Part shown: positions 1 to 64,000 of the stretch, piece by piece
Layout of the letters: each line of letters starts with the position of its first letter
Numbering within the stretch: position 1 is the stretch's first letter
Source of the DNA: Gemmatimonadota bacterium
Lineage (GTDB): Bacteria; Gemmatimonadota; Gemmatimonadetes; Palauibacterales; KS3-K002
DNA: 64,000 nucleotides
Direction of reading: 5' to 3'
Assembly: GCA_039586795.1 (NCBI GenBank)
Contig: JBDHJS010000027.1
Location: forward strand, 1-64,000
Position numbers and translations under genes: made by a program
Notes under the pieces: generated by a model
Databases searched by the model: none
What the model was told of the DNA's origin: nothing
What the model saw: the letters and a program-made list of their open reading frames with translations, nothing else

Positions 1-1
1 T

Positions 2-775
2 GCCGCCACCAAGTTCATAGCGGGTGGATACCAACCAGATTGCGCGGAAGGTGGACTGCGGGCTGTGCTTGCATCGGGATCGACGGCCCACGCATGGGTT
101 GCCGCTCTGGGGCTCCAGAGCTTGTTGGTAGCACGGGGTCGCTACGAAGAAGCGATTGCACTATTGGACTCGACGATTTCCAGCGGTGTTTCGGCAGGAA
201 TGAACTACTTCCTTCTCGGCGCGGTCGCGGGCGCGCCGATGATCGAGAATGCCCAGGGCGTTGTTGGAATTGCTAAGCAGTACTTCGGCCAGTCATACGA
301 GAATCTCGGTGGTCCGATGACGGCGTGGCTTCTTGGCTCGTTTCATCTGATGCAGGGTGAAACTGACGATGTGGAGAGCATCCAGGCGGCGTTGAGTCGG
401 CTCGTGAGTGAAGGCAAGCCAGGCGCAGCGGCCTATGCCGAGGCGATCGGTGCGCAGATCGCGCTTGCGGAAGCGGATACTTCCGCCGCTCTCTCCACGT
501 TCGCAGCGCTTCGATCGAACGCCCGGCGTGATGACCTTTTCTGGGGGCTCGTCGATCAGTTTCCGGTGGAGCGTCTGATGCTGGCGAGACTGCTGGTCGA
601 AACAGGGAGGTACGAGGAGGCATTGCGCGCGGCGTCGGTCTTCGATCAAGAACCGATCGTCTTCGTTCCGTTCCTCCCGGCCAGCCTGGAGGTGCGCATC
701 GAGGCCGCGGAGGCTCTGGGTCTGACCGATCGGGCCGAGGAATACGATCGGCGACTCAGGCGCCTGCGTCAGTGA
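2..775 (+). CDS. 5'-truncated TPR-rich protein, C-terminal part of a TolB-like/TPR membrane receptor or kinase
   Basis: Frame is open from base 2 to TGA 773-775. Helical TPR-like repeats; the C-terminus (VFVPFLPASLEVRIEAAEALG...AEEY) resembles that of 53308..55722. Confidence 0.7.
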   Translation, partial: AATKFIAGGYQPDCAEGGLRAVLASGSTAHAWVAALGLQSLLVARGRYEEAIALLDSTISSGVSAGMNYFLLGAVAGAPMIENAQGVVGIAKQYFGQSYENLGGPMTAWLLGSFHLMQGETDDVESIQAALSRLVSEGKPGAAAYAEAIGAQIALAEADTSAALSTFAALRSNARRDDLFWGLVDQFPVERLMLARLLVETGRYEEALRAASVFDQEPIVFVPFLPASLEVRIEAAEALGLTDRAEEYDRRLRRLRQ

Positions 776-806
776 ATGGTCCACGCCCACTCGAGCGAAG
801 CCACCG

Positions 807-2642
807 ATGGAATACCTCGACTTCGATTTGCTGATCAAGAGTAGCGGTACTCCCGACCGCTACCGTCTGGAGGCGCGCTCGCCCGCCGGTGAGCATAGGC
901 TGGAGATCAACTTCGTTTTCGACACGGAGTTCGAGTCGAGGACTCGTGAGGCGGTAGCAGCCGCCATCGCCCGATCCGCGGACGCCGTGCGGGATGCTTT
1001 GATCGGTGAACGGGAATTGGATGAACTCCCCGAGTTGGAGCGCCTGGCGCGGTTCGGGCAAGAACTCTTCGATCTTCTCTTCACCGGCGAGTTGTTAGGC
1101 GCTTATCGCGCGAGCCGCGCCACGGTCAAGCGGGCGGAGAAGGGCCTTCGCTTGAGGCTGCACATCGATGCGCCGCAACTCGTCTCGCTGCCCTGGGAGT
1201 TCGTCTACGACAAGGTCGAGGGTGACTACGTCTGTCTCTCCAGAACGACCCCTCTGATCCGCTACCTTGATCTGGGCCAGCCACCGAGGCCGCTGGCTGT
1301 GAAGCCACCGCTTCGTGTGCTCGGCGTCGTCGCCAGCCCCCGTGACCTGGCGCCCCTCGACGTCGATGCTGAGAAAGCACGGATCGAGGCGGCAACCCAT
1401 AGGCTCCAGGAATCGGGCCAGCTCAGCCTGACCTGGATGGAGGGGCACACCTGGCGCGACTTGTTGCGCGCCATGCAGACCGGTCCTTGGCACGTCCTTC
1501 ACTACATCGGACACGGAGGATTCGACACCGCCAGGGGCGAGGGGAACATTGCCCTCGCCGACGAAGCGGGGGACGCGTACTGGCTGTCGGCCACGGAGCT
1601 CGGTCGATTGCTCGCCGATCAAGGCTCGTTGCGTCTCGTCGTCCTCAACTCGTGTGAGGGCAGCCGGGGAAGTGGGCGGGACGTCCTCTCCAGTACGGCG
1701 GCGACGCTCATGCGGCGGGGCATTCCCGCAGTCGTAGCGATGCAGTACGAGATCACAGATACGGCGGCCATCGAATTCGCTCGCGCGTTTTATGGCGCCG
1801 TCTCTCGTGGGCTACCAGTCGATGCGGGTCTGACCGAGGCGCGAAAGGCGATGAGCCTCGCGCGGTGTCGGTCGGAGTGGGGGACGCCGGTGCTTCACAT
1901 GCGGTCGCCGGATGGCCGCCTGTTCGATGTCGGTAGGGTTCCTGCCGCCGCCGACGCGAGCGCCAGGTCGGCTCCATCGGCGTCCGTCAGAGAGGCTAAA
2001 CCCTATGGAAAGGCGCCGGCGGTCGAGAAACCGCCTCGACAGACTGCTACGCGGGCAACAGAGTCAGCCGACGCGGTGTCGCCGCCCGAAAGACGTTCAC
2101 GTCTTGGGAGTGCTCTCATGCGTCTCCCATGGAAGGTCATAATCGTCATAATACTCACCCTCACGGTGGCAGCCCTGCCATTCACCCCTGTTCGACCTTA
2201 CCTCATCCCCGAGAACGAGCACTTCCGCGTGATCGGGTTCTTCACCACGCTGTTCGTGGTGTTCGGGTTCTATATGACTGTGGCTTACCGCGAGTGGATA
2301 AGGCGGAATCTGCTATGGTTCACCGGGCTGAGCCTGATCACGCTCGCCCTTTTGGCGGCCTTCAACCTATTTTTGGTGTACCCTACGGAGGATGGCCGCT
2401 TCCTGGTGGGCCTATCCTACTCTGAGGAGGGACAGCAATGGCTGGACGAACATGATGAAGTATCGGGGAATGAAGATTCCGCGTTTATAGCTGCGATCGG
2501 GCCTGACAAGATCCCCTCTATGTATAAGTACTACTATTGGGCGATGGGGCTGTATGCGTTGAGTTACCTCGGGTTCGTCCTGGGACTGGTTATGATCTTT
2601 GGGGGAACGCTGCTCCCACGCAGAGATAGAAGCCCACCCTGA
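807..2642 (+). CDS. CHAT (caspase-HetF) domain protein with C-terminal transmembrane helices
   Basis: LPWE motif, catalytic His (LHYIGHGGF) and Cys (VLNSCEG), AVVAMQYEITD motif, Ala/Pro linker, then about 4 hydrophobic segments. Confidence 0.9.
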   Translation: MEYLDFDLLIKSSGTPDRYRLEARSPAGEHRLEINFVFDTEFESRTREAVAAAIARSADAVRDALIGERELDELPELERLARFGQELFDLLFTGELLGAYRASRATVKRAEKGLRLRLHIDAPQLVSLPWEFVYDKVEGDYVCLSRTTPLIRYLDLGQPPRPLAVKPPLRVLGVVASPRDLAPLDVDAEKARIEAATHRLQESGQLSLTWMEGHTWRDLLRAMQTGPWHVLHYIGHGGFDTARGEGNIALADEAGDAYWLSATELGRLLADQGSLRLVVLNSCEGSRGSGRDVLSSTAATLMRRGIPAVVAMQYEITDTAAIEFARAFYGAVSRGLPVDAGLTEARKAMSLARCRSEWGTPVLHMRSPDGRLFDVGRVPAAADASARSAPSASVREAKPYGKAPAVEKPPRQTATRATESADAVSPPERRSRLGSALMRLPWKVIIVIILTLTVAALPFTPVRPYLIPENEHFRVIGFFTTLFVVFGFYMTVAYREWIRRNLLWFTGLSLITLALLAAFNLFLVYPTEDGRFLVGLSYSEEGQQWLDEHDEVSGNEDSAFIAAIGPDKIPSMYKYYYWAMGLYALSYLGFVLGLVMIFGGTLLPRRDRSPP

Positions 2643-2784
2643 GCCTGCTGCCGAAGCGCCCCCTGTTGCGCCCGACCACCCCATCCTGCTAGGGTCAAGG
2701 CTCGACGGAACTCACTAGAGGCGAGTCGCTGGCACCGTGTTCTTGTTCAAGCCGGGCTTGGCATTTGCCGATTGGATGAAAATT

Positions 2785-3333
2785 ATGAAAGCCGCAGCTC
2801 TTGTTTTCGGTGTTGCAGTACTCTGTCCAGCGTTTGCGTCCGCCCAACACGACCATGCTCCGTACGCCGGCCTGCAGGAACGGGAAATCAAAGCGCTGTC
2901 GGCGGAAGAGGTTGAGGGCTATCTGGACGGCGCCGGGATGAGCATGGCGCTGTCCGGCGAGCTGAACGGCTACCCCGGCCCGCGTCACGTCCTGGAGCTA
3001 GCCGAGCAGTTGGAGCTGAGTGAGGAACAGGTCGCGGCGGTCCAGGGGATCTACGACTTGATGCACCGGAGAGCCGTTCTACATGGGAATCTGATCGTTG
3101 AAAGAGCCGTTCTACATGGGAATCTGATCGTTGAACTTGAGCGCCGGTTGGATCAGTGGTTTGCCGAGCGGTCCATAACCCCGGAACGGCTAAGCATATT
3201 TACGGGTCAGATCGCGCAGCTTCAGGGGGAGCTGCGGGCGGTACATCTGACAGCGCACCTGGAGACCGCTGAGGTGTTGAGCCAGCATCAGCGCCATACT
3301 TATGATCGCCTGCGCGGCTACTCCGAGCACTAG
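2785..3333 (+). CDS. Spy/CpxP-like periplasmic helical protein (heavy-metal sensor-like)
   Basis: Signal peptide (MKAAALVF...ASA/QHDH), YAGxQxREIKALS and ELNGYPGPRHVLE motifs, LELSEEQ and LSQHQ LTxxQ-like repeats. Start could be 2776. Confidence 0.75.
   Translation: MKAAALVFGVAVLCPAFASAQHDHAPYAGLQEREIKALSAEEVEGYLDGAGMSMALSGELNGYPGPRHVLELAEQLELSEEQVAAVQGIYDLMHRRAVLHGNLIVERAVLHGNLIVELERRLDQWFAERSITPERLSIFTGQIAQLQGELRAVHLTAHLETAEVLSQHQRHTYDRLRGYSEH
3070..3135 (+). repeat. Exact 33-bp tandem duplication (RAVLHGNLIVE x2)
   Basis: agagccgttctacatgggaatctgatcgttgaa at 3070-3102 and 3103-3135. Confidence 0.97.
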
Positions 3334-3341
3334 AAGACCAC

Positions 3342-3863
3342 ATGTTTCTGTTCAAGCTCGTTCGCTCGATCATCAAGGCCCTCCACTCGGACGGCACCCC
3401 CGGCCAGGTGGCGATGGGAATTGCTCTGGGCTCGATCCTCGGGCTGACGCCGCTGGTCAGCCTGCACAACGCGCCGATCATCGCCGTCATCCTGCTGCTC
3501 AACGTCTCGGTGCCTGGCGCCATGCTGGGCTGGCTGGTCTTCGTGCCGCTGGGCTTCATCCTCGACCCGGTGTTCGATACGGTTGGCGACTACTTTTTGA
3601 TGGACGCCGCGACGTTGGAAGGCTTCTGGTCGTGGTCGTTCAGCCGCCCGGTCATCGCGCTGATGAACTTCAACAACACGATCGTGTTGGGCAGCTTTTT
3701 GATCTCGGTGGCGCTGTTCGTGCCGATCTTCTACGCCAGCCGCTTCGGGGTGACCCGCTACCGCGCCACCATCGCCGAGCGGATCCGGCGCTCCGCCTTC
3801 TACAAGATGTGGAAGGCGTCGAAGCTCTACTCCGTCTACAAACTCTTCCAGCCGAGGACCTGA
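3342..3863 (+). CDS. TIGR03546-family membrane protein
   Basis: LHSDGTPGQVAMGIALG..LGLTP and FNNTIVLGS motifs; directly upstream of a TIGR03545-like partner. Confidence 0.85.
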   Translation: MFLFKLVRSIIKALHSDGTPGQVAMGIALGSILGLTPLVSLHNAPIIAVILLLNVSVPGAMLGWLVFVPLGFILDPVFDTVGDYFLMDAATLEGFWSWSFSRPVIALMNFNNTIVLGSFLISVALFVPIFYASRFGVTRYRATIAERIRRSAFYKMWKASKLYSVYKLFQPRT

Positions 3864-3865
3864 TC

Positions 3866-5635
3866 ATGAAGAAAGGGATCTTCCGCTGGAGAGCCATCGG
3901 CGTATTGATCGGACTCGCGATCGTCGTCGGCATTGTGTGGTTCATCATCGCCGAGCCGGTGACGGAGCGTACCCTCGAGTCCATCGGCACGCGCATGATC
4001 GGCGCTCGGGTGGAGATCGAAAAAGTGGAGCTGGGGTTCGGGAGTGCGTCCCTACAAGGGGTGACTGTAGCCAGCCCGTTCGTGCCACTCGAAAATCTGC
4101 TGGAGGCGGAGGAGCTGGCGGCCGAGATCAACCTGATCCCGCTGCTCAAGAAGAAGGTGGTGATCGAGCGGTTGGCGGCGACAGGGATGAGGTTCGGAAC
4201 GAGTCGTGAGACCGACGGCCGCGTGGAGTTGGAGGGCGGACGCCGTGGCGTGATCGACCCCCGTGGCTGGTCCGAGTTGTTCGACTTCCCGGCCCTCGAC
4301 CTGGTGACCGGCGAAGTCTCGGTGACCGATCTGGATCCGAACGATCTGTACACCGTGCAGCAGGCGCAGGCGCTGACCGGTCGCGCCGACTCGACGTGGA
4401 CGGCATGGCAGGCGATGGCCACGCAGATCGAGGACTCGGTCACCGCCACCGTGGAAGCCGTGGAGAACATGCTGGAGCGTCTGCAGAACGCCCGGCTCAC
4501 CGACCTCGGTTTGATCAACGACGCGCGAAACACGATCGAGCAGGTCGAAAGCACGGTGGAGCGGCTGGAGAGCATCGAGGCCGAAGTCGACAACACGCTG
4601 AACGGTATGGAGAGGGAAGTGGCGGGGCTGAGCGATGCCACGCAACGCGATTACGATCGCGCCCGGGACTTCGTTCGCCTGCCCACCATCGATGCGGGCC
4701 GCATCGCCGCCGCGATCTTCGGCCCCGTTGCCGTCGAGCGCTTCCAGCGCGGCGTCTACTGGTCGGAGCTGGCGCGCCGCTACATGCCGCCGGGACTGAA
4801 ACCGCGAGCGCGGCCGGGTCCGAAGCGGGCCCGGGCCTCCGGCTCCACGGTGAATTTCCCGCGCCAGGGCGAGTACCCCGGCTTCTTGTTGGAGTTGGCG
4901 GAGCTGTCGTTCAGCCTTGCCGATGACGCACCGGCGAGTGCCGCCGACGATGAATACGCGGGCCGGCTGAGCGGCCTGACTTCAGCGCCGGCGATCTACG
5001 GAAGGCCAACGGAAGCCGCGGTGCGGGCGCCTAACGTGGTGGGCGGCGGCCTGTTCGATCACACCGGCGAGATGCCCCGAGACTCACTCGGTGCGACCAT
5101 CGCCGGCCTGCGTCTCGACACGCTGAGTCTCGGCGCGCTTCCCATCCGCCTCGCGACCGGCGCGCTGACCACCACCTTCTCCTTCGACCTGACCGACGAC
5201 CAGCTCACCGCCGGTTGGTCGATCAATGCCGACCGCGTCGACTGGCTCCGCGACTCCGCCGGCGCCACCAACGAGATAGAAGACCTGATCTGGCGCGCCG
5301 TCTCCGGCATCCAAAACGTTCAGGTCTCCGCCCAACTCTCCGGCACGCTATCCGATCCCAGCCTGGCGGTCTCGTCGAATCTGGACCGCGCCATCGCCGA
5401 CCGCATCCGTGCCGTGGCTGGCGAGGAGATTGCCGCCGCGGAAAGCCGACTGCGCGCGGAAGTCGATCGCCTCGTCGAGGGTCCCATCGCGAGTGCGGGC
5501 GACCGGGTCGTTCTTTTACGCGGTCAGGTGATGCCGCTCCTCGCCGCCCAGGACGAACGGCTCGCCGAGGCGCAGCGGCAGCTGGAGGAGCGCATCCGGG
5601 AACTGACGGGCGGCATAAGAATCCCGGGTTCTTGA
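3866..5635 (+). CDS. TIGR03545-family (AsmA-like) membrane-anchored protein
   Basis: ATG 3866 is 2 nt after the TIGR03546 stop. IFRWRAI N-terminus plus TM helix, coiled-coil middle, R..G..V.FP motif and LAVSSNLDRAI C-terminal motif. Confidence 0.85.
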   Translation: MKKGIFRWRAIGVLIGLAIVVGIVWFIIAEPVTERTLESIGTRMIGARVEIEKVELGFGSASLQGVTVASPFVPLENLLEAEELAAEINLIPLLKKKVVIERLAATGMRFGTSRETDGRVELEGGRRGVIDPRGWSELFDFPALDLVTGEVSVTDLDPNDLYTVQQAQALTGRADSTWTAWQAMATQIEDSVTATVEAVENMLERLQNARLTDLGLINDARNTIEQVESTVERLESIEAEVDNTLNGMEREVAGLSDATQRDYDRARDFVRLPTIDAGRIAAAIFGPVAVERFQRGVYWSELARRYMPPGLKPRARPGPKRARASGSTVNFPRQGEYPGFLLELAELSFSLADDAPASAADDEYAGRLSGLTSAPAIYGRPTEAAVRAPNVVGGGLFDHTGEMPRDSLGATIAGLRLDTLSLGALPIRLATGALTTTFSFDLTDDQLTAGWSINADRVDWLRDSAGATNEIEDLIWRAVSGIQNVQVSAQLSGTLSDPSLAVSSNLDRAIADRIRAVAGEEIAAAESRLRAEVDRLVEGPIASAGDRVVLLRGQVMPLLAAQDERLAEAQRQLEERIRELTGGIRIPGS

Positions 5636-5699
5636 GTCGCCACTCCGTCATCGCTGGATGGGCTATTCGATACTTAACAACAATCATTATCAATTCTTG

Positions 5700-5728
5700 T
5701 TGCCATTTCGGCTGAGTCGTTGCATAGT
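5700..5728 (+). promoter_or_regulatory. sigma70-like promoter TTGCCA-N17-CATAGT of leader cassette copy 1
   Basis: Identical hexamers and 17-nt spacer recur at 9351-9379. Confidence 0.65.
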
Positions 5729-5740
5729 GGCCACATACTG

Positions 5741-5799
5741 GTAGGTGGGCTGAGGACGTCGAACGTTCCCGCTGACTGGAGTCCTCAGTCGTGGCAGTA
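5741..5799 (+). promoter_or_regulatory. Conserved 5'-leader hairpin motif, copy 1
   Basis: AGGTGGGCTGAGGACG...GGAGTCCTCAGTCGTG; stem GGCTGAGGAC/GTCCTCAGTC; homologous to 9389-9444 (+) and 23322-23379 (-). Confidence 0.75.
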
Positions 5800-5919
5800 C
5801 GACATGCAGTACCTCGCCGCTCGATCTGGCCAGCACGCCTTGCGTGTTGGTGTAGACTAACGCCGATCGCAAGAGCTTCACGATTTTTCCGCAGAGAGCG
5901 TGCACCGCCTCCTTGCTAA
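5791..5919 (+). CDS. Putative RAPP-motif leader (arrest) peptide, 42 aa: MAVRHAVPRRSIWPARLACWCRLTPIARASRFFRRERAPPPC
   Basis: GGAG 9 nt before GTG; RAPPP at codons 37-41; gapless homology with the uORF at 23156..23329, mostly via synonymous codons. Below the ORF-track length cut-off. Confidence 0.65.
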   Translation: MAVRHAVPRRSIWPARLACWCRLTPIARASRFFRRERAPPPC

Positions 5920-5979
5920 CCCAACAGGGGGTGGGTGGTGCCCGTGTGTCCGATGCCCCCAGCGAACGGGAGGTACGTC

Positions 5980-6276
5980 ATGCCTCAGGTTGCTACAGAA
6001 GTACTCACCATAGACATCAGGGTCATCGACGGTAAGATCTACTGCCCGAATCGACGCGCGAGTAAGTACGACGAGGTCTTCTGGGTGTGTGACACCCATC
6101 ACTGGCGCGTCGAGTTCAACAAGGGCGGAAGCCCCTTCACGGCGCTTGGCTTCGGAAACAAGCCAGGGGCGAAGGAGGGAGATCTCGTGGAGTGGCCCGG
6201 AGTATACGACTACACGGTCTATGCCGAGGGTTGCGAGCCGCTCGATCCGGTACTGAGAGTAGATGAAGAGATCTGA
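5980..6276 (+). CDS. Small beta-rich hypothetical protein, 98 aa, possibly cupredoxin-like fold
   Basis: GGGAGG RBS at 5968-5973, coding-like codon usage, GVYDYTV...LDP C-terminal pattern, 3 Cys plus HH; no signal peptide. Confidence 0.75.
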   Translation: MPQVATEVLTIDIRVIDGKIYCPNRRASKYDEVFWVCDTHHWRVEFNKGGSPFTALGFGNKPGAKEGDLVEWPGVYDYTVYAEGCEPLDPVLRVDEEI

Positions 6277-6298
6277 GGCATCGTCACCAAAGGGAGGT

Positions 6299-6330
6299 CG
6301 GTAGGCGCGACGCCCGTGTCGCGCCTACCG
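6299..6330. terminator. Perfect 13-bp hairpin between convergent genes (bidirectional terminator or REP-like)
   Basis: cggtaggcgcgac-gcccgt-gtcgcgcctaccg. Confidence 0.7.
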
Positions 6331-9087
6331 CTACCCAACGAGCTCCTGGAAGCGGGGGTCGTTTCTCAAGGGTTCCCACCACCAGTCGACCTTGCCAACG
6401 TACTCCTTACTTCCCGGCACGGCCTCGAGGTGCCGTTCCAGCAACTGCAATGCCTCATCTGTCTCTCCGAGCAGTAGTCGGACGTAGGCCTCGTTGTAGT
6501 CGTGCATAGGATCGGGCTCCGCCACCGCGGCGCGTGCCAGGTCAATCACGGCTCGTGCGCTGTCACTCGAGCCGGCGCGGGCCAATACGGCGGCGACATA
6601 CATCAGGGTCGAGGGTCGGAGCCTTACGCTCGCCTGTGGCGGGCTATACTCCAGGAGTTCCTCGGCAAGCTCCCAAGCTGTCGTCACATCGGGTTCGGGT
6701 CCACCAGCCGAGGCAAGAGCCAGCAGCTGACTGTTGATGAGGGTGCGGTTCTGCGGATAGGCCTCACGCCCTTCGGTGCATCGTCGATCTGCCTCGTCCC
6801 ACTCGCGCAGCTCGATCAGGGTGTGGCACAGTCGAGCGTAGGCCTGGCCGCGCCGTTCGTAGAACTGGTCGACTTCGATAGCCCGCTCGGCGGCATACCG
6901 AGCTTCCTCCAGGTCACCGCCCAACCGTAGGACATTGGACAGGGTTTCCCACGCGTGGGCATCATTTGGATCGATCGTTGTGGCGGTCCGTAGATCCTGC
7001 TCGGCCATCTGCCGCTGGGCTACCGCTTCCTCCTCGTCCACCGCCTCCCGCAGCCAGTAACGCAGGTTCCCGCGAAGGGCGAGCGCTCGTGCGTTTTCAG
7101 GATCGAGTTCGAGGGCCCGGTCAGTCAAAGCGATCCCGCCATACAACATGCTTGGATCACGCCTGCGAACGCTTCTGCCCAGGATTCTGGCGCGCTCGTA
7201 CATGATCCAACCGCGTTCGACAATCGGGTCAGCCCATCCATCGTCGATCCGATTCGCGTCGGCGAACATCGAGTCGGCCCGATCGTACGTTGCCAGAGCC
7301 AGTTCGGGGGACCCCTCGGTGCGTAGGTCTTTCGCTTCGCTGACCCACTCGCGCCCATAGGCATAGAGCTCCCAGGCCGCGTTGCTTTCGGTGGCCGCCA
7401 TACGCTCCAGGTCGCGAAGTATGACCCCGAGCTCCACACGCAGAGCCCGAGAGACCTCGGCGCCCAAATCGTCAAGCAAGGCGAGTGTTTCGACGCGCGG
7501 CCTCTGGTGTCGCGCGCTGTGGACCACGACGCGTCGGTTGGCGTCGAACAGTCTGACCGTAATGCGGATGTCGTCCTGAAAAGCGATGATCGTTCCCTCG
7601 ATCAGGGTGCCTGCTTCCAGATCGCCGATCACGCTGTCGAGGACGACATCCGCCCCGCTGTATCGTTTGACCGCCGAATAGGGAAGCACCTCGAGTACGT
7701 CGATATGGCTGAGTTGATCGATCAATGCCTCGGGAATGGCGAGCGCCAGGTGACCCAAAACCTGCCCTTCGCTCTGGTCGTCGAACGGCAACACGGCGAT
7801 CCGCGTCGGGTGCAAAGCCGAGGCGGCTTCAGTCCCCACCGCGGCGCCGGAGGAGCCGACGATTCGTATTCCAACCAGCAGCGCGATGATCAGAGCGGCT
7901 AGCGCGGCCAGGAGATGTGCCGGCCTGGCTCGCACCGCCCACCGTCTCCAGCTGCGCCGCAACGCCGGCTCGCTGGGTGAAATCACGGGGTCGTCCTGCG
8001 TCCAGGATGCTGACAATACCAGCGGAAGGCCGAGGGCGAGGACAATCGGGAGCGCCGTTAGAGCCCACCGTCCGACTGTTCCGGAGTCGACAAGCCTGCC
8101 GGTCAACTCCAGCGCCAGCCAGGCGCACGCGACGTAGGCTAGACCGATATGCAGTACGAGGCGGTCCCTAAGCTCGCGCAGAATCCACTTCGCCCTCTGA
8201 ATCGGATGTTCGGGGAGCAACTGAGGGCGCAGTGCCCCACCGTTGCTATTGGCCGGCAAGAGGCTGGCGCAGAATTCATCGGTTGTCGAGAAACGATCCT
8301 TCGGAGCTTTGGCGAGTGCCTTTCTCAAGGTGGCCGATACCGTCTTCGGCACAGAGGGACGTACGCTGTGAATCGGGCGCGGTCGCTCTATCATGTGGCG
8401 CGCGATGATGCCCTGCGGTGTTTGCCCCGTAAACGGTGGCTCGCCTGCCAGCATCTCGTAAAGCACACAGGCCAGTGAATAGATGTCGGTCCGCGTATCA
8501 AGCTCGGTCTCCCCGCTGGCCTGCTCTGGACTCATGTAGGTCGGCGTGCCGACGAAGACCCCGCTCTGAGTCATACGCTCGCCGCCGGCTTCGTCGATCG
8601 CGCTCGCGATGCCGAAGTCCGCGAGAACCGCATGACGTTCCGATAGCAGAATGTTCTCCGGCTTCACGTCCCGGTGTACGACGCCGTGGCTGTGCGCGTA
8701 ACTCAACGCGTCGGCAACCTCGTTCGTGATGCGGATCGCGTCATACAGCGTCAACCGCTTCTCTCTATCGAGGCGATCCCGTAATGACTCGCCCTCCACA
8801 AAGGGCATGACGTAGTAGAGAAACCCGCTCGCCTCACCCGAGTCGTGTAGCGGCAGAATGTTGGTGTGTTGGAGACGCGCCTCGATCCCGATCTCGCGCA
8901 GAAAGCGCTCGCCCCCCAGCATCGAGGCCAGTTCCGGATGCAGGACCTTGATCGCTACGAATCGCTTGTGCTTGAGATCTTCGGCCAGGTAGACAGTCGC
9001 CATCCCGCCGCGACCGACTTCTCTCTCGAACCGGTAACGATCGGACAGGGCCGACTGTAGGCAGGCAAGCACATCCAATCCGGTCAC
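6331..9087 (-). CDS. Ser/Thr protein kinase with TM segments, TolB-like domain and TPR repeats
   Basis: GRGGMA, VAIK, HRDVKPEN, DFG and GTPTYMSPEQ motifs; ELRDRLV...YVACAW TM module; IAVLPF TolB_N-like motif; TPRs; ends LRNDPRFQEL. Confidence 0.93.
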   Translation of the reverse strand: MTGLDVLACLQSALSDRYRFEREVGRGGMATVYLAEDLKHKRFVAIKVLHPELASMLGGERFLREIGIEARLQHTNILPLHDSGEASGFLYYVMPFVEGESLRDRLDREKRLTLYDAIRITNEVADALSYAHSHGVVHRDVKPENILLSERHAVLADFGIASAIDEAGGERMTQSGVFVGTPTYMSPEQASGETELDTRTDIYSLACVLYEMLAGEPPFTGQTPQGIIARHMIERPRPIHSVRPSVPKTVSATLRKALAKAPKDRFSTTDEFCASLLPANSNGGALRPQLLPEHPIQRAKWILRELRDRLVLHIGLAYVACAWLALELTGRLVDSGTVGRWALTALPIVLALGLPLVLSASWTQDDPVISPSEPALRRSWRRWAVRARPAHLLAALAALIIALLVGIRIVGSSGAAVGTEAASALHPTRIAVLPFDDQSEGQVLGHLALAIPEALIDQLSHIDVLEVLPYSAVKRYSGADVVLDSVIGDLEAGTLIEGTIIAFQDDIRITVRLFDANRRVVVHSARHQRPRVETLALLDDLGAEVSRALRVELGVILRDLERMAATESNAAWELYAYGREWVSEAKDLRTEGSPELALATYDRADSMFADANRIDDGWADPIVERGWIMYERARILGRSVRRRDPSMLYGGIALTDRALELDPENARALALRGNLRYWLREAVDEEEAVAQRQMAEQDLRTATTIDPNDAHAWETLSNVLRLGGDLEEARYAAERAIEVDQFYERRGQAYARLCHTLIELREWDEADRRCTEGREAYPQNRTLINSQLLALASAGGPEPDVTTAWELAEELLEYSPPQASVRLRPSTLMYVAAVLARAGSSDSARAVIDLARAAVAEPDPMHDYNEAYVRLLLGETDEALQLLERHLEAVPGSKEYVGKVDWWWEPLRNDPRFQELVG

Positions 9088-9350
9088 CCCCTCAGTGCTG
9101 TGGGGCGTCCGGGCCGCTTGATGTGCCCGCGGGAAGGTGCAGGGCTATCAAGGCTCGGGTCCTCAGCGGGTGGGAGGTCCATGCATAGCCCCTGCCCAAT
9201 ATACCCTTGCTGATCTGCAATATACCGGCTGTGGCCAGGACCGTCCAGTTGCTGTGTGATGTTGGCCAGGCGGTCCGCCGCCAGATCTGGTCTGCTGGAA
9301 GTGGATCCGCCGGGTCGAGGGCGCGTTTCGGCCGAGCGGGTCGCTAAAGA

Positions 9351-9444
9351 TTGCCAATCGCATTCGAGCGTTACATAGTTGCGGCATAGGGAGGTGGGCT
9401 GAGGACGAACTCTCCTCCAACAGGAGTCCTCAGTCGTGTTAGTA
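9351..9444 (+). promoter_or_regulatory. Leader cassette copy 2: promoter TTGCCA-N17-CATAGT plus conserved hairpin
   Basis: AGGTGGGCTGAGGACG (9392-9407) and GGAGTCCTCAGTCGTG (9423-9438) are identical to copy 1. Confidence 0.75.
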
Positions 9445-9711
9445 AAAGACGGAGAAGCTCACCAACAGCGCGGGCCTGGACCGGTACGTCATGCCGCTCG
9501 GCCTGTTCCATCCCACGCGGTCACGAGTTCACTGAAAAAGGTCGTGGCCGCCGTCGAGACCCGTGGCAGGAGTTCAGACAAAAAACTCGGCCGCGGGTAT
9601 TCTTGTTTTCAACTTGATTGCCGCGCGACAGAGTATGGGGGCAGAGGGCTCAGGTTCTCGAGGCCGGAGGCTTACGGCACCTGACCGTACGGTGCACCGG
9701 AGGTGGTACGG

Positions 9712-10500
9712 ATGGCCCCGGAAAAGCCAGGGACTTCAGTATACTTCGGCAAGCTGATCGCCAGCCGCCCGGATCGGGCCGGTAAGGCGGTGGGCGCCGC
9801 CGCGCTGGGTTCGCTGGCTCTTCACACGCTGCTCATCGGTGCCGCGGTGTGGGTGACGCTGGCACTTGGCAAGGAAGTTGGGGCCGGAGCCGCGGAACAG
9901 ATCACCGTGTTCGAGATCATGGAGCTGGAGCCGACCCCGCTGCCGCCGCGGCCGGAGCCGCCGTTGGCCCAGGAGCCGCTTCGCGAGGATGTCGCGCCGG
10001 CCGAGCCGCCGAGCGAGTTACCCAGGGGTTTCCAGACGCTCGCCGAACCCGAGCTCATCCCTTACGAGATTCCTCCCCCCACTCCAATCGTCATCGAAGC
10101 GGCCGATTTCAGCGGCGAGGGCGTTGAGGGTGGAGTGGCCGAAGGGACGGGCACGGATACAGTAGTCTCGAGGCCGGCCGCATTGGAGGATGGACCAACG
10201 ATCACGCCCTACGACGTTCCTCCACGGCTGAAAAACCCGGACGAAGTGGGAGAAGCGCTCCTGCGACTGTATCCCAGAGTGTTGCGGCAGGCCGGGGTGA
10301 CCGGCACGGTCGAGTTGTGGATCCTGATCGACGACACCGGCCGCACTGTGAAGAGCGAGGTCCGGATCTCCAGTGGGCGGGATGCTTTTGATGAGGCGGC
10401 GCTTGCGTTAGCTGAGATCATGGAGTTCACGCCGGCGGAGAACCAAGGTGAACAGGTGGCCGCCTGGATAATCATCCCGGTGGAATTCGTGATGAGATAG
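9712..10500 (+). CDS. tonB: Energy transducer TonB
   Basis: SLALH TM motif, Pro-rich spacer, YP...GVTGTV...FTPA TonB C-terminal domain; GGAGG RBS before ATG 9712. Confidence 0.9.
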   Translation: MAPEKPGTSVYFGKLIASRPDRAGKAVGAAALGSLALHTLLIGAAVWVTLALGKEVGAGAAEQITVFEIMELEPTPLPPRPEPPLAQEPLREDVAPAEPPSELPRGFQTLAEPELIPYEIPPPTPIVIEAADFSGEGVEGGVAEGTGTDTVVSRPAALEDGPTITPYDVPPRLKNPDEVGEALLRLYPRVLRQAGVTGTVELWILIDDTGRTVKSEVRISSGRDAFDEAALALAEIMEFTPAENQGEQVAAWIIIPVEFVMR

Positions 10501-10536
10501 AGAGAGTCTTCCAACGATAGAAGCGAGGGTGGTCAA

Positions 10537-11238
10537 ATGGAAGGATCACTACTTGAGCTGTGGGCTGCGATGGGCTGGTTTGCGCGCGCCGTCGTTTTTG
10601 TGCTGCTGCTGATGTCAGTGCTCGCCGCGGCGGTGGCAATTCGCAAAACCGCTCAGTTCCATCGCGCTCGCAAGACGACGCTCCTCTTTTCGCCGCTATT
10701 CTCAGATGCGCTCGCCAGAAACGAGTTGCCAGAAGCCCGCGAGCTCATCGAGCAACATACTCGGAGCCACCTGGCGTTTACGTTTCAGCGCGTGCTGGAT
10801 GATCTGATAGCCGACGGGGTGAGAACCGGCAACCCGGGAGTGGATGTCGCCGGGGCGGAGCGAACCATGGAACTCAATTCCCTGGAACAGCTTGCGGGCT
10901 TTCGCCGCGGGCTCGGCGTGCTGGCCACTACGGGGTCGACGGCTCCTTTCGTTGGCCTGCTGGGAACTGTGGTCGGGGTGGTGAACGCGTTTCAGGGGAT
11001 GGCGGTCTCCGGGAGTGGAGGATTGAGCGCCATCTCGCAAGGGATCGCCGAGGCACTGGTGGCGACGGCCATCGGCTTGCTCGTCGCCATCCCCGCCGTC
11101 TGGCTCTACAACTACTTCGTCAATCGTATCGAGCTGATATCCATGGAGATCATGCATGGCTCGAAGCAGCTGATCGACTACCTGTTGCGCTATGACTCTC
11201 GAGTAGAGCCGCAAGCGATCGCGGAGGCATCGTCATGA
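10537..11238 (+). CDS. exbB: MotA/TolQ/ExbB proton channel protein
   Basis: LATTGSTAPFVGLLGTVVG and GIAEALVATAIGLLVAIPA motifs. Confidence 0.92.
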   Translation: MEGSLLELWAAMGWFARAVVFVLLLMSVLAAAVAIRKTAQFHRARKTTLLFSPLFSDALARNELPEARELIEQHTRSHLAFTFQRVLDDLIADGVRTGNPGVDVAGAERTMELNSLEQLAGFRRGLGVLATTGSTAPFVGLLGTVVGVVNAFQGMAVSGSGGLSAISQGIAEALVATAIGLLVAIPAVWLYNYFVNRIELISMEIMHGSKQLIDYLLRYDSRVEPQAIAEASS

Positions 11239-11675
11239 AATCGCCGCTCGAGCTTCGCAGCTCAAACGTCATATCGCAGATCAACGTGACACCGATGGTG
11301 GACGTCATGTTGGTCCTGCTCATCATCTTCATGGTGGTCACCCCGGCGATCGTCGCTGGTTTCCAGGTTCAGCTGCCGAGAGGCGAGCACTTGAGGGAGC
11401 GGCCAGAATACGAGCAGCGGGTAGTTCTCGGCATCGATGCGGAGGGTCGCTACTACTTGAACAAGGCGCCGATCGCTCGCGATCAGGCACTCGATCTTCT
11501 GACGGCAGCATTCGCCGACCGGCCGCTGGACAAGGTGCTGTTCATCAAGGCGCACCGCAGCCTGGAATATCAGGAGATACTGACCGCGATGGCGACGGCG
11601 CGAGCGGCTGGTGCGCGGGTCGTCGCCGCCGTAACCGAACAGCGCGCGCCAAGCTTACCGGATCGAGAACGCTAG
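11235..11675 (+). CDS. exbD: ExbD/TolR biopolymer transport protein
   Basis: INVTPMVDVMLVLLIIFMV motif; 4-nt overlap with exbB. Confidence 0.92.
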   Translation: MKSPLELRSSNVISQINVTPMVDVMLVLLIIFMVVTPAIVAGFQVQLPRGEHLRERPEYEQRVVLGIDAEGRYYLNKAPIARDQALDLLTAAFADRPLDKVLFIKAHRSLEYQEILTAMATARAAGARVVAAVTEQRAPSLPDRER

Positions 11676-11698
11676 GCGCTGGCATTCGGAGACCGATC

Positions 11699-12106
11699 AT
11701 GGAGACTCAGCCGGACAGCGGGAAGCGACTGTCGAGCATGGCGGACATCAACATGACGCCGATGATCGATGTCCTCCTGGTTCTGCTTGTCATTTTCATG
11801 CTGGCGCAGCCGCTGCTGCAAAGGAGCATCGATGTCCAGATTCCGCTGGAGAATGACACCGATACGGCGCTAGATGTACCGCCCATTGTCCTTGAAATCG
11901 ATGCGGGAGGCGGCTACCGGATCAACAATCAACCGGTTCCCGGTGGCCAGCTCGAAGCGCAGCTTAGAGAGATATACCAGGGCCGACCGGACAAGTTGCT
12001 GTTCGTAAAAGCCGGGAGTCGAGTTATATACCAGGACGTGATTACGGCGATGGACGCGGCCCGTGGCGCCGGTGTCGAGGTGCTCGGAGCGGTTATCGGC
12101 CAATAA
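11699..12106 (+). CDS. exbD: ExbD/TolR biopolymer transport protein, second copy
   Basis: INMTPMIDVLLVLLVIFM motif. Confidence 0.92.
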   Translation: METQPDSGKRLSSMADINMTPMIDVLLVLLVIFMLAQPLLQRSIDVQIPLENDTDTALDVPPIVLEIDAGGGYRINNQPVPGGQLEAQLREIYQGRPDKLLFVKAGSRVIYQDVITAMDAARGAGVEVLGAVIGQ

Positions 12107-12132
12107 GTACCAGCGGTGGAGCGTTGCATAAG

Positions 12133-12157
12133 AGAGGGGCGGTAGAACCGCCCCTCT
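12133..12157. terminator. Hairpin terminator between convergent genes
   Basis: agaggggcggt-aga-accgcccctct, 11-bp stem. Confidence 0.75.
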
Positions 12158-12160
12158 TGT

Positions 12161-12562
12161 CTATACATTCACTTTCGTGATGTTGGTTCGGGTTTCCGCC
12201 GACAGGAAGTCGGGCGGCGGATCTACAGGTCTGAGCTTGATGACCGCGTAGACCTCCTCCTTGCCCGGTTCGGTGTTCACGTGGTGCTCGGGAAACTCGG
12301 CCTCGTAATCGAGATCGATTTCCTGGCTCGACGGCTCGATGTAGTGACGCCACTGACCCTCGTGGATTTCTCCCACCCTGACCCCCTTGGGCAATGGCCA
12401 AAGTCTGTCGTCTTTGAACGGGTCCTGTTCCCAGAACTCGATCTGCACCAGCCAGGGGTGGCCGATCTCATTCGGGTCGAAGTTGAGCTTCATCCCCACC
12501 TTGAACGTGACGAACTTGTCCAGCAGTTCGTGATCGAGCTTCGCGCTCGCAAAGCTAGCCAT
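12161..12562 (-). CDS. Small beta-rich hypothetical protein, 133 aa
   Basis: AAAGGAGA RBS before ATG 12562; coding-like codon usage; IEFWEQDPFKDD acidic loop; no signal peptide. Confidence 0.8.
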   Translation of the reverse strand: MASFASAKLDHELLDKFVTFKVGMKLNFDPNEIGHPWLVQIEFWEQDPFKDDRLWPLPKGVRVGEIHEGQWRHYIEPSSQEIDLDYEAEFPEHHVNTEPGKEEVYAVIKLRPVDPPPDFLSAETRTNITKVNV

Positions 12563-12784
12563 CGCCGTGTCTCCTTTCGTGCTCGAATGCGAGCACCTGG
12601 ATAGCCCACCGCACAGCTCTGCCCGATTTGCTGGCAGGATATCAAATATGTATGGGACCCCTGGCCTCGGCAATGTCCATTTCCGCCCGGAAGCTAGCGA
12701 TTATAGCTTGTGATTCTTGCGGCTGACCGCATCGCGAGGGATCTTGTGATGCCGACATACCACTAACCGGTGAGGAACCCGCGA

Positions 12785-14521
12785 ATGCCGCCTTTTCTGC
12801 AGCGTCTGAGGGAGCGCAAGATCGTCCAGTGGGCGGTAGCGTATCTAGCGGGCGCATGGGCCATCATGGAGGTCGCCGGGTACGTGGGCGACCAGTTCAG
12901 CTGGCCCGCGGTAGTTGGGCAGGTCATCACCGTTCTGGCGGTCGTCGGTTTCTTCCTCACGCTCGTGCTCGCCTGGTACCACGGCGAGAAAGGCCGCCAG
13001 CGGGTCAGCGGACCCGAGCTGTTGATGGTCGCGGCGCTGCTGCTCATTGCGGCGGTCGCCGTGTCGCTGATTCCCGGCTCTGAGGAAGGCGCGACATCGT
13101 CAGCACCTTTCCGGACCCCGGCCGGCAGCGGCCGTCCGGCCATCGCCGTTCTCTCCTGCGAGAACTTCAGTCCCGATCCGACCGATGCCTCGTTCGCCAA
13201 TGGGATGCACGACGAGATCCTCGTCCGCCTCTCGAAGATCTCGGGGCTCAGCACGATCGGGCGTGAAACCGTCGAGTGGTATCGAGACCATCCACGTCCG
13301 ATGAGGGAGATGGTGGCGGAGCTTGGTGTCGGCTTCATCGGCGAGTGCAGCGTGCGGAAGGACCAGAGCCAGAACCAGATCCGCGTCACTTTCCAGCTGA
13401 TCGACGGGAATACGGGCAGCCAGATCTGGGCCGAGAACTACGACCGCAGCCTGACTGCCTCATCTATTTTTGCCATCCACAGCGATGTCGCGCAGCAAGT
13501 CGCTCGGGCAGTGGGCGCCGTGCTGACGCCTGAGGAACAAGCGCGCATCGGTACACGACCCACGGAAAGCCTGGACGCCTACACGGCGAACTCCATCGGC
13601 CGTGTCTGGCTGTCGCGCCGCGGGACCCAGGGCAGTGAGGCGTTGGAGCAAGCCATCGCCCGGTTCGAGGAAGCTTTGCAGCACGACAGCGCCTTCGCCC
13701 CGGCCTACGCTGGCCTGGCGACGGCCTACCTGTTGTCGCCGTTCTATGGGGAGTTCGTGCCCGGCGATGTGGCGTATCAGCGAGCGGCCGACGCCGTGCA
13801 GGCGGCGCTGCGGCTCAACCCCGATCTTGCGGAGGCTCACACCGCGCTGGCGTTCTTGAACATTAATTATGAATGGGAATGGCAGGCGGGCGAGCGGGGC
13901 TATCGCCGCGCCATCGAGCTCGATCCCGGCTTCGCCACCACCTATCAGTGGTTCGGCTTCTACTTCATCACCATGCGGCGCTTCGACGACGCGCAGGAGT
14001 CGATGCGCACCGCGCTGCGTATCGAACCGCTTTCGCCGATCATCAACGAAGACTACGGCGACGCGTACTACTACGATCGCGACTACGAAAGAGCGATCGA
14101 GCAGTACGAGCGGACGCTTGCCCTATTCCCCGCTCGACAGTCCACCCACATCATGCTGGGCCTGGCTTTGCTTCAGCTTCAGCGGTACGAGGAGGCCAGA
14201 GAACAACTGCTGCTCGGGCTCGGCGACACGGAGGGGCCGCCGCAGCTACCCGGGGCGGGAGCGCTCTCCGTCGTCTATTCCAGGTTGGGCGATTCGGACG
14301 CGGCTCAGGAGATCGTCGACCGTTCGGCCGGCGGCACGATTCAGATGCGGCTATTCTCCTATGCCGGAACCGAGGACGTGGATGGCGCGTTCGAGATGAT
14401 CGATCTAGCCGTCGATCAACGCGCGCCCTGGTTGTGGCGCGTGACCGTAGATCCGCTGTTCGACTTCCTGAGATCGGACTCCCGCTACGACGACCTGCTG
14501 AGCAAGATGGGACTCGATTAA
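12785..14521 (+). CDS. TolB-like/TPR membrane protein without a kinase domain
   Basis: RLRERKIVQWAVAYLAGAW TM module, IAVLSCENFS TolB_N-like domain, TPRs, DPLFDFLRSDSRY C-terminus. Confidence 0.88.
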   Translation: MPPFLQRLRERKIVQWAVAYLAGAWAIMEVAGYVGDQFSWPAVVGQVITVLAVVGFFLTLVLAWYHGEKGRQRVSGPELLMVAALLLIAAVAVSLIPGSEEGATSSAPFRTPAGSGRPAIAVLSCENFSPDPTDASFANGMHDEILVRLSKISGLSTIGRETVEWYRDHPRPMREMVAELGVGFIGECSVRKDQSQNQIRVTFQLIDGNTGSQIWAENYDRSLTASSIFAIHSDVAQQVARAVGAVLTPEEQARIGTRPTESLDAYTANSIGRVWLSRRGTQGSEALEQAIARFEEALQHDSAFAPAYAGLATAYLLSPFYGEFVPGDVAYQRAADAVQAALRLNPDLAEAHTALAFLNINYEWEWQAGERGYRRAIELDPGFATTYQWFGFYFITMRRFDDAQESMRTALRIEPLSPIINEDYGDAYYYDRDYERAIEQYERTLALFPARQSTHIMLGLALLQLQRYEEAREQLLLGLGDTEGPPQLPGAGALSVVYSRLGDSDAAQEIVDRSAGGTIQMRLFSYAGTEDVDGAFEMIDLAVDQRAPWLWRVTVDPLFDFLRSDSRYDDLLSKMGLD

Positions 14522-16950
14522 TCCTCCCGCAGGGCCACCATCGGATCCACACGCGTTGCTTTCAACGCGGGCACCGCGCACGCCCCCAGCGCCACGGTGG
14601 CCAGCACGAGCGTGATGCCGGCAAACGTGATCGGGTCCGTGCCACCGATCTCGAACAGCAAGCCCGACATCAGCCGCGTCGTGGCTAGGGCGAGGGCCAG
14701 CCCGACGCCAAGCCCGACGCCGGCGATCAGCATCCCGCGCGCCAGAATCCAGCCGAGTACTTGTCGGCGATCAGCGCCCAGTGCCATCCGCATCCCGATC
14801 TCTCGCGTACGTTCCGCCACCATGTACGAGAGTACGCCGTACACGCCAATCCCGGCCAGTAGAAGAGCGACAACAGCGAAGCTTCCAAGCAGCACCATCG
14901 TGAAACGGCGGTCGGCCACGTTGCTCGCAACGACCTCTTGTAGCGAGCGGATACTGAAGACCGGCAGTTGAGGTGCCAACTGTGCTATCGCACTTCGCGC
15001 TTCGCCTGCCAGAGCCTCCGGTTCGCGCTCCGTGTGCACGACGAGGCTCATGCCCCAGTCCTGGAAGTGGCCGAACTCAGCTTGCGGGAGTGTCATGTAG
15101 GCCATCGGTGTGGGTGCAATATCCAACGCGTTGTGTCGGACTTGGCCGACGACCCCGACGATGGTGTACCAGCGAGCCTGGGGGTCTGGCTGACGGTTGA
15201 ACGAGATTCTTCGACCTATCGGGTCTTCGTTGGGCCAGTAGCGTTGCGCGGCGCTGCGGTCGATGACGATGGCGTACTGGTTGTTCGCATCATCGCTTGG
15301 AGAGAATGTGCGACCTTGCAGGACGGGAATGCCGATGGCCCTGAAGTAGTCCCCGGACACCACACGCACGCTCGCCACCGGCTGGTCATCCGGTTCGAAC
15401 GTTTGGCCCTCCATCCAGAAACTGCTGAACCACCAGCTGCCCGAAACCGGCAGCACGTTGATCGCGGCGACGGCAGAGGCGCCGGGTAGCCCTTCCATTC
15501 GCTCGATCAGTTCGTCGTAGAACGCGACGGCCTGGTCGCGCTCTGGTAACGCCTTCATCGACGGCGCGACTCGAAGCGTGAGTCGTCTCTCGCTCTCGAA
15601 GCCCGGGTCGACGGTGAGTAACCGCGCGAAACTTCTGACCATGAGCCCGGCACCGGCGAGCACGACGAGTGCCAACGCCAGCTCGGCGATCACGAGCGTA
15701 CTTCGCACCCGATTGCGACCAGCGCCCACACTCCCACGCGCCCCTTCCTTCAAGGCCTCCGCCGGCGCCCTCTCGCTTGCCCGATAAGCGGGGAGCGCGC
15801 CGAACAGAAGGCCGGTGACGACGATGAGCGCGACCGAGTACCCGAGCACCGCGGGATCGATCCCCAGCTCATCGATCCGCGGGATACCGGATGGTGCCGC
15901 CCGCACGAAGACGGGTATGATGAGGGCGGCAAGCGCCAGCCCGAGCGCGCCACCGACGGTCGAGATTGCCAGGCTCTCGGTGAGCAGTTGGCGGACCAGC
16001 CTGCCGCGGCCCGCACCGATCGCCGCCCGGATGGCCAACTCGCGCTCGCGTCGGGTCGACCGGGCGAGCAAGAGATTCGCTACGTTCACGCAAGCGATGA
16101 GCAGGACCAGGCCGATGGAAGCCCAGATCAACAGCAAGATCGGCTTCACATCGCTGACGATACTGGCGCGAAGCGGTTCCAAGAAGACTCGCCAATCCGA
16201 GTTGGTCTTCGGATAGGCTGATGCCAGTCGCTGGGCGATCGCCTCCATCTCCGCTGAAGCCTCGGACAATGTCCGTCCTGGTGCCAGCTCAGCCACAACG
16301 CCGACCCACCGGGCCCCGCGGCCCCCCATCTCGTCGGCCGGCCGTCCGAACGTCTTCCACAGGTCCACATTAGCGCTAGGGAAGCGGAAGCCACTGGGCA
16401 TGACGCCGACGACCTCGAGCGGTCGACTATCAAGAAAGACCGTCTGGCCCACGACGTCGCCTCGTCCTCCCAATGCGCGCTGCCAGAACTCATAGCTCAC
16501 GACAACGACCCCGTCGTTGCCGGGCAGATTCTCATCCGTACGCAGGGCGCGACCTATTATGGGAGACGTGCCGAGCGCCGAGAACATGCTGGGACTCACC
16601 ATGGCGTAGGCGACGCGCTCCGGCCGATCGCCGCCGCTCAGATTTCCCCGGCCCACCCAGTAAGCGGCCATGTTCTCTAACGTGCGGCTTTCTTCCCGCC
16701 AGTCCTCGAAGTCTTGAAGCGAGGCACCGAAGCGTAGCCAGCCGCGCTCCGGGTTCGAACCCCACACCAGCGTGACCCGCTCGCCGTTGCCGTAAGGCAG
16801 CGGGCGGAGAATTACACCTCGGACCACACTGAAAACTGCCGTGTTCGCGCCGATACCCAGGGCCAGAGTCAATACTACTGTGGCTGTGAAGCCGGGGCGC
16901 CGGAGTAGGGAGCGCCAGCTGTGGCGAAGATCCTGGATTAGATTGGTCAT
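14518..16950 (-). CDS. ADOP-type duplicated ABC permease (MacB/FtsX-like)
   Basis: QDLRHSWRSLLRRPGF..LTLALGIGANTAVFS, LLIACVNVANLLL, RTREIGMRMALGA and ATRVDPMVALR motifs. Confidence 0.93.
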   Translation of the reverse strand: MTNLIQDLRHSWRSLLRRPGFTATVVLTLALGIGANTAVFSVVRGVILRPLPYGNGERVTLVWGSNPERGWLRFGASLQDFEDWREESRTLENMAAYWVGRGNLSGGDRPERVAYAMVSPSMFSALGTSPIIGRALRTDENLPGNDGVVVVSYEFWQRALGGRGDVVGQTVFLDSRPLEVVGVMPSGFRFPSANVDLWKTFGRPADEMGGRGARWVGVVAELAPGRTLSEASAEMEAIAQRLASAYPKTNSDWRVFLEPLRASIVSDVKPILLLIWASIGLVLLIACVNVANLLLARSTRRERELAIRAAIGAGRGRLVRQLLTESLAISTVGGALGLALAALIIPVFVRAAPSGIPRIDELGIDPAVLGYSVALIVVTGLLFGALPAYRASERAPAEALKEGARGSVGAGRNRVRSTLVIAELALALVVLAGAGLMVRSFARLLTVDPGFESERRLTLRVAPSMKALPERDQAVAFYDELIERMEGLPGASAVAAINVLPVSGSWWFSSFWMEGQTFEPDDQPVASVRVVSGDYFRAIGIPVLQGRTFSPSDDANNQYAIVIDRSAAQRYWPNEDPIGRRISFNRQPDPQARWYTIVGVVGQVRHNALDIAPTPMAYMTLPQAEFGHFQDWGMSLVVHTEREPEALAGEARSAIAQLAPQLPVFSIRSLQEVVASNVADRRFTMVLLGSFAVVALLLAGIGVYGVLSYMVAERTREIGMRMALGADRRQVLGWILARGMLIAGVGLGVGLALALATTRLMSGLLFEIGGTDPITFAGITLVLATVALGACAVPALKATRVDPMVALRED

Positions 16951-17134
16951 CGAGCCCTCGCTAGTGTGGTTCGGTGCCCGTGTATGTTGTCTTAGACGGT
17001 GCACTGGCCCTTGGGGTTGGAACGCCGACTCTACTGCGTGGTCTTTCGGGACCCTTGCTTGCAATGGTGGCCCACAATACCCAGTTTCTTGTCGCTAATC
17101 GTTGAATCTCTTCCAGCAAATCGGAGGACGCGTA

Positions 17135-20100
17135 ATGTTCTCGATCCGTTGTAGCGTGGTATTGCATGCACTGCTCGCTTCTTGCTTCCTGGCGACACCC
17201 GTCTTCGCCCAGGAGGATTGGGACGTGGAGGCTGAGCATGGCTCGTCTACGGTCGTTGAGTTCGATACGAACGAAGGCACGTGGATCAATCTGGATGTGA
17301 GCCCGGATGACTCGTGGGTCGTCTTCGAGTTGTTGGGTGACATCTACAGAATGTCTATCGAAGGTGGCACCGCCGAATTGCTATCGGGCGGGGTCTCTTG
17401 GGAGCAGCAGCCGCGCTACAGTCCCGACGGCGCGACGATCGCGTTCATCAGCGACCGGGGCGGAATCGACAACATCTGGCTGATGGATGCTGACGGCACG
17501 AACCGACGGCAGTTGACCGAACTGAAACAGTTCTTGCCCACCGGGCCCTACTGGACGCCGGACGGTGAGTACATCGTGGTGAAACGGCACGTAAAGAACA
17601 CGCGGTCGCTGGGTGGCGGCGAGATCTGGCTGTATCACGTGCGGGGTGGCTCGGGAGTCACGCTGGTCGATCGACTGAGCTACACCTCCGACCAGAACGA
17701 GCCCAGCGTCTCGCCGGATGGCCGCTATGTCTACTACGACTTCACCGGCCCCTTCGACTACAACCGGGACGTGCATGACGGGATCTTCCAGATCAACCGC
17801 TTCGACCGGGAGACCGGCGATATCGCGCCGGTGACGCGAGGCCCGGGCGGTGGCATCCGGCCGATGCCTTCGCCGGACGGTCGTTCTTTAGCCTTTATCC
17901 GTAGAGTGGGGACGAACACGGTTCTCTTCGTTCGCGACCTGGCGAGCGGTGAAGAACGCCCGGTCTTTGATGGTCTGGACAAGGACCAGATGGAGACCTG
18001 GACGGTACACGGCGCGTATCCCACTTACGACTGGACAGCGGATTCGCGGCGGATCGTGATCAGTTTCGATGGTGGGATTCATTCGCTCGACCTGGCGACG
18101 GGCACGCCGGCCGAGATTCCGTTCAGCGCGAGCGTGAGCCAGCGGGTGACCGACGCCCTACACTTCGACTATCCTATCGAAGACTCTTTCCGCTCCCGCA
18201 TGATCCGCTGGCCTACGTTCACTTCAGACGGTGAGCGTGTCGTCTTCCAGGCGGTGGGTCACATCTATCAGATGATGCTGCCCGACGGCGAACCGCAGCG
18301 CATAACGGATTCGGATGCGTTGGAGTACGCGCCTTCGCTGTCACCGGACGACCGCTGGGTCACCTACACGACGTGGGATGAAGAAGAAGGTGGAGCCGTG
18401 TGGAAGGTTCGGCTCCCGAGCGTCGGTCGCACCGCGTCGCCCGAGCGGTTGACCTCCGCGCCTAACCAGTACTCAAACCCGGTCTTCTCGCCGGACGGCG
18501 AGCGCATCGCTTATCTGGCCGGGAGCGGCAGAATCAACCGCGGCGCCGACCTGGGCTCCGAGTTCTACTTGGAGATCCGGTGGATAGATGCGGGCGGCGG
18601 CGAGTCACACCTGGTCACCACCACATCGAACCGTGGGTCGAACAGTCGTATGCCCCGGATCAGCTGGAGCGCCGACGGGCAGCGGTTGTTGTATCACGAG
18701 AGCGGCGGTGCGGGGACCTACCTCACGAGCATCGAGCTGGATGGCAACGCAGAGCGTCACCTAATGGAGAACCAGCGAGCCGACGAGATCGTGCCGTCAC
18801 CGGATGGTCGCTGGGTCGCCTTTAAGGAGTTGCACAACGTTTATGTAGCGCCGCTACCAAAGGCCGGCGGCGAGCCGCTCTCTCTCGAGGGATCGTCTTC
18901 AAGCGTGCCGGTGAAGAAACTGACGCGTTACGGCGGGGACTGGATCGCCTGGTCGGCCGACAGCCGGAGTGTGAGCTACGTGCTGGGCCCGACGGTCTAT
19001 CGTCACGATTTGGATGAGATCTTCGCGGATGACGATGAGGAAGATGATGATGCGGATGAAGACGATGAGGACGAGGGTGAAGACGAGGACGATGATGAGG
19101 ATGACGACGAGGGCAATGCGATACCGGACGGGGATGTATTCGATATCCGTTTGATGATTGATAGGGCGCGCCCGACCGGCACGGTCGCGCTGACTGGTGC
19201 GCGGATCATCACGTTGGTCGGCGACGAGGTGATCGAAGACGGAACGATCGTCGTTGACGGGTCGCGCATAGTCGCGGTCGGCGCGACGGGCCAGGTGCGC
19301 GTGCCACAGGGTGCACGGACCGTTGACGTCAACGGCAAGACGATCATCCCCGGTCTCGTCGATGCCCATGCCCACATGGGGTACAGTTCGCTGGACATCA
19401 ACCCGGAGCGCAGCTGGCAGTACTACGCGAACCTGGCTTACGGCATCACCTCTACGCTGGACCCATCCGCCAGTACGCAGGCTGTCTTCGCCCAAGGCGA
19501 GATGGTGGCCGCCGGCTTGCTGGTCGGTCCGCGGATCTACTCCACCGGCTTCATCCTCTACGGTGCGGAGAACTCCCAGAAAGCAGTGATCAACAGCCTG
19601 GACGATGCACGCTACCACATCCGCCGATTGAAGGCGCAGGGCGCCACGGCGGTGAAGAGCTACAACCAGCTGCGCCGCGACGTTCGGCAGTGGATCATCG
19701 AAGCAGCCAGGGAAGAAGGGATACTGGTCGTGCCGGAAGGTGGGTCGATGTACCAGCAGAACATGACCATGGTGTTAGATGGTCACACCGGTATCGAGCA
19801 CGCGATCCCGATCGCGCCGCTGCGCCGGGACGCGCTCCAGTTGATCGGCAACAGCGGAACGGGATACACGCCGACACTGATCGTCGGCTACGGCGGCATC
19901 TGGGGCGAGAACTACTGGTACTGGCGCGATGACGTGTTCGCGAACCAACGGCTGCTCCGCTTCACCCCGAGCGGTATCCTCGATTCCCGGGCTCGCCGTC
20001 GGATGATGGTCCCTGAGGACGAGTGGGGGCATTTCGAGCTGGCCCGGACCGCGAAGGACGTAGCCGATGCGGGCGGCCGAGTCCAGCTCGGCGCTCACGG

Positions 20101-20410
20101 TCAGCTGCAAGGTCTCGGCGCGCATTGGGAGCTCTGGATGCTCGAACAGGGCGGCATGACGCCGATGGAGGCGCTAAGTGCGGCGACGCTCTGGGGCGCC
20201 GAGTACATCGGCCTCGGCCAGGATGTCGGTTCGTTAGAACCCGGCAAGCTGGCCGACCTTGTCGTGCTGGACGCGAACCCGTTGGACGACATCGAAAACA
20301 CTGCGCGCGTCCACATGGTGATGAAGAACGGTTTTCTCTATGATGATGACATGAACGAAATCTGGCCGGAGGCGCGCCCGCGGCAGCCCTTCCGCTGGCA
20401 GAACAACTAG
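17135..20410 (+). CDS. Secreted amidohydrolase with N-terminal PD40/TolB-like beta-propellers
   Basis: Signal peptide, repeated PxxSPDG, PGLVDAHAH metal motif, GAHGQLQG and GSLEPGKLADLVVL motifs; GGAGG RBS. Confidence 0.92.
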   Translation: MFSIRCSVVLHALLASCFLATPVFAQEDWDVEAEHGSSTVVEFDTNEGTWINLDVSPDDSWVVFELLGDIYRMSIEGGTAELLSGGVSWEQQPRYSPDGATIAFISDRGGIDNIWLMDADGTNRRQLTELKQFLPTGPYWTPDGEYIVVKRHVKNTRSLGGGEIWLYHVRGGSGVTLVDRLSYTSDQNEPSVSPDGRYVYYDFTGPFDYNRDVHDGIFQINRFDRETGDIAPVTRGPGGGIRPMPSPDGRSLAFIRRVGTNTVLFVRDLASGEERPVFDGLDKDQMETWTVHGAYPTYDWTADSRRIVISFDGGIHSLDLATGTPAEIPFSASVSQRVTDALHFDYPIEDSFRSRMIRWPTFTSDGERVVFQAVGHIYQMMLPDGEPQRITDSDALEYAPSLSPDDRWVTYTTWDEEEGGAVWKVRLPSVGRTASPERLTSAPNQYSNPVFSPDGERIAYLAGSGRINRGADLGSEFYLEIRWIDAGGGESHLVTTTSNRGSNSRMPRISWSADGQRLLYHESGGAGTYLTSIELDGNAERHLMENQRADEIVPSPDGRWVAFKELHNVYVAPLPKAGGEPLSLEGSSSSVPVKKLTRYGGDWIAWSADSRSVSYVLGPTVYRHDLDEIFADDDEEDDDADEDDEDEGEDEDDDEDDDEGNAIPDGDVFDIRLMIDRARPTGTVALTGARIITLVGDEVIEDGTIVVDGSRIVAVGATGQVRVPQGARTVDVNGKTIIPGLVDAHAHMGYSSLDINPERSWQYYANLAYGITSTLDPSASTQAVFAQGEMVAAGLLVGPRIYSTGFILYGAENSQKAVINSLDDARYHIRRLKAQGATAVKSYNQLRRDVRQWIIEAAREEGILVVPEGGSMYQQNMTMVLDGHTGIEHAIPIAPLRRDALQLIGNSGTGYTPTLIVGYGGIWGENYWYWRDDVFANQRLLRFTPSGILDSRARRRMMVPEDEWGHFELARTAKDVADAGGRVQLGAHGQLQGLGAHWELWMLEQGGMTPMEALSAATLWGAEYIGLGQDVGSLEPGKLADLVVLDANPLDDIENTARVHMVMKNGFLYDDDMNEIWPEARPRQPFRWQNN

Positions 20411-20446
20411 GCCGGACCCATACAGGTCGTTCCAGGAGGTTACAGT

Positions 20447-22501
20447 ATGTTTTCACGTCTGCGGATCACGGTTGGTGTGTTGCTAGGCCTGGCGGTTCTT
20501 GCCGCGCCGCTCAGCGCTCAGGTGCCGGATGTGCCCGGCCCCTCCTTCAAAGATGTACTCAGTCTGGCGGACATCGGCGGGGTCGCGATATCGCCCGACG
20601 GAAGCGCCATCGCCTACACGGTGACCAGCACGGACTGGGAGGGAAATCGCTACGACACTGAGATCTGGTTGGTGCGTGATGGACACGAGCCGTTTCAGCT
20701 GACGCGCACCGACAACGGGAGCAGCTCGAGCCCCCAGTGGTCGCCCGACGGTAAGTGGCTCGCCTTCGCCGCCGATCGGGGCGATAAGCGGCAGATCCAC
20801 CTGATCAACATCAACGGCGGGGAAGCCTGGGCGCTCACCAAGGCTGGCGAGGGCGTGGGCGGCTTCCAATGGGCGCCAGACGGCACGCGCATCGCCTTCT
20901 CGCAATCGGAGAAGGAGAGCAAGACCGACAAGCAGCGGACCGAGCAGTACGGCGCTTACGCGGTCGAGGATGCCGAGTACCGTCTGACCCACCTCTGGCT
21001 GGTCGAGCTGCCGGATCAACCGGAGGCGGTAGAGGCGACGCGGCTCACCGAAGGCGAAGACTTCACGGTGTCGGGTTTCGAATGGTCGCCGGATGGCACA
21101 AAGATCGCGTTCGGGCATCGGCCCGATCCGCTGATCAACTCGTGGATGTATACCGATATCTCGATCCTCCACGTCGAGAGCGGGGAAGTGACACCGCTCA
21201 CCACTTCGGAGGGTTCTGAGAGCAACCCCAACTGGTCGCCCGATGGCCGCTGGATCGCTTATCAGGCGAGCGGGCCCGAGCTGGGCTCGGCGTACTACAC
21301 CAACGGACTCTTCTACGTGGTTCCGTCCGAGGGCGGAGAGCCGAGGCCCATTGCGGAAGACCTGGACGAAGACCCGTTCATCACCGCGTGGACACGGGAC
21401 GGAATCTACCTGATGGGATGGGAGCGAACGAACCGGCGCGTCTACAGAGTCGACCCGAACTCCGGCCGCACGGAGATGTTCGCCGACAACCCCGATCGCA
21501 TCTGGTCCCTCGACTTCACGTCCGACGGTCGTACGGTTGCCCTGGTTGGCCGCACATCCACAACCCTGGACGAGGTCTATCGGACGTCGACCAACCGCTT
21601 CCGGCCGGAGCGGCTGACGAACATGACCGAGCAGGTTGCGGGCTGGCAGCTGGGTACCAGCGAAGTGATCTCGTGGGCGAGCAGCGACGGCACGACCATC
21701 GAAGGCGTGTTGCACAAGCCTGACGACTTCGATCCGTCACGACAGTATCCGTTGCTCGTCATGATTCACGGCGGGCCCACCGGCATCGACTACCCGACGC
21801 CGGTGCTCAGCTACGTCTACCCCGCCAACCAGTGGCTTGCCAAGGGCGCGCTTGTGCTGCGACCCAACTATCGCGGCTCCGCCGGCTACGGCGAGGACTT
21901 CCGGTCGCTCAACGTGCGAAACTTGGGTGTCGGTGACGCGTGGGACGTGCTCTCCGGCGTGGACCACGTCATCGCCCAGGGAATAGTCGACACGACGCGC
22001 ATGGGCGCCATGGGCTGGAGCCAGGGCGGCTACATCTCGGCCTACCTGACGACCACCACCGATCGCTTCGCGGCGATCTCCGTGGGCGCCGGCATCTCCA
22101 ACTGGGTCACCTATTACGTGAACACCGACATCCATCCGTTCACGCGGCAGTATCTGAAAGCGACGCCGTGGGAAGACAGCGATATCTACGCCGTGACGTC
22201 GCCCATGACGTTCATCAACCAGGCGTCCACGCCGACCCTCATCCAGCACGGCGAGTTCGATCGCCGGGTGCCGATCCCCAACGCCTACGAGCTTTACCAG
22301 GGACTCCAGGATGTAGGTGTCGATGCGAAGCTCATCGTGTACAAGGGCTTCGGCCATGGCATCACCAAACCGAAGGAGCGGCTCGCCGCGGTGTGGCACA
22401 ACTGGATGTGGTTTGGAAAGTACCTGTGGGGTGAGGAGATCGAGATGCCGATCGATCTGGGCGAGGAAGAGGACGAAGAGAGGACGGACTCGAGCAACTG
22501 A
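20447..22501 (+). CDS. S9 family peptidase (dipeptidyl/acylaminoacyl peptidase) with PD40 propeller
   Basis: IHGGP, NYRGS, GWSQGG nucleophile, HGEFDRRVP (Asp) and GFGHG (His) motifs; signal peptide. Confidence 0.93.
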   Translation: MFSRLRITVGVLLGLAVLAAPLSAQVPDVPGPSFKDVLSLADIGGVAISPDGSAIAYTVTSTDWEGNRYDTEIWLVRDGHEPFQLTRTDNGSSSSPQWSPDGKWLAFAADRGDKRQIHLININGGEAWALTKAGEGVGGFQWAPDGTRIAFSQSEKESKTDKQRTEQYGAYAVEDAEYRLTHLWLVELPDQPEAVEATRLTEGEDFTVSGFEWSPDGTKIAFGHRPDPLINSWMYTDISILHVESGEVTPLTTSEGSESNPNWSPDGRWIAYQASGPELGSAYYTNGLFYVVPSEGGEPRPIAEDLDEDPFITAWTRDGIYLMGWERTNRRVYRVDPNSGRTEMFADNPDRIWSLDFTSDGRTVALVGRTSTTLDEVYRTSTNRFRPERLTNMTEQVAGWQLGTSEVISWASSDGTTIEGVLHKPDDFDPSRQYPLLVMIHGGPTGIDYPTPVLSYVYPANQWLAKGALVLRPNYRGSAGYGEDFRSLNVRNLGVGDAWDVLSGVDHVIAQGIVDTTRMGAMGWSQGGYISAYLTTTTDRFAAISVGAGISNWVTYYVNTDIHPFTRQYLKATPWEDSDIYAVTSPMTFINQASTPTLIQHGEFDRRVPIPNAYELYQGLQDVGVDAKLIVYKGFGHGITKPKERLAAVWHNWMWFGKYLWGEEIEMPIDLGEEEDEERTDSSN

Positions 22502-22541
22502 GTCACCCGGACTCTGAAGAGAGGGTCGCAGGCAGAGAATG

Positions 22542-22571
22542 GGAAGAGGGCAGCCGAGGCTGCCCTCTTCC
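22542..22571. terminator. Hairpin terminator between convergent genes
   Basis: ggaagagggcagcc-ga-ggctgccctcttcc. Confidence 0.75.
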
Positions 22572-22611
22572 GTCGCAAGACGGTGGCTGGTCTTCGAGAT
22601 ACGGAAGCCAG

Positions 22612-23151
22612 CTAGAAAATGATCCCGGATGCGGCAAACAGCTCAGAGAATGGCGTTGTTTCAATTGCATTGAACCTGATCTGTTTCGTGTGGAAGTCGC
22701 CAGTTCCGTGACCGATTCCTCTCATCGTTACCTGGTAGCCGGTTGACAGCCCTTTGAAGGGTCCTTGGAACATTCCACAAATGCCGTCATAGCATACGTC
22801 CATAGTGACGAAGCCGCGGACGCGGCCGTCACCCGCGGCGTCCTGTGACCCGTTCAGGATGGCCGTAATCGTTCCAACCAGATCGCCATCGACGGTCCCC
22901 GGAACGATACATTTCTTGAAGTGGTTCGTCCCCGTTGCGGGGTCGGGGGTAACACACTCGGGGTTGATGACATTGGGAAACCCGGGTATTGGGCCGCTGA
23001 CGTCGGCTTCGAAAGTGATGGGCGTTGCTTTCTTGACCGCCGTTGCCGAGGGTGTGATTCCGTCAGCTGACAACTCGGTCGGTGTTGGATTGTCACAGCC
23101 CGCAATGAGAAAGGCCAAGGTAAGCATGAAGAAAAGGGCTCGATGCTTCAT
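22612..23151 (-). CDS. Hypothetical lipoprotein, beta-rich
   Basis: Lipobox LIAG-C; GGGAG RBS; four further Cys. Confidence 0.8.
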   Translation of the reverse strand: MKHRALFFMLTLAFLIAGCDNPTPTELSADGITPSATAVKKATPITFEADVSGPIPGFPNVINPECVTPDPATGTNHFKKCIVPGTVDGDLVGTITAILNGSQDAAGDGRVRGFVTMDVCYDGICGMFQGPFKGLSTGYQVTMRGIGHGTGDFHTKQIRFNAIETTPFSELFAASGIIF

Positions 23152-23155
23152 GACG

Positions 23156-23329
23156 TCACTCCCGGTAGACGTTCTGGATCACGCGTGGAAGATGGATGTA
23201 CTGTTGGGGAGGAGGGGCGCGTCGGGGTTTCAGGAACAGTCTCGTTCTGGAGCAAAACACATAGATAGCACTTGCGGACGCAATCGCAGGCTTGCCTGAA
23301 GGGCAGGGTAATACTCCCGGCACTTCCAC
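23156..23329 (-). CDS. Putative RAPP-motif leader (arrest) peptide, 57 aa: MEVPGVLPCPSGKPAIASASAIYVFCSRTRLFLKPRRAPPPQQYIHLPRVIQNVYRE
   Basis: GTG at the same motif position as copy 1; RAPPP at codons 37-41; stop 4 nt before the lipoprotein ATG. Confidence 0.65.
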   Translation of the reverse strand: MEVPGVLPCPSGKPAIASASAIYVFCSRTRLFLKPRRAPPPQQYIHLPRVIQNVYRE

Positions 23330-23417
23330 GGCTGAGGTCCCCGGTCGGAGTATCCGTTCTCGGCCTCAACCCATCTCCCGAAAATACTAACCTGCGATAG
23401 TATTTGTAATTGTGCAA
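23322..23417 (-). promoter_or_regulatory. Leader cassette copy 3: promoter TTGCAC-N17-CAGGTT plus conserved hairpin
   Basis: Minus strand reads GGGAGATGGGTTGAGGCCG...GGGGACCTCAGCCGTGGAAGT; stem GGTTGAGG/CCTCAGCC kept by pairing-compatible changes. Confidence 0.7.
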
Positions 23418-23511
23418 CAAATATCAATTACCGTTAGCGATAAGGAGCAAGAAATCGAGGGGCTACTGAGAATCAGGGCAGCGAGGAATACTCCTCCACG
23501 CGGGGATCGGC

Positions 23512-24468
23512 CTACGCGGCGAGCAGCCAGGCGATCGTCAGAAGTGCTCCGATCCCTGCGGCCGCCGTCGCCGCGATCTTCGCTACGGAATACGGTGCGG
23601 TACCGAATACCACCCGGGCGCGCTGCCCGCTGATCACCGCCCGATAGCGTTTGCCGCGGTATCGATAGACCAGAACGTACGCCGGCAGCGCCAGGCGGCG
23701 GGTGATCAACCCCCGGAGCAGAGCGGTGACGTGGACGTTCCTGAAGCGATGGCCCGGTACGTGTCGCTGACCGACGCGTTCGGCGGCGAGCTGATCTATC
23801 GCGCTCATCACTCGGCCCCGGGCGAGGCTGCGCTGGACGTCGAATTGCTCCACGGCGGCGCCGCTCGCACCCGCCGGTTCCGGGCGCGCCGTTGAAAAGT
23901 CGTAATCGTGCTCCAGGGCATCGGTCTCGGCTTCGCTGAGCCCTCGTGACGCCGAGACCGCGATACCGTCGAACTCCATCTCCGCTTGCCCGGCGTGGGG
24001 CGCCCAATCGGAGCGGTAGCTGCCCGCATCCGAATCGGCCGTCCAGCTGATCAGGGCGGTGGCGTCGAACACCCAGGCCACCCACCAGAGCGGACGCAGC
24101 GTATCGATCCGCGCCGTTGCTTTGAGGTCCGAGGGCCGGAACCGTCCCAGCGTCGCCAGCCATTCCCGAAGCGCACCCTGCGCCTGCCTCGCGTCTGTGG
24201 TGAACGGAAGAAACGCCTGGGTCTGCTCCATCGGATCTTGCAACGTCTCCAGTCGCATGACCGAACCGCAATAGCCGCAGCTCGGCGCCTGCACCTCCAC
24301 ATCGTATCGAAGGGCTGCCCCGCAACCGTCGCAGCGGTGGACCTCTATTTCCGTGACCGTCCGCGAGTCGGCGACCGCCGGCGCCGCCTGACTGCAGATG
24401 GCGCAACGCAGGTCGCCAATCTCCAGCTGGCTCTCGCAACGTTCACACGTGGTCACGGGCGTGGCCAT
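23512..24468 (-). CDS. Zinc-ribbon membrane protein (YdjG-like)
   Basis: Four CxxC pairs, FLPF, ASRGL, LPAYV...ISGQ motifs, C-terminal TM; ATG 24468 follows the upstream stop. Confidence 0.8.
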   Translation of the reverse strand: MATPVTTCERCESQLEIGDLRCAICSQAAPAVADSRTVTEIEVHRCDGCGAALRYDVEVQAPSCGYCGSVMRLETLQDPMEQTQAFLPFTTDARQAQGALREWLATLGRFRPSDLKATARIDTLRPLWWVAWVFDATALISWTADSDAGSYRSDWAPHAGQAEMEFDGIAVSASRGLSEAETDALEHDYDFSTARPEPAGASGAAVEQFDVQRSLARGRVMSAIDQLAAERVGQRHVPGHRFRNVHVTALLRGLITRRLALPAYVLVYRYRGKRYRAVISGQRARVVFGTAPYSVAKIAATAAAGIGALLTIAWLLAA

Positions 24469-24476
24469 GTCATCAC

Positions 24477-25385
24477 CTAGAACGCGTTCAGCAGCCAGAG
24501 CAGAGTCGCTACGAACCCGGCGGCAAGCACGACGGTCGTAGTGATCTTGCGAATCGAGAGCGGCGCCGTGCCATAGATCTCTCCCGTCTGGCCGTTCATC
24601 AAGACGCGCGCCGGGGGCTTCTCTTTGGCGTACCGCATCGAAAACACCCACACCGGCAAGAGTACCAGGTCGATCACTTCATCTACCAAGTGCGTCGAAT
24701 ACCTCAGTGAGTGGTGGCTGTCGCCGGGCATGAAGCCCGCTAGGTCGTCCCCGACCCGGGCGATCGCCTCGCCGCGAGCCGTGCGTAGACACGCCTCCGA
24801 ATCCAGCGAGGGTTCTTCAGCCAACCAGCCCGACAAGATAGCAGCTTCGTATCGTCGCAGGGCCCGCAGGTCGAACGGCTCGACCTCCGCCAGCTCGTGG
24901 TTGGGAATGCCCCTGGACGCTGTGACCACCGCGTCGTGGATGTAGCGTGATTGTCGTCCCCGGAGGCTTCGATACTCGGTCTTGCGCACGGTCCGCGTCT
25001 GGCGGTTCCCCTCCGAGTCGGTGTACGTCTCGGTCTCGGTGTAGTCTTCACCGATCTCCGCCTCGTACACCGTTTCGGCGACAGCGCCGTATAGGTAGGT
25101 GGGCAGGTAGACGCCGCGCGTCTTTTCCAGCGTCGCCTTCTTGAAATCGGAACGGACGAACGGACCGCGACCGCGGATCCAATTCTGCACGGCGGTAGTC
25201 GCTTGCTCGCGGCCGATGACGAAGCCGAGAGCGAAGGTAGGATCCGGTCGCTCCGCCGATGCCGGGCGCTCGACGACCATGGGCGAGGCGCAGAACGCAC
25301 ACTCCGCGGTGCGAAGGTGCTCGTCTAGAGTGAGCGTCGCGCCACAGCTTTCGCAGGCGATATCTATGACTTTCGGACTGGCCAT
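24477..25385 (-). CDS. Zinc-ribbon membrane protein (YdjG-like), paralog
   Basis: CESC/CAFC, GVYLP, VEPFDL and LLPVW...NGQTGEIYG motifs; C-terminal TM. Confidence 0.82.
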   Translation of the reverse strand: MASPKVIDIACESCGATLTLDEHLRTAECAFCASPMVVERPASAERPDPTFALGFVIGREQATTAVQNWIRGRGPFVRSDFKKATLEKTRGVYLPTYLYGAVAETVYEAEIGEDYTETETYTDSEGNRQTRTVRKTEYRSLRGRQSRYIHDAVVTASRGIPNHELAEVEPFDLRALRRYEAAILSGWLAEEPSLDSEACLRTARGEAIARVGDDLAGFMPGDSHHSLRYSTHLVDEVIDLVLLPVWVFSMRYAKEKPPARVLMNGQTGEIYGTAPLSIRKITTTVVLAAGFVATLLWLLNAF

Positions 25386-25405
25386 TCTGAGACCTGGACG
25401 CTAAC

Positions 25406-27061
25406 TCAGTAACGCCACCACGGCGCCGTCAGGGCCGACGGCATATGTCGCAACGCGTGCGAGGCGATCTCCTTCAGCCGCTCCGAAGTGCTCACCGGAC
25501 CGATCCAACAGTGACCCTTGCCGTCGCCGTACATGAAGTAGCCTGGGTAGTGGGGATCTTCCGTCGTCTGCATCCAGGCGTCCATCTGCCGTACGGCGAC
25601 GTCCAAATAGAAGTTGTCCATCGTCCCGGTATAGATGTGCAGCTTGTCTACCAGCTTCGGGCCCAGCGTCGACCAGTTGCGCTTCATGTGCTCCAGCAGG
25701 TCGTAGTTGTCGCGCCAGTACTCCGCCACCTCGGGATCGATGACGCCGGTCCGCTTGTCGAACAGCGGCTTGAAGTAGCCGTCATCGCCCAGCGGCCCGT
25801 AGACGGCCGACCAGATGTCCAGCTGTTCGCCGGACCGGCCCTTCGTTCCGTTCACCAGCTCCCAGCGATTCCGCTGCTCTGATGTGAGGCGGATGATCCC
25901 GTCCGTCTCGCGAGTGTTCGGCGTGGGCACGCGGCGCCATTCGTGCTGCTTGTAGAACGCGTTCTCGTCCTCGTAGATGTTGATGCCTTCGACGTTGGTG
26001 AAGGTGACGGGGTCCGGGCAGTAGGCCCAGGTACCGCCGAAGAAGTCGGGATGAAAGACCTGGAGGGCGAGCGCTTCCCAGCCGCCGGTGGAGCCGCCGT
26101 CCAGGAACCGCGCCCACGGTTCGTTGATGATGCGGAAGCGCCGCTCCACTTCCGGGATCAATTCCTCGATGATCGCGTCGCCGTACGGACCCACGTTCAC
26201 CGAGTTTACGACGTAGGAATCGTCGAAGTACGGGTTCGGGTGCTGGAAGGTGACGACGATCATGCGCGGGAAGTCGTCCTGCATCCATGCGTCGTACAAA
26301 TCCGTTCCTTCGCGGAAGCCGAGGGGCGGCCGCAGCGAGAAATGGCCCTGTCTATATAAGACGGGATACTCCATCGTCTCGCGGTCGTAGTCTCGTGGCA
26401 ACAGCACCGTGGCGCCCAGATAGATGGGCCGGCCCCAGAACTCGGTGAGCATCGGGCTCTGGAAACGGAAGCGCTTCACGAACTCCGTGTCCTCCGGGAT
26501 ATCCACCGGCGGAATGACATTGTTCGCCTCCAGCAGGATCGTGTAGCCCGCCTCCGGATCGAGCCGCACGCGCTGTACATCGCTGTAGAAGTTGCCCGGC
26601 GACCGCTGCCACTGCTGGCCCTCCCAATGATCCTCGGGCATCCAGACGACATGACCGTCGGCTCGTTCGTACCTCTCGTAGATGTTCACGAATCCCTGCA
26701 CGAAGTATTCGCCGGCCGGGATCTCGCTCAGGCTCACCACCGGCGAACCCAGGTCGCTGGCGTCGATCACGGCCGCTTCTCCTGGCGCCAGCGACTCCAC
26801 GTCTCGGCCGAATAGCGGTGCCCCGGTTCGGCCGACCTGATAGCGGGGTTCGGGCTGGCCCCGTCGGGAGATCATGACGTAGACCCGACCGGTGACGGGC
26901 TCGGAGCGCACCGACGTCGGAAATGAGATCTCGAAGCGCGTCGAGGACGTAGCGTCGTTCGCAGCGCTCTGCGCGAGCAGGTTCGAGCCTGTGATGAGGG
27001 CGAGGCCGATGAGAGTCACCGACACGGCCTTCGAGGAGCGAGGCGGAACGGAACAGAGCAT
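25406..27061 (-). CDS. Secreted esterase-family alpha/beta hydrolase
   Basis: DGGSTGGW nucleophile motif, NSVNVGPYGD and GTMDNFYL motifs; signal peptide. Confidence 0.82.
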   Translation of the reverse strand: MLCSVPPRSSKAVSVTLIGLALITGSNLLAQSAANDATSSTRFEISFPTSVRSEPVTGRVYVMISRRGQPEPRYQVGRTGAPLFGRDVESLAPGEAAVIDASDLGSPVVSLSEIPAGEYFVQGFVNIYERYERADGHVVWMPEDHWEGQQWQRSPGNFYSDVQRVRLDPEAGYTILLEANNVIPPVDIPEDTEFVKRFRFQSPMLTEFWGRPIYLGATVLLPRDYDRETMEYPVLYRQGHFSLRPPLGFREGTDLYDAWMQDDFPRMIVVTFQHPNPYFDDSYVVNSVNVGPYGDAIIEELIPEVERRFRIINEPWARFLDGGSTGGWEALALQVFHPDFFGGTWAYCPDPVTFTNVEGINIYEDENAFYKQHEWRRVPTPNTRETDGIIRLTSEQRNRWELVNGTKGRSGEQLDIWSAVYGPLGDDGYFKPLFDKRTGVIDPEVAEYWRDNYDLLEHMKRNWSTLGPKLVDKLHIYTGTMDNFYLDVAVRQMDAWMQTTEDPHYPGYFMYGDGKGHCWIGPVSTSERLKEIASHALRHMPSALTAPWWRY

Positions 27062-27198
27062 GGATTCTCCTTTAGTGGACGGTCAAGATGAGGAGGAGCT
27101 ATCTTGTTATCAAGCGAGACGAATGAATCGCCCAAGGGACAGGGTACGTAGTGTATCGTGGCACTCCCAGCGAAAGCCGATCGGTAGAGGAGGCCGCC

Positions 27199-28341
27199 AT
27201 GACCCCCGGAATACACCCGGATTTCATACACAAAGGCGTCAATCGACGTGATTTCTTGCGTACCTCGGCCATGGCCGCGGGAGGGGTGGCGGTAGGCGCC
27301 TGCCTCAACGGGGCGACGGCACCGCCGGATCCGACGGCCCAGGTCGCTGCCGTTCGCGGTACGAACCTCTATGACATGACCCGCGACGCTCTGGACGCGA
27401 TCGGCGGCATGGGCAGCGTCGTCCACGAAGGCGAGTCGGTGTTCATCAAGCCCAACATGGTGGGGCTCCCGTGGGCGCAGTACAACGACACTTTCGCGAA
27501 CGGCGAGTGCACGAAGCCGGAGATCGTCATCGCGGCCGCGGAGGAGTGCATGAGGGCGGGTGCCGCTGAAGTGGTGATTGGCGATGGCTCGCACATGCCC
27601 GTGCTGAACTGGGAGCACGCGACGACGCTGGACGGAACCACGAACCTGGCTCGAGAGGCCGAGCGCCTCAGCTCGGAGTACCCGGGCACGGTCCGGGTCG
27701 CTTCACTCGAGACCGATTCACCGGCTTGGATCGAGCTTCCTTCACGTACCTACTTGGGTACGATCGCGGTGTCGAGTCTGGTCGCCCGGGCCGATCGGGT
27801 GATCACGATTCCCGTAGCCAAGACCCACTCCTGGGCCCAGCTGACTCTGGCGACCAAGAACTTCATCGGCGTCACGCCCCTCGAGCGCTATGCGGTGTGG
27901 GTGGAGCCGGGGGGCTATTGGGATCGCGGTGGGACGTTCGATCACAGCACGCCGACAGCGATCGCCGCCATCTATCTGGACATCGTCGACGGTGTGAAGC
28001 CGGACCTGGCGATCGTCGATTTCTCCATCGGCATCGAGGCGGATGGTCCGGGCCTTGGCCACGGCGGCCGAACGGTGGATCTTCGTGACCGGCTCGGCTC
28101 CTGGTTGATCCTCGCCAGCACCGACGCGATGGCGGCGGATGCTACGGCGGCCCGCGTCATGAGCCACGATGTGAACAGGATGGTCCAGCTTGGCATGGGC
28201 TACAACCTGGGCTTGGGCGAGATCCGCGAGGAGAGAATCGAGGTCGTCGGGGCGCGGCTGGATGAGCTACAGGTCGAGTGGACCCCGGCCACTCTCAAGC
28301 CACGGGGGATGTGCCCCTACTCAGCGGCGAAGTTTGCATAG
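27199..28341 (+). CDS. DUF362-family protein with twin-arginine (Tat) signal
   Basis: NRRDFLR Tat motif; VFIKPN, TKPE, KTH and ATKNFIG motifs; GAGGAGG RBS. Confidence 0.85.
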   Translation: MTPGIHPDFIHKGVNRRDFLRTSAMAAGGVAVGACLNGATAPPDPTAQVAAVRGTNLYDMTRDALDAIGGMGSVVHEGESVFIKPNMVGLPWAQYNDTFANGECTKPEIVIAAAEECMRAGAAEVVIGDGSHMPVLNWEHATTLDGTTNLAREAERLSSEYPGTVRVASLETDSPAWIELPSRTYLGTIAVSSLVARADRVITIPVAKTHSWAQLTLATKNFIGVTPLERYAVWVEPGGYWDRGGTFDHSTPTAIAAIYLDIVDGVKPDLAIVDFSIGIEADGPGLGHGGRTVDLRDRLGSWLILASTDAMAADATAARVMSHDVNRMVQLGMGYNLGLGEIREERIEVVGARLDELQVEWTPATLKPRGMCPYSAAKFA

Positions 28342-28346
28342 GAGAG

Positions 28347-30305
28347 CTATTCCTCTTTATCACCGCGGAGCAATCGGTCGACGTCGCCCCGCGCCTGCAG
28401 CAGCTCGTCGACCTCGCCGGCGACCTCACGTGCGGCCATGAGGTCGCCGGTCATGCTTTCGACGCTGCCGGATCCCGCTTGCATGCGGAGTAAGCCAAGC
28501 CTGATCGTCTCGAGGGCGGCTACCGCATCGGCCAGACGCCCCTGCGTCGCATCCCGAGTGGCGAGCAGATCGTCTTCCAGCTTGCGTTGCTGCTCGGTAA
28601 TGCCCGCACCCACATCAGGGCGCGGCGATTCGTCAAGCGATCGACTCCCTGGCCGATCGATACGAACGCGAGCCAGCACGCCGTTCAGGTTCTCGACCTG
28701 CGTTCGCATCTTCTGCGCGTCGGCTTCCAGCTTGCGTACGACCTCAGGCAGGTCCGTCAGTTGACGCCGCATTGGTTTGGGCAGCTCCTCGAACAGGCGG
28801 TCGGCCTCCATACCGATGGCCATTTCGGTGGGTCGATAGGTGGCCGATCCAACGCTCGTCTTTCGTTTCAGGCCGAGCCCCGCCAGCTTGAAGGTCCACC
28901 TGCCAAGGCGCGACCTCCAGAACCAACCCCGGATCTCGTTCGATATGTCGCGGCGTAGTTGCAGCCGATAAGTAGCGAGTATGCCGGCGCCGATCCCCAC
29001 GGTCATCGAAATCACGACCGTCTGCCCCAGATTCCCGATCCGAAAGCCGTCGAGAAACCAGATCGCGCCTATCCCAAGTGCGGCGGTCCCGAGCCCGACT
29101 GCTGAGATGAGACGAACCACGCGCTCGTAGAGCGAAGGCTTGGTCCCGAACTCGAAGGCGCCCTCTTCACGGGCGCGTTCGTGTTCCACTTTTAGTGCGG
29201 CAATCACGTCGTCCGTGTCGTAGCCGGACTTGATCAGCCGGCGCGCCTTGCGCGTGACAATCCCGGCGGGCACGACGGTTATGCCGAGCCCGAAAGTCCC
29301 GAAACCGACCAGCGCGCCGAAATTACCGCCGAAGATTGCCCCTAGTGTCATCGAGATCGCCGCGAGGGTCCAACCCAGGATGACTACGCCGCCCACTCCG
29401 ATGCGCTTATCCCGCTTCACGAAGATTCGTAGCGGCACGGGTAGCTCTCGGCGTTCGCCCAGTGATTGGCCGAACGCGTCCGCCAGTTCGTGTTCGTTCG
29501 TGAACCGCGACGCCGGGTTCTTTGCCAGGCAACTATCAATGGTGCGCGCTAGCCGGCCGGGCACGTTCGGCGCGACGGAGGCCACCGGGGGCGCCGGCTT
29601 GTTGATGTGCTTGCCGAGAATCGCCGCTGGCGTCGACCCTTCGAACGGCAAGTTCCCGCTCAGCGCGTAGTAGCCCACGACGCCCAGCGAGTAGATGTCG
29701 CAGGCCGGACCCACCGGCTTGCCCATCGCCTGTTCCGGGCTCATGAACTCGGCGGTGCCCGAGACTTGTGCCATGCTTCCGGTTTCGGCGCTCTCCGCGA
29801 CGCTGGCGATGCCGAAGTCGGCGACCAGGGCCCGGCCCGTGCCGGACTCGATGAGAATGTTGTCGGGCTTCACGTCCCGATGAACGACGCCGTGGTCGTG
29901 GGCGTAGGCGAGGGCCCAGGCGACCTCGCGGAGCGTGCGCGCCACCTCCGTCGGCGGCCGCGGCCCGCGGCTGCGGATCCGTTCGCCCAGCGATTCGCCG
30001 TCGATGTACGCCATGGCGAACATCACAAAGTCGTCGACTTCATCGACAGAGAAGATTGGAACGATGTTTGGGTGGGAGAGCTTGGCCGCCGTTCGCGCTT
30101 CCCGTAGGAACCGCTCCCGAGCCGCCGGCTGGGCCGCCAGCTCCGGGGGGAGCAGCTTGAGCGCCACCGGGCGGTCCAGGCTGACCTCCCGGGCCAGGTA
30201 GACGATCCCCATACCCCCGCGCCCCAGCTCACTTTCCAGGGAGTAGCGGCCGGCAAGTGCTTGCTGGAGTTGGATGTACTGGGTGCTGGGCTGATCGTTA
30301 ATCAC
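28347..30305 (-). CDS. Ser/Thr protein kinase with membrane segments and C-terminal coiled coil
   Basis: GRGGMG, VALK, HRDVKPDN, DFG and GTAEFMSPEQ motifs; 4 TM-like segments. Confidence 0.92.
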   Translation of the reverse strand: MINDQPSTQYIQLQQALAGRYSLESELGRGGMGIVYLAREVSLDRPVALKLLPPELAAQPAARERFLREARTAAKLSHPNIVPIFSVDEVDDFVMFAMAYIDGESLGERIRSRGPRPPTEVARTLREVAWALAYAHDHGVVHRDVKPDNILIESGTGRALVADFGIASVAESAETGSMAQVSGTAEFMSPEQAMGKPVGPACDIYSLGVVGYYALSGNLPFEGSTPAAILGKHINKPAPPVASVAPNVPGRLARTIDSCLAKNPASRFTNEHELADAFGQSLGERRELPVPLRIFVKRDKRIGVGGVVILGWTLAAISMTLGAIFGGNFGALVGFGTFGLGITVVPAGIVTRKARRLIKSGYDTDDVIAALKVEHERAREEGAFEFGTKPSLYERVVRLISAVGLGTAALGIGAIWFLDGFRIGNLGQTVVISMTVGIGAGILATYRLQLRRDISNEIRGWFWRSRLGRWTFKLAGLGLKRKTSVGSATYRPTEMAIGMEADRLFEELPKPMRRQLTDLPEVVRKLEADAQKMRTQVENLNGVLARVRIDRPGSRSLDESPRPDVGAGITEQQRKLEDDLLATRDATQGRLADAVAALETIRLGLLRMQAGSGSVESMTGDLMAAREVAGEVDELLQARGDVDRLLRGDKEE

Positions 30306-30353
30306 GCTGAGATGATCGTGAGGTTTGACCGCTCTGGCAAGCCGAAAAGAGCG

Positions 30354-30382
30354 TTGACAGGATAATCGATATTTCGTATATG
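30354..30382 (+). promoter_or_regulatory. sigma70-like promoter TTGACA-N17-TATATG
   Basis: Consensus -35 and 17-nt spacer, 32 nt upstream of ATG 30415. Confidence 0.55.
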
Positions 30383-30414
30383 GAGAGCGGACCCCGACTG
30401 CTCAATTGCTGTAA

Positions 30415-31128
30415 ATGACTCGGGAAGTGGCAGGGTTGAGAACAAAACCAGTGATTCGGGCCGTTGGGGTGGCCTTCATCTCCCTGGCCCTTCTTGTATT
30501 CGTCGCAGATCGAGGCTTCTCCCAAAACCCCATGATCGGGCCGAAGGCGGGCCTCAATGTGACGTGGCTCGTCGGTGATGACGTGGAGAGTTTTTGGGAC
30601 CTCGGTGAAAAGCGCACCGGCGTCGCAATCGGCGCGTTCATCATCTACAAGTTCAACGGCTACTTTGCCCTGCAGCCCGAGGCGTATTACTCGCAATGGG
30701 GTTCTAAGGGTGGGGATGAGACGGCCGGGCAAAGCCTGCGCATTCATTACGTCGAAGCGCCGATCCTTGCCAAGTTCTTCTTCCGCAATCGATCCTATCT
30801 AACGCCGTACGTCGTATTTGGTCCGGCGCCATTCTTCCGCGTGGGCTGTAACGTGGAGCGCCACGAAGGCGCTTCGACTCAGGAAGGCGGGTGCGACGAC
30901 TGGGTCGCCGAGACGCCGCTCGGCAACGCCCCCATCGAGCTCAAGAACCTGACAATCAACGTCGTGGTGGGCGTGGGTTTCGACCTCGAGGTTTGGGGCG
31001 GCGCCTTCGGTCTGGACGCGCGCTACAGCGTGGGCCTTACGACCATCGACAATTCCGATTTCGGAACGGATATGAAGAACCGCGGAGTGCAGTTCCTACT
31101 GGGCTACGCGTTCGCGTGGGAGATCTAG
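30415..31128 (+). CDS. Outer-membrane beta-barrel (porin/PorT-like) protein
   Basis: Signal peptide; GPKAGLN, LQPEAYYSQWG, YVEAPIL and DARYSVGLT motifs; C-terminal GYAF strand. Confidence 0.85.
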   Translation: MTREVAGLRTKPVIRAVGVAFISLALLVFVADRGFSQNPMIGPKAGLNVTWLVGDDVESFWDLGEKRTGVAIGAFIIYKFNGYFALQPEAYYSQWGSKGGDETAGQSLRIHYVEAPILAKFFFRNRSYLTPYVVFGPAPFFRVGCNVERHEGASTQEGGCDDWVAETPLGNAPIELKNLTINVVVGVGFDLEVWGGAFGLDARYSVGLTTIDNSDFGTDMKNRGVQFLLGYAFAWEI

Positions 31129-31151
31129 CCGGACTGACCCCGCGCCCTCGA

Positions 31152-31847
31152 CTACAAATCCCGCACCTCGTAGAACCACCTCGAGAGGGTCAGCGAGCCG
31201 AACATCGCCGCGGCCGACGCAGCCACGAACGTGCTCAACAGCAGGGCGAAACGCGGCTCCAGCCATTCCCCTGTCTGAGCCATCAGCGTTCGAAGCGTTT
31301 CCGGATTCGAGGTCGGGTTCGGATACCCCTTCGCCGTCAGGATCGTCTGGACGGTAAGTGACACAGCGATCACGAGTGCTAACGCGATCCCCGAGAAGTA
31401 GAGCAGTCCGCGCCCCGCTCCGTACCTTAAGTACAGCGGTAGGTAGATCGCTGCGGCAAAGAGCAACAGCCCGAAGAGCACGAGATGCGACTCGAGGCTG
31501 AGCAACGCGGCCGGGCCATCGGCGACGCTGGAAGCCGTCCGCGTCACCAGCTGGGCAAGCACCCAACTGAACGATAGCCCGACCGCGATCCCGATCAGCG
31601 CTGTCAGGTAGCGCGCGGCCACGAACTCGCCCCGCGACACCGGCACGCTGTTCCACAATAGCTCGGTCTGTTCGTATTCCTCGATCCAGGTGGAACCGAT
31701 CGCCAGCAGGGCGGAGAAGATCAACACCGCAGCAACGTAGCTGAGTGGCCTGAACGACATGACCCCGATCTGCACCGTACCCAGTAGGAAGACCAGCCAC
31801 AGCCACCGGCGCGCGGCGACGAAGTCCTTCCACACGAGGTCAAGCAT
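31152..31847 (-). CDS. ABC-2 transporter permease
   Basis: MLDLVWKDF start overlapping the ATPase stop; SVPVSRGEFVAARY motif; C-terminal YEVRDL. Confidence 0.85.
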   Translation of the reverse strand: MLDLVWKDFVAARRWLWLVFLLGTVQIGVMSFRPLSYVAAVLIFSALLAIGSTWIEEYEQTELLWNSVPVSRGEFVAARYLTALIGIAVGLSFSWVLAQLVTRTASSVADGPAALLSLESHLVLFGLLLFAAAIYLPLYLRYGAGRGLLYFSGIALALVIAVSLTVQTILTAKGYPNPTSNPETLRTLMAQTGEWLEPRFALLLSTFVAASAAAMFGSLTLSRWFYEVRDL

Positions 31848-32655
31848 CAGATTCTCCCCCCGTGGTGTAGAGGACGACATCGTCCAGCGTTGCCTTGTCG
31901 ATGACGACGGTGTCACCGAGCTGGCGGCGCACTGCGGAAACGTCGTCGGTGAGCGCCTCGAATCCGTGGGCACCGCGATGAACGCCGCGGAAGAACTCAG
32001 GCGGCAGCGCATCCAGTTGATCGAGTCCTCCCTTGACCAACCCCCAGCGGTCCAGGATCTCGTCCTTCGATTCACAGAAGACGATACGGCCGTTCTGGAT
32101 CAGCGTGATGTAGTCGGCGATCCGTTCTAGGTCCGATGTGATGTGCGTAGAAAAGAGGATCGACGCGCGTTCGTCCTGCAACAATTCCGTCAGTGTATCC
32201 AATAGATCCCGGCGAAAGACCGGATCGAGCCCCGAAGTCGGTTCGTCCAGCACGACCAGCTCGGCGTTGTGCGAGAGTGGCAGCCCGAAGGCATCGGCAT
32301 GTCGCGAAAAGGCATCCGAATCCCACGTGGGGTAGAACCGCGCCACCAACGCCGCGTTCTGCTCCAGGCTCAGCGAGCGGTAGAAGCGGGGCTCGTCATG
32401 AACGAAGCCGATGCGCGAGCGGACCTTAGCCCCCTGCCGGGCCGGGTCGATACCAAAGGCGTTGATCGTTCCGCCGTCACGACGCAGCAACCCGAGGATC
32501 AACTTCAGCGTCGTGGTCTTGCCGGCGCCGTTCGGCCCGATGAGCCCCATGATGTAGCCACGGGGAAGGGAGAACGATACGTCGGCCAGTAGGAAGCCCG
32601 GGTAGGCCTTACACAGGCCCCGAACCTCGAGGACGGCGTTCGCTTCGGCGCTCAC
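31840..32655 (-). CDS. ABC ATP-binding protein lacking the signature motif (in-frame deletion of about 21 aa)
   Basis: Walker A GPNGAGKT, Walker B VVLDEPT and H-loop STH are present; LSxG signature is absent relative to paralog 33352..34233. Confidence 0.85.
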   Translation of the reverse strand: MSAEANAVLEVRGLCKAYPGFLLADVSFSLPRGYIMGLIGPNGAGKTTTLKLILGLLRRDGGTINAFGIDPARQGAKVRSRIGFVHDEPRFYRSLSLEQNAALVARFYPTWDSDAFSRHADAFGLPLSHNAELVVLDEPTSGLDPVFRRDLLDTLTELLQDERASILFSTHITSDLERIADYITLIQNGRIVFCESKDEILDRWGLVKGGLDQLDALPPEFFRGVHRGAHGFEALTDDVSAVRRQLGDTVVIDKATLDDVVLYTTGGESDA

Positions 32656-33362
32656 AGTTCTTTCCGCCGGAAGATGGCCAGGGCGAACCGGTAGCTGAGG
32701 GCGTTCACCAGGGCCAGGGCTGCCAGGACTACGACCAGGAAGACGAGGTAGGGTAGGTAATCGTGCAGCGCCGTGACACCCGCTATGATGACCCTGAAGG
32801 GCGCGGCGACTCCCCCCTCCACCGCGTCCCTCGTACCGGTCGCCTTCGCAAAGACGAACAGGGCCGCGGCCAATACCTGGAAAAAGACCAGCATCAGCAT
32901 CACGCCCATCATACCGAACTTCAGCGTGAACGGGATGAGCGGCGCGAGAAGGAACGTCGCGATGCCGAGCACCAGCAACAAACCATCAGGGTTCAGGACC
33001 GTGCCCGCCGTGAGCTTGCTGCCGGGCATCAAGGCGGCGAGGGCGATGGACAGCGTGAGCATCAGCGCTAGCAACGCCCAGGCGGTCACGTAGCGTCCCC
33101 TCACAAGATCGGCCCGAGTGACGGGGAGCGTGCACGACCACGCGTACGTTCCCGCCTTGTCGTCCACGTTGATCGGAATCACCGTTAGGAACGTCATGTA
33201 CACGCAGATGAAGACCAACCAGAGAGTCGGGTTGTTGATCTCCCTTACGATCCACCCCTGAAAGGCGGCATAGAACAAGATTGACGGCACCATGACACGC
33301 CAGTGCAAAATCATGTCGCGGCGCAGCAAACTCATATCGCGATGGAGAAGCTCAGTCCTCAT
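32652..33362 (-). CDS. ABC-2 transporter permease
   Basis: TLPVTRADLVRGRY motif, 6 TM, C-terminal FRRKEL; AGGAGG RBS. Confidence 0.85.
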   Translation of the reverse strand: MRTELLHRDMSLLRRDMILHWRVMVPSILFYAAFQGWIVREINNPTLWLVFICVYMTFLTVIPINVDDKAGTYAWSCTLPVTRADLVRGRYVTAWALLALMLTLSIALAALMPGSKLTAGTVLNPDGLLLVLGIATFLLAPLIPFTLKFGMMGVMLMLVFFQVLAAALFVFAKATGTRDAVEGGVAAPFRVIIAGVTALHDYLPYLVFLVVVLAALALVNALSYRFALAIFRRKEL

Positions 33363-34233
33363 GGTTCGAGCCCTCCTTTCCGAACAAGACCATGATGTCT
33401 TCCAACGAGGCGCGCTCGATGACGAATCCGTTTCCGAACCGGCGGCGCGCTTCGTCGATTCGCGAGGTCAACCCTTCGAATCCGTGTCGGCGAACGCGAA
33501 CACCCTGCAGAAATGCGTGGGCTTCGGCATCCAGCATCTCCTGACCGCCCTTCACCACACCCCAGTTTTCCGCCACCTGATCCATCGGGCTCGAGAAGAC
33601 GAGACGGCCGTCCTTCAAGAACGTCACGAAATCTGCGGCTCGCTCCAGGTCGGCCGTGATGTGAGACGAAAAGAGCACCGAGACCCGCTCGTCCTGCAAC
33701 AGCCCGGCCAGCATGTCCAGCAGCCGGCGGCGGAAGACCGGATCCAATCCGGTCGTCGGCTCGTCTAGCAGCACGAGCTCGGCGCCGTGCGAGAGCGCCA
33801 TAGCAAGCGCGAACTTCGTCTTCATGCCGTGGGAGAGCTTCTTGAATCGCTTCTTGAGTGGTAGCTCGAACTCACCAGCCAGGTGGCGAAAACGATCATC
33901 GTCCCAATTCGCGTAGAAGGGAGCGACTGAAGAAGCCAGCTCGCTCAACGAGGCGTCCGGGTGATAGCGAGGCTCATCGGGTACGAAACCAATCCGCGAC
34001 TTGACCTCCGCTTCGTCCTCCAGGTTGTCCAGCCCGAACATGCGTATCGCGCCACCATCACGACGTATCAGGTTCAACATCAACTTGATCAGCGTCGTTT
34101 TACCGGCGCCGTTGGGGCCGATGAGCCCCATGATGTAGCCTCGCGGTAATTGCAGCGAGACGTCATGCAGCGTGAATCCTTCGTAGCGCTTACAGACGCC
34201 CTCAATATCAAGTGCGTTGTTCATTCTATTCAT
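33352..34233 (-). CDS. ABC ATP-binding protein (YtrB/YhcG-like)
   Basis: GPNGAGKT, LSHGM, LLDEPT and SSH motifs. Start 34233 or 34224. Confidence 0.93.
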   Translation of the reverse strand: MNRMNNALDIEGVCKRYEGFTLHDVSLQLPRGYIMGLIGPNGAGKTTLIKLMLNLIRRDGGAIRMFGLDNLEDEAEVKSRIGFVPDEPRYHPDASLSELASSVAPFYANWDDDRFRHLAGEFELPLKKRFKKLSHGMKTKFALAMALSHGAELVLLDEPTTGLDPVFRRRLLDMLAGLLQDERVSVLFSSHITADLERAADFVTFLKDGRLVFSSPMDQVAENWGVVKGGQEMLDAEAHAFLQGVRVRRHGFEGLTSRIDEARRRFGNGFVIERASLEDIMVLFGKEGSNHED

Positions 34234-34235
34234 CT

Positions 34236-34613
34236 CTATTCATCCTCGGCGTAGAGGAGGCGGAGCATCTCCGCCAGTTCGTCCGATCCCACGTTCAGCA
34301 GCCGCGCCTGGTCCACCGCCTCGGCCAGCCTCTCCTCCACCGCCTTCATGCGCTTCTCCCGCAGAAACTCCGGATTCTGCGCCGCTACGAACGTTCCCTT
34401 GCCGCCCACCGTGTTGATGAACCCTTCCCGCTCCAGCTCTTCATAAGACCGCTTCGTCGTGATCACGCTGATCTGAAGGTCGCGGGCCAACTTGCGTATC
34501 GATGGGAGCTGGTCTCCCTCTGATAGCTCGCCGCTCAGGATCTGCGCGCGGATCTGCTGCAGGATCTGCTCGTAGATCGGGTCGGGCGACGCGTTGGAGA
34601 TGACGATCCTCAT
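34236..34613 (-). CDS. GntR family (YtrA subfamily) transcriptional regulator
   Basis: PIYEQI, LPSIRKLA and GKGTFV motifs; 125 aa; heads an ABC operon. Confidence 0.93.
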   Translation of the reverse strand: MRIVISNASPDPIYEQILQQIRAQILSGELSEGDQLPSIRKLARDLQISVITTKRSYEELEREGFINTVGGKGTFVAAQNPEFLREKRMKAVEERLAEAVDQARLLNVGSDELAEMLRLLYAEDE

Positions 34614-34651
34614 CGGCAACTCGGGTTCAGTGGATTCGGCCGCGGCGTACC

Positions 34652-34703
34652 TACTGTACATACCGTCTATACACAGTATAGGGGCCAGGACTCTCAAGGT
34701 CAA
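34652..34703 (-). promoter_or_regulatory. Promoter TTGACC-N17-TATACT with overlapping YtrA-type operator
   Basis: -35 at 34698-34703, -10 at 34675-34680; imperfect palindrome TACTGTACATA-ccgtc-TATACACAGTA at 34652-34678. Confidence 0.75.
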
Positions 34704-34755
34704 GCCCTGGCGGTTTGAAACACTGAGAAATGGCGCCACGTAAGGACGGTCAGAC

Positions 34756-34780
34756 CTTCTCCTAGCTAATCTAGGAGAAG
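34756..34780. promoter_or_regulatory. Palindrome upstream of the PadR gene (probable PadR operator)
   Basis: CTTCTCCTAG-ctaat-CTAGGAGAAG, perfect 10-bp arms. Confidence 0.7.
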
Positions 34781-34827
34781 CTGACTATACTGGAGCCGGG
34801 GCACCCACAACGCGCTAGAGGACGCCG

Positions 34828-35169
34828 ATGCTGATCACCAAAGAACTCCTCCCCGGCACACTCGATATGCTGATCCTCAAGGCCCTTTCGCTCGGACCCA
34901 ACCACGGGTACGGGGTCTTGCTGAGGATTGAGCAGACATCGGAGGGGCTGCTGAGTCTGGAGCAAGGCTCGCTCTATCCGGCGCTCAACCGGATGGAGCA
35001 CAAGGGGTTGATCTCATCGGAGTGGGGGATTTCGGAGAACAACCGTCGCGCGAAGTTTTATCAGCTGACGCTGACGGGCGAGAAACGACTTGCCCACGAG
35101 ACGTTGCGCTGGACGCAGATGATCCAGGCGGTCTCCAACGTCCTTGGCGCTCTTCCGAGTGAGGCATGA
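34828..35169 (+). CDS. PadR family regulator (acidobacterial type)
   Basis: GTLDMLILKAL, HGYG, GSLYPALNRME and WGISENNRRAKFY motifs; precedes an ADOP permease. Confidence 0.93.
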   Translation: MLITKELLPGTLDMLILKALSLGPNHGYGVLLRIEQTSEGLLSLEQGSLYPALNRMEHKGLISSEWGISENNRRAKFYQLTLTGEKRLAHETLRWTQMIQAVSNVLGALPSEA

Positions 35170-35172
35170 GCC

Positions 35173-37824
35173 ATGTTTAGTCGAATCAAATCCGCTTTCG
35201 ATGCGCTGTTCCACGGCGCCCGGTTCCGCCAGGAACTCGACGAAGAGATGGCATTTCATATAGACGCGCTGACGGAGGACCTGATCAGGTCGGGGATGAG
35301 TCCGGAGGAGGCGCGTCGTCAGGCTCGAATTCGCTTTGGCAGCGTTGAGGGCGTGCAGTCCCGCAGCCGCGAGGCTCGAGGCGTTCACCTGATCGACGAA
35401 GCTGTGCGTAACCTGCGGTTCGCGTTCCGCAGTTTGGTGCGTAACCCGCTTTTCACGGCGACCTTCGTGATAACATTGGGGCTGTGCATCGGAGCCGGCA
35501 CGGCGGTCTACAGCGTGGTGGACGCTGTGCTCTGGCGGCCATTGCCGTATCCGGATTCGGATCGCCTGGCGCTAGCGGTGCAGTTCGACCCAGCCCTTGG
35601 AATCGACCCCGGCAGGTTGGCGATTACAGGGGCGGTGTGGGAGCGCATTCGCGATGGCGGCGATTTCTTGGAAGACAAGGCCCCATTTCGCGACTGGCCG
35701 ACCGGAGTGAACCTCACGGCAGATGGCGTAGCCTCTTTCGTGCAGCAGCAACGGGTGGCAGCGGGGTTCTTCCGTACGCTCGGCGTCTCTCCTCTCATTG
35801 GCCGGGAGTTCGGATCGGCCGAAGACGTGCCCGGTGGTGCGGCGGTGACGATGCTGAGTTACGAGCTCTGGACGCGGACGTTCGAGCAGGACCCTGACGT
35901 CGTCGGTCGGACGATACGGTTGAAAGGCGAGGCGCACACCGTGGTTGGGGTGATGCCGCAAGGGTTTCAGTCGAGCAGTCCCGCCGATCTCTGGACACCC
36001 CTGCGCCCTTCGCGAACAGGTGAGGGGAGTGGGTCAAACTATCGGCTCCTTGTACGCTTGCCCGAAGGGATGAACTGGGCCGAGGCGCAGACTCGCATGG
36101 GGAATATCGATACGGGGCCGCCCCCGGCGGAAGACGCGCCAGAGCGCCAGTACGGCCTCATCCCCCTCAACCGCGCGCTTACCTGGGGAATGCGCCAGCC
36201 GCTGTTGATGCTTTTGGGCGCGATCCTCGTGATGTTGCTGGTAGGCTGCGCGAACCTGGCGGGGTTGCAGATTGCCCGAGCGCTGGCGCGCCGACCCGAG
36301 ATCGCCACCCGGCAGGCGCTCGGCGGAGGCACGGGGGCCATCCTGCGGCAGGTGGTGACGGAGAATGTCGTCCTCGGTCTGCTGGGGGGTCTCGCAGGAC
36401 TGGCTTTTGCCGGCTATGGGATAAAAGGCCTCGAAGCGCTGATGCGCGCCTCCTTCGATACCTGGCAGACGTTCCAGATGGATGGTCGCGTCATCGCTGC
36501 CGGCGCCGGCTTCACAGCTCTGGCAACGCTCTTCTTCGGTCTCGCCCCGATGTTGCAGGTGCGCAGGTTCGATGTGCGTGGTGTGCTGGCCGGCTCGTCA
36601 CGAAGCGTGATGGGAGGCAGCGCTCACCATCTGCGCAAGGCGTTGCTGGTTGGCCAGGTTGCGCTCGTTACCGCGCTGCTCTTCGGCGCGGGGCTTCTAC
36701 TGCGCAGCTACGCCCGCCTGGACCGGCTTGATCCCGGATTCGACCCGAGCGGCGTGATCTCGGCGCAGTTCTCTCTGAACGACGCACGATACGGAAGTGC
36801 GGAAGACGTTAATCGCTTCTTCGACGAGAGTCTGGCCAGAATCCGTAGCGCGCCCGGGGTGGTCAGTGCCGCCGTGGCGCTGACGCTACCCTACGAGCGG
36901 CCGCTCAACATGCCGTTCAAAATCGTAGGGGTGGAGGATCCTCCCGGTAGTTATCGGATAGTAAACGTCGTGTATGTGACGCCGGGCTTCTTCGAGACGA
37001 TGGGGATCCCACTTCTCAGAGGACGCGATCTCAGCGCGGCGGATATCGGAGAACGGCCGCCGGTTGCGGTGGCAAATCAGGCGTTTCTCGAGGCCAACTC
37101 CGCGGATGATGTGGGGATCGGCACGCGCATCGCGTTCAGCAGCCGTGAGTGGGAGATCGTCGGGATCTCTGGCGGTGTGCTGCAGGCCCCCGGGTGGGGG
37201 TCAACGCAACCCGTCTGGAAGTCGCCGACGCTGTACGTGGCGGCTGCCCAGGCAGGGAACGGTCTCTTTGGGACCCACATCTGGTTTTCGCCGAGCTGGC
37301 TGGTGAAGACCACCGGTAGCCCCGCTGGACTCGCGGCGGCGGTGACGAACGCTGTCCGAGATGTCGATCCCAATCTGCCGGTCGCCCGACTCGCCTCGGT
37401 GGAAGAGGTGATGAAGGCAGCCCTCGCGCGTCAGCGCTTCGAGGCGGTGTTCTTGGTCGTCGTTGCCGCCTTCGCCTTGCTGCTTGCCGTCATCGGTCTT
37501 TACGGCATCGTCGCGAACGAGGTGGTCGAACGCACGCCGGAGATGGGTCTGCGGATGGCCCTCGGTGCGGCGCCCGGCAAAGCTGTCTGGATTATCGGTG
37601 CCCGCGGCTTGCGACTGACCGTCATTGGGCTGGCCTTGGGGGCTGGACTGGCGGCGTTGAGTTCGTCGTGGCTACGCAGCGCGGTCTGGGGCATCGTTTC
37701 TTACGACCCGCTCACGGTGGTATTCGTTGTGCTGTGCATGTCGGCGCTGGCTGCGGTCGCAAGTTTCCTGCCGGCCGCGCGGATCGCGCGGTTGGAGCCA
37801 TCGCGGATTTTGCGCGAGGAGTAG
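35173..37824 (+). CDS. ADOP-type duplicated ABC permease with permease-prefix domain
   Basis: ELDEEMAFH...GMSPEEARRQARIRFG prefix; CANLAGL and RTPEMGLRMALGA motifs. Confidence 0.93.
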   Translation: MFSRIKSAFDALFHGARFRQELDEEMAFHIDALTEDLIRSGMSPEEARRQARIRFGSVEGVQSRSREARGVHLIDEAVRNLRFAFRSLVRNPLFTATFVITLGLCIGAGTAVYSVVDAVLWRPLPYPDSDRLALAVQFDPALGIDPGRLAITGAVWERIRDGGDFLEDKAPFRDWPTGVNLTADGVASFVQQQRVAAGFFRTLGVSPLIGREFGSAEDVPGGAAVTMLSYELWTRTFEQDPDVVGRTIRLKGEAHTVVGVMPQGFQSSSPADLWTPLRPSRTGEGSGSNYRLLVRLPEGMNWAEAQTRMGNIDTGPPPAEDAPERQYGLIPLNRALTWGMRQPLLMLLGAILVMLLVGCANLAGLQIARALARRPEIATRQALGGGTGAILRQVVTENVVLGLLGGLAGLAFAGYGIKGLEALMRASFDTWQTFQMDGRVIAAGAGFTALATLFFGLAPMLQVRRFDVRGVLAGSSRSVMGGSAHHLRKALLVGQVALVTALLFGAGLLLRSYARLDRLDPGFDPSGVISAQFSLNDARYGSAEDVNRFFDESLARIRSAPGVVSAAVALTLPYERPLNMPFKIVGVEDPPGSYRIVNVVYVTPGFFETMGIPLLRGRDLSAADIGERPPVAVANQAFLEANSADDVGIGTRIAFSSREWEIVGISGGVLQAPGWGSTQPVWKSPTLYVAAAQAGNGLFGTHIWFSPSWLVKTTGSPAGLAAAVTNAVRDVDPNLPVARLASVEEVMKAALARQRFEAVFLVVVAAFALLLAVIGLYGIVANEVVERTPEMGLRMALGAAPGKAVWIIGARGLRLTVIGLALGAGLAALSSSWLRSAVWGIVSYDPLTVVFVVLCMSALAAVASFLPAARIARLEPSRILREE

Positions 37825-37831
37825 GAAGGTA

Positions 37832-37864
37832 GGATTCGGTCGGGGTCGGCGGTCCGCCGACCCC
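37832..37864. repeat. REP-like palindromic repeat or hairpin between convergent genes
   Basis: ggggtcggcgg-t-ccgccgacccc inverted repeat; reverse complement of 37832-37856 resembles 43546-43571. Confidence 0.6.
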
Positions 37865-37883
37865 TCCTTGACCCGCCTAATGC

Positions 37884-39566
37884 TCAGCGGGCGGCGATCC
37901 TTCGTGAGGCCTCGGCAGCGTAGAGGCGGACTTCCCAGTCGGTGTCTTCCTCCGAGGCTCGCTCCAAAGCCTCCAGGCAATCTGTAGAGCCGATCTGCAA
38001 AAGCGCGGCGACGGCCGACCGTCGCACCCAAGGCTTCTCGTCGTCCAGGCGCTCTAAGAGAAGAGGCACCCCGTCCGCTGACCCTAGGATCCCCAGCGCC
38101 TCTATGGCCGCGGCGCGTACCCAGGTGTCGGGGTCGTGGATCAACTCCTCAGCTCGCTCGATCACCTCTTCGGCGCCCAACTCGGCCAGCGTGCGTAGGG
38201 CCTGCATTCGGACCCACATCTCAGGATCGTCCAGCCGGCGAGTGACCGGCTCTACGCAATCCGTTGAGCCGATGGCGGCCAGCGAACCGAGGGCATACCC
38301 ACGAACATTGTCCACCGAGTCCTCTAACGCGGCGACCAGAGCGGGGACGGCCTTTGCAGAGCGGAATGTCCCGAGCTGGTTGGCGGCGTTAATGCGCAGC
38401 TCGATCTGGTCGCTCTGGAGAAGCGTGATGAAGTAGTCCACCGCGGGCTCGCCGTACGATGCCAGCTCGTTCGCGAGAAAGTACTTCCGACGCGGGTGCG
38501 GTTCCGCGATCATTCGGTCGACCAGCGCTTCCATCTCCGCTCGTTGCGCCGATGGTGCGACGATGCCGACCGTTCTCTTCACGCCGCCGGCATAGAACAG
38601 GCCGGACGCGCCGATCAGCAGAACGGCGTACAGACCGACGACGATCGCGACCTCACGCTTTCTGTTGGGCTCCTCCTTCTTGAAGAACAGCCGAGTCGGA
38701 AATGCGAAGGCTCTCTCGATGAACTTCGGGACTGGAAACAGGAATGGAGCGCTGCGTCTGTAGTTCTCGTACTCTTCGCCGTGTCGCTTCCGCATGTGCA
38801 GCTCTTCCATCATCGCCACCCCGATGATCACCAGCGTCGAGAGCAGCCAGGGCAGACTGGCATCGATACCCCACGAGCGCTTCGGGTAAAGTCCCTGTAG
38901 CAGTAGCAGGTAGACGCCGTAACTCCAGAGAATCCAACCCAGGTATTGGGGGTGTCGGGAGAGACGGTATATCCAGAAGTCCGCCACACCCTGCTTGCGC
39001 GCACGGGCGGAAAGCCAGGCGAACGTGCCCAGGAAGAAGATCAGCAGACCGCTTCCGAGGAAGAAATAGACGATAGGCCAGTAGCCGCTGATCCCAACTG
39101 AGCGAAACAGCCACATCAGAAGATCGTAAGGGGCTCGAATGATCAAACCCAGTCTCTGCAAGTCGTACGATATGTCGAGGACCGGCAGCCAGAGAATGTT
39201 CAGCACGCCGAGCCCGGAGAGAAAGAACATCACGCCGGCGAATTGGGCGAACACCGGTAGCATGAAACCGAGGGCGCCCAGCGCCGCCAGCCCCGTGCGC
39301 CTGGTGGAAAACCCGACGACGATCGCCGCTACCATCAAGGCGAAGCAGATGTAGCCGATCAACCGCAAGTGGAAATGTGAGATGAACAGCTCGGTCTGCA
39401 GCCTGCTCATATCATCGCGGTGAGAATCGAGGTTGGGTGTGGTGATGGCATCGATCAGGACGTCATCTACGAGATATGGCAACTCCACCGTCACGAAGGT
39501 CAACCCGATCGTGAAAACGGCGGCCAGGAAAACCAAGAACGCGGTGCGCGCAACTCGAGACTTCAT
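37884..39566 (-). CDS. Membrane protein: ICMT/PEMT-like methyltransferase domain fused to HEAT repeats
   Basis: IYRLSRHPQYLG and EELHMRKRHGEEYENY motifs; C-terminal VR..A..ALG..G HEAT/PBS-lyase repeats. Confidence 0.85.
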   Translation of the reverse strand: MKSRVARTAFLVFLAAVFTIGLTFVTVELPYLVDDVLIDAITTPNLDSHRDDMSRLQTELFISHFHLRLIGYICFALMVAAIVVGFSTRRTGLAALGALGFMLPVFAQFAGVMFFLSGLGVLNILWLPVLDISYDLQRLGLIIRAPYDLLMWLFRSVGISGYWPIVYFFLGSGLLIFFLGTFAWLSARARKQGVADFWIYRLSRHPQYLGWILWSYGVYLLLLQGLYPKRSWGIDASLPWLLSTLVIIGVAMMEELHMRKRHGEEYENYRRSAPFLFPVPKFIERAFAFPTRLFFKKEEPNRKREVAIVVGLYAVLLIGASGLFYAGGVKRTVGIVAPSAQRAEMEALVDRMIAEPHPRRKYFLANELASYGEPAVDYFITLLQSDQIELRINAANQLGTFRSAKAVPALVAALEDSVDNVRGYALGSLAAIGSTDCVEPVTRRLDDPEMWVRMQALRTLAELGAEEVIERAEELIHDPDTWVRAAAIEALGILGSADGVPLLLERLDDEKPWVRRSAVAALLQIGSTDCLEALERASEEDTDWEVRLYAAEASRRIAAR

Positions 39567-39724
39567 CGGTCGGATCTCCTCCCGGTTCGACTACGTCGCT
39601 GATCCCATCTACCCCTGCAGACGTCCCGCTTCCCGTTCTTTGCACAGGCAATGGCGAAGCCAGCCGGCCGACCAGGAGGCCGCGAAACGTAAACCATTGA
39701 CATATATCGACTTATGGCGAGAGA

Positions 39725-40015
39725 ATGACAACCGGGCGGGCTGAGGCGACCGTCGCCGTGTGCATCTGTACACGCTCACGGCAGGGAGCCGTGTACGTGT
39801 GGACACAGCCTGGAGCTCCGGTCGTGATAGCCGACTAGGATCTGCCCACCGCCAACTTGATCGTCTTCGTGCGGGAGCTCGTGGAGGTTGCTTCCAGCGG
39901 AAGGTCGAGTTGCCTCACCGCGACAGGAAACGAGAACGAAGCGCAGCAAGTCCGTGGTCGACGAGCGGTCCGTCGATCCCGACCCCCCATGATCTCTAAA
40001 GCCGTTTGCCGCTAG
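39725..40015 (+). pseudogene. Possible decayed response-regulator receiver domain remnant
   Basis: Frame reads ...PVVIAD*DLPTANLIVFVREL...CLTATGNENEAQQVRGRRA, with in-frame TAG at 39836-39838; resembles REC beta3-D-x-x-LP and beta4-T-A patterns. Confidence 0.4.
39966..39985 (+). repeat. 20-bp direct repeat, copy A
   Basis: cggtccgtcgatcccgaccc, identical at 43546-43565. Confidence 0.85.
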
Positions 40016-43000
40016 CGGCGTATCCCCGCCGACACCCCAACCGGATCATCCTGCCAATAGTCCGGCATGACCAGCGCCCGCTGCCGCGGCCAGATCTCGT
40101 CAAGCGACTCGCCGTCATACAACCGACCGTTCATCATCACATGACTGATCGTGTTGGTATTCCGCAGATCGTCCAGCGGGTTGCCGTTCAGCACGACCAG
40201 ATCGGCGAGCTTTCCGACTTCAATCGAGCCGACATCCTGGTCGAGTCCGATCGCTTCGGCGCCGATGATCGTTGCCGCCCGCAGCGCGTCATGGTTCGAC
40301 ATGCCCCCGGAAGCGACCGACCAGAGCTCCCAGTGGTAACCCAGTCCCTGCAGCTGGCCGTGGCTTCCAATGCCCACGCGACCGCCCGCCTCCATCACCT
40401 TTTTGAGAGCGACGCCATGCTCGGTGAAGACGTACTCTTCCGGCAGGAACCACTGCCCGCGACGCCGCGTCACCTGGTCGATCACGCTGTGCGGCGTGAA
40501 GCGACGCAGTTTCGCGTCATCGTGAGGGTTCTCGTTCTCGTAGTAGTAGTTCTCCGAAAAGGGGCCGCCGTAGGCTACCAATAGCGTCGGCGAGTACGTC
40601 ATCTTGCTGGCGGCGGTGAGATCGATGACGTCTTTGAACACCGGGTAGACAGGCCACGAGTGCTCCTGGCCCGGGTAGCCGTCGATGATCATGGTCAACT
40701 CGTAGGCGAAACGGAGACCGCCTTCAGTGGTCGGCATCAGGCCCTGATCCTTGGCCGCCATGATCACCCACTGCCGCTGTTGCCGGTTGCCCGCCATGTA
40801 CATCTTGATCGTCTTGGTGTCGTAGTACTCGGAGTAGCGCTTGAGGATCTTGCGCGCGTCATCCAGAGAACTGATCGGACTCGTGATGTAGTCGCCGAAC
40901 ACGCCGGGCCCGGTGGAGTAGACGCGCGGCCCGATCATGCGGCCCGCTGTCACCATGTCGCCGTAGGTAAGCACGTCGGTGCTGCTGGTCTGCGGGTCGC
41001 GAGTCGCCGTCACGCCATAGGCGAGGTTGGCCAGGTACTGCCAATCTTGAGTCTTGTGAATCCCCCACGCCGGCCACATGTGCGCGTGCGTATCGACAAA
41101 GCCCGGCACGATGGTCTGGCCCGACACATCGATGACCTGCGCGTCCCCCGGCGCGTCCACCGACCCACTCCGTCCCACCGCAACGATACGATTGTCCCGC
41201 ACGACGATATCCGCATCATCGATCACTTCATCACCGACCATCGTGATGACCCGCGCCCCTCGCAGCACGACAACACCCCGCGGAATATCACGCGCCGCCT
41301 CGATGATGACCCTCACCTCCAGCGGCTGATACGCCGCCTCTTCTTCGTCATCATCCTCCTGCTCCTGCTCGTCCTCCTGATCGTTCTGCTGCTCCTGCTC
41401 GACCTCACCCTCACCCTCGTCTTCTTCCTCCAACTCCGCCGCTGCCTCAACGCTATCCTCAAACGCCTTCGCCGCATCTAAGTCATAGACCGCATGCGCG
41501 TTCCCAATCGACCAATGCAATTTTCGCCCGTCAGCCCCCCAAACCGGGAACTGCCCGCCAATATCCGTCACCTGCCGAGCCGGAAACGCCGCGCTCTCCG
41601 GGTTGGTCAACGAGATGCTCGGCGTCTCGCCGCCGATGTAGGGCACCGTGACCGCATAGATTTGATTGTCCAGCAGCACCAACGCCTGGTCACCGACGGG
41701 AGCCATCAGAATGACGCTGGGCCGGTTGGGTTGGCTGGCTCCGGGCCGCCGGTGACCTGTCGCCTTCAGGTACGCCTTCTCATCCGTCCCGTCCCAGCGA
41801 ATCGAGATCAGGCCCTTGCTGCCGTGGTACAGGTAGATCCGGTCGGTTTCGTCGGTGAAGTGAGGCGCGCCGCGCCCTTCCGTCGGCGCGATCACAACCG
41901 GCATGCCGCCATCGGCGCTTATCCAGACCAGGTCCTCTGCGGCTCCAGGTGCGAAAGGTCCGGTGGATTCCCGGTAGGCCCGGGCCGGCCCGCGGATGGC
42001 GACGATTCGTTCGCCGTCCGGCGCCCATGCGAGCTGCTGGTAGATGCCGTTTTGCTCGGTGAGCCGCCGGGGATCGCCGCTACCATTGGAGCGCACCTTG
42101 TATATATGACCGCCCTCATCGGACCAGGTGGCGTAGGCGATCCAGCGGCCGTCCGGCGACCAGGTCGGCTCCGCTTCCGTGACCTCCATGTCGGTCAAGC
42201 GGCGCGGCGTTCCGTCGGGCCAGTCCATCACGTAGAGCCGGTCCAGCGCGCTGAAAGCTAGCGATGACGCGTCAGGTGAGGGTACAGCGTCGCGTATCTC
42301 CCGGACGGTGAACTGCGGCGAGTCCTCGATCGGGTAGTCGAACTCGACCAGCGGACCGATCTCCAGATCGATCGAGACGTGGAAGGGGATCTCGGCCACG
42401 CCTTCGCCTGACACCGGGATGCGCCAGATCTTGCCGGCGTACGAGGCCACCAGCTCCCGGGAGTCCGGCGTGAACGACATGCCGGGGAGCACGTCGCGAT
42501 CGGCGATGGACTCTTGTTCGTCGTGCTGGACCGGGTAGGCCAGCCATCGCTCGTCACCCGTCTCAAGATCCCGGATGCGAAGCCCTGTCTGGTCCTCGAA
42601 TCGCGTGCCGTAGACCAGCCAGCGACCGTTGGGCGAGATCGTCGGCCGCAGGGCGGAGCCGTAGCGCGATGTACGTGAGTAACGCTCGCCGGTGTCGCGG
42701 TCGTACACCTCCAGCTGGTACTGCGGCAGCATGGCGTTGTAGTTCCAGCTGCCGCTGCGTCGCGCGTACCAGATATGGCGGCCGTCCGGCGTGAACGCGG
42801 CGCCCAACGTCTTCACGTTGTCGGGCTCCCCGACGATCACCTTGCCGGAGCCGCCGTCGATGTGGCCGATCCACAACTGGACGACACCGAGCCGCGAGTT
42901 CGAGCGTGAGGCGACGACGTACTTGCCGTCCGGCGCCCACTCGGGTGACGCGTACCCGTTGTTCTTCCCCTTGGTGAGCTGCGCCGTGTCGCCCGTCGCC

Positions 43001-43413
43001 ACCTCGATGGTCCACAGGTTCTCGCCGCCGGAGCGGTCGGAGACGAAAAGGACTTTGGAACCGTCGGGGCTGAACCGCGGAGATGCATCGAACGCCATCC
43101 CGCTGGTCAGCTGAGTCGCCTCGCCCCCCTCCATCGGCAGCAGGTAGAGGTCGCCCAGGAGGTCGAAGACCAGGGTCGCGCCATCTGGACTCACGTCCAA
43201 CGAGATCCAGGTCCCCTCATCGGTGTCTATGGCGACGGTACGAGCCGCCTCCAGCGGCAGGTTCTCGTTCTTCTTTTCTTCCTTGGTGGTATCGGCTTGG
43301 GCCGTATCCTGATCCTGCCAGGCCGGAAGCGCGTTGCGCGCCGGTCCGTCAGCAGCCGCAACCGACACCAAGAAGACGAGAGCGATCGTAAGACTCAGAC
43401 AAGTGCGATACAT
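40012..43413 (-). CDS. Secreted amidohydrolase with PD40/TolB-like propellers (paralog of 17135..20410)
   Basis: EGTWISLDVSPDG, PGFVDTHAH, GSHGQLQG and GSIEVGKLADLVVL motifs; signal peptide from ATG 43413. Confidence 0.92.
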   Translation of the reverse strand: MYRTCLSLTIALVFLVSVAAADGPARNALPAWQDQDTAQADTTKEEKKNENLPLEAARTVAIDTDEGTWISLDVSPDGATLVFDLLGDLYLLPMEGGEATQLTSGMAFDASPRFSPDGSKVLFVSDRSGGENLWTIEVATGDTAQLTKGKNNGYASPEWAPDGKYVVASRSNSRLGVVQLWIGHIDGGSGKVIVGEPDNVKTLGAAFTPDGRHIWYARRSGSWNYNAMLPQYQLEVYDRDTGERYSRTSRYGSALRPTISPNGRWLVYGTRFEDQTGLRIRDLETGDERWLAYPVQHDEQESIADRDVLPGMSFTPDSRELVASYAGKIWRIPVSGEGVAEIPFHVSIDLEIGPLVEFDYPIEDSPQFTVREIRDAVPSPDASSLAFSALDRLYVMDWPDGTPRRLTDMEVTEAEPTWSPDGRWIAYATWSDEGGHIYKVRSNGSGDPRRLTEQNGIYQQLAWAPDGERIVAIRGPARAYRESTGPFAPGAAEDLVWISADGGMPVVIAPTEGRGAPHFTDETDRIYLYHGSKGLISIRWDGTDEKAYLKATGHRRPGASQPNRPSVILMAPVGDQALVLLDNQIYAVTVPYIGGETPSISLTNPESAAFPARQVTDIGGQFPVWGADGRKLHWSIGNAHAVYDLDAAKAFEDSVEAAAELEEEDEGEGEVEQEQQNDQEDEQEQEDDDEEEAAYQPLEVRVIIEAARDIPRGVVVLRGARVITMVGDEVIDDADIVVRDNRIVAVGRSGSVDAPGDAQVIDVSGQTIVPGFVDTHAHMWPAWGIHKTQDWQYLANLAYGVTATRDPQTSSTDVLTYGDMVTAGRMIGPRVYSTGPGVFGDYITSPISSLDDARKILKRYSEYYDTKTIKMYMAGNRQQRQWVIMAAKDQGLMPTTEGGLRFAYELTMIIDGYPGQEHSWPVYPVFKDVIDLTAASKMTYSPTLLVAYGGPFSENYYYENENPHDDAKLRRFTPHSVIDQVTRRRGQWFLPEEYVFTEHGVALKKVMEAGGRVGIGSHGQLQGLGYHWELWSVASGGMSNHDALRAATIIGAEAIGLDQDVGSIEVGKLADLVVLNGNPLDDLRNTNTISHVMMNGRLYDGESLDEIWPRQRALVMPDYWQDDPVGVSAGIRR

Positions 43414-43545
43414 AGATGCCCCCATGGGTCGGATAGGAGACGCAGTCCTGGGTGGTTTGACGAGACAAGATCGACTTTGGCCCAACCGGCGGCAAGAGAC
43501 ATCGCCTGTGCAGCAGGGAGGGATCGCCGCGGAGGCCGGAGCGAT

Positions 43546-43565
43546 CGGTCCGTCGATCCCGACCC
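43546..43565 (+). repeat. 20-bp direct repeat, copy B
   Basis: cggtccgtcgatcccgaccc. Confidence 0.85.
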
Positions 43566-43624
43566 GAATCCATCAAATCTCCGAACAGCGTGCAACCTTT
43601 TTGGTACAGGAACCGTCTGATTAA

Positions 43625-46333
43625 GTGGCACCGCAGATGGGGGAGTGCGTCGTTGTGCGCAGCATCATCTTTGCTCTGACAGTCCAATCCCTCGCCCCCC
43701 AGACCGCTGATACCGTTAGCGAGAACGACTATTCACACCTGGTGAACCCGGATGGCCGGGTACCTCCCCATCTCATAGCCAAATACATCGAAGACGCGCC
43801 TCGCCTGGATGGTCGCCTGGACGAAGAGGCCTGGCGCGGCGCCATGATCGTCTGGGACTTCACGCAGGTTGAGCCCGAGGACGGGACGGAGCCAACCGAG
43901 CGTACCGAGGTCTGTATCGTCTACGACCGGGGGGCCCTCTATATCGGAGCCCGTCTGTTCGACCGCGAACCGGAGCGTATCGCGCGGCGGCTTGGCCGCC
44001 GGGACAGCCACACGTCCAGCGACATGTTCTGGGTCAACATCGACTCGTACCACGACCACCGCACCACGTTCCGCTTCAGCGTAAACCCGGCTGGCGTCCG
44101 AGGCGACGAGATCGCAACCAACGATGACATACACGGCGACGGCTCCTGGGAGCCGGTCTGGGATGTTGCCACTCGCGTCGACTCGCTGGGCTGGGTGGTG
44201 GAGATGCGGATCCCGTTCTCACAGCTCCGTTTCTCCAGCGCCGAGGAGCAGGTCTGGGGTATCAACTTCGCTCGAGACGTCTTCCGTAAGAACGAGAGCC
44301 TCAGATGGAGTTGGGCTCCGAATACCGAGGAGGGCTACGCTTCGCACTTCGGACATGTGGGTGGATTGCGCGGGATCCCGGCGCCGCGAAGGCTCGAGCT
44401 CCTTCCGTACACCGTCGGCACGGTCGAGAACCTCCAGGGTGGAGATCCGGCCAATCCTTTCACCCAGGGCGGAAACTACGACGTGTCGATCGGTCTCGAC
44501 CTCAAGTACGGGTTGACCAGTAGCCTCACTCTGGATGCCACGGTCAATCCTGATTTCGGCCAGGTGGAAGCCGACCCCGCGGTGGTCAACCTGAGTGTAT
44601 TTGAGATCCGTTTTCCCGAGCGGCGTCCCTTCTTTGTCGAGGGAGCCGACATCTTCCGCTTCGGTGCGGGCAGCGGCGGCTTTGTCTTTGGAGCGCCCGA
44701 GCTTTTCTATTCGCGTCGTATCGGCCGGCCGCCAAGTCGATCGCTGTTCGTCGAGGACGGATACGTCAAGTACCCGGTCTACTCGACGATCATCGGCGCG
44801 GCGAAGCTCTCCGGCAAAACCGGTAGCTGGTCCATCGGCGCGCTGGAGGCGTTAACGGCTTCCGAGTTCGCTGAAGTCGTCATGCCTGACGGCCGCCGTA
44901 AGTCCGCACAGGTCGAGCCGCTCACGAACTACGCGGTTCTCAGCCTGCGGAAGGATATGCGCGGTGGCAGCAGCGGGATCGGCATCCTCGGGGCCAGCGT
45001 GATCCGCGATTTGTCGAACCCCGCGTTCAAGTACCTGCGCCGGACGGCGTTTACCGGCGGCATGGACTTTTTCCATCGTTTCGGCGGTAATCAGTTCGTG
45101 CTCAACGGATCGATGAGCGCTTCCCACATTCGGGGCGATCCGCTGTCCATCACCATCGCACAGCTCTCGTCGGCCCGCTTCTACCAGCGACCCGACCAGG
45201 ACTACGTTTCGGTGGACACGACGGCGACGAGCATGACTGGCTTTGCTAGCTCGATGCAGCTGGGCAAAGTCGCCGGCAACTGGACATACGCGACCGACTT
45301 CTACGCCTACACGCCGGGCCTGGAGGTCAACGACGCCGGGTTCGAAAACACAGCCGACCGGATTTTTTGGGGGCTGCGGGTCAATCGCCGCTGGCTGAAT
45401 CCTGGGAAGGTCTTTCGAAGGTTCTCGGTCAGCACGACCTTCGCGCAGGGTTGGAACTTCGGCGGGACAAACCAGTTCCGCGAACTGTACTTCGGTTTCG
45501 GGGGGCAGTTCCTTAACTACTGGAACTTCAACCTGGGTTCCAGCTACAGTTTCACCGCGCTGAGCGACAAGTCGACGCGCGGTGGCCCGCTCATGGAAAG
45601 TCCGCGCCAATGGAACGCCAGCGGCTTCATCGGCTCCGACTATCGCAAGCCCTTCTCGGTCGAACTCTTCGCCTGGTACGCGCAGAACGTCTACGACGGA
45701 TGGGGTGCCAGCACGGGCCTCGAATTCGCCTTCCGACCGACCGGCGCGCTAACCTTCCGGATCATGCCCGGCTACAACAAGTCGCGCTCGATTGGCTTCT
45801 ATGTCACCCAACAGCCGGATTCACTGGCGACGGCCACTTACGGCGGCCGCTACGTGTTCAGTCAGCTGCTTCAGGAGAGCCTCGACGTCACGATTCGGGC
45901 CGACCTGGCGATCACACCCGACCTTTCACTCCAGCTCTGGGCACAGCCTTACGTGGCGAGCGGTGACTACATGGGATACAAGGAGCTGGCCCAGTCCAGC
46001 TCGTTCGATTTCTGGCGCTACGGTGTCGACGGCGCTTCGACGATAGAGTTCGACTCCAATAACAACGTGTACACCGTCGACCCCGATGGCCCCGGCCCCG
46101 CCGAGCCGTTCAGCTTCGGCAACCCCGACTTCTCGTTCCGCTCGATCCGCAGCAACCTGGTCCTACGCTGGGAGTATTTCCCCGGGTCGACGATCTTCTT
46201 CGTCTGGAACCACAACCGCTCCGGTTTCTCCAGCGATCCCGATTTCCGCGGCTTCAACGAGTTCGGCCGCCTGTTCGACGACCCGATGGCCAACATGTTC
46301 CTGGTCAAGGTCAACTACTGGTTCAGCCCGTAG
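43625..46333 (+). CDS. CBM9-like plus DUF5916 outer-membrane protein
   Basis: LDGRLDEEAW, EMRIPFSQLRF, TVNPDFGQVEAD, PERRPFFVEG, FYSRRIG and NLVLRWEY.PGS motifs. Exact start uncertain. Confidence 0.88.
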   Translation: MAPQMGECVVVRSIIFALTVQSLAPQTADTVSENDYSHLVNPDGRVPPHLIAKYIEDAPRLDGRLDEEAWRGAMIVWDFTQVEPEDGTEPTERTEVCIVYDRGALYIGARLFDREPERIARRLGRRDSHTSSDMFWVNIDSYHDHRTTFRFSVNPAGVRGDEIATNDDIHGDGSWEPVWDVATRVDSLGWVVEMRIPFSQLRFSSAEEQVWGINFARDVFRKNESLRWSWAPNTEEGYASHFGHVGGLRGIPAPRRLELLPYTVGTVENLQGGDPANPFTQGGNYDVSIGLDLKYGLTSSLTLDATVNPDFGQVEADPAVVNLSVFEIRFPERRPFFVEGADIFRFGAGSGGFVFGAPELFYSRRIGRPPSRSLFVEDGYVKYPVYSTIIGAAKLSGKTGSWSIGALEALTASEFAEVVMPDGRRKSAQVEPLTNYAVLSLRKDMRGGSSGIGILGASVIRDLSNPAFKYLRRTAFTGGMDFFHRFGGNQFVLNGSMSASHIRGDPLSITIAQLSSARFYQRPDQDYVSVDTTATSMTGFASSMQLGKVAGNWTYATDFYAYTPGLEVNDAGFENTADRIFWGLRVNRRWLNPGKVFRRFSVSTTFAQGWNFGGTNQFRELYFGFGGQFLNYWNFNLGSSYSFTALSDKSTRGGPLMESPRQWNASGFIGSDYRKPFSVELFAWYAQNVYDGWGASTGLEFAFRPTGALTFRIMPGYNKSRSIGFYVTQQPDSLATATYGGRYVFSQLLQESLDVTIRADLAITPDLSLQLWAQPYVASGDYMGYKELAQSSSFDFWRYGVDGASTIEFDSNNNVYTVDPDGPGPAEPFSFGNPDFSFRSIRSNLVLRWEYFPGSTIFFVWNHNRSGFSSDPDFRGFNEFGRLFDDPMANMFLVKVNYWFSP

Positions 46334-46413
46334 ACCCTAAGAACGCTCTTGCCGCCGCCGACTTTCTGGGCCAGGTTCTCCTCTAGACCCCTCGTCTAAG
46401 GAACGGATTTGCC

Positions 46414-47592
46414 ATGCACTCAGCGCGCCGAGTTCTCGACCTGACCGCCGTCCTGGTAATCGCTGCCGCGCTCGTCGCCATCCAAGCGTGCGATGACGAA
46501 AGCACGACGGCTCCATCGCAGGGCTCCATCGAAGTCACCACGTCCACAACCGGCGTCGAGATCGATCCAGACGGTTATACGGTGAGCATCGACGGTGGCA
46601 CCCCCGAGGCGATCGGCGCCAACGATTCACAGTTGTTCGGGTTTCTGTCCGTCGGCGATCACGAGGTCGAGCTAGCCGGACTCGCAGGGAACTGCGGGGT
46701 GGACGGGCAGAATCCGCGCACGGTATCGGTGACGGTCTTGAGCTCCACGCCCACCACCTTCGACGTGGTCTGTCGGGCGACCCTCTTCGACAAGATCGCC
46801 TTCGCCAGCTTCCGCGGAACCGAACAGGACATCTTCGCAATGAACCCGGATGGGTCCGGCGAGGCGCAACTCAACTCGGAGGCCGGGAGCGATTTCTTTG
46901 CCAACGTCTCTCCGGATGGACTGCGGGTCGTCTTCACCAGCACCCGCGATGGGAACGAAGAGATCTACGTGATGGACTCCGATGGCCAAAACCCGATGCG
47001 TTTGACCTCAGCAGCCGGCCGCGACCGCGAACCGACCTGGTCGCCTGACGGCGAGCGCATCGTCTTCGCCAGCGAGCGGGACGGCGGCGGCCAACAGCTG
47101 TATATCATGAACGCCGACGGATCGGCTCAGCTGCGACTGACGAATAGCGCGGGTTTCGACACGCAACCTGCCTGGTCGCCCGTCGATGACCGAATCGCCT
47201 TCATCAGCGATCGTGACGGCAATACCGAGATCTACGTGATCAACGCCGACGGCAGCGGCTTGACGAGGCTCACAAACAACGCGGCGGTGGACGCCCAGCC
47301 TGCCTGGTCGCCCAACGGTCAGCAGGTCTCCTTCAGCACCGATCGTAGCGGCACGTTCGATATCTGGTTGATGAATGCGGATGGATCGACCCCCACACCT
47401 TTCATCGAGGGTACGGCCTTCGATCGCTCTTCCACCTGGTCGCGCAACGGCACCTGGATCGCCTTCATGAGCGATCGTGATGGGAATTTCGAGATCTATA
47501 GAGTAAACGCAGACGGGTCAGGGCTCATTCGTCTTACGAACAATCCGGACTTCGATCAGTTGGCGCCCCAGGCCTGGGGGCCGAACCGCTAG
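46414..47592 (+). CDS. TolB-like lipoprotein with PD40 repeats
   Basis: Lipobox IQA-C; Ig-like N-domain (DPDGYTVSIDG); about 6 repeats of PxWSPDG..I.F.S.RDG..EIY.MNADG. Confidence 0.9.
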   Translation: MHSARRVLDLTAVLVIAAALVAIQACDDESTTAPSQGSIEVTTSTTGVEIDPDGYTVSIDGGTPEAIGANDSQLFGFLSVGDHEVELAGLAGNCGVDGQNPRTVSVTVLSSTPTTFDVVCRATLFDKIAFASFRGTEQDIFAMNPDGSGEAQLNSEAGSDFFANVSPDGLRVVFTSTRDGNEEIYVMDSDGQNPMRLTSAAGRDREPTWSPDGERIVFASERDGGGQQLYIMNADGSAQLRLTNSAGFDTQPAWSPVDDRIAFISDRDGNTEIYVINADGSGLTRLTNNAAVDAQPAWSPNGQQVSFSTDRSGTFDIWLMNADGSTPTPFIEGTAFDRSSTWSRNGTWIAFMSDRDGNFEIYRVNADGSGLIRLTNNPDFDQLAPQAWGPNR

Positions 47593-47743
47593 AGCGATCC
47601 ACGCCATCGAGCATCAAGCCGTACGATTCCGACTAGCGGCCCGATGCCCTCAAGCGATCCCGACCCAGACCCGCCTGGAGGACGGCACTAGTGTGCCTGA
47701 GTCCTACGGAGTGTTGCGTATTCGCGGTGGGTGTATTGGAGGA

Positions 47744-47920
47744 CTACATCCGGAGGCCGAGCAACCACCAGCGGCGGCGCTTCGGTTCCTTGCCGTCCTT
47801 GAGCCTCAACTTCTTCAGCTTGTCGGCGCCCTTCGGACGACCCGACGCCGTCGCGAACATTCGCCGGTTCGTCTCGTCTTTGTAGATCGGGGCCACATCC
47901 TTCTTCAGGCCGAACCACAT
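47744..47920 (-). CDS. Small basic protein, 58 aa: MWFGLKKDVAPIYKDETNRRMFATASGRPKGADKLKKLRLKDGKEPKRRRWWLLGLRM
   Basis: AGGAGG RBS (47929-47934) 8 nt before ATG; nearly all codons end in G/C; not in the ORF track. Confidence 0.7.
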   Translation of the reverse strand: MWFGLKKDVAPIYKDETNRRMFATASGRPKGADKLKKLRLKDGKEPKRRRWWLLGLRM

Positions 47921-48062
47921 GCGCGGAACCTCCTGTACTTCGCGAGGCGCAGCCGCCTCTCTGGGGCTAATACGACCTTTGGTTCCTTAACCGGAACGAT
48001 TCTCGAAGGTAGTCAGGAGGGTAGGGAAGTCAACAAGAGAGCCCCACCCCCGCTCGCGTCCG

Positions 48063-48578
48063 CTATAGATATCGGAACATTGCCATTCCGACCACCGCGA
48101 TGACCAGGAAGGCGGCGACCCAACGTCCGCCCACCGCGGTCCGCTGACGCAACCGCTGCACCTCCGCCATCTGCGCGTCTCGCTCGGGACCTTCCGGCAT
48201 TTGCTGCGCGCTCTGGGCGAGGGGGCCGGTGCGCTTCGCCGAGGGCCGCAGCACCGTCATCCCGATCGTGAACGCGACCAGGGCGGCCAGCGAGCCGATG
48301 GTCAGGCTGAGCCCCGGTGCCGTGCCCATCCAATCTGTGCTGAACCCGCCGGACGCGCGCCGGTAGAGCTCGATGCCGGAGATGATGGTGAGGATGGCCA
48401 TGCCGGGGACGATGTCCAGGAGCCGGCGCCGCGTCAGGGCCTGCACGACCTTGCCGCCTTCCGGACCCGCCTCGGCGACCGCGGGCTGGAGCATGGTGGA
48501 TAGGAAGAAGAGCGTTCCCGCCCAGTAGACTCCACAGAGGATGTGAATCACACGGAGGACGAGCGTGACCGTATTCAT
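48063..48578 (-). CDS. Four-TM membrane protein (CopD/DUF2269-like)
   Basis: LRVIHILCGVYWAG first helix; GAAAGG RBS. Confidence 0.8.
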   Translation of the reverse strand: MNTVTLVLRVIHILCGVYWAGTLFFLSTMLQPAVAEAGPEGGKVVQALTRRRLLDIVPGMAILTIISGIELYRRASGGFSTDWMGTAPGLSLTIGSLAALVAFTIGMTVLRPSAKRTGPLAQSAQQMPEGPERDAQMAEVQRLRQRTAVGGRWVAAFLVIAVVGMAMFRYL

Positions 48579-48653
48579 GCGGCCGCCTTTCGTGAAGGTT
48601 GGGTGCGGGGCACATACTAGGGAGGCCAGCCGCGTGGGGAAAGCTCCCGGGGG

Positions 48654-48687
48654 TTGACCGTAGAGTGTGTACTATATAGTATACACT
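48654..48687 (+). promoter_or_regulatory. Promoter TTGACC-N17-TAGTAT overlapped by a 24-bp palindrome (probable XRE operator)
   Basis: AGTGTGTACTATATAGTATACACT at 48664-48687, one mismatched pair. Confidence 0.7.
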
Positions 48688-48702
48688 TCAGGAGGTATTG
48701 GC

Positions 48703-49056
48703 ATGTCAGCCTTTGGGGATTTCGTGCGGGAGGCCCGGGAAGCGCTCCGCCAGACGGAGGCACGCTTTTCGGTTCGCCAGGTGGCGGCGAGGATCGGTGT
48801 TCAGCCGTCATATCTGAGCAAAGTCGAGCGTGGCGACGTGGGGCCGCCGTCCGAGGCGACGATTCTCCGCCTCGCCGAGGATCTGAGCGAGGACCCGGAT
48901 GTGATGTTGGCGCTCGCCGGTAAGGTGTCCAGCGATCTGCTAGAGACGATCCGGAAACGGCCGCGGCTGTTCGCGGACCTGATTCGAGAATTGAGAGACA
49001 TGCCCGATCGCGCCATGCTGCGCCTGGTCCGCGAAGTCCGCGATGGGGATTGGTAG
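48703..49056 (+). CDS. XRE/Cro-like HTH transcriptional regulator
   Basis: SVRQVAARIGVQPSYLSKVERG HTH; AGGAGG RBS. Confidence 0.9.
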   Translation: MSAFGDFVREAREALRQTEARFSVRQVAARIGVQPSYLSKVERGDVGPPSEATILRLAEDLSEDPDVMLALAGKVSSDLLETIRKRPRLFADLIRELRDMPDRAMLRLVREVRDGDW

Positions 49057-49090
49057 CTATTACGATTATGCGGAAGGCAGGTAGGGTATC

Positions 49091-50107
49091 ATGATCGAGT
49101 TGAAGAAGAACAGGCTGGTCTTTTCGTTCCCCGATGTCCATCAAGAGGCGAATCTGACCATGGAGTTCCAGCGCACGCTTCGCATCCCGGATGACGGTAC
49201 AGACTACTTGCTGCCGCCGGGGTTGGGTGCCTTTCCGCTGCGTCACGTCGATGACTATGCGCAGAACGTACCCGAAAGCTGGATCGAGCACGGTGGAGTG
49301 ATGCTGCCGATGTACCAGTCGGAGGCAATGTGGATCGCGTTTGGTTTCGGGTACGGAGTCAACAGGTATCCGTTCGCCGTGAAGATCGCCACGGGGAAGA
49401 TCAACGCGGTGACTGGAAAGGAATGGCAGAACGGACTCAACCGCCGGCCGCAGGATTATGTCGTCGTACCGGAGCAACCCTGGCTGGACGGCTACTGCGT
49501 GGAGAAAGGTGTGATCAGGCAATTTGTCGCCATGCCACTGGGCGCGGGCTACAGCGTCGAGGAGCAGCTCACCGGTGAAGCTGAGTATGGAGGTATTCAG
49601 ATCATTGCCTACCCGATGAAGCGGGAGGCGTACGAACGCATCAAGGACAGGTGGAGCGACGCCCCCGTGGCCCTGGCCTCAAAGGCGCTCAAGGTCGGGT
49701 CGGCTAAACCGTTCGCCATGGGGCTGGCTCCGGGTGGCCGCATGCGGCAGAACATCTACGATGACACCTTCAACTTCGAGGATTGGGAGTTGGAGCACTC
49801 GAGCCGCTGCTTCGTCCACATCGCAAACGCGCTGGTCTGGCGCGCCATCACGGGCAAAGCGCCGCCCACGGTTCCGCCGACGGCGAAGGAGTACACCAAG
49901 GCCGGGCTACCCTGGTTCGATCTCTACGACGGGGACAAGCAGGCGCTGGAGGGCGCCAAAGGACTGAAGGGCATCAAGAGCGTGTTGCAGTTCGGCAAAG
50001 AAAAGGGCGACGTGCCGCTCCCGGAGAACGAAACGGTTGATCCGAAGAACGTGGTGATGCTCCGGCACGGACTCAGGAAGGACCAGGTTCGGGAAGGCGC
50101 GTTCTGA
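49091..50107 (+). CDS. Conserved hypothetical protein (QRTLRIPDDG...LPPGLG.FPL family)
   Basis: Long ORF co-oriented with the XRE gene; motifs PMYQSEAMW, QDYVVVPEQPWLDG, IRQFVAMPLG.GYSVE.Q and YTKAGLPWF. Confidence 0.8.
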   Translation: MIELKKNRLVFSFPDVHQEANLTMEFQRTLRIPDDGTDYLLPPGLGAFPLRHVDDYAQNVPESWIEHGGVMLPMYQSEAMWIAFGFGYGVNRYPFAVKIATGKINAVTGKEWQNGLNRRPQDYVVVPEQPWLDGYCVEKGVIRQFVAMPLGAGYSVEEQLTGEAEYGGIQIIAYPMKREAYERIKDRWSDAPVALASKALKVGSAKPFAMGLAPGGRMRQNIYDDTFNFEDWELEHSSRCFVHIANALVWRAITGKAPPTVPPTAKEYTKAGLPWFDLYDGDKQALEGAKGLKGIKSVLQFGKEKGDVPLPENETVDPKNVVMLRHGLRKDQVREGAF

Positions 50108-50146
50108 GTCGGAATCAGCCTAGCCTGCGCCGAACCTGGCGTTACT

Positions 50147-50746
50147 TCACTGGGTTCGCGACGCGACGATGACGGTGTCCGCGGGCGAACCCGGTGGTTC
50201 CTGACAACCGCATAGGTCCTGCAGGAGGCGTCGAATCGTGATCTCCTGCCAGACGTCATCCCCGCGCATCGCTCCTTCATACGCGCCGCCCGCGGCACCG
50301 AGGACAGCCACTCCGGCCGCATGGGCGCCTATGACCTTGCCGGGATCCGCGCGCGAGCCGAGAATGGCACCCATCACAGCCGAAGCGACCCCGACGACGG
50401 CGCCGACGGCCGCGCCCTTTGCCGCTCCTGTCACCGCCCCCTCCGCGGCAGCCCCGACGCTGCCGGCCTGGCCCCGAAACACCTCGAGCTTCAAGATCTC
50501 ATGCACGGGAATGGCGTACTCCCGACGATCTTTCAGCGAATAGACCACCACCGTGTCGAAGCTGGCGTAGATGAGCTCTCCTTCGTGCGCAGCCTGCGCG
50601 TCGGCGTCGCACCGCTTTGCAGGTGGGCAATACCAGTGTGCAACTCGGAGTTTACGGCCGGTTGGAGATGGGGGGCCGCTGGGCTGTACGCCGCAGGATG
50701 CGGTCGCTAGGATCACCGTCGCTATAATAAGGATTCTTGCTAGCAT
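50147..50746 (-). CDS. Hypothetical lipoprotein with glycine zipper
   Basis: Lipobox TAS-C; GAxxGAxxGA repeats. Confidence 0.75.
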   Translation of the reverse strand: MLARILIIATVILATASCGVQPSGPPSPTGRKLRVAHWYCPPAKRCDADAQAAHEGELIYASFDTVVVYSLKDRREYAIPVHEILKLEVFRGQAGSVGAAAEGAVTGAAKGAAVGAVVGVASAVMGAILGSRADPGKVIGAHAAGVAVLGAAGGAYEGAMRGDDVWQEITIRRLLQDLCGCQEPPGSPADTVIVASRTQ

Positions 50747-50911
50747 TTGATCTCACCTAGTGTCGTAAAGTTCCATCCATCGCCGGTATGTTGACGCGAC
50801 TCGATCAAGCCCGAGTCAAGGCGTGATGGATCGCTGGCCCTTGCTCGGCGCGGCTTGGCGCTGCATATCTCGGTCACGCTGGGTGAACGGGACGAGACGA
50901 AATGGGGGCCT

Positions 50912-53170
50912 GTGGACCTGCAACAACGCATCCGAGAGCGCAAGATCGTCCAGTGGGCGGTGGTCTATCTGGCCGGCGCCTGGCTGTCCCTGGAGGCGTT
51001 CGGGTTCGTGGCCGATGCATTCAACTGGTCCCCAGCTGTAGTACGCAGCGCCGTCCTCATCGTCGCTGTCGGGTTCTTAGCGATTCTCGTTCTTGCCTGG
51101 TTCCACGGAGAGCAGGGCCGCCAGAGGATCAGTGGTATGGAAGCCGCGTTGCTTGCCGCGCTGGCGCTGGTCGCTGTCGTGCTGGTCGTCACGCTGGGCC
51201 GCGTACCGGAGCCGCCTGCGCCGGCCCCCTCGCGCTCCGTTGCCGCCGCCGAAGTCGATCGCCCGTCCGTCGCCGTCGTCCCGTTCTCCGTTCGCGGCGA
51301 CGAGATGGAGCTCTGGCAGGAAGGGCTCGTCGACTTGCTGTCGATCAACCTGGACGGATCAGCGCTCCGAGCCATCGATAGCCGCACAGTGTTGGCGCGC
51401 TGGCACGAGCGAACGGCCGGCGGCGTAGAAGCCGACCTGGAGACCGCGCTGGCCGTCGCGCGTGAGACGGGCGCGCGACATGTGGTGATCGGAACTGCAC
51501 TGGCCACCGGCTCGCAGGTGCGACTCGCCGCGAACGTGCGGGACGTCGAGAACGGCGCGCTGGTGCACCAGGCGCAGGTGGACACTCATGTCGACAGCAT
51601 GATCCCGGCTGTCGACGAGCTTTCTATCGAGCTGCTCCGTTTCCTGCTGCGGGAACTGGAGACTCAACCTCGAGCTAACCTGGCCAGCGTGACCACCGGA
51701 TCGATCGAAGCACTCAAGTCGTTTTTGAACGGCGAGCAATTGTATCGGCGTGGCGAGTATGCGGCAGCGGACGATGCGTATTCGCAGGCGGTGAGTGCCG
51801 ATTCCAGCTTTGCGCTAGCGCTCTATCGGTTGGGTCTGACCCGCGGTTGGACGGAGGCTGCCGGCACCGAGTTGGCCGAGGGACCTCTGGCCCGCGCAGA
51901 TTCTCTCGCCAACCTGCCTCAACGTGAGCGGGGTTTGGTGCGCGCAGCGCTGGCCATGGTGCGCAGTGACGGAACCGAGATCGACTCGACCCGCGTGCTG
52001 GCGGCTCGCTATCCCGATGATGCCGAGGCGTGGTACCTGCTCGGCGAGCTCTACTTACATGAGGGCTTTGCTCGACTGGTCGGTTGGGAGGAGACGGAAG
52101 AAGCGTTCTTGCGTGCCGTGGACCTGGATCCGACTTGGGCCCCCTATCACATCCACCTCGTCGATCTCGCCTTCCGTTATCACGCCGACAGCGCTCTCGC
52201 CGTCGAGCGCATCGGCCGCTATCGGGAGCTGGCTCCCGAATCCTTCTGGAACCGCTATTACGATCTCCTCTTCGCCATCGCTTTCGGCGACGAATCAGCA
52301 CGACGCGCCGCCATGGACGAGTTGAGAGCTGGAGAGCTTCTTGATGTGGAGCGGGTGTCCGACCGCCTCGATCACCCGGCCTTCTGGCCAGCTCGGGAAG
52401 AGCTCCTCCAGCTGGAGCGCAACCGCGGTTCGGAATCGCAGGGCATCGACGCGCTACGCAACCTCATCCTTATCAACATCTACGCGCGCGGCTGGCTGGA
52501 CGCGGCCATGGGATACCAGGGCGACGCTCTGGCATCTCGGGCCGTATCACCGTGCGACTACCTGTTCACAGAGGTCACCCTCGGGATCGCGACTCATCCG
52601 TTCGAGAGCGAACTGGCTCTGGAGAGGATCGAGTCGGACTCCGTCGGCCTCGCGGATCCAGAGGCGCACATATCGCGGCTGGCCTGCAGCGCGCTCTATG
52701 CTGTCTACCGAGGCAGAGAAGGCGATCATCGTTTGTTGCGCGATCGGCTTGATGCGATCATAGCTGTCGCCGCCACCCAGGACACGAGTACGGCCAACTA
52801 CTTCCAATCCCTGCAGCTGCTGATCGACGGCTTCGAAGCGTGGCTCGGCGGTGATTCCCAAGCCGCCTACGACATACTGAGCCAGTTCACGCCTCGAGAC
52901 GATCTCAGCATTCCGAGTATGGGGAACGCCCAGATCTTGCTCGATGTCGAACGTCCGGACGAGGCATTGCCGTATCTGCTCGCCATGCGCAGCAACCCTG
53001 TTGCACGTTTCTATTTGGGAAGAGCCTACGAGGCCCTGGGCCGTGACGCCGAGGCACGAGAGGCGTATGAGTACTTCCTCTCCAGCTGGGCCGATGCCGA
53101 TCTCGACCTGATGCCGTTGGTCGACCGCGCGCGGCGGGCGCTGACCCGGATAGCGGCGCGGTTGAACTAA
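50912..53170 (+). CDS. TolB-like/TPR membrane protein
   Basis: RIRERKIVQWAVVYLAGAW module, VAVVPF, TTGSIEALKSFL, TPRs, W..AD..L C-terminus. GTG 50912 chosen by comparison with paralogs. Confidence 0.87.
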   Translation: MDLQQRIRERKIVQWAVVYLAGAWLSLEAFGFVADAFNWSPAVVRSAVLIVAVGFLAILVLAWFHGEQGRQRISGMEAALLAALALVAVVLVVTLGRVPEPPAPAPSRSVAAAEVDRPSVAVVPFSVRGDEMELWQEGLVDLLSINLDGSALRAIDSRTVLARWHERTAGGVEADLETALAVARETGARHVVIGTALATGSQVRLAANVRDVENGALVHQAQVDTHVDSMIPAVDELSIELLRFLLRELETQPRANLASVTTGSIEALKSFLNGEQLYRRGEYAAADDAYSQAVSADSSFALALYRLGLTRGWTEAAGTELAEGPLARADSLANLPQRERGLVRAALAMVRSDGTEIDSTRVLAARYPDDAEAWYLLGELYLHEGFARLVGWEETEEAFLRAVDLDPTWAPYHIHLVDLAFRYHADSALAVERIGRYRELAPESFWNRYYDLLFAIAFGDESARRAAMDELRAGELLDVERVSDRLDHPAFWPAREELLQLERNRGSESQGIDALRNLILINIYARGWLDAAMGYQGDALASRAVSPCDYLFTEVTLGIATHPFESELALERIESDSVGLADPEAHISRLACSALYAVYRGREGDHRLLRDRLDAIIAVAATQDTSTANYFQSLQLLIDGFEAWLGGDSQAAYDILSQFTPRDDLSIPSMGNAQILLDVERPDEALPYLLAMRSNPVARFYLGRAYEALGRDAEAREAYEYFLSSWADADLDLMPLVDRARRALTRIAARLN

Positions 53171-53307
53171 AGCCTGGCGCAGCGTCTGGCTGCGCTTGAT
53201 CACCCCCGCCAAACGGACCATCTTCCGGCGATGATATACCGTGGCCCCGTACCTCCATCCTGCGCGGTTCCTCTTCTGGTTCGCCGCGTCACTCGCGCAG
53301 TCACGCC

Positions 53308-55722
53308 ATGAACGACCGCACTCCGGGCTACCGGAAGTTCTTTGCCGAGGTCAAACGGCGCGGCGTGTTCAAGATGGCCGCCGTCTATGGGGCCGTCGCT
53401 TTCGCCGTGTTACAGGGCGCCGATATCGTCTTTCCCAGTCTCGGATTGCCTGACAAATCACTGACCGTCGTCGTGGTGGTCGCCCTGCTTGGGTTCCCCA
53501 TCGCTATCGCTCTGGCCTGGGCGTACGAGGTGACGGGGCAGGGAGTACGCCTGGAGGATCCGGCCTCCAGTAGCGAACTGGAGGCGATGGCGGCCGAGCC
53601 GAGAAGCAGGCGTTGGCTCGCGGGCCTTGTCGCGCTGGTCGCCGTCGTTCTCATGGTGGGCACCGGCTGGCTGATCCTGACCCGAGGACAGTCGACTGCG
53701 GGAGACGGAAGCGATGACGCTTCGTCGACGGTAGCGCGTGTCGTCGTTCTTCCGTTCACCGTCCGAGGCACCGAACACGAATACCTGAGTGAGGGGATGG
53801 TCGACATCCTGAGTCGAAAGCTGGATGTCGCGGGTGAGTTGCGGGGTGTCGATCCGCGAGCCGTGCTTGCCCTGGCGCAAGACGAGGGCGAGCCCCCGGG
53901 CCCGGTGCGCGGACGAGAGATCGCCCGTCGCCTGCAGGCGGACTTTTTCGTTCTTGGCGCAATACTCGAACTGGACGGCCGGCTGCAAATCGATGCGTCC
54001 CTGTACGATGCGGAGAGGGACGTCGAAGCGATCACCCAGGCCACAGCGGGCGGCGATCCCGGTGACGTGATGGGAATCGTGGATGACCTCGCCGCTCAGC
54101 TTCTTCTCAGCAGCGGCGGAAGGGGTGGCCCCGTCGCCCACATCGCAGCCGTGACCACCGACTCGTTGGCGGCACTGAAGGAGTACCTGCAGGGTGAACG
54201 GGCGCTGCGGGCAGGCGAATATCTCACGGCAGCGGAGGCTTTCCAGCGTGCGGTGAGCGTGGACTCGGCGTTCGCTCTTGCCTGGTATCGTCTCAGCGTC
54301 GCGTACGAATGGCTCACGCGAGACCACCTGGTACGCGAGTCGGCAGCACAGGCGTTCCGTCACGCCGGCCGCCTGTCGGAGCATGATCGATTGTTACTCC
54401 AGGCCGCAGTCGCCGCGCGCGGAGGCGATCACGTACTGGCGGAGCAGCTCTATCGATCGATCGTTGGCTCCTACCCCGACGATACAGAGGCGTGGTTCCA
54501 GCTCGGCGAAGTGCTCTTCCACTACGCGTTCATGACGGGTCGCCGGATCGCGGTGTCGCGAGAGGCCTTCGAGCGTGTGCTCAACTACGAGCCCGACCAC
54601 ATGAATACGTTGATTCATGTCGCCAGGATCGTCGCGACGGATCACGATCCGACAGAGCTCAACGAGATCACCGATCAATTCCTCGAGCTCAACCCGGAGG
54701 CTGATCGCGCGATCGAAATGCGAGCACTTCGCGCGTTTGCTACCGATGACTCGGCCGAAATCGCGCGTGTATTAACTGACCTCCGGCGCGTGTCTGACCC
54801 GGCGCTTCTCACTACGGTTGCCTACGTCCCGGTTATGGCTGCCGATGTCGAGGCCGGTTTGACTATGTCATCGACACTAACCGGGGAATCGCGTATCGCC
54901 GAGATGCGGGCACTCGGCCACGTCTACCGCGCCTACCTCCTCATGGCGAAGGGGCAATTCAGCGCCGCAGTCGATCAATTCGAGGCTGCGCGAACATTCG
55001 GGTCGACACGCGCAACGGAATTCGGCGCCATCATCCCTCTCTTGCCATTCTTTCCGGCGAGCGATGACGATATCGTGGCGATGCGCAATGTGATACGGGC
55101 TTTCGATCCGGATACGGTTGCGCCGATCACGCATCCCAGCGGTTTCCTCCGAGGCCATAACGAAGTGCACCGACATCTCAAGCCGTTCCTCCTCGGGCTA
55201 TTGAACGCGCGCTTGGGGAATGCATCCGATAGCGAGCGATACGCGGCCGAGCTCGAGACTTCGGAGAAGCCCTTGCGGAGTCCCACCCTTCCGGAAGATC
55301 TGTCACTTGGCATCAGGGCTTACGTTGCCTGGCAGAGTGGCGAATCGGCTGAAGGGCTTTCGCTGCTCGAGAACGCGCCCATGCAGACCTACTACCAGAA
55401 CGCCTTCAGGTCTCCGTATTACTCGTTTGCTATTCTTCGCTACCTACGAGCGATGTTCCTGGAGGATCTAGGGCGCGAGGAAGAAGCGCTAATTTGGTTC
55501 GGCTCATTCGAAGAGATCTCGATCTACGACCTCGTCTTCGTCGCGCCGGCCCTGCTTCGCCGCGCCGAGATCTATGACCGACTCGGCGACCGCGAAGCGG
55601 CCCGCCGACACTATGCCCGCTTCATCGAGCTGTGGGCCGACTGCGATCCAGAGCTGCGTCCTGAGGTCGATCGCGCCGAGCGGCGTTTGGCCGAACTCGC
55701 GGGCGAGCCGGGCCCGGGCTAG
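53308..55722 (+). CDS. TolB-like/TPR membrane protein
   Basis: EVKRRGVFKMAAVY module, VVVLPF, TTDSLAALKEYL, TPRs, LWADCDPELRP C-terminus. Confidence 0.88.
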   Translation: MNDRTPGYRKFFAEVKRRGVFKMAAVYGAVAFAVLQGADIVFPSLGLPDKSLTVVVVVALLGFPIAIALAWAYEVTGQGVRLEDPASSSELEAMAAEPRSRRWLAGLVALVAVVLMVGTGWLILTRGQSTAGDGSDDASSTVARVVVLPFTVRGTEHEYLSEGMVDILSRKLDVAGELRGVDPRAVLALAQDEGEPPGPVRGREIARRLQADFFVLGAILELDGRLQIDASLYDAERDVEAITQATAGGDPGDVMGIVDDLAAQLLLSSGGRGGPVAHIAAVTTDSLAALKEYLQGERALRAGEYLTAAEAFQRAVSVDSAFALAWYRLSVAYEWLTRDHLVRESAAQAFRHAGRLSEHDRLLLQAAVAARGGDHVLAEQLYRSIVGSYPDDTEAWFQLGEVLFHYAFMTGRRIAVSREAFERVLNYEPDHMNTLIHVARIVATDHDPTELNEITDQFLELNPEADRAIEMRALRAFATDDSAEIARVLTDLRRVSDPALLTTVAYVPVMAADVEAGLTMSSTLTGESRIAEMRALGHVYRAYLLMAKGQFSAAVDQFEAARTFGSTRATEFGAIIPLLPFFPASDDDIVAMRNVIRAFDPDTVAPITHPSGFLRGHNEVHRHLKPFLLGLLNARLGNASDSERYAAELETSEKPLRSPTLPEDLSLGIRAYVAWQSGESAEGLSLLENAPMQTYYQNAFRSPYYSFAILRYLRAMFLEDLGREEEALIWFGSFEEISIYDLVFVAPALLRRAEIYDRLGDREAARRHYARFIELWADCDPELRPEVDRAERRLAELAGEPGPG

Positions 55723-55831
55723 CCGCCACGACTGTTCGACGCCGAACGCGCCGTCCCGAATCCGAACGCCGCCCGTCCTCAGTCAAGTACCGTAAAGCCA
55801 TATCAGTAAATCAGTTACGCCAGTCGTTGCT

Positions 55832-55847
55832 TGGCACACTCTCTGCA
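55832..55847 (+). promoter_or_regulatory. Candidate sigma54 -24/-12 promoter
   Basis: TGGCAC-actct-CTGCA with GG-N10-GC spacing, about 46 nt upstream of the ADOP ATG. Confidence 0.5.
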
Positions 55848-55893
55848 CAGGGCATCTCAACTGGGGTGAAACCGCTGAACGTGAGTGTTCGCA

Positions 55894-58308
55894 ATGTTCG
55901 ACAGGCTAAGACAGGACATACTCTACGCCTTCCGCCAGCTCCGGGTCCGGCCCGGTCTATCCATCGCTGCCGTATTGACCCTGGCGCTGGGAATCGGTGC
56001 CAACGGGGCGATCTTCAGCGTGGTAAACGGAGTGCTGCTCAGGCCGCTACCCTACGGGGACCCGGATGAGCTCACTGCTGTGTGGCATCAAGAGGGTCCG
56101 GGTGGCGATCTCGTATCCGTGTCCTACGAGAACTTCCAGGACTGGCGAGCGGAGACCGAGACATTCGCGGATATGGCGGCGTTCAGCCGTTCGACCGTGA
56201 CGTTGCTCACCGATGATGTGGCGGAACGCTTGCCCGGGGCGATGATCACGCCGAACACGTTCCGGCTCCTGAGAATTCCACCGGCTCTGGGCCGAGACTT
56301 TGTCGCGGATGACGCGATCGACGGTGCGACCCCGGTCGTGATGTTGAGTCACGGCCTGTTCATGGGCGCGTTTGGTGGCGACGCTGGGATGATTGGTAGC
56401 ACGCTGCGGTTGAGTGGCGTCGAGCATCAGGTGATCGGCGTGATGCCCGCAGGTTTCCGTACGCCTTTCTTCGAAGAGGCGGAGCTATGGCGACCGATGG
56501 GTGACGATGCGGCGTGTGGCAGGGGTTGCTGGTTCGCCCGCGTGGTTGGTCGGCTCGAGCCCGGCACTTCTCTCGAGGAGGCGCAGGCCGAGCTCGATGT
56601 AGTGGGAGAGCGCCTGCAAACAGAATACCCGGATGCTAACGCCGATGTGCGAGTAGCCGCCGTCGGGCTGCGCGATGAAATAGTAGGCGATGTGCGGCCC
56701 GCTTTGCTCGTCATCCTGGTGGGCGTCGGCCTTGTTCTGCTGATCGCGTGCGTCAATGTTGCGAACCTTTTGTTGGCCCGAGCCATCGCCAGAGAACGCG
56801 AAGTTGCGGTGCGTGCCGCCTTAGGCGCTTCACGGGGCCGCATCACCAAGCAGTTGTTGACCGAGAGCGTCGTGCTGGCGCTGGTCGGTGGATTGGCCGG
56901 CGTGTACGTAGCCTATATGGCGGTTGACGCGCTGATCGTGCTGGCACCTCAAGATCTGCCACGTCTCGATGTAGTCCGTGTGGATGGGCTGGTGCTCGCC
57001 GCGATGACGGTGCTGACGACGGGTACCGGTGTACTCTTTGGCCTCGTCCCCGCTTTTCACGCAAGCCGTGCCGACGCCGGCGGCGCGTTGGGGAGCGATC
57101 GTTCGGTCGCTGGCCGTCAGAGCAGAGGCCGGCTCCGCGATGCTCTGGTTGTGTCGCAGATGGCTCTGGCGGTTACGCTGCTGGTTGGCGCCGGGCTTTT
57201 GCTCAAGAGCTTCGTCACGCTCGTGCGCGTGGACCCGGGTTTCGATCCCCGCGGTCTGCTGACCGCTGAGACCCGGTTCTCCGGCGAGCGCTACTCGGGC
57301 CCCGCGCGCCTGGATTTCTACGAAGAGCTGTTCACGCGAATGGAAGCGCGACCCGATGTCGACGCAGCAGCCGGCGTCTGGCTGCTGCCGTTCACGACGG
57401 GAGCGGTCATCTCCAGCATTGAAGTCGAAGGGCGACCCGACGTTGCGCCGACGGAAGAGCCCGAGGCTTCAATGCGGCCGGTAACCGACGGTTACTTCGA
57501 ACTGATGCGTATCCCGCTCGTCGCTGGTCGACGATTGCAGCGATCGGATGACACGAACACGCAACGCGTCGTGGTGATCAGCGAATCGATGGCTCGGGAC
57601 ATATGGGCCGACGAAGATCCGATCGGCCGTCAAATCCGCTTCGGCATGCAGTTCGAGGACTCCGAGCCATGGCGCGAGGTCGTCGGCGTTGTCGGCGATG
57701 TGAAACTGCGTGGCCTGGATGACGAAGACCGCGCCATTGCGTACGTACCTTATCGCCAATTCACTATCGGGTCACTCGCCGTGGCGCTGCGAACCGCAGG
57801 CGACCCGGCAGAGCTGGCCGCTCCGTTTCGAGCCACGGTTCGTTCCATCGATCCGCAGGTCGCGGTCTACGATGTGTCCACCATGGACCGCCTCGTCGCC
57901 GCTTCGCTGGCCGAGCGCCGGTTCTTCATGTTACTGCTCGGACTGTTCGCGGCACTCGCGGCAATCCTGGCCAGCGTGGGGATATATGCGGTGACCAGCT
58001 ATGTGGTTGGTAGCCGCACCCGGGAGATGGGAATTCGTATCGCCGTCGGCGCCCAGGCCGGCGAGGTACAACGCGGTGTGCTGACCCGAGCCGGTAGTGT
58101 CGCTGCCCTCGGCCTGGCTATTGGTTTGGCCGCCGCTTTCGGCCTGACGCGCCTCATGCGCAGTCTGCTGTTCGAGACATCGCATGTCGACCCGCTCGTA
58201 TTCTCAGGCATGGCAGCGCTGCTCGCCGGCGTCGCCCTGTTGGCTGCCTGGTTGCCGGCGCGTCGGGCCTCTCGCGTCGATCCGATGATCGCGCTGCGAC
58301 AGGAATGA
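55894..58308 (+). CDS. ADOP-type duplicated ABC permease
   Basis: QDILYAFRQLRVRPG, LALGIGANGAIFS, ACVNVANLLL and RASRVDPMIALR motifs. Confidence 0.93.
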   Translation: MFDRLRQDILYAFRQLRVRPGLSIAAVLTLALGIGANGAIFSVVNGVLLRPLPYGDPDELTAVWHQEGPGGDLVSVSYENFQDWRAETETFADMAAFSRSTVTLLTDDVAERLPGAMITPNTFRLLRIPPALGRDFVADDAIDGATPVVMLSHGLFMGAFGGDAGMIGSTLRLSGVEHQVIGVMPAGFRTPFFEEAELWRPMGDDAACGRGCWFARVVGRLEPGTSLEEAQAELDVVGERLQTEYPDANADVRVAAVGLRDEIVGDVRPALLVILVGVGLVLLIACVNVANLLLARAIAREREVAVRAALGASRGRITKQLLTESVVLALVGGLAGVYVAYMAVDALIVLAPQDLPRLDVVRVDGLVLAAMTVLTTGTGVLFGLVPAFHASRADAGGALGSDRSVAGRQSRGRLRDALVVSQMALAVTLLVGAGLLLKSFVTLVRVDPGFDPRGLLTAETRFSGERYSGPARLDFYEELFTRMEARPDVDAAAGVWLLPFTTGAVISSIEVEGRPDVAPTEEPEASMRPVTDGYFELMRIPLVAGRRLQRSDDTNTQRVVVISESMARDIWADEDPIGRQIRFGMQFEDSEPWREVVGVVGDVKLRGLDDEDRAIAYVPYRQFTIGSLAVALRTAGDPAELAAPFRATVRSIDPQVAVYDVSTMDRLVAASLAERRFFMLLLGLFAALAAILASVGIYAVTSYVVGSRTREMGIRIAVGAQAGEVQRGVLTRAGSVAALGLAIGLAAAFGLTRLMRSLLFETSHVDPLVFSGMAALLAGVALLAAWLPARRASRVDPMIALRQE

Positions 58309-58422
58309 TCGTCAACTGACAACTGCCTTGAGATTCGGCCGTAGTGGGGTTAAAAAAGGTCCCGTACAGAGATAGCCCCGCGCGTTCGCTATCACACAAA
58401 CCTCCGAAGGAGATTCCCGGCC

Positions 58423-60177
58423 ATGTTCGGATTCTGTGCACGGTGCGCATCGGTTGCGTTGGTGCTCGTAGCCGGTCTTGCCATCCCAAGAGCGGAGGCC
58501 CAGGAAACACTCACGCTTGAGCCGTGTGAGCTGCAGGGCGTCCTCGGCGAGACCAGCTGCGGTACCCTACAGGTTTACGAGGACCGGGAGGCGATGAGCG
58601 GCCGCAAGATCGGTATCAATATCGTCGTTCTGCACGCCACCGGGCAGTCGCCGGCGCCCGATCCCTTCGTCTTCATACCGGGCGGACCCGGTGAGTCGGC
58701 CACCGAGTTGGCTGGCTACATCGCGCAAGCTCACGCCGGAATCCGCCAGGGGCGCGACATACTGTTGGTCGACCAGAGAGGCACCGGTGGCTCGCATCCT
58801 CTGAACTGTGAGTTCTACGGATCGCCGGACGACCCACAGAGCTATCTGGGTCGTTTCTTTCCCATCGAGGACGTGGAGACGTGTCGCTCACAGCTCGAGT
58901 CGAGCGCCAACCTCGGGCTCTATACGACACCGCTCGCCATGGATGACCTGGATGACGTCCGCCAGGCGCTGGGCTACGAACAGCTCAACCTGTTTGGCGG
59001 GTCGTACGGTACGCGCGCTGTGCAGGTGTACCTGCGCCGACACGGGGCTCACACACGCACCGCCATCCTCCATGGCGTGACCACGACCGGCGCGTTCATA
59101 CCGCGTGACCTGGCGCCGGATGCGCAGCGCGCGCTCGAGGGGGTGATCGACGATTGCCTGGCGGATGAGAGCTGCGCGGGCGCCTTCCCCGACATACGCG
59201 GGGAAGTCGAGTCGGTGTTCAGTCGACTGGAGGCCGGACCTGTTCCCGTCGAGGTTCTCAACCCGCTGACCGGCGACATCGTCGAGATCCAGCTTTCTCG
59301 CGACAACGTTGCAGAAGCGGTTCGTTATCTGCTTTACGGATCGGGCAGCGCTGGCAACATCCCGGTTTACATCCACCATGCCGCACAGGGCGACTTCACG
59401 CCGCTGGGCGAGTACGCGCTGTTCGAGCGGCGCTTTATCGTGGCCAGTGGCAGCAACGGCATGTACCTGTCGGTTACCTGCGCGGAAGACGTCCCGTTCA
59501 TCGAGCCCGGCGAGGGGGAGCGCCTGGCTAAGGGCACATTCCTGGGCGACTACCGGGTTCGCGACCAGCGTGACGCTTGTGCTGTCTGGCGGCGTGGAGA
59601 CATACCCGAAGACTACGCCGAGCCGATTCGCTCCAGCGTCCCGATTCTCATCCTTTCGGGGCAGTGGGACCCGGTCACGCCGCCGCAATACGGCGACTAC
59701 GTATCGAAGTATCTGGAAAACTCACTACACGTCGTCGTGCCCTACGGCGGACACGGCTTCAACGGGTTGGAGGGGGTCGATTGCATTGACGGTCTCATGG
59801 AACAAACGGTGGAACAGGGAAGTGTGGAGGGACTCGACACTAGCTGCGTGCAGGAAGTTCGTCGACCGCCGTTTCCCGTCTCGCTGCCGCCCATGAAACC
59901 GATCGCGATGAGCGATCAGGAACTGCAGCCCTATGCCGGCCGCTATGCTGCAGAAGGGCCGTTCGCGATCATCGCGGAGGTTGCGGGTGGTAAGTTGAAG
60001 ATCGACGCTGGACCCCAGGGTGTCTTTTTCGCGGTCCCGGTGACCAGCGATCGATTCCGAGTGGCAGGTGTGTCGGACGTCTACATCCTGTTTACTCTCG
60101 AGGAAGACGCGGTGACGCAGTTGGCGGTGGAGCAGAGTGGCAACGTGATCGCGCTGCTGGACCGACAGGACGAGTAG
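58423..60177 (+). CDS. Secreted alpha/beta hydrolase (TAP-like peptidase, S33)
   Basis: PGGPG, DQRGTG, GGSYG nucleophile, DPVTP and GGHG motifs. Confidence 0.88.
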   Translation: MFGFCARCASVALVLVAGLAIPRAEAQETLTLEPCELQGVLGETSCGTLQVYEDREAMSGRKIGINIVVLHATGQSPAPDPFVFIPGGPGESATELAGYIAQAHAGIRQGRDILLVDQRGTGGSHPLNCEFYGSPDDPQSYLGRFFPIEDVETCRSQLESSANLGLYTTPLAMDDLDDVRQALGYEQLNLFGGSYGTRAVQVYLRRHGAHTRTAILHGVTTTGAFIPRDLAPDAQRALEGVIDDCLADESCAGAFPDIRGEVESVFSRLEAGPVPVEVLNPLTGDIVEIQLSRDNVAEAVRYLLYGSGSAGNIPVYIHHAAQGDFTPLGEYALFERRFIVASGSNGMYLSVTCAEDVPFIEPGEGERLAKGTFLGDYRVRDQRDACAVWRRGDIPEDYAEPIRSSVPILILSGQWDPVTPPQYGDYVSKYLENSLHVVVPYGGHGFNGLEGVDCIDGLMEQTVEQGSVEGLDTSCVQEVRRPPFPVSLPPMKPIAMSDQELQPYAGRYAAEGPFAIIAEVAGGKLKIDAGPQGVFFAVPVTSDRFRVAGVSDVYILFTLEEDAVTQLAVEQSGNVIALLDRQDE

Positions 60178-60183
60178 ACGACG

Positions 60184-61008
60184 TCAGGGAGCGTCGGTCT
60201 CCAGCGCCTCTCTTATCTTCTCCTGGTCAAGGGCTGAACGGCTCATGTTCAGCCTGCTGTGCTCGCCGTCGACCACCATCTGGAACTTGCCTTCGCACAG
60301 GAGCTTAATGCGATTCATCACGTTCGCGGTGACCCGGTTGTGGATGGTTTCCCAGATCGGATTCACAACGCGACGGTGCGGCCAGTTCTTCTTCCCATAG
60401 AAATCGAAGCTGGTCAACGAGAATAGCTGGGTCTGGCCAACCTCTCCACGGTCGGAGATTGGCGATCGAGCGTAAAGACAGTAGAAACCGATGGGATAGC
60501 CACCGCTACAGCGGTAGAGCAAGTAGCGGGCATTGTCGGGCTCCGTCGGGGCGGGTACCGGCTTGAAATTCCATTTTGTCAGTTCGAAAAGCGGTATGAA
60601 CTTCATTCCCATGAAGCCGTCTTCGATGCCGAAGATCGACTTTCTGCGGCCCAGAAGGTAGATCTGGATATGCTCCAACCGGCCGTCCACTCTGTACGCC
60701 GTGGCAATGTGATTCGGCCAGTACGATACCGCCCCGTCCCACTTCAGCAGCTCCTCGAAGACGAAGCGGACCGGCGCATCGATGCCGATGCGATGAATGT
60801 TCAGCACCGAGTAGTCCGTGACGCTTATCCCGATACGCTGGAAGATGCTGTGCGAGTAGCGATCCCGCTCAACCTCGTCCGCGTACTCTATCAGCGTGGG
60901 TATAGCGGGCTTATGCAGTATGAAGGCACGGATATCCCCCAGAAGCCCACCGGGCTTGGCAGGGAGACCCTTCTCGTTTGCCGGCTGTTCTTCGATTCTT
61001 GGCGGCAT
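60184..61008 (-). CDS. Hypothetical protein, 274 aa
   Basis: Long ORF with coding-like composition filling the gap; no family recognised. Confidence 0.7.
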   Translation of the reverse strand: MPPRIEEQPANEKGLPAKPGGLLGDIRAFILHKPAIPTLIEYADEVERDRYSHSIFQRIGISVTDYSVLNIHRIGIDAPVRFVFEELLKWDGAVSYWPNHIATAYRVDGRLEHIQIYLLGRRKSIFGIEDGFMGMKFIPLFELTKWNFKPVPAPTEPDNARYLLYRCSGGYPIGFYCLYARSPISDRGEVGQTQLFSLTSFDFYGKKNWPHRRVVNPIWETIHNRVTANVMNRIKLLCEGKFQMVVDGEHSRLNMSRSALDQEKIREALETDAP

Positions 61009-61146
61009 CCACTACCCTCCGATTCTCTGGCCACTTAAAGTAATCGATTGGAGGCGCGCGCGCCCCGGGGTCGCGTTGCGACCCGTCCAGTTGCCTGACA
61101 TCTTGTAGCAGCCCGCTCCCAGGACCCTCAACTGGGGTATTTCGCC

Positions 61147-63225
61147 ATGTCCTCAGTGAAGCGCCTCATCGCCGAGATCCATCGACGATCCATCTGGCAG
61201 GTGCTCCTCGTCTACGTCGGTGCCGCCTGGGCTTGCTTCGAGCTCATCGATGCGGTAGCCGAGCGGTTGGCGCTTCCGGCCTGGCTGCCCGGCCTTGCGA
61301 TCATTCTGTTCCTGCTGGGCCTGCCTTTCGTCATCGCCACGGCGTTCGTGCGCGAGGGCGCGGGCTCCCCGCTCTCAACTGGCGAGTTCGAGGCGCTGCC
61401 CGCTGAAGCGAAGGCCGACGAGTTGCAGAGGGTTGCCGCGGTACGTCGTCGTCGTCGGATCCTGACGTGGCGTAATGCTGCTGCGACAGTGGTCGTGGTA
61501 CTCGCTGCTTGGGGCGTGCTTGCTGCCGGTTGGCTGGTGTTTGCCCCGCAGCGTTTCGACGTGGCGGATAGCACAATCGATACACGCCCGTCGGTAGCGG
61601 CGCTTCCTTTCCTCAACCTGAGCGGCCTCGAGGAGGACGCGTACTTCACGAACAGTATCCACGGGGAGATCCTCACACGTCTTCAGAAGATCGGTGGCCT
61701 GAAAGTCCTCTCGCGCACGTCGGTGATGGGGTATCAGGATAGCCTGAAGAACATTCGGGAGATCGGCGAGGAGCTGAATGCCAGGTACATCCTGGAGGGA
61801 GAGATCCTGCGCGCCGCTCAAGAGGTGCGGGTCAACGTCCAGCTCATCGACGCGCAGACGGATGAGCACGTTTGGGCGGAGATCTACGATCGCCAACTTT
61901 CGGTCGACAACCTGTTGCGCGTACAGAGCGATATCGCGCAGAAAATCGCGCTGGCGCTGAGCACCGAGTTGACGCCGGAGGAGCTGGAACGGATCGAGGC
62001 CAGACCGACCGAGAACCTGGACGCCTATCAGGCCTACCTCCGCGGTCGGTATTACCAGGATCAGCCGCACTTCACGGCCGATGACGCGAACCGGGCGCTG
62101 CGGGAGTTCGAGCGCGCTGCAGAACTCGACCCCAACTTCGCGCTGGCTCAGGCGGAACTCGCCAATGCTCACGCCCGGCAAGTTTTCTTCTGGGTGGATG
62201 CCTCGGAAGCGCGACGCCAGCTGGCGACCGAGTGGGGCAACAAAGCGTTCGGCGGAGATCATGCCTCTCCCGAGGTTAGCCTGGCTGCTGGCCTTTACCA
62301 TCTGCTGTTGTACAGAGATACCGAGCGAGCGATGGAAGAGATCGCCATCGCCGAGCGGGGATTGCCCGATAGCAAGGAGATCTTTGAGGCGCGGTCATTC
62401 GTGTTTGAAACTCAGGGCAGATTGGAGGACGCGATCGAGCAGAACCTGAAGGCTCTGAAAGTCAGCCCGATGGACGCCTCGATCTACACGGCCCTCTCGT
62501 TTGAGTACTGGTCGGTCCGGCGGTTCGAAGATGCCGAAGCCATGGCCGATCAGGCAATCGGCTTGGCGCCAACGGCAATGTGGCCGAACTTGGGGAAGGT
62601 CTTCGCGATCTGGAGTGACAGAGGAGCCAGCGCCGAGACCGACGAGATCTTGGAACGGCTGTCCTACGAGGCACCCTGGGTCAAATGGTCGCGCTACTGG
62701 CAGCGGATGTTCGAGGACCGCTACGACGATGCGCTCGAGCTGGTGGCGGAACCCTATTTCGAGTGGGTTAGCATGAAGATCGCAGCACGGCCACGTGCGT
62801 TGCTTGCCGCCTGGGCCGCGAGCGCCGCGGGAGAGAAAGAGGAGGCGGATCGGCTTTTCGAGGAGGCGCGACAGGTGTTGGAACGTGCGATACTAGAACA
62901 TCCGAACGATCCTCGGTACCACGGTTCTCTCGGCATCGCGTATGCGGCGCTCGGTCGGAACGAGGCTGCGCTTCGCGAGGGCGAGACCGCGGTGGCGCTC
63001 CTGCCGGTGTCCAGTGACGCGGTCTACGGCATCCCCTACCTGGCCGACCTGGCCCTCATATACGTGTTGATCGGCGATGAAGACGCGGCGCTCAGAGAAT
63101 TAGACAATCTGCTCAACATCCCGTCCTGGATCTCCACGAATTGGCTCAAGATGGACCCCCGATTTGACTCTCTGAACGACAACACGCGCTATCGGGCGCT
63201 GCTGGAGAGACACTCGAGGAGCTGA
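61147..63225 (+). CDS. TolB-like/TPR membrane protein
   Basis: EIHRRSIWQVLLVY module, VAALPFLNLS, VLSRTSVM, RPTENLDAY, TPRs, DPRFDSL C-terminus. Confidence 0.9.
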   Translation: MSSVKRLIAEIHRRSIWQVLLVYVGAAWACFELIDAVAERLALPAWLPGLAIILFLLGLPFVIATAFVREGAGSPLSTGEFEALPAEAKADELQRVAAVRRRRRILTWRNAAATVVVVLAAWGVLAAGWLVFAPQRFDVADSTIDTRPSVAALPFLNLSGLEEDAYFTNSIHGEILTRLQKIGGLKVLSRTSVMGYQDSLKNIREIGEELNARYILEGEILRAAQEVRVNVQLIDAQTDEHVWAEIYDRQLSVDNLLRVQSDIAQKIALALSTELTPEELERIEARPTENLDAYQAYLRGRYYQDQPHFTADDANRALREFERAAELDPNFALAQAELANAHARQVFFWVDASEARRQLATEWGNKAFGGDHASPEVSLAAGLYHLLLYRDTERAMEEIAIAERGLPDSKEIFEARSFVFETQGRLEDAIEQNLKALKVSPMDASIYTALSFEYWSVRRFEDAEAMADQAIGLAPTAMWPNLGKVFAIWSDRGASAETDEILERLSYEAPWVKWSRYWQRMFEDRYDDALELVAEPYFEWVSMKIAARPRALLAAWAASAAGEKEEADRLFEEARQVLERAILEHPNDPRYHGSLGIAYAALGRNEAALREGETAVALLPVSSDAVYGIPYLADLALIYVLIGDEDAALRELDNLLNIPSWISTNWLKMDPRFDSLNDNTRYRALLERHSRS

Positions 63226-63401
63226 CGTCAGGCAGTGCCGCCGTCCGCTGGTCATTGCCCCGTTCCGGGCGATGCGACATGTTGCTCGTGGCAGACTTAG
63301 CCCTCCGTGCGACCCGCCCCACCATCGATTCGACTCCATCGACATGCCACCCACGTTGTTGCTGACGCTTTAGGTGAGGTGGCCTAACGGAGTGTGGAAC
63401 G

Positions 63402-64000
63402 ATGAAGTATGGGGAGCCTGTCACGCAGAAGTTAATAGCGAGTCTTGTTATTGTGTTTGTCGCTGGCGCTACCGTCTCCGGCTGCGGCAACGACATCAGC
63501 GAAAGCGATAGCAACGACGAAGAGTGCTGCCCTTGGTGCACAGGCCCCGATGGCGGCGTCATAGAGATCGACAATCCGGACAGTTTCGCCTTCGGCGCCA
63601 AGATCGAGGTTCCGCCCGGTGCGTGGGATCACTGCAGGGCGTTGCAGGTTGAAGACATTTACTCTTACACGCCTCCGTTCCCAGCTGGCTTCTATGCGTA
63701 TCGCGGATACCGAACGAGTTTCGATGTGTTCGCCGGCGGTGACGTTCCCGACTCGCTGTACATGGAGATAACGTTCCCCATCGCCGATGTAACTCCGTTG
63801 GACTCCACCGAGATCGCCGCCGCTTTCTACTACGACGAAGTTGCGGAGACCTGGCGTATCGTCCTGCCGGACGAGATCGACGACCAGGAGATGCTGGTCA
63901 AGTCGCATCTCTACCGGAAGAAGTGGTCGTGGGGGTTCGTCTCGATCCTCGAGGCGGACTTCCAAGAGTCGCTTGCGCCTCTGCTGGAGGACCTGCACGG
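63402..64000 (+). CDS. 3'-truncated lipoprotein with ZU5-like motif
   Basis: MKYGEPVTQKLIASLVIVFVAGATVSG-C lipobox; GPDGGVIE...GAKIEVPPGA; open to the window end, so absent from the ORF track. Confidence 0.75.
   Translation, partial: MKYGEPVTQKLIASLVIVFVAGATVSGCGNDISESDSNDEECCPWCTGPDGGVIEIDNPDSFAFGAKIEVPPGAWDHCRALQVEDIYSYTPPFPAGFYAYRGYRTSFDVFAGGDVPDSLYMEITFPIADVTPLDSTEIAAAFYYDEVAETWRIVLPDEIDDQEMLVKSHLYRKKWSWGFVSILEADFQESLAPLLEDLH

Follow-up and report, generated by a model that had tools for sequence, protein, structure and literature searches.

The window, which is the whole stretch of DNA analyzed herein, comprises 64,000 nucleotides of a Gemmatimonadota bacterium (GTDB lineage Bacteria; Gemmatimonadota; Gemmatimonadetes; Palauibacterales; KS3-K002), namely, positions 1-64,000 of the forward strand of contig JBDHJS010000027.1 in assembly GCA_039586795.1. 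It contains three copies of a leader in which a predicted promoter is followed by a hairpin and a uORF. Their features are as follows:

5673..5694, plus strand: copy 1, palindromic operator-like box, Fur-box-like, just 5' of the -35 element (15.4 bits at the canonical offset)
5700..5728, plus strand: copy 1, predicted sigma70-type promoter TTGCCA-N17-CATAGT (-35 at 5700-5705, -10 at 5723-5728)
5748..5790, plus strand: copy 1, 5' hairpin (helix P2, 5748-5757 with 5781-5790)
5791..5919, plus strand: copy 1, uORF of 42 codons with a GTG start, ending in RAPPPC
5899..5910, plus strand: copy 1, codons for Arg37-Ala-Pro-Pro (a ribosome is predicted to stall here with Pro39 in its P site and Pro40 in its A site)
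5980..6276, plus strand: copy 1, downstream 98-aa gene without a Pfam or NCBIfam family and without a hydrophobic N-terminus
9351-9684, plus strand: copy 3, promoter and hairpin like those of copies 1 and 2, GTG at 9436, 82-codon frame without RAPP
22612..23151, minus strand: copy 2, downstream gene for a predicted lipoprotein of 179 aa
23156..23329, minus strand: copy 2, uORF of 57 codons with GTG at 23329 and RAPP at 23221-23210
23330..23372, minus strand: copy 2, hairpin
23389..23417, minus strand: copy 2, promoter TTGCAC-N17-CAGGTT at the position typical of the leader family

The observation made in the initial annotation of this window was confirmed, and the leader family is larger than that annotation had it. 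In copy 1, the promoter, the hairpin, and GGAG (5778-5781) 9 nt before the GTG at 5791 were all present as described, as were the 42-codon uORF ending in RAPPPC and the 98-aa gene starting at 5980. Transcription is predicted to start near 5735, and helix P2 pairs the spacer between GGAG and the uORF start. The register of the predicted stall was set by analogy with PMC10951233. The second copy does begin at 23417 on the minus strand; however, its uORF does not end directly after RAPPP and continues for 17 codons beyond RAPP to a TGA 4 nt before the next ATG. The promoter scan of copy 2 ranked TTGATA-N17-AATACT, located slightly upstream, above TTGCAC-N17-CAGGTT. When aligned over 41 codons without gaps, the uORFs of copies 1 and 2 encode the identical residue at 13 positions, 10 of which are written with different codons, and both the number and the positions agree with the annotation; 52 of the 123 nt are identical. 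None of 9,262 random open frames of the genome reached 13 identities with copy 1 (mean 3.3). CCTCCT (5908-5913) and the complementary GGGAGG (5968-5973) were located where they had been placed, and the proteins encoded downstream of the two copies are, as annotated, unrelated (best E 0.11). The initial annotation had not picked up how much larger the family is, that RAPP is often lost, the C>G skew, or the palindrome upstream. Copy 3 heads tonB-exbB-exbD-exbD, with the tonB ATG at 9712, and its upstream palindrome is degenerate (1.6 bits).

A sequence-only model of the hairpin and uORF detected seven copies in this genome, three of which are in the window. Across the family, it gave 200 matches in 29 of the 31 genomes and 11 of the 12 genera of the family, with up to 22 matches per genome. 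The promoter and helix counts out of 150 given below rest on the 150 of these 200 matches that were listed. Copies assembled from the loci numbered 159 covering the start, 155 of which were non-redundant and 148 evaluable. A pattern scan of metagenomes yielded 23 loci, including one evident chance match (L146), and that of named genome contigs yielded at least 118 loci; the high-scoring matches listed in the latter were all titled Gemmatimonadota, and the low-scoring remainder was treated as chance. Outside this one Gemmatimonadota family, no genuine copy was found in the searches made. The protein profile gave no match below E 0.001 in 399 genomes of other families, with the best 18 candidates per genome scored and with one genome flagged as unpublished (G102), on which alone no conclusion depends, included in the tally. 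Weak matches of the RNA model outside the family, in nine genomes, were all inspected and were all coding sequences. Viral contigs had no leader matches, the predicted-protein database had none at E 0.01, and the ESM Atlas gave no usable match. Copies of the cassette of box, promoter, hairpin, and uORF are spread across one family, and no carrier element was identified for them. A genome of the same genus that is 86% complete (G001) had no model match, and another (G002) had five. At L286 (G015:C1:1789788-1790276), two leaders stand back to back and drive divergent genes.

An in-frame R-x-P-P was kept in 45 of the 148 evaluable copies. These intact copies, for which R-x-P-P was the required filter, carry 37 RAPP, 5 RSPP, and one each of RDPP, RVPP, and RGPP; their start codons are GTG in 36, ATG in 3, TTG in 3, and another codon in 3. 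The distance from the start codon to Arg is fixed, with Arg at codon 37 in 32 of the 45 copies and within codons 36-38 in 36. At codons 29-36, the pooled pairwise dN/dS of the 32 copies with Arg at codon 37 was 0.34, whereas the other two frames gave 1.45 and 1.12. Constraint was weak at codons 2-28 (0.64-0.69 versus 0.73-0.89 in the other frames), and the value of 0.04 at the motif itself is circular. To escape this circularity, codon 37 was placed by aligning codons 1-36 alone, and R-x-P-P was then present in 30 of the 40 copies in frame, 2 of the 15 with a frameshift, and 3 of the 5 with a preceding stop codon; the consensus for this placement was derived from intact copies, and the copies are related rather than independent. 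The other 88 of the 148 copies had no alignable 3' homology. Among the 40 in-frame copies, differences at codon positions 1, 2, and 3 were 0.18, 0.17, and 0.53, respectively. The contrast between in-frame and frameshifted copies, the dN/dS values, and the start-codon swaps bear out the earlier proposal and show, from sequence comparisons, that selection acts on the uORF peptide rather than on the DNA.

On a tree built without the motif, the motif required 26 changes, 12 of which were forced by well-supported branches, and R-x-P-P is best read as an ancestral motif that was lost many times. The in-frame motif is absent from 103 of the 148 copies (about two thirds), in which the hairpin and the skew are still kept; therefore, the putative stall appears to be dispensable at many loci. 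Among the 32 copies with Arg at codon 37, the conserved residues are W13 (25/32), F/Y32 (22/32), and R35 (27/32), and W13 falls inside a predicted RNA helix. Nothing is conserved downstream of RAPP: the stop codon follows after 0-417 codons (25 or fewer in 29 of the 45 intact copies), and pairwise identity over the next 20 nt is 28%. In agreement with the annotation, an inspection of the 35-row alignment revealed no hydrophobic segment, and the family has no conserved Cys and no CxxC. Neither uORF of copies 1 and 2 had a Pfam match.

The single-sequence folding z-scores of the window hairpins were modest (-1.0 to -1.8); support for the helix comes from the leader family. The family helix starts approximately 10 nt after the predicted transcription start, its 3' strand comprises the 8 nt before the start codon, and a purine-rich SD is located at about -14 to -9. 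The helix beat shuffled partners in 138 of 150 copies among the matches listed, with or without RAPP. In a hand tally of the pair table for 134 sequences, pair-keeping transitions outnumbered pair-breaking transitions by 98 to 27. These comparisons show a pattern of selection on the helix. Two-sided compensation was rare: none of 8 pairs had two-sided changes in 26 pattern-selected sequences, and a mutual-information analysis gave no clean covarying helix. The window had no Rfam match at the gathering score, and positions 5650-6000 had none up to E 10. An alternative fold of the 5' strand with codons 3-12, seen in single folds, was discarded as no better than shuffled partners (68/150 among the matches listed). 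CsrA binding at an AGGAUGU-like sequence was rejected because csrA was present in none of the 31 family genomes. Within uORF codons 12-19, a second small predicted helix, CUGG with CCAG, beat shuffles modestly (100/150 among the matches listed) and could be the reason why Trp13 is conserved. In L160, L164, L215, L216, L228, L229, L255, L257, and L274, the hairpin is of a second subtype: its 5' side is extended by a GCGATTAG-like sequence, and it has another strand that could pair with the spacer preceding the start codon. In L316, L339, and L273, the hairpin-gated start opens a long gene directly (DUF4062/NTPase, RCC1/Ig, or TPR proteins), and the uORF is reduced to a few fused codons.

The genes downstream of the leaders are unrelated, as the initial annotation had suggested from two copies: 134 proteins fell into 75 clusters. 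Its statement that the targets are unrelated to Sec/YidC also held, with none among the 68 proteins scanned of about 139 called and none in the window. Many of the 68 scanned proteins had no Pfam domain, and the others carried Ig-like, beta-propeller, beta-helix, TonB-plug, ankyrin, or kinase domains. By a heuristic of hydrophobicity and lipobox, an exported protein is encoded next downstream of 41 of the 45 intact copies (31 lipoprotein-like); an exported or hydrophobic-start product is encoded next downstream of 66 of the 94 copies without RAPP and by 507 of the 1,092 long ORFs of the genome. The 98-aa target of copy 1, which has no signal, is an exception within the family. This protein is weakly similar (E 6e-4) to that of a 101-aa gene behind another intact leader (L280:766-1068), and similar small genes also lie behind the RAPP-less copies L232 and L287. 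The lipoprotein of copy 2 has a homolog with 44% identity in another genus, also behind an intact leader. In intact copies, 44-168 nt (median 62) separate RAPP from the next start, and no copy has fewer than 44. RAPP-less copies often keep a long frame: of 86, 73 reach 30 codons, 14 overlap the gene by ATGA and 2 by TRATG, and 14 run into it in frame; 8 further RAPP-less copies were called as direct fusions of the uORF and gene. ATGA overlaps are not clearly commoner in RAPP-less copies than in intact copies (14/86 versus 3/45).

We consider it likely that a ribosome stalls at the RAPP motif of the uORF. A chain of approximately 39 residues barely spans the exit tunnel of the ribosome. Since the leader peptide would be held at this length and has no signal, CxxC, or conserved end, the arrest is probably long-lived and not released by pulling. 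The leader variants RSPP, RDPP, RVPP, and RGPP correspond to arrest-permissive substitutions published for ApdA and ApdP, in which Ser, Asp, Val, and Gly at the second position keep full or partial arrest (PMC12992588). Furthermore, a comparison with published arrest peptides revealed that RRERAPP recurs in 13 actinobacterial RAPP uORFs (PMC12992588). However, most of the RAPP-containing sequences of Escherichia coli and Bacillus subtilis tested in PMC10987492 did not stall, which counts against this reading.

Regarding the output, we tentatively favor, at slightly less than an even chance, a model in which the RAPP stall blocks Rho in the C-rich leader and thereby allows the expression of the downstream gene, which usually encodes a predicted lipoprotein. 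A ribosome translating the uORF would park at Arg37-Ala-Pro-Pro and shield the C>G-rich leader from Rho, and transcription would continue into the gene. The hairpin and the GUG start codon may make initiation infrequent, in which case single rather than collided ribosomes would occupy the stall. Such a throttled start would limit ribosome collisions, and we infer a link between this limitation and a Smr domain that the genome encodes in an 804-codon frame, MutS2-like by size. All 45 intact copies (mean 0.143) and 93 of the 94 copies without RAPP (mean 0.137) show a C>G skew at codons 4-29, compared with a background of -0.011, and these codons are less folded than the background. The skew is weak in copy 1 (maximum 0.09) and reaches 0.27 in copy 2. 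The C>G stretch sits upstream of the stall, not under the stalled ribosome, and the skew may be mere inheritance from a common ancestor. A full rho gene, over the curated cut-off, is located on contig C53 of the genome; a second rho-like gene (G000 C91:103086-104189) is under the curated cut-off (459 bits). No intrinsic terminator was detected in 5600-6400, and T-runs were present in 4 of the 45 linkers. RAPP-less uORFs often extend into the gene, whether through an overlap, in frame, or as a fusion, which suggests that occupancy of the leader by ribosomes is an ON signal. Three RNA runs and one untyped run yielded single low-depth contigs that match parts of the region with at least 99% identity; because one starts upstream of the promoter, they do not count as evidence of transcription. 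We also regard as possible, with greater doubt than the Rho model itself, a sensor-less module in which the hairpin-throttled 40-codon uORF only holds one ribosome as an anti-Rho/anti-decay roadblock, is copied with its promoter before dozens of unrelated exported-protein genes, and may be swapped for translational coupling or fusion upon the loss of RAPP.

Stalled ribosomes and 5' hairpins can stabilize mRNA. The parked ribosome and 5'-terminal hairpin may, thus, hinder 5'-dependent decay or RNase E scanning, in which case the cassette would be an mRNA stabilizer and a constitutive expression booster. The position of the hairpin approximately 10 nt after the predicted transcription start, its retention with or without RAPP, an RNase E/G gene in the genome, and the functionally unrelated targets (134 proteins in 75 clusters) fit this explanation. 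However, no RNase J, the nuclease behind the best-known case of roadblock stabilization, was over the cut-off in the genome, and the C>G skew is left unexplained; we regard stabilization as rather unlikely. Another explanation is a conditional arrest like that of TnaC or ErmCL, in which a small molecule, an antibiotic, or the state of a translation factor acts on the chain in the tunnel, and the genes behind the cassette form a regulon for exported proteins. The fixed distance from the start to Arg and the conserved W13, F/Y32, and R35 agree with such an arrest; R35-x-R37 also resembles the +X+ macrolide arrest motif, and hydrophobic-start targets are commoner behind intact copies (41/45) than behind RAPP-less copies (66/94). 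In contrast, codons 2-28 are weakly constrained, W13 lies in a predicted RNA helix, no pathway is common to the downstream genes, and RAPP arrests are robust and refractory to EF-P according to PMC12992588; this explanation is unlikely.

In the initial annotation, the Pro codons were regarded as an anti-Shine-Dalgarno sequence, and stalling was expected to free the downstream RBS in a SecM-type manner. This complementarity exists in copy 1; GCT encodes Ala38 in 23 of 37 copies, and CCT encodes Pro40 in 20 of 45. When a stalled ribosome was modeled on the leader, RBS accessibility increased by more than 1 kcal/mol in 14 of 45 copies and by more than 2 in 8, and a few copies gained 3-4.6 kcal/mol, including that on C62 of the genome (about 4). 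However, footprint folding revealed no effect at the level of the family: the median gain was 0.0 kcal/mol in 45 copies and 0.13 in 39 copies with a narrower window, it did not differ from that of shuffled (p 0.58, 0.68) or recoded (p 0.22) controls, and 10 of the 39 copies worsened by more than 1 kcal/mol. Only 3 of the 45 copies use CCT for the first Pro. The gain of copy 2 was 3.1 versus 3.0 when shuffled, or 0.7, and that of copy 1 was just 0.0-0.2 kcal/mol because a G-rich stretch closer by (about 5929-5948) is the predicted pairing partner of its Pro codons. The unmasking of the RBS, thus, did not hold and is improbable. The cassette may also be a decaying duplicated promoter-leader in which RAPP was important at an ancestral locus but does little in most of the copies that exist today. 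The loss of the in-frame motif (103/148) and of alignable 3' homology (88/148), the 26 changes on the tree, and the same-genus genome (86% complete) without a match agree with decay. Nevertheless, retained copies kept the motif with third positions saturated (0.53 versus 0.17-0.18), neutral retention at such divergence would be about 1%, and transitions in the helix favored pair-keeping over pair-breaking (98 to 27), and, thus, we regard decay as very improbable.

Under the favored Rho-blocking model, the leader appears to be a RAPP arrest uORF in kind and nearest to CruR in its proposed output. CruR is a Bordetella DUF2946 uORF that encodes a predicted exported protein of 145 residues with a copper-sensing CxxC; its RAPP-stalled ribosome is proposed to prevent Rho termination at a C>G bubble (PMC9426467). 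The leader and CruR both have RAPP in a uORF, a C>G bubble within it, rho in the genome, de novo initiation of the next gene, and downstream genes unrelated to Sec/YidC. Unlike CruR, the leader peptide has approximately 40 residues and no CxxC, signal, or DUF2946/Pfam match, its uORF is preceded by a conserved hairpin, and a single genome has as many as 22 matches. With ApdA, ApdP, RQH, and the Streptomyces lividans peptides, it shares the RAPP core, with invariant Arg and Pro-Pro and with A, S, D, G, or V at the second position, and the RRERAPP context is also common to Streptomyces secD uORFs (PMC12992588). ApdA, ApdP, RQH, and the seven S. lividans RAPP/RGPP peptides mostly have localization signals and a motif near the stop codon and, where tested, their stall can open a hairpin that covers the downstream SD (PMC10987492, PMC10951233, PMC12992588). 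In contrast to ApdA, ApdP, and RQH, the leader has no signal, fixed stop, sec/yidC target, or family-wide SD hairpin. One of the seven S. lividans peptides has no predicted localization signal (PMC12992588). Cytosolic RAPP peptides, thus, have a precedent; the leader is new in its minimal size, in having a start codon gated by a hairpin, and in being reused as a cassette in many copies. TnaC, which serves a single operon, is arrested at termination in the presence of free tryptophan, and the position of its ribosome has been proposed to control Rho. The leader similarly has a short peptide held inside the tunnel and a ribosome position proposed to control Rho; however, its motif is of the elongation-arrest type and it is reused before many genes. 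Putative mobile promoters are defined by an identity of at least 80% across 50 nt in front of genes that are not paralogs (PMC3575422). Homologous promoter/leader DNA also precedes non-paralogous genes of one genome in the present family; however, the leader copies are old and diverged and carry a peptide-coding module. A description of the leader was not found in the literature searched, in which the RAPP uORF list of PMC12992588 was covered in part and may hold an entry; the name "Gemmatimonadota" does not occur in the main text of either PMC12992588 or PMC10987492.

RAPP arrest peptides are usually regarded as single-target sensors that are released by pulling or a ligand. The use and release of arrest outside protein localization were described as an open question in PMC12992588. 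The leader family is a minimal cytosolic case for which nature provides about 45 intact variants and about 100 losses; it allows us to ask which residues upstream of RAPP are needed for stalling and what effect a stall has without a sensor domain. Moreover, the promoter and peptide-coding leader are reused as one unit. If the module merely boosts expression, it may become a portable expression element.

Control inputs of the Rho-blocking model may lie at initiation on the hairpin and at the promoter box. Family conservation begins approximately 27 nt upstream of the -35 element with the palindrome GATA-N5-TATC. The promoter TTGC-N19-CATAnT was present in 125 of 150 copies among the matches listed, compared with a mean of 4 in shuffles, and its spacer is 17 in 112 copies among the matches listed; the tRNA promoters of the genome mostly read TTGA, not TTGC. 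At a fixed offset, 13 of the 19 commonest bases of the palindrome match the E. coli Fur box, and 25 of 124 copies reach 12 or more of the 19 bases versus 1% of shuffles. The palindrome has centers at -18, -15, and -12, similar to the overlapping 7-1-7 repeats of the 19-bp Fur box (PMC11353095). The genome has two Fur-family genes. However, the identity of the box as a Fur site was not confirmed because no such box precedes the feoB operon of the genome. The feoB gene (G000 C22:32594-34212) is preceded by a 349-codon frame that, by eye, encodes a DtxR-type regulator fused to FeoA-like domains. The palindrome and TTGC-type promoter also occur at sites without a leader-model match (G000 C7:13227, C6:30235, C43:1196, and C17:17513), which suggests a wider regulon of one regulator beyond the leader copies. 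One of these leader-less sites precedes a gene that we take, from its sequence, to be sufB-like.

Follow-up and report, generated by a model that had tools for sequence, protein, structure and literature searches.

Characterized RAPP arrest peptides are mostly single-locus sensors that carry a localization signal or a metal-binding domain, and in RAPP-type arrest the ribosome stops while its P site carries peptidyl-RAP-tRNA and its A site Pro-tRNA. We compare such systems here with a leader found in a window of 64,000 nt (the whole stretch of DNA analyzed) on contig JBDHJS010000027.1 of assembly GCA_039586795.1, from a Gemmatimonadota bacterium of the family KS3-K002, using the generally known conventions for sigma-70 promoters and lipoboxes.

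The leader resembles ApdA, ApdP, ApcA, and SecM, as set out in the portions of PMC10951233 and PMC10987492 covered here, in its RAPP core, its constrained N-terminal residues, and the free sequence that follows; those peptides carry an N-terminal localization signal with a spacer of >30 aa and precede sec/yidC genes, whereas the leader has neither. Its RAPP lies 36 residues from the start, and the signal or transmembrane segment plus >30-aa spacer of a secretion monitor is not found. The leader also resembles CruR (BP2923, DUF2946) of Bordetella pertussis, as presented in excerpts of PMC9426467, in placing a RAPP upstream open reading frame (uORF) before envelope genes and, for copies such as copy 2, in a C>G bubble; in the same excerpts, C-rich rut sites have a role in Rho termination, and stalling blocks Rho-dependent termination in the authors' model. 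CruR is a predicted exported protein of 145 aa that senses copper via CxxC (PMC9426467, in part), whereas the leader here has RAPP at codon 37, lacks a hydrophobic segment in most copies (best 11-aa hydropathy ≤1.2 in 20 of 24 peptides, with no signal sequence), holds a nonconserved CxxC in 1 of 24, has a hairpin preceding its start, and is multicopy. None of three uORFs gave a Pfam hit, DUF2946 included, which sets the leader outside the CruR/DUF2946 type.

Like the RAPP/RGPP uORFs in the excerpted text of PMC12992588, which include seven from Streptomyces lividans, the leader lies upstream of non-Sec genes, and some of those uORFs share a RERAPP context with the leader peptides described here; they differ in being mostly secreted or membrane proteins of ≈100 to 200 aa that group by downstream gene. 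That screen left out uORFs with a downstream gene of unknown function, and its excerpts hold no shared RNA motif or multicopy leader. Finally, the B12 riboswitch of Mycobacterium tuberculosis ppe2 with its uORF, uPPE2, parallels the leader in that a structure masks uORF initiation and the uORF is needed downstream, and departs from it in having a known aptamer and ligand, a single locus, AUGA termination–reinitiation, and no RAPP in the part of PMC11260477 covered. A description of the leader or its RNA motif was not found in the partly accessible literature full texts, whose supplements could list some of the uORFs, nor did a term search of the available part of bioRxiv 10.64898/2026.10.21.760802 return any mention of the leader. 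The leader would work like a RAPP attenuator and is neither a secretion monitor nor a CruR-type leader. The copy at 23149..23417 of the window, referred to as copy 2, and the gene behind it comprise the following features.

23412..23417, minus strand: −35 box TTGCAC, sigma-70-like (family consensus TTGCnn)
23389..23394, minus strand: predicted −10 box CAGGTT, weakly matching the CATAnT of the family consensus; the promoter spacer is 17 nt, and 9 nt lie between CAGGTT and GGGAG
23375..23379, minus strand: conserved GGGAG, predicted 5′ end of the transcript
23330..23371, minus strand: conserved RNA hairpin, from comparative data
23371-23364 with 23337-23330, minus strand: outer stem P1, 8 bp
23356-23346, minus strand: inner hairpin, enclosed by P1
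23350-23347, minus strand: anti-Shine–Dalgarno (anti-SD) segment, inside P1
23342-23339, minus strand: SD-like GGGG of the uORF, inside P1
23156..23329, minus strand: uORF of 57 aa, GTG start at 23329, no signal sequence
23210..23221, minus strand: RAPP, codons 37-40, predicted arrest site, preceded by the family's Phe/Arg-rich stretch
23221-23207, minus strand: RAPPP, codons 37-41
23158-23156, minus strand: TGA of the uORF, 4 nt short of the lipoprotein ATG at 23151
23152..23249, minus strand: C-rich, G-poor stretch over and after RAPP (32-33 C versus 13-15 G per 78 nt), candidate Rho-loading site
22612..23151, minus strand: predicted lipoprotein gene, 179 aa, lipobox Cys19

An earlier note on this DNA had reported the promoter, hairpin, GTG, uORF, RAPPP, and TGA of copy 2, and all are present as it described them, as is the stop of the copy 1 uORF one codon past RAPPP. 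The uORF's own SD, on the 3′ side of the hairpin and 9 nt before the start, was absent from that note.

The leader copies and the genes behind them

Copy 2 had been taken for the second of two copies, but the genome holds seven. BLAST, nhmmer, and a pattern search gave two further copies (window position 9397 and contig C86), and a covariance model then brought the count to seven, of which three have RAPP (window positions 5791 and 23329 and contig C8), one has RSPP (contig C62), and three have neither. The other copies in the window are as follows.

5700..5919, plus strand: copy 1, with its promoter at 5700-5728, hairpin at 5748-5790, and 42-aa RAPP uORF at 5791-5919
5980-6276, plus strand: gene after copy 1, 98 aa, no signal peptide
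9397..9684, plus strand: copy 3, absent from the earlier note, with its hairpin at 9397-9435 and an 82-aa GTG uORF without RAPP, followed by a TonB–MotA/ExbB–ExbD–ExbD gene cluster

The regions of copies 1 and 2 are homologous beyond chance, which upholds the relationship originally drawn between them: aligned as whole regions and by segment against 1000 dinucleotide shuffles, the whole regions reach a global z of 7.4 and a local z of 11.3 (p 0.001). By segment, the global alignment gives z 7.1 for the hairpin, z 5.4 for the ribosome-binding site (RBS) with its ATG, and z 2.9 for uORF codons 2-41 (local z 0.1; 12 of 40 residues identical), with the promoter (z 0.2) and the post-Pro stretch (z 0.8) at shuffle level. 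The word CCCAACAG, reported as shared after the Pro run, does occur in both copies, but it lies 8 nt out of register between them; among 97 elements, only these two have it at +100..+170. The RBS–ATG word common to copies 1 and 2 has exactly two occurrences in the genome, which fits a duplication of the whole leader through the start codon; no mobility mechanism was seen for the leader. Copy 3 may have arisen by deletion from a leader resembling copy 1: 13 nt of it (9483-9495) match the RBS and start of the gene behind copy 1, and CCAACAG lies just ahead of them.

Exact-pattern scans found 29 stretches in a genome collection and 53 in a metagenome collection, and a promoter-plus-hairpin profile made without the uORF gave 32 true members scores >16 and chance hits scores <6. 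An RNA-only profile yielded 102 distinct elements, from which a chance hit (L058) and a duplicate (L217) were removed to leave 100 distinct leader copies in all; most, not all, of the family hits were retrieved for this set, and fractions given here use the subsets of elements with enough unmasked sequence. Up to 18 element hits occur in a single genome, and some elements form divergent or tandem pairs (G015:C1 at 1789880/1790111 and 3431631/3432321, G424:C1 at 1514901/1516707, and L011). Named records of true members read Gemmatimonadota, Gemmatimonadales, and once Gemmatimonadaceae; in this last case (L034), the element may extend slightly beyond the family, or the label of the record may be loose. 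The RNA covariance model matches 26 of the 31 genomes of the window's family (E up to 0.001) and 1 of 150 genomes of the phylum outside it, the latter borderline (E 8e-4) and with its 3′ arm missing on inspection. A profile of the peptide matches 15 of 30 family genomes, 0 of 70 sister-family genomes, 0 of 399 non-family genomes of the phylum, and 5 of 1.84 billion protein representatives (4 inspected, all with the peptide). By these comparisons, the leader is a family-wide, multicopy unit of predicted promoter, RNA, and uORF.

The earlier proposal of one leader standing before unrelated genes is borne out, in that the 92 downstream proteins fall into 56 families and the 24 RxPP leaders precede 19 of them. 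By a simple hydropathy and lipobox rule applied to heuristic gene starts, some of them wrong, 65 of 89 downstream proteins pass as exported and 37 of 89 as lipoproteins, versus 1125 and 218, respectively, of 3038 proteins in the genome; the lipoprotein share of RAPP copies (13 of 22) does not differ significantly from that of RAPP-less copies (27 of 68; p 0.14). A distance of 150 to 205 nt separates the GTG from the gene start in 20 of the 24 copies with RxPP and in 15 of the 68 without it. Pfam leaves most of 66 downstream proteins without a family and places the others in PD40, RCC1, Big_2, TonB-plug, and peptidase domains; SecA, SecDF, and YidC families are found in 0 of these 66 (92 called). 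A search for a common regulator next door found no shared family in the 28 upstream neighbors scanned (40 extracted). In two elements (L185 and L211), the ATG of the element itself starts a DUF4062/NACHT protein, which suggests that the RNA gate can act directly on a main gene with no uORF.

The copy 2 lipoprotein has no Pfam hit and, in the Atlas, only unnamed clusters under 0.9 plus one DUF3224 lead at 0.79; three homologs found elsewhere also follow this leader, which has RAPP in two of these cases. RNA-library contigs from two studies are mismatch-free over 22609-23168 (the lipoprotein gene) and do not cover the leader; they give neither strand nor transcription start, and their runs were selected with the region itself, so they are not counted as evidence. 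Elsewhere, the window holds three duplicated MacB/FtsX-type permease genes (14518-17064, 35173-37824, and 55885-58308), two Ser/Thr kinase genes (6331-9087 and 28347-30305), two PD40-amidohydrolase genes, and several TPR proteins.

Promoter and RNA hairpin

The family promoter follows the pattern TTGCnn and CATAnT with a 17-nt spacer in 84 of 98 elements, usually ends 17 to 18 nt ahead of the stem, and has a mean model score of 13.5 versus 0.5 on shuffles. Copy 2 contains a better sigma-70 match, TTGATA-17-AATACT at 23427-23399, 10 bp upstream of the TTGCAC site; the family spacing nonetheless favors TTGCAC/CAGGTT. Upstream of the −35 box, 95 elements (window ≈23418-23445) show weak periodic TA positions at about −25, −19, −12, and −6, possibly an activator site or an UP-like element.

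The family hairpin spans ≈50 nt, with the 8-bp outer stem P1 closing 23 to 38 nt, within which an inner hairpin can form or a pyrimidine tract can pair with a purine tract. This purine tract, on the 3′ side, is the SD of the uORF, and SD-like words peak 9 nt before the start. Of the single transitions in P1, 65 preserve the pairing as G-U and 15 disrupt it (41 versus 14 without the two pairs left free in the initial pattern), a count biased by the gathering of members with a pattern and a covariance model that both favor pairing, and the G-U bias is best read as supportive of RNA pairing, not as proof. Two-sided compensatory changes in P1 are rare, MAFFT-based pair counts are no better than column shuffles, and among 20 pairings tried, that of the SD with the anti-SD shows weak covariation (z −2.6). 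Taken alone, the copy 2 hairpin has no extra stability over shuffles (z −0.84), so that the structure rests on comparative data. Opening the RBS of the uORF costs a median of 12.9 kcal/mol (14.4 in copy 2) versus 10.0 for the downstream genes. What marks a translational riboswitch, a conserved structure that sequesters the SD or the start region, is found here as a predicted structure derived from search-biased comparative data.

No alternative pairing that opens P1 was found, covariation included, nor any covarying pairing of the hairpin with the first 15 codons or covariation of GGGAG with the anti-SD segment. Several other readings of the region were set aside: GGGAG as an anti-anti-SD or pseudoknot partner (its own partner is not above shuffled, z +2.7, in the wrong direction), selenocysteine read-through of the TGA that lies in the 5′ arm (the distance from stem to start is not constant modulo 3), and a leaderless Met-Gly-stop mini-ORF before the stem (its start triplet is not conserved). 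A DNA palindrome or operator in place of an RNA is disfavored by the variable spacer and the G-U bias. A search of the window against Rfam gave 0 matches at the gathering score, and in 12 loci the element itself drew no match even at E values up to 10.

In four copies (L098, L124, L130, and L102), the upstream hairpin is degenerate, and the SD and 3′ arm are mostly kept. RAPP is intact in L098 and L124 despite the lost hairpin, and the hairpin and peptide modules, as judged from such copies, can decay separately.

The uORF and its RAPP peptide

The triplet after the stem is GTG in 69, ATG in 10, and TTG in 4 of 100 copies. The frame that it opens runs through 40 codons without a stop in 81 of 94 copies, versus 25 and 30 in the other frames. 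Ahead of codon 40, 8 first stops fall in 3044 codons, and beyond it 25 fall in 1182 (0.0026 and 0.021 per codon, respectively, with 0.028 off-frame); constraint in the family is confined to codons 1-40. Among RAPP-less copies, 51 of 64 are still open, above all neutral simulations (0.30-0.64). Of 94 copies, 18 have exact RAPP and 26 have RxPP; the motif almost always falls at codons 32-41, most often at 37 (other frames, 1-3). The motif, originally given as RAPPP, is RAPP; only 4 of 24 copies have Pro as the fifth residue. Nor is the peptide the defining part of the leader, as had been supposed: RAPP is missing from about three quarters of the copies, and conservation is highest in the RNA hairpin.

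Where the motif is kept, several measures point to constraint on the peptide. Over 10 nucleotide-collinear copies, dN/dS is 0.52 in frame versus 0.63-1.24 in the other five frames and is 0.27 for codons 29-40; Arg37 uses all four CGN codons, and the third positions of the Arg and Ala codons of RAPP vary freely. In 10 disjoint pairs, dN/dS is 0.73 (0.55-0.98) overall and 0.53 (0.35-0.90) at the C-terminal end, with a value of 0.98 in the middle of the peptide, which looks neutral. Residue −5 is Phe in 16 and residue −2 is Arg in 19 of 24 RxPP copies, and directly after the two prolines identity is at background (≈0.25-0.3), in agreement with the earlier claim that conservation is limited to the part up to RAPP. 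Copies that keep the motif thus have what is expected of an arrest peptide, namely a RAPP core conserved at the amino acid level, N-terminal constraint, and none after the second Pro. RAPP is also rare in the predicted proteins of the genome, with 9 occurrences versus 14-35 for five permutations. As read from substitution patterns, this analysis shows protein-level selection on RAPP near codon 37, and the conclusion that this leader with an arrest-type motif is a real translated leader is supported.

Models for control of the downstream gene

We propose, by analogy with the systems above, that the hairpin gates the uORF and that a loaded, stalled ribosome would protect the C-rich leader from Rho and thereby let the gene be transcribed, a model to which we give an even chance of being right. 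The conserved hairpin would hide the RBS of the 40-codon uORF until a signal opens it and a ribosome loads; the loaded ribosome would stall at RAPP and keep Rho off the C-rich leader, allowing transcription of the lipoprotein gene, and rare initiation at the hidden GUG start would be converted into long ribosome occupancy. In RAPP-less copies, the same shielding would likely come from plain translation of the open frame. The promoter pattern, outer stem, SD, interchangeable start, 40-codon frame, peptide constraint, and gene distance come from sequence comparison; we infer ribosome stalling at RAPP by analogy to ApdA, ApdP, and CruR, and we likewise infer switching of the hairpin, Rho as the effector, and a stall that turns the gene on.

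This model is favored because the RBS of the uORF is predicted to be gated, rho is present, the leaders are C-rich, and an intrinsic terminator is absent: the genome encodes a canonical rho on contig C53, no intrinsic terminator was found in the copy 2 region, and the leaders are C-richer than 689 control upstream regions (median C−G 11 versus 7 per 78 nt, p 0.0002). A second rho-like gene (G000:C91:103086-104189, 459 bits) scores under the TIGR00767 cut-off. Among the 689 regions, copy 2 ranks at the 96.5th percentile of C-richness, copy 1 at the 45th, and copy 3 at the 13th, and the C>G bubble is strong in copy 2 and its ortholog L138 and modest on average. Counting against this model are the absence of a C-rich bubble in copies 1 and 3, the restriction of RAPP to a minority of copies (18 of 94), the neutral look of the middle of the peptide, the failure to find a pairing that would open P1, and some intact RAPP uORFs that have no clear P1 (L098, L124, and L102). 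Since a stalled ribosome spans only ≈30 nt, the effect could also have the opposite sign. More tentatively, we entertain a wider version in which the hairpin is a new riboswitch class or a protein-bound switch restricted to a single Gemmatimonadota family, the RAPP peptide, signal-less and of tunnel length, latches the ribosome against Rho, and the unit has been copied before >50 unrelated protein families as an envelope regulon that needs no transcription factor of its own.

A translational mechanism of the SecM/ApdA type, in which a ribosome stalled at RAPP melts a hairpin that hides the downstream RBS and Rho plays no part, seems to us unlikely. It would suit the fixed spacing to the gene in RxPP copies, and a simulated footprint eases opening of the downstream RBS by a mean of 1.1 kcal/mol across 18 copies with RxPP, against −0.3 across 21 without it (p 0.016); in copy 2, the fold without a ribosome also pairs C-rich codons near the RBS. 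The gain is nevertheless small in RxPP copies (median 0.75), and neither copy 1 (12.7 to 12.5) nor copy 2 shows it; in copy 2, the footprint over RAPP, which the earlier note had proposed to fold, leaves the opening cost of the lipoprotein RBS unchanged (8.7 to 8.6 kcal/mol), and the sequence past the prolines is at background identity.

We give little credence to a leader in which promoter and hairpin are the working unit, riboswitch-like or protein-bound, with the uORF as a translated spacer and RAPP as an ancestral motif being lost. Besides the large share of copies without RAPP, several copies continue in frame into the gene or supply its start codon directly, and RxPP is scattered on the leader tree, with 21 changes versus 19.9 in shuffles, which fits an ancestral motif probably lost many times (the tree, from 107 columns, is weakly resolved, and L053 is wrongly labeled RAPP-less on it). 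Against this, the copies that keep RAPP show synonymous variation and upstream constraint across 19 downstream families, RAPP is avoided elsewhere in the proteome, and the spacing to the gene is fixed only where RAPP is present.

That arrest instead represses the gene, with the stall uncoupling translation from transcription and exposing the C-rich stretch to Rho, or blocking read-through, until a signal relieves it, looks very doubtful: in copy 2, the C-rich stretch does run 50 nt past a footprint at RAPP and the uORF does end at the lipoprotein RBS, but read-through is not selected, since RxPP tails reach the gene in 13 of 23 copies versus 13.6 by chance, and the peptide carries neither a signal sequence nor a conserved CxxC with which to sense or be pulled. 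Least credible is the relay that the earlier note had drawn for copy 2, termination–reinitiation from the uORF stop to the lipoprotein start, for although the stop lies 4 nt before the ATG and within the RBS, RAPP-less short leaders have uORFs that reach the gene in 19 of 23 cases versus 9.3 expected, and uPPE2 offers a precedent (PMC11260477, in part), the RAPP orthologs of this lipoprotein have uORFs that end 27 nt before (L138) and 149 nt after (L099) the ATG and only 3 of 23 RxPP copies are coupled. Given these ortholog stops and the chance rate of the tails, the 4-nt gap of copy 2 is most likely incidental; reinitiation may hold for some RAPP-less copies only.

The leader is apparently undescribed and probably serves as a common switch for numerous proteins that are unrelated and often exported. 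It offers a minimal RAPP peptide that has neither a signal nor a metal domain, lies downstream of a conserved, predicted RNA gate, and recurs in front of dozens of genes. The RNA motif is a new orphan from a lineage that has barely been cultured, and lipoproteins are overrepresented among its targets. The ≈100 natural variants with and without RAPP may reveal which upstream residues make RAPP stall and how such motifs are kept or lost, and, if the model of a gated uORF with a stalled, Rho-shielding ribosome is true, the leader would be a two-layer switch that spreads as a unit.
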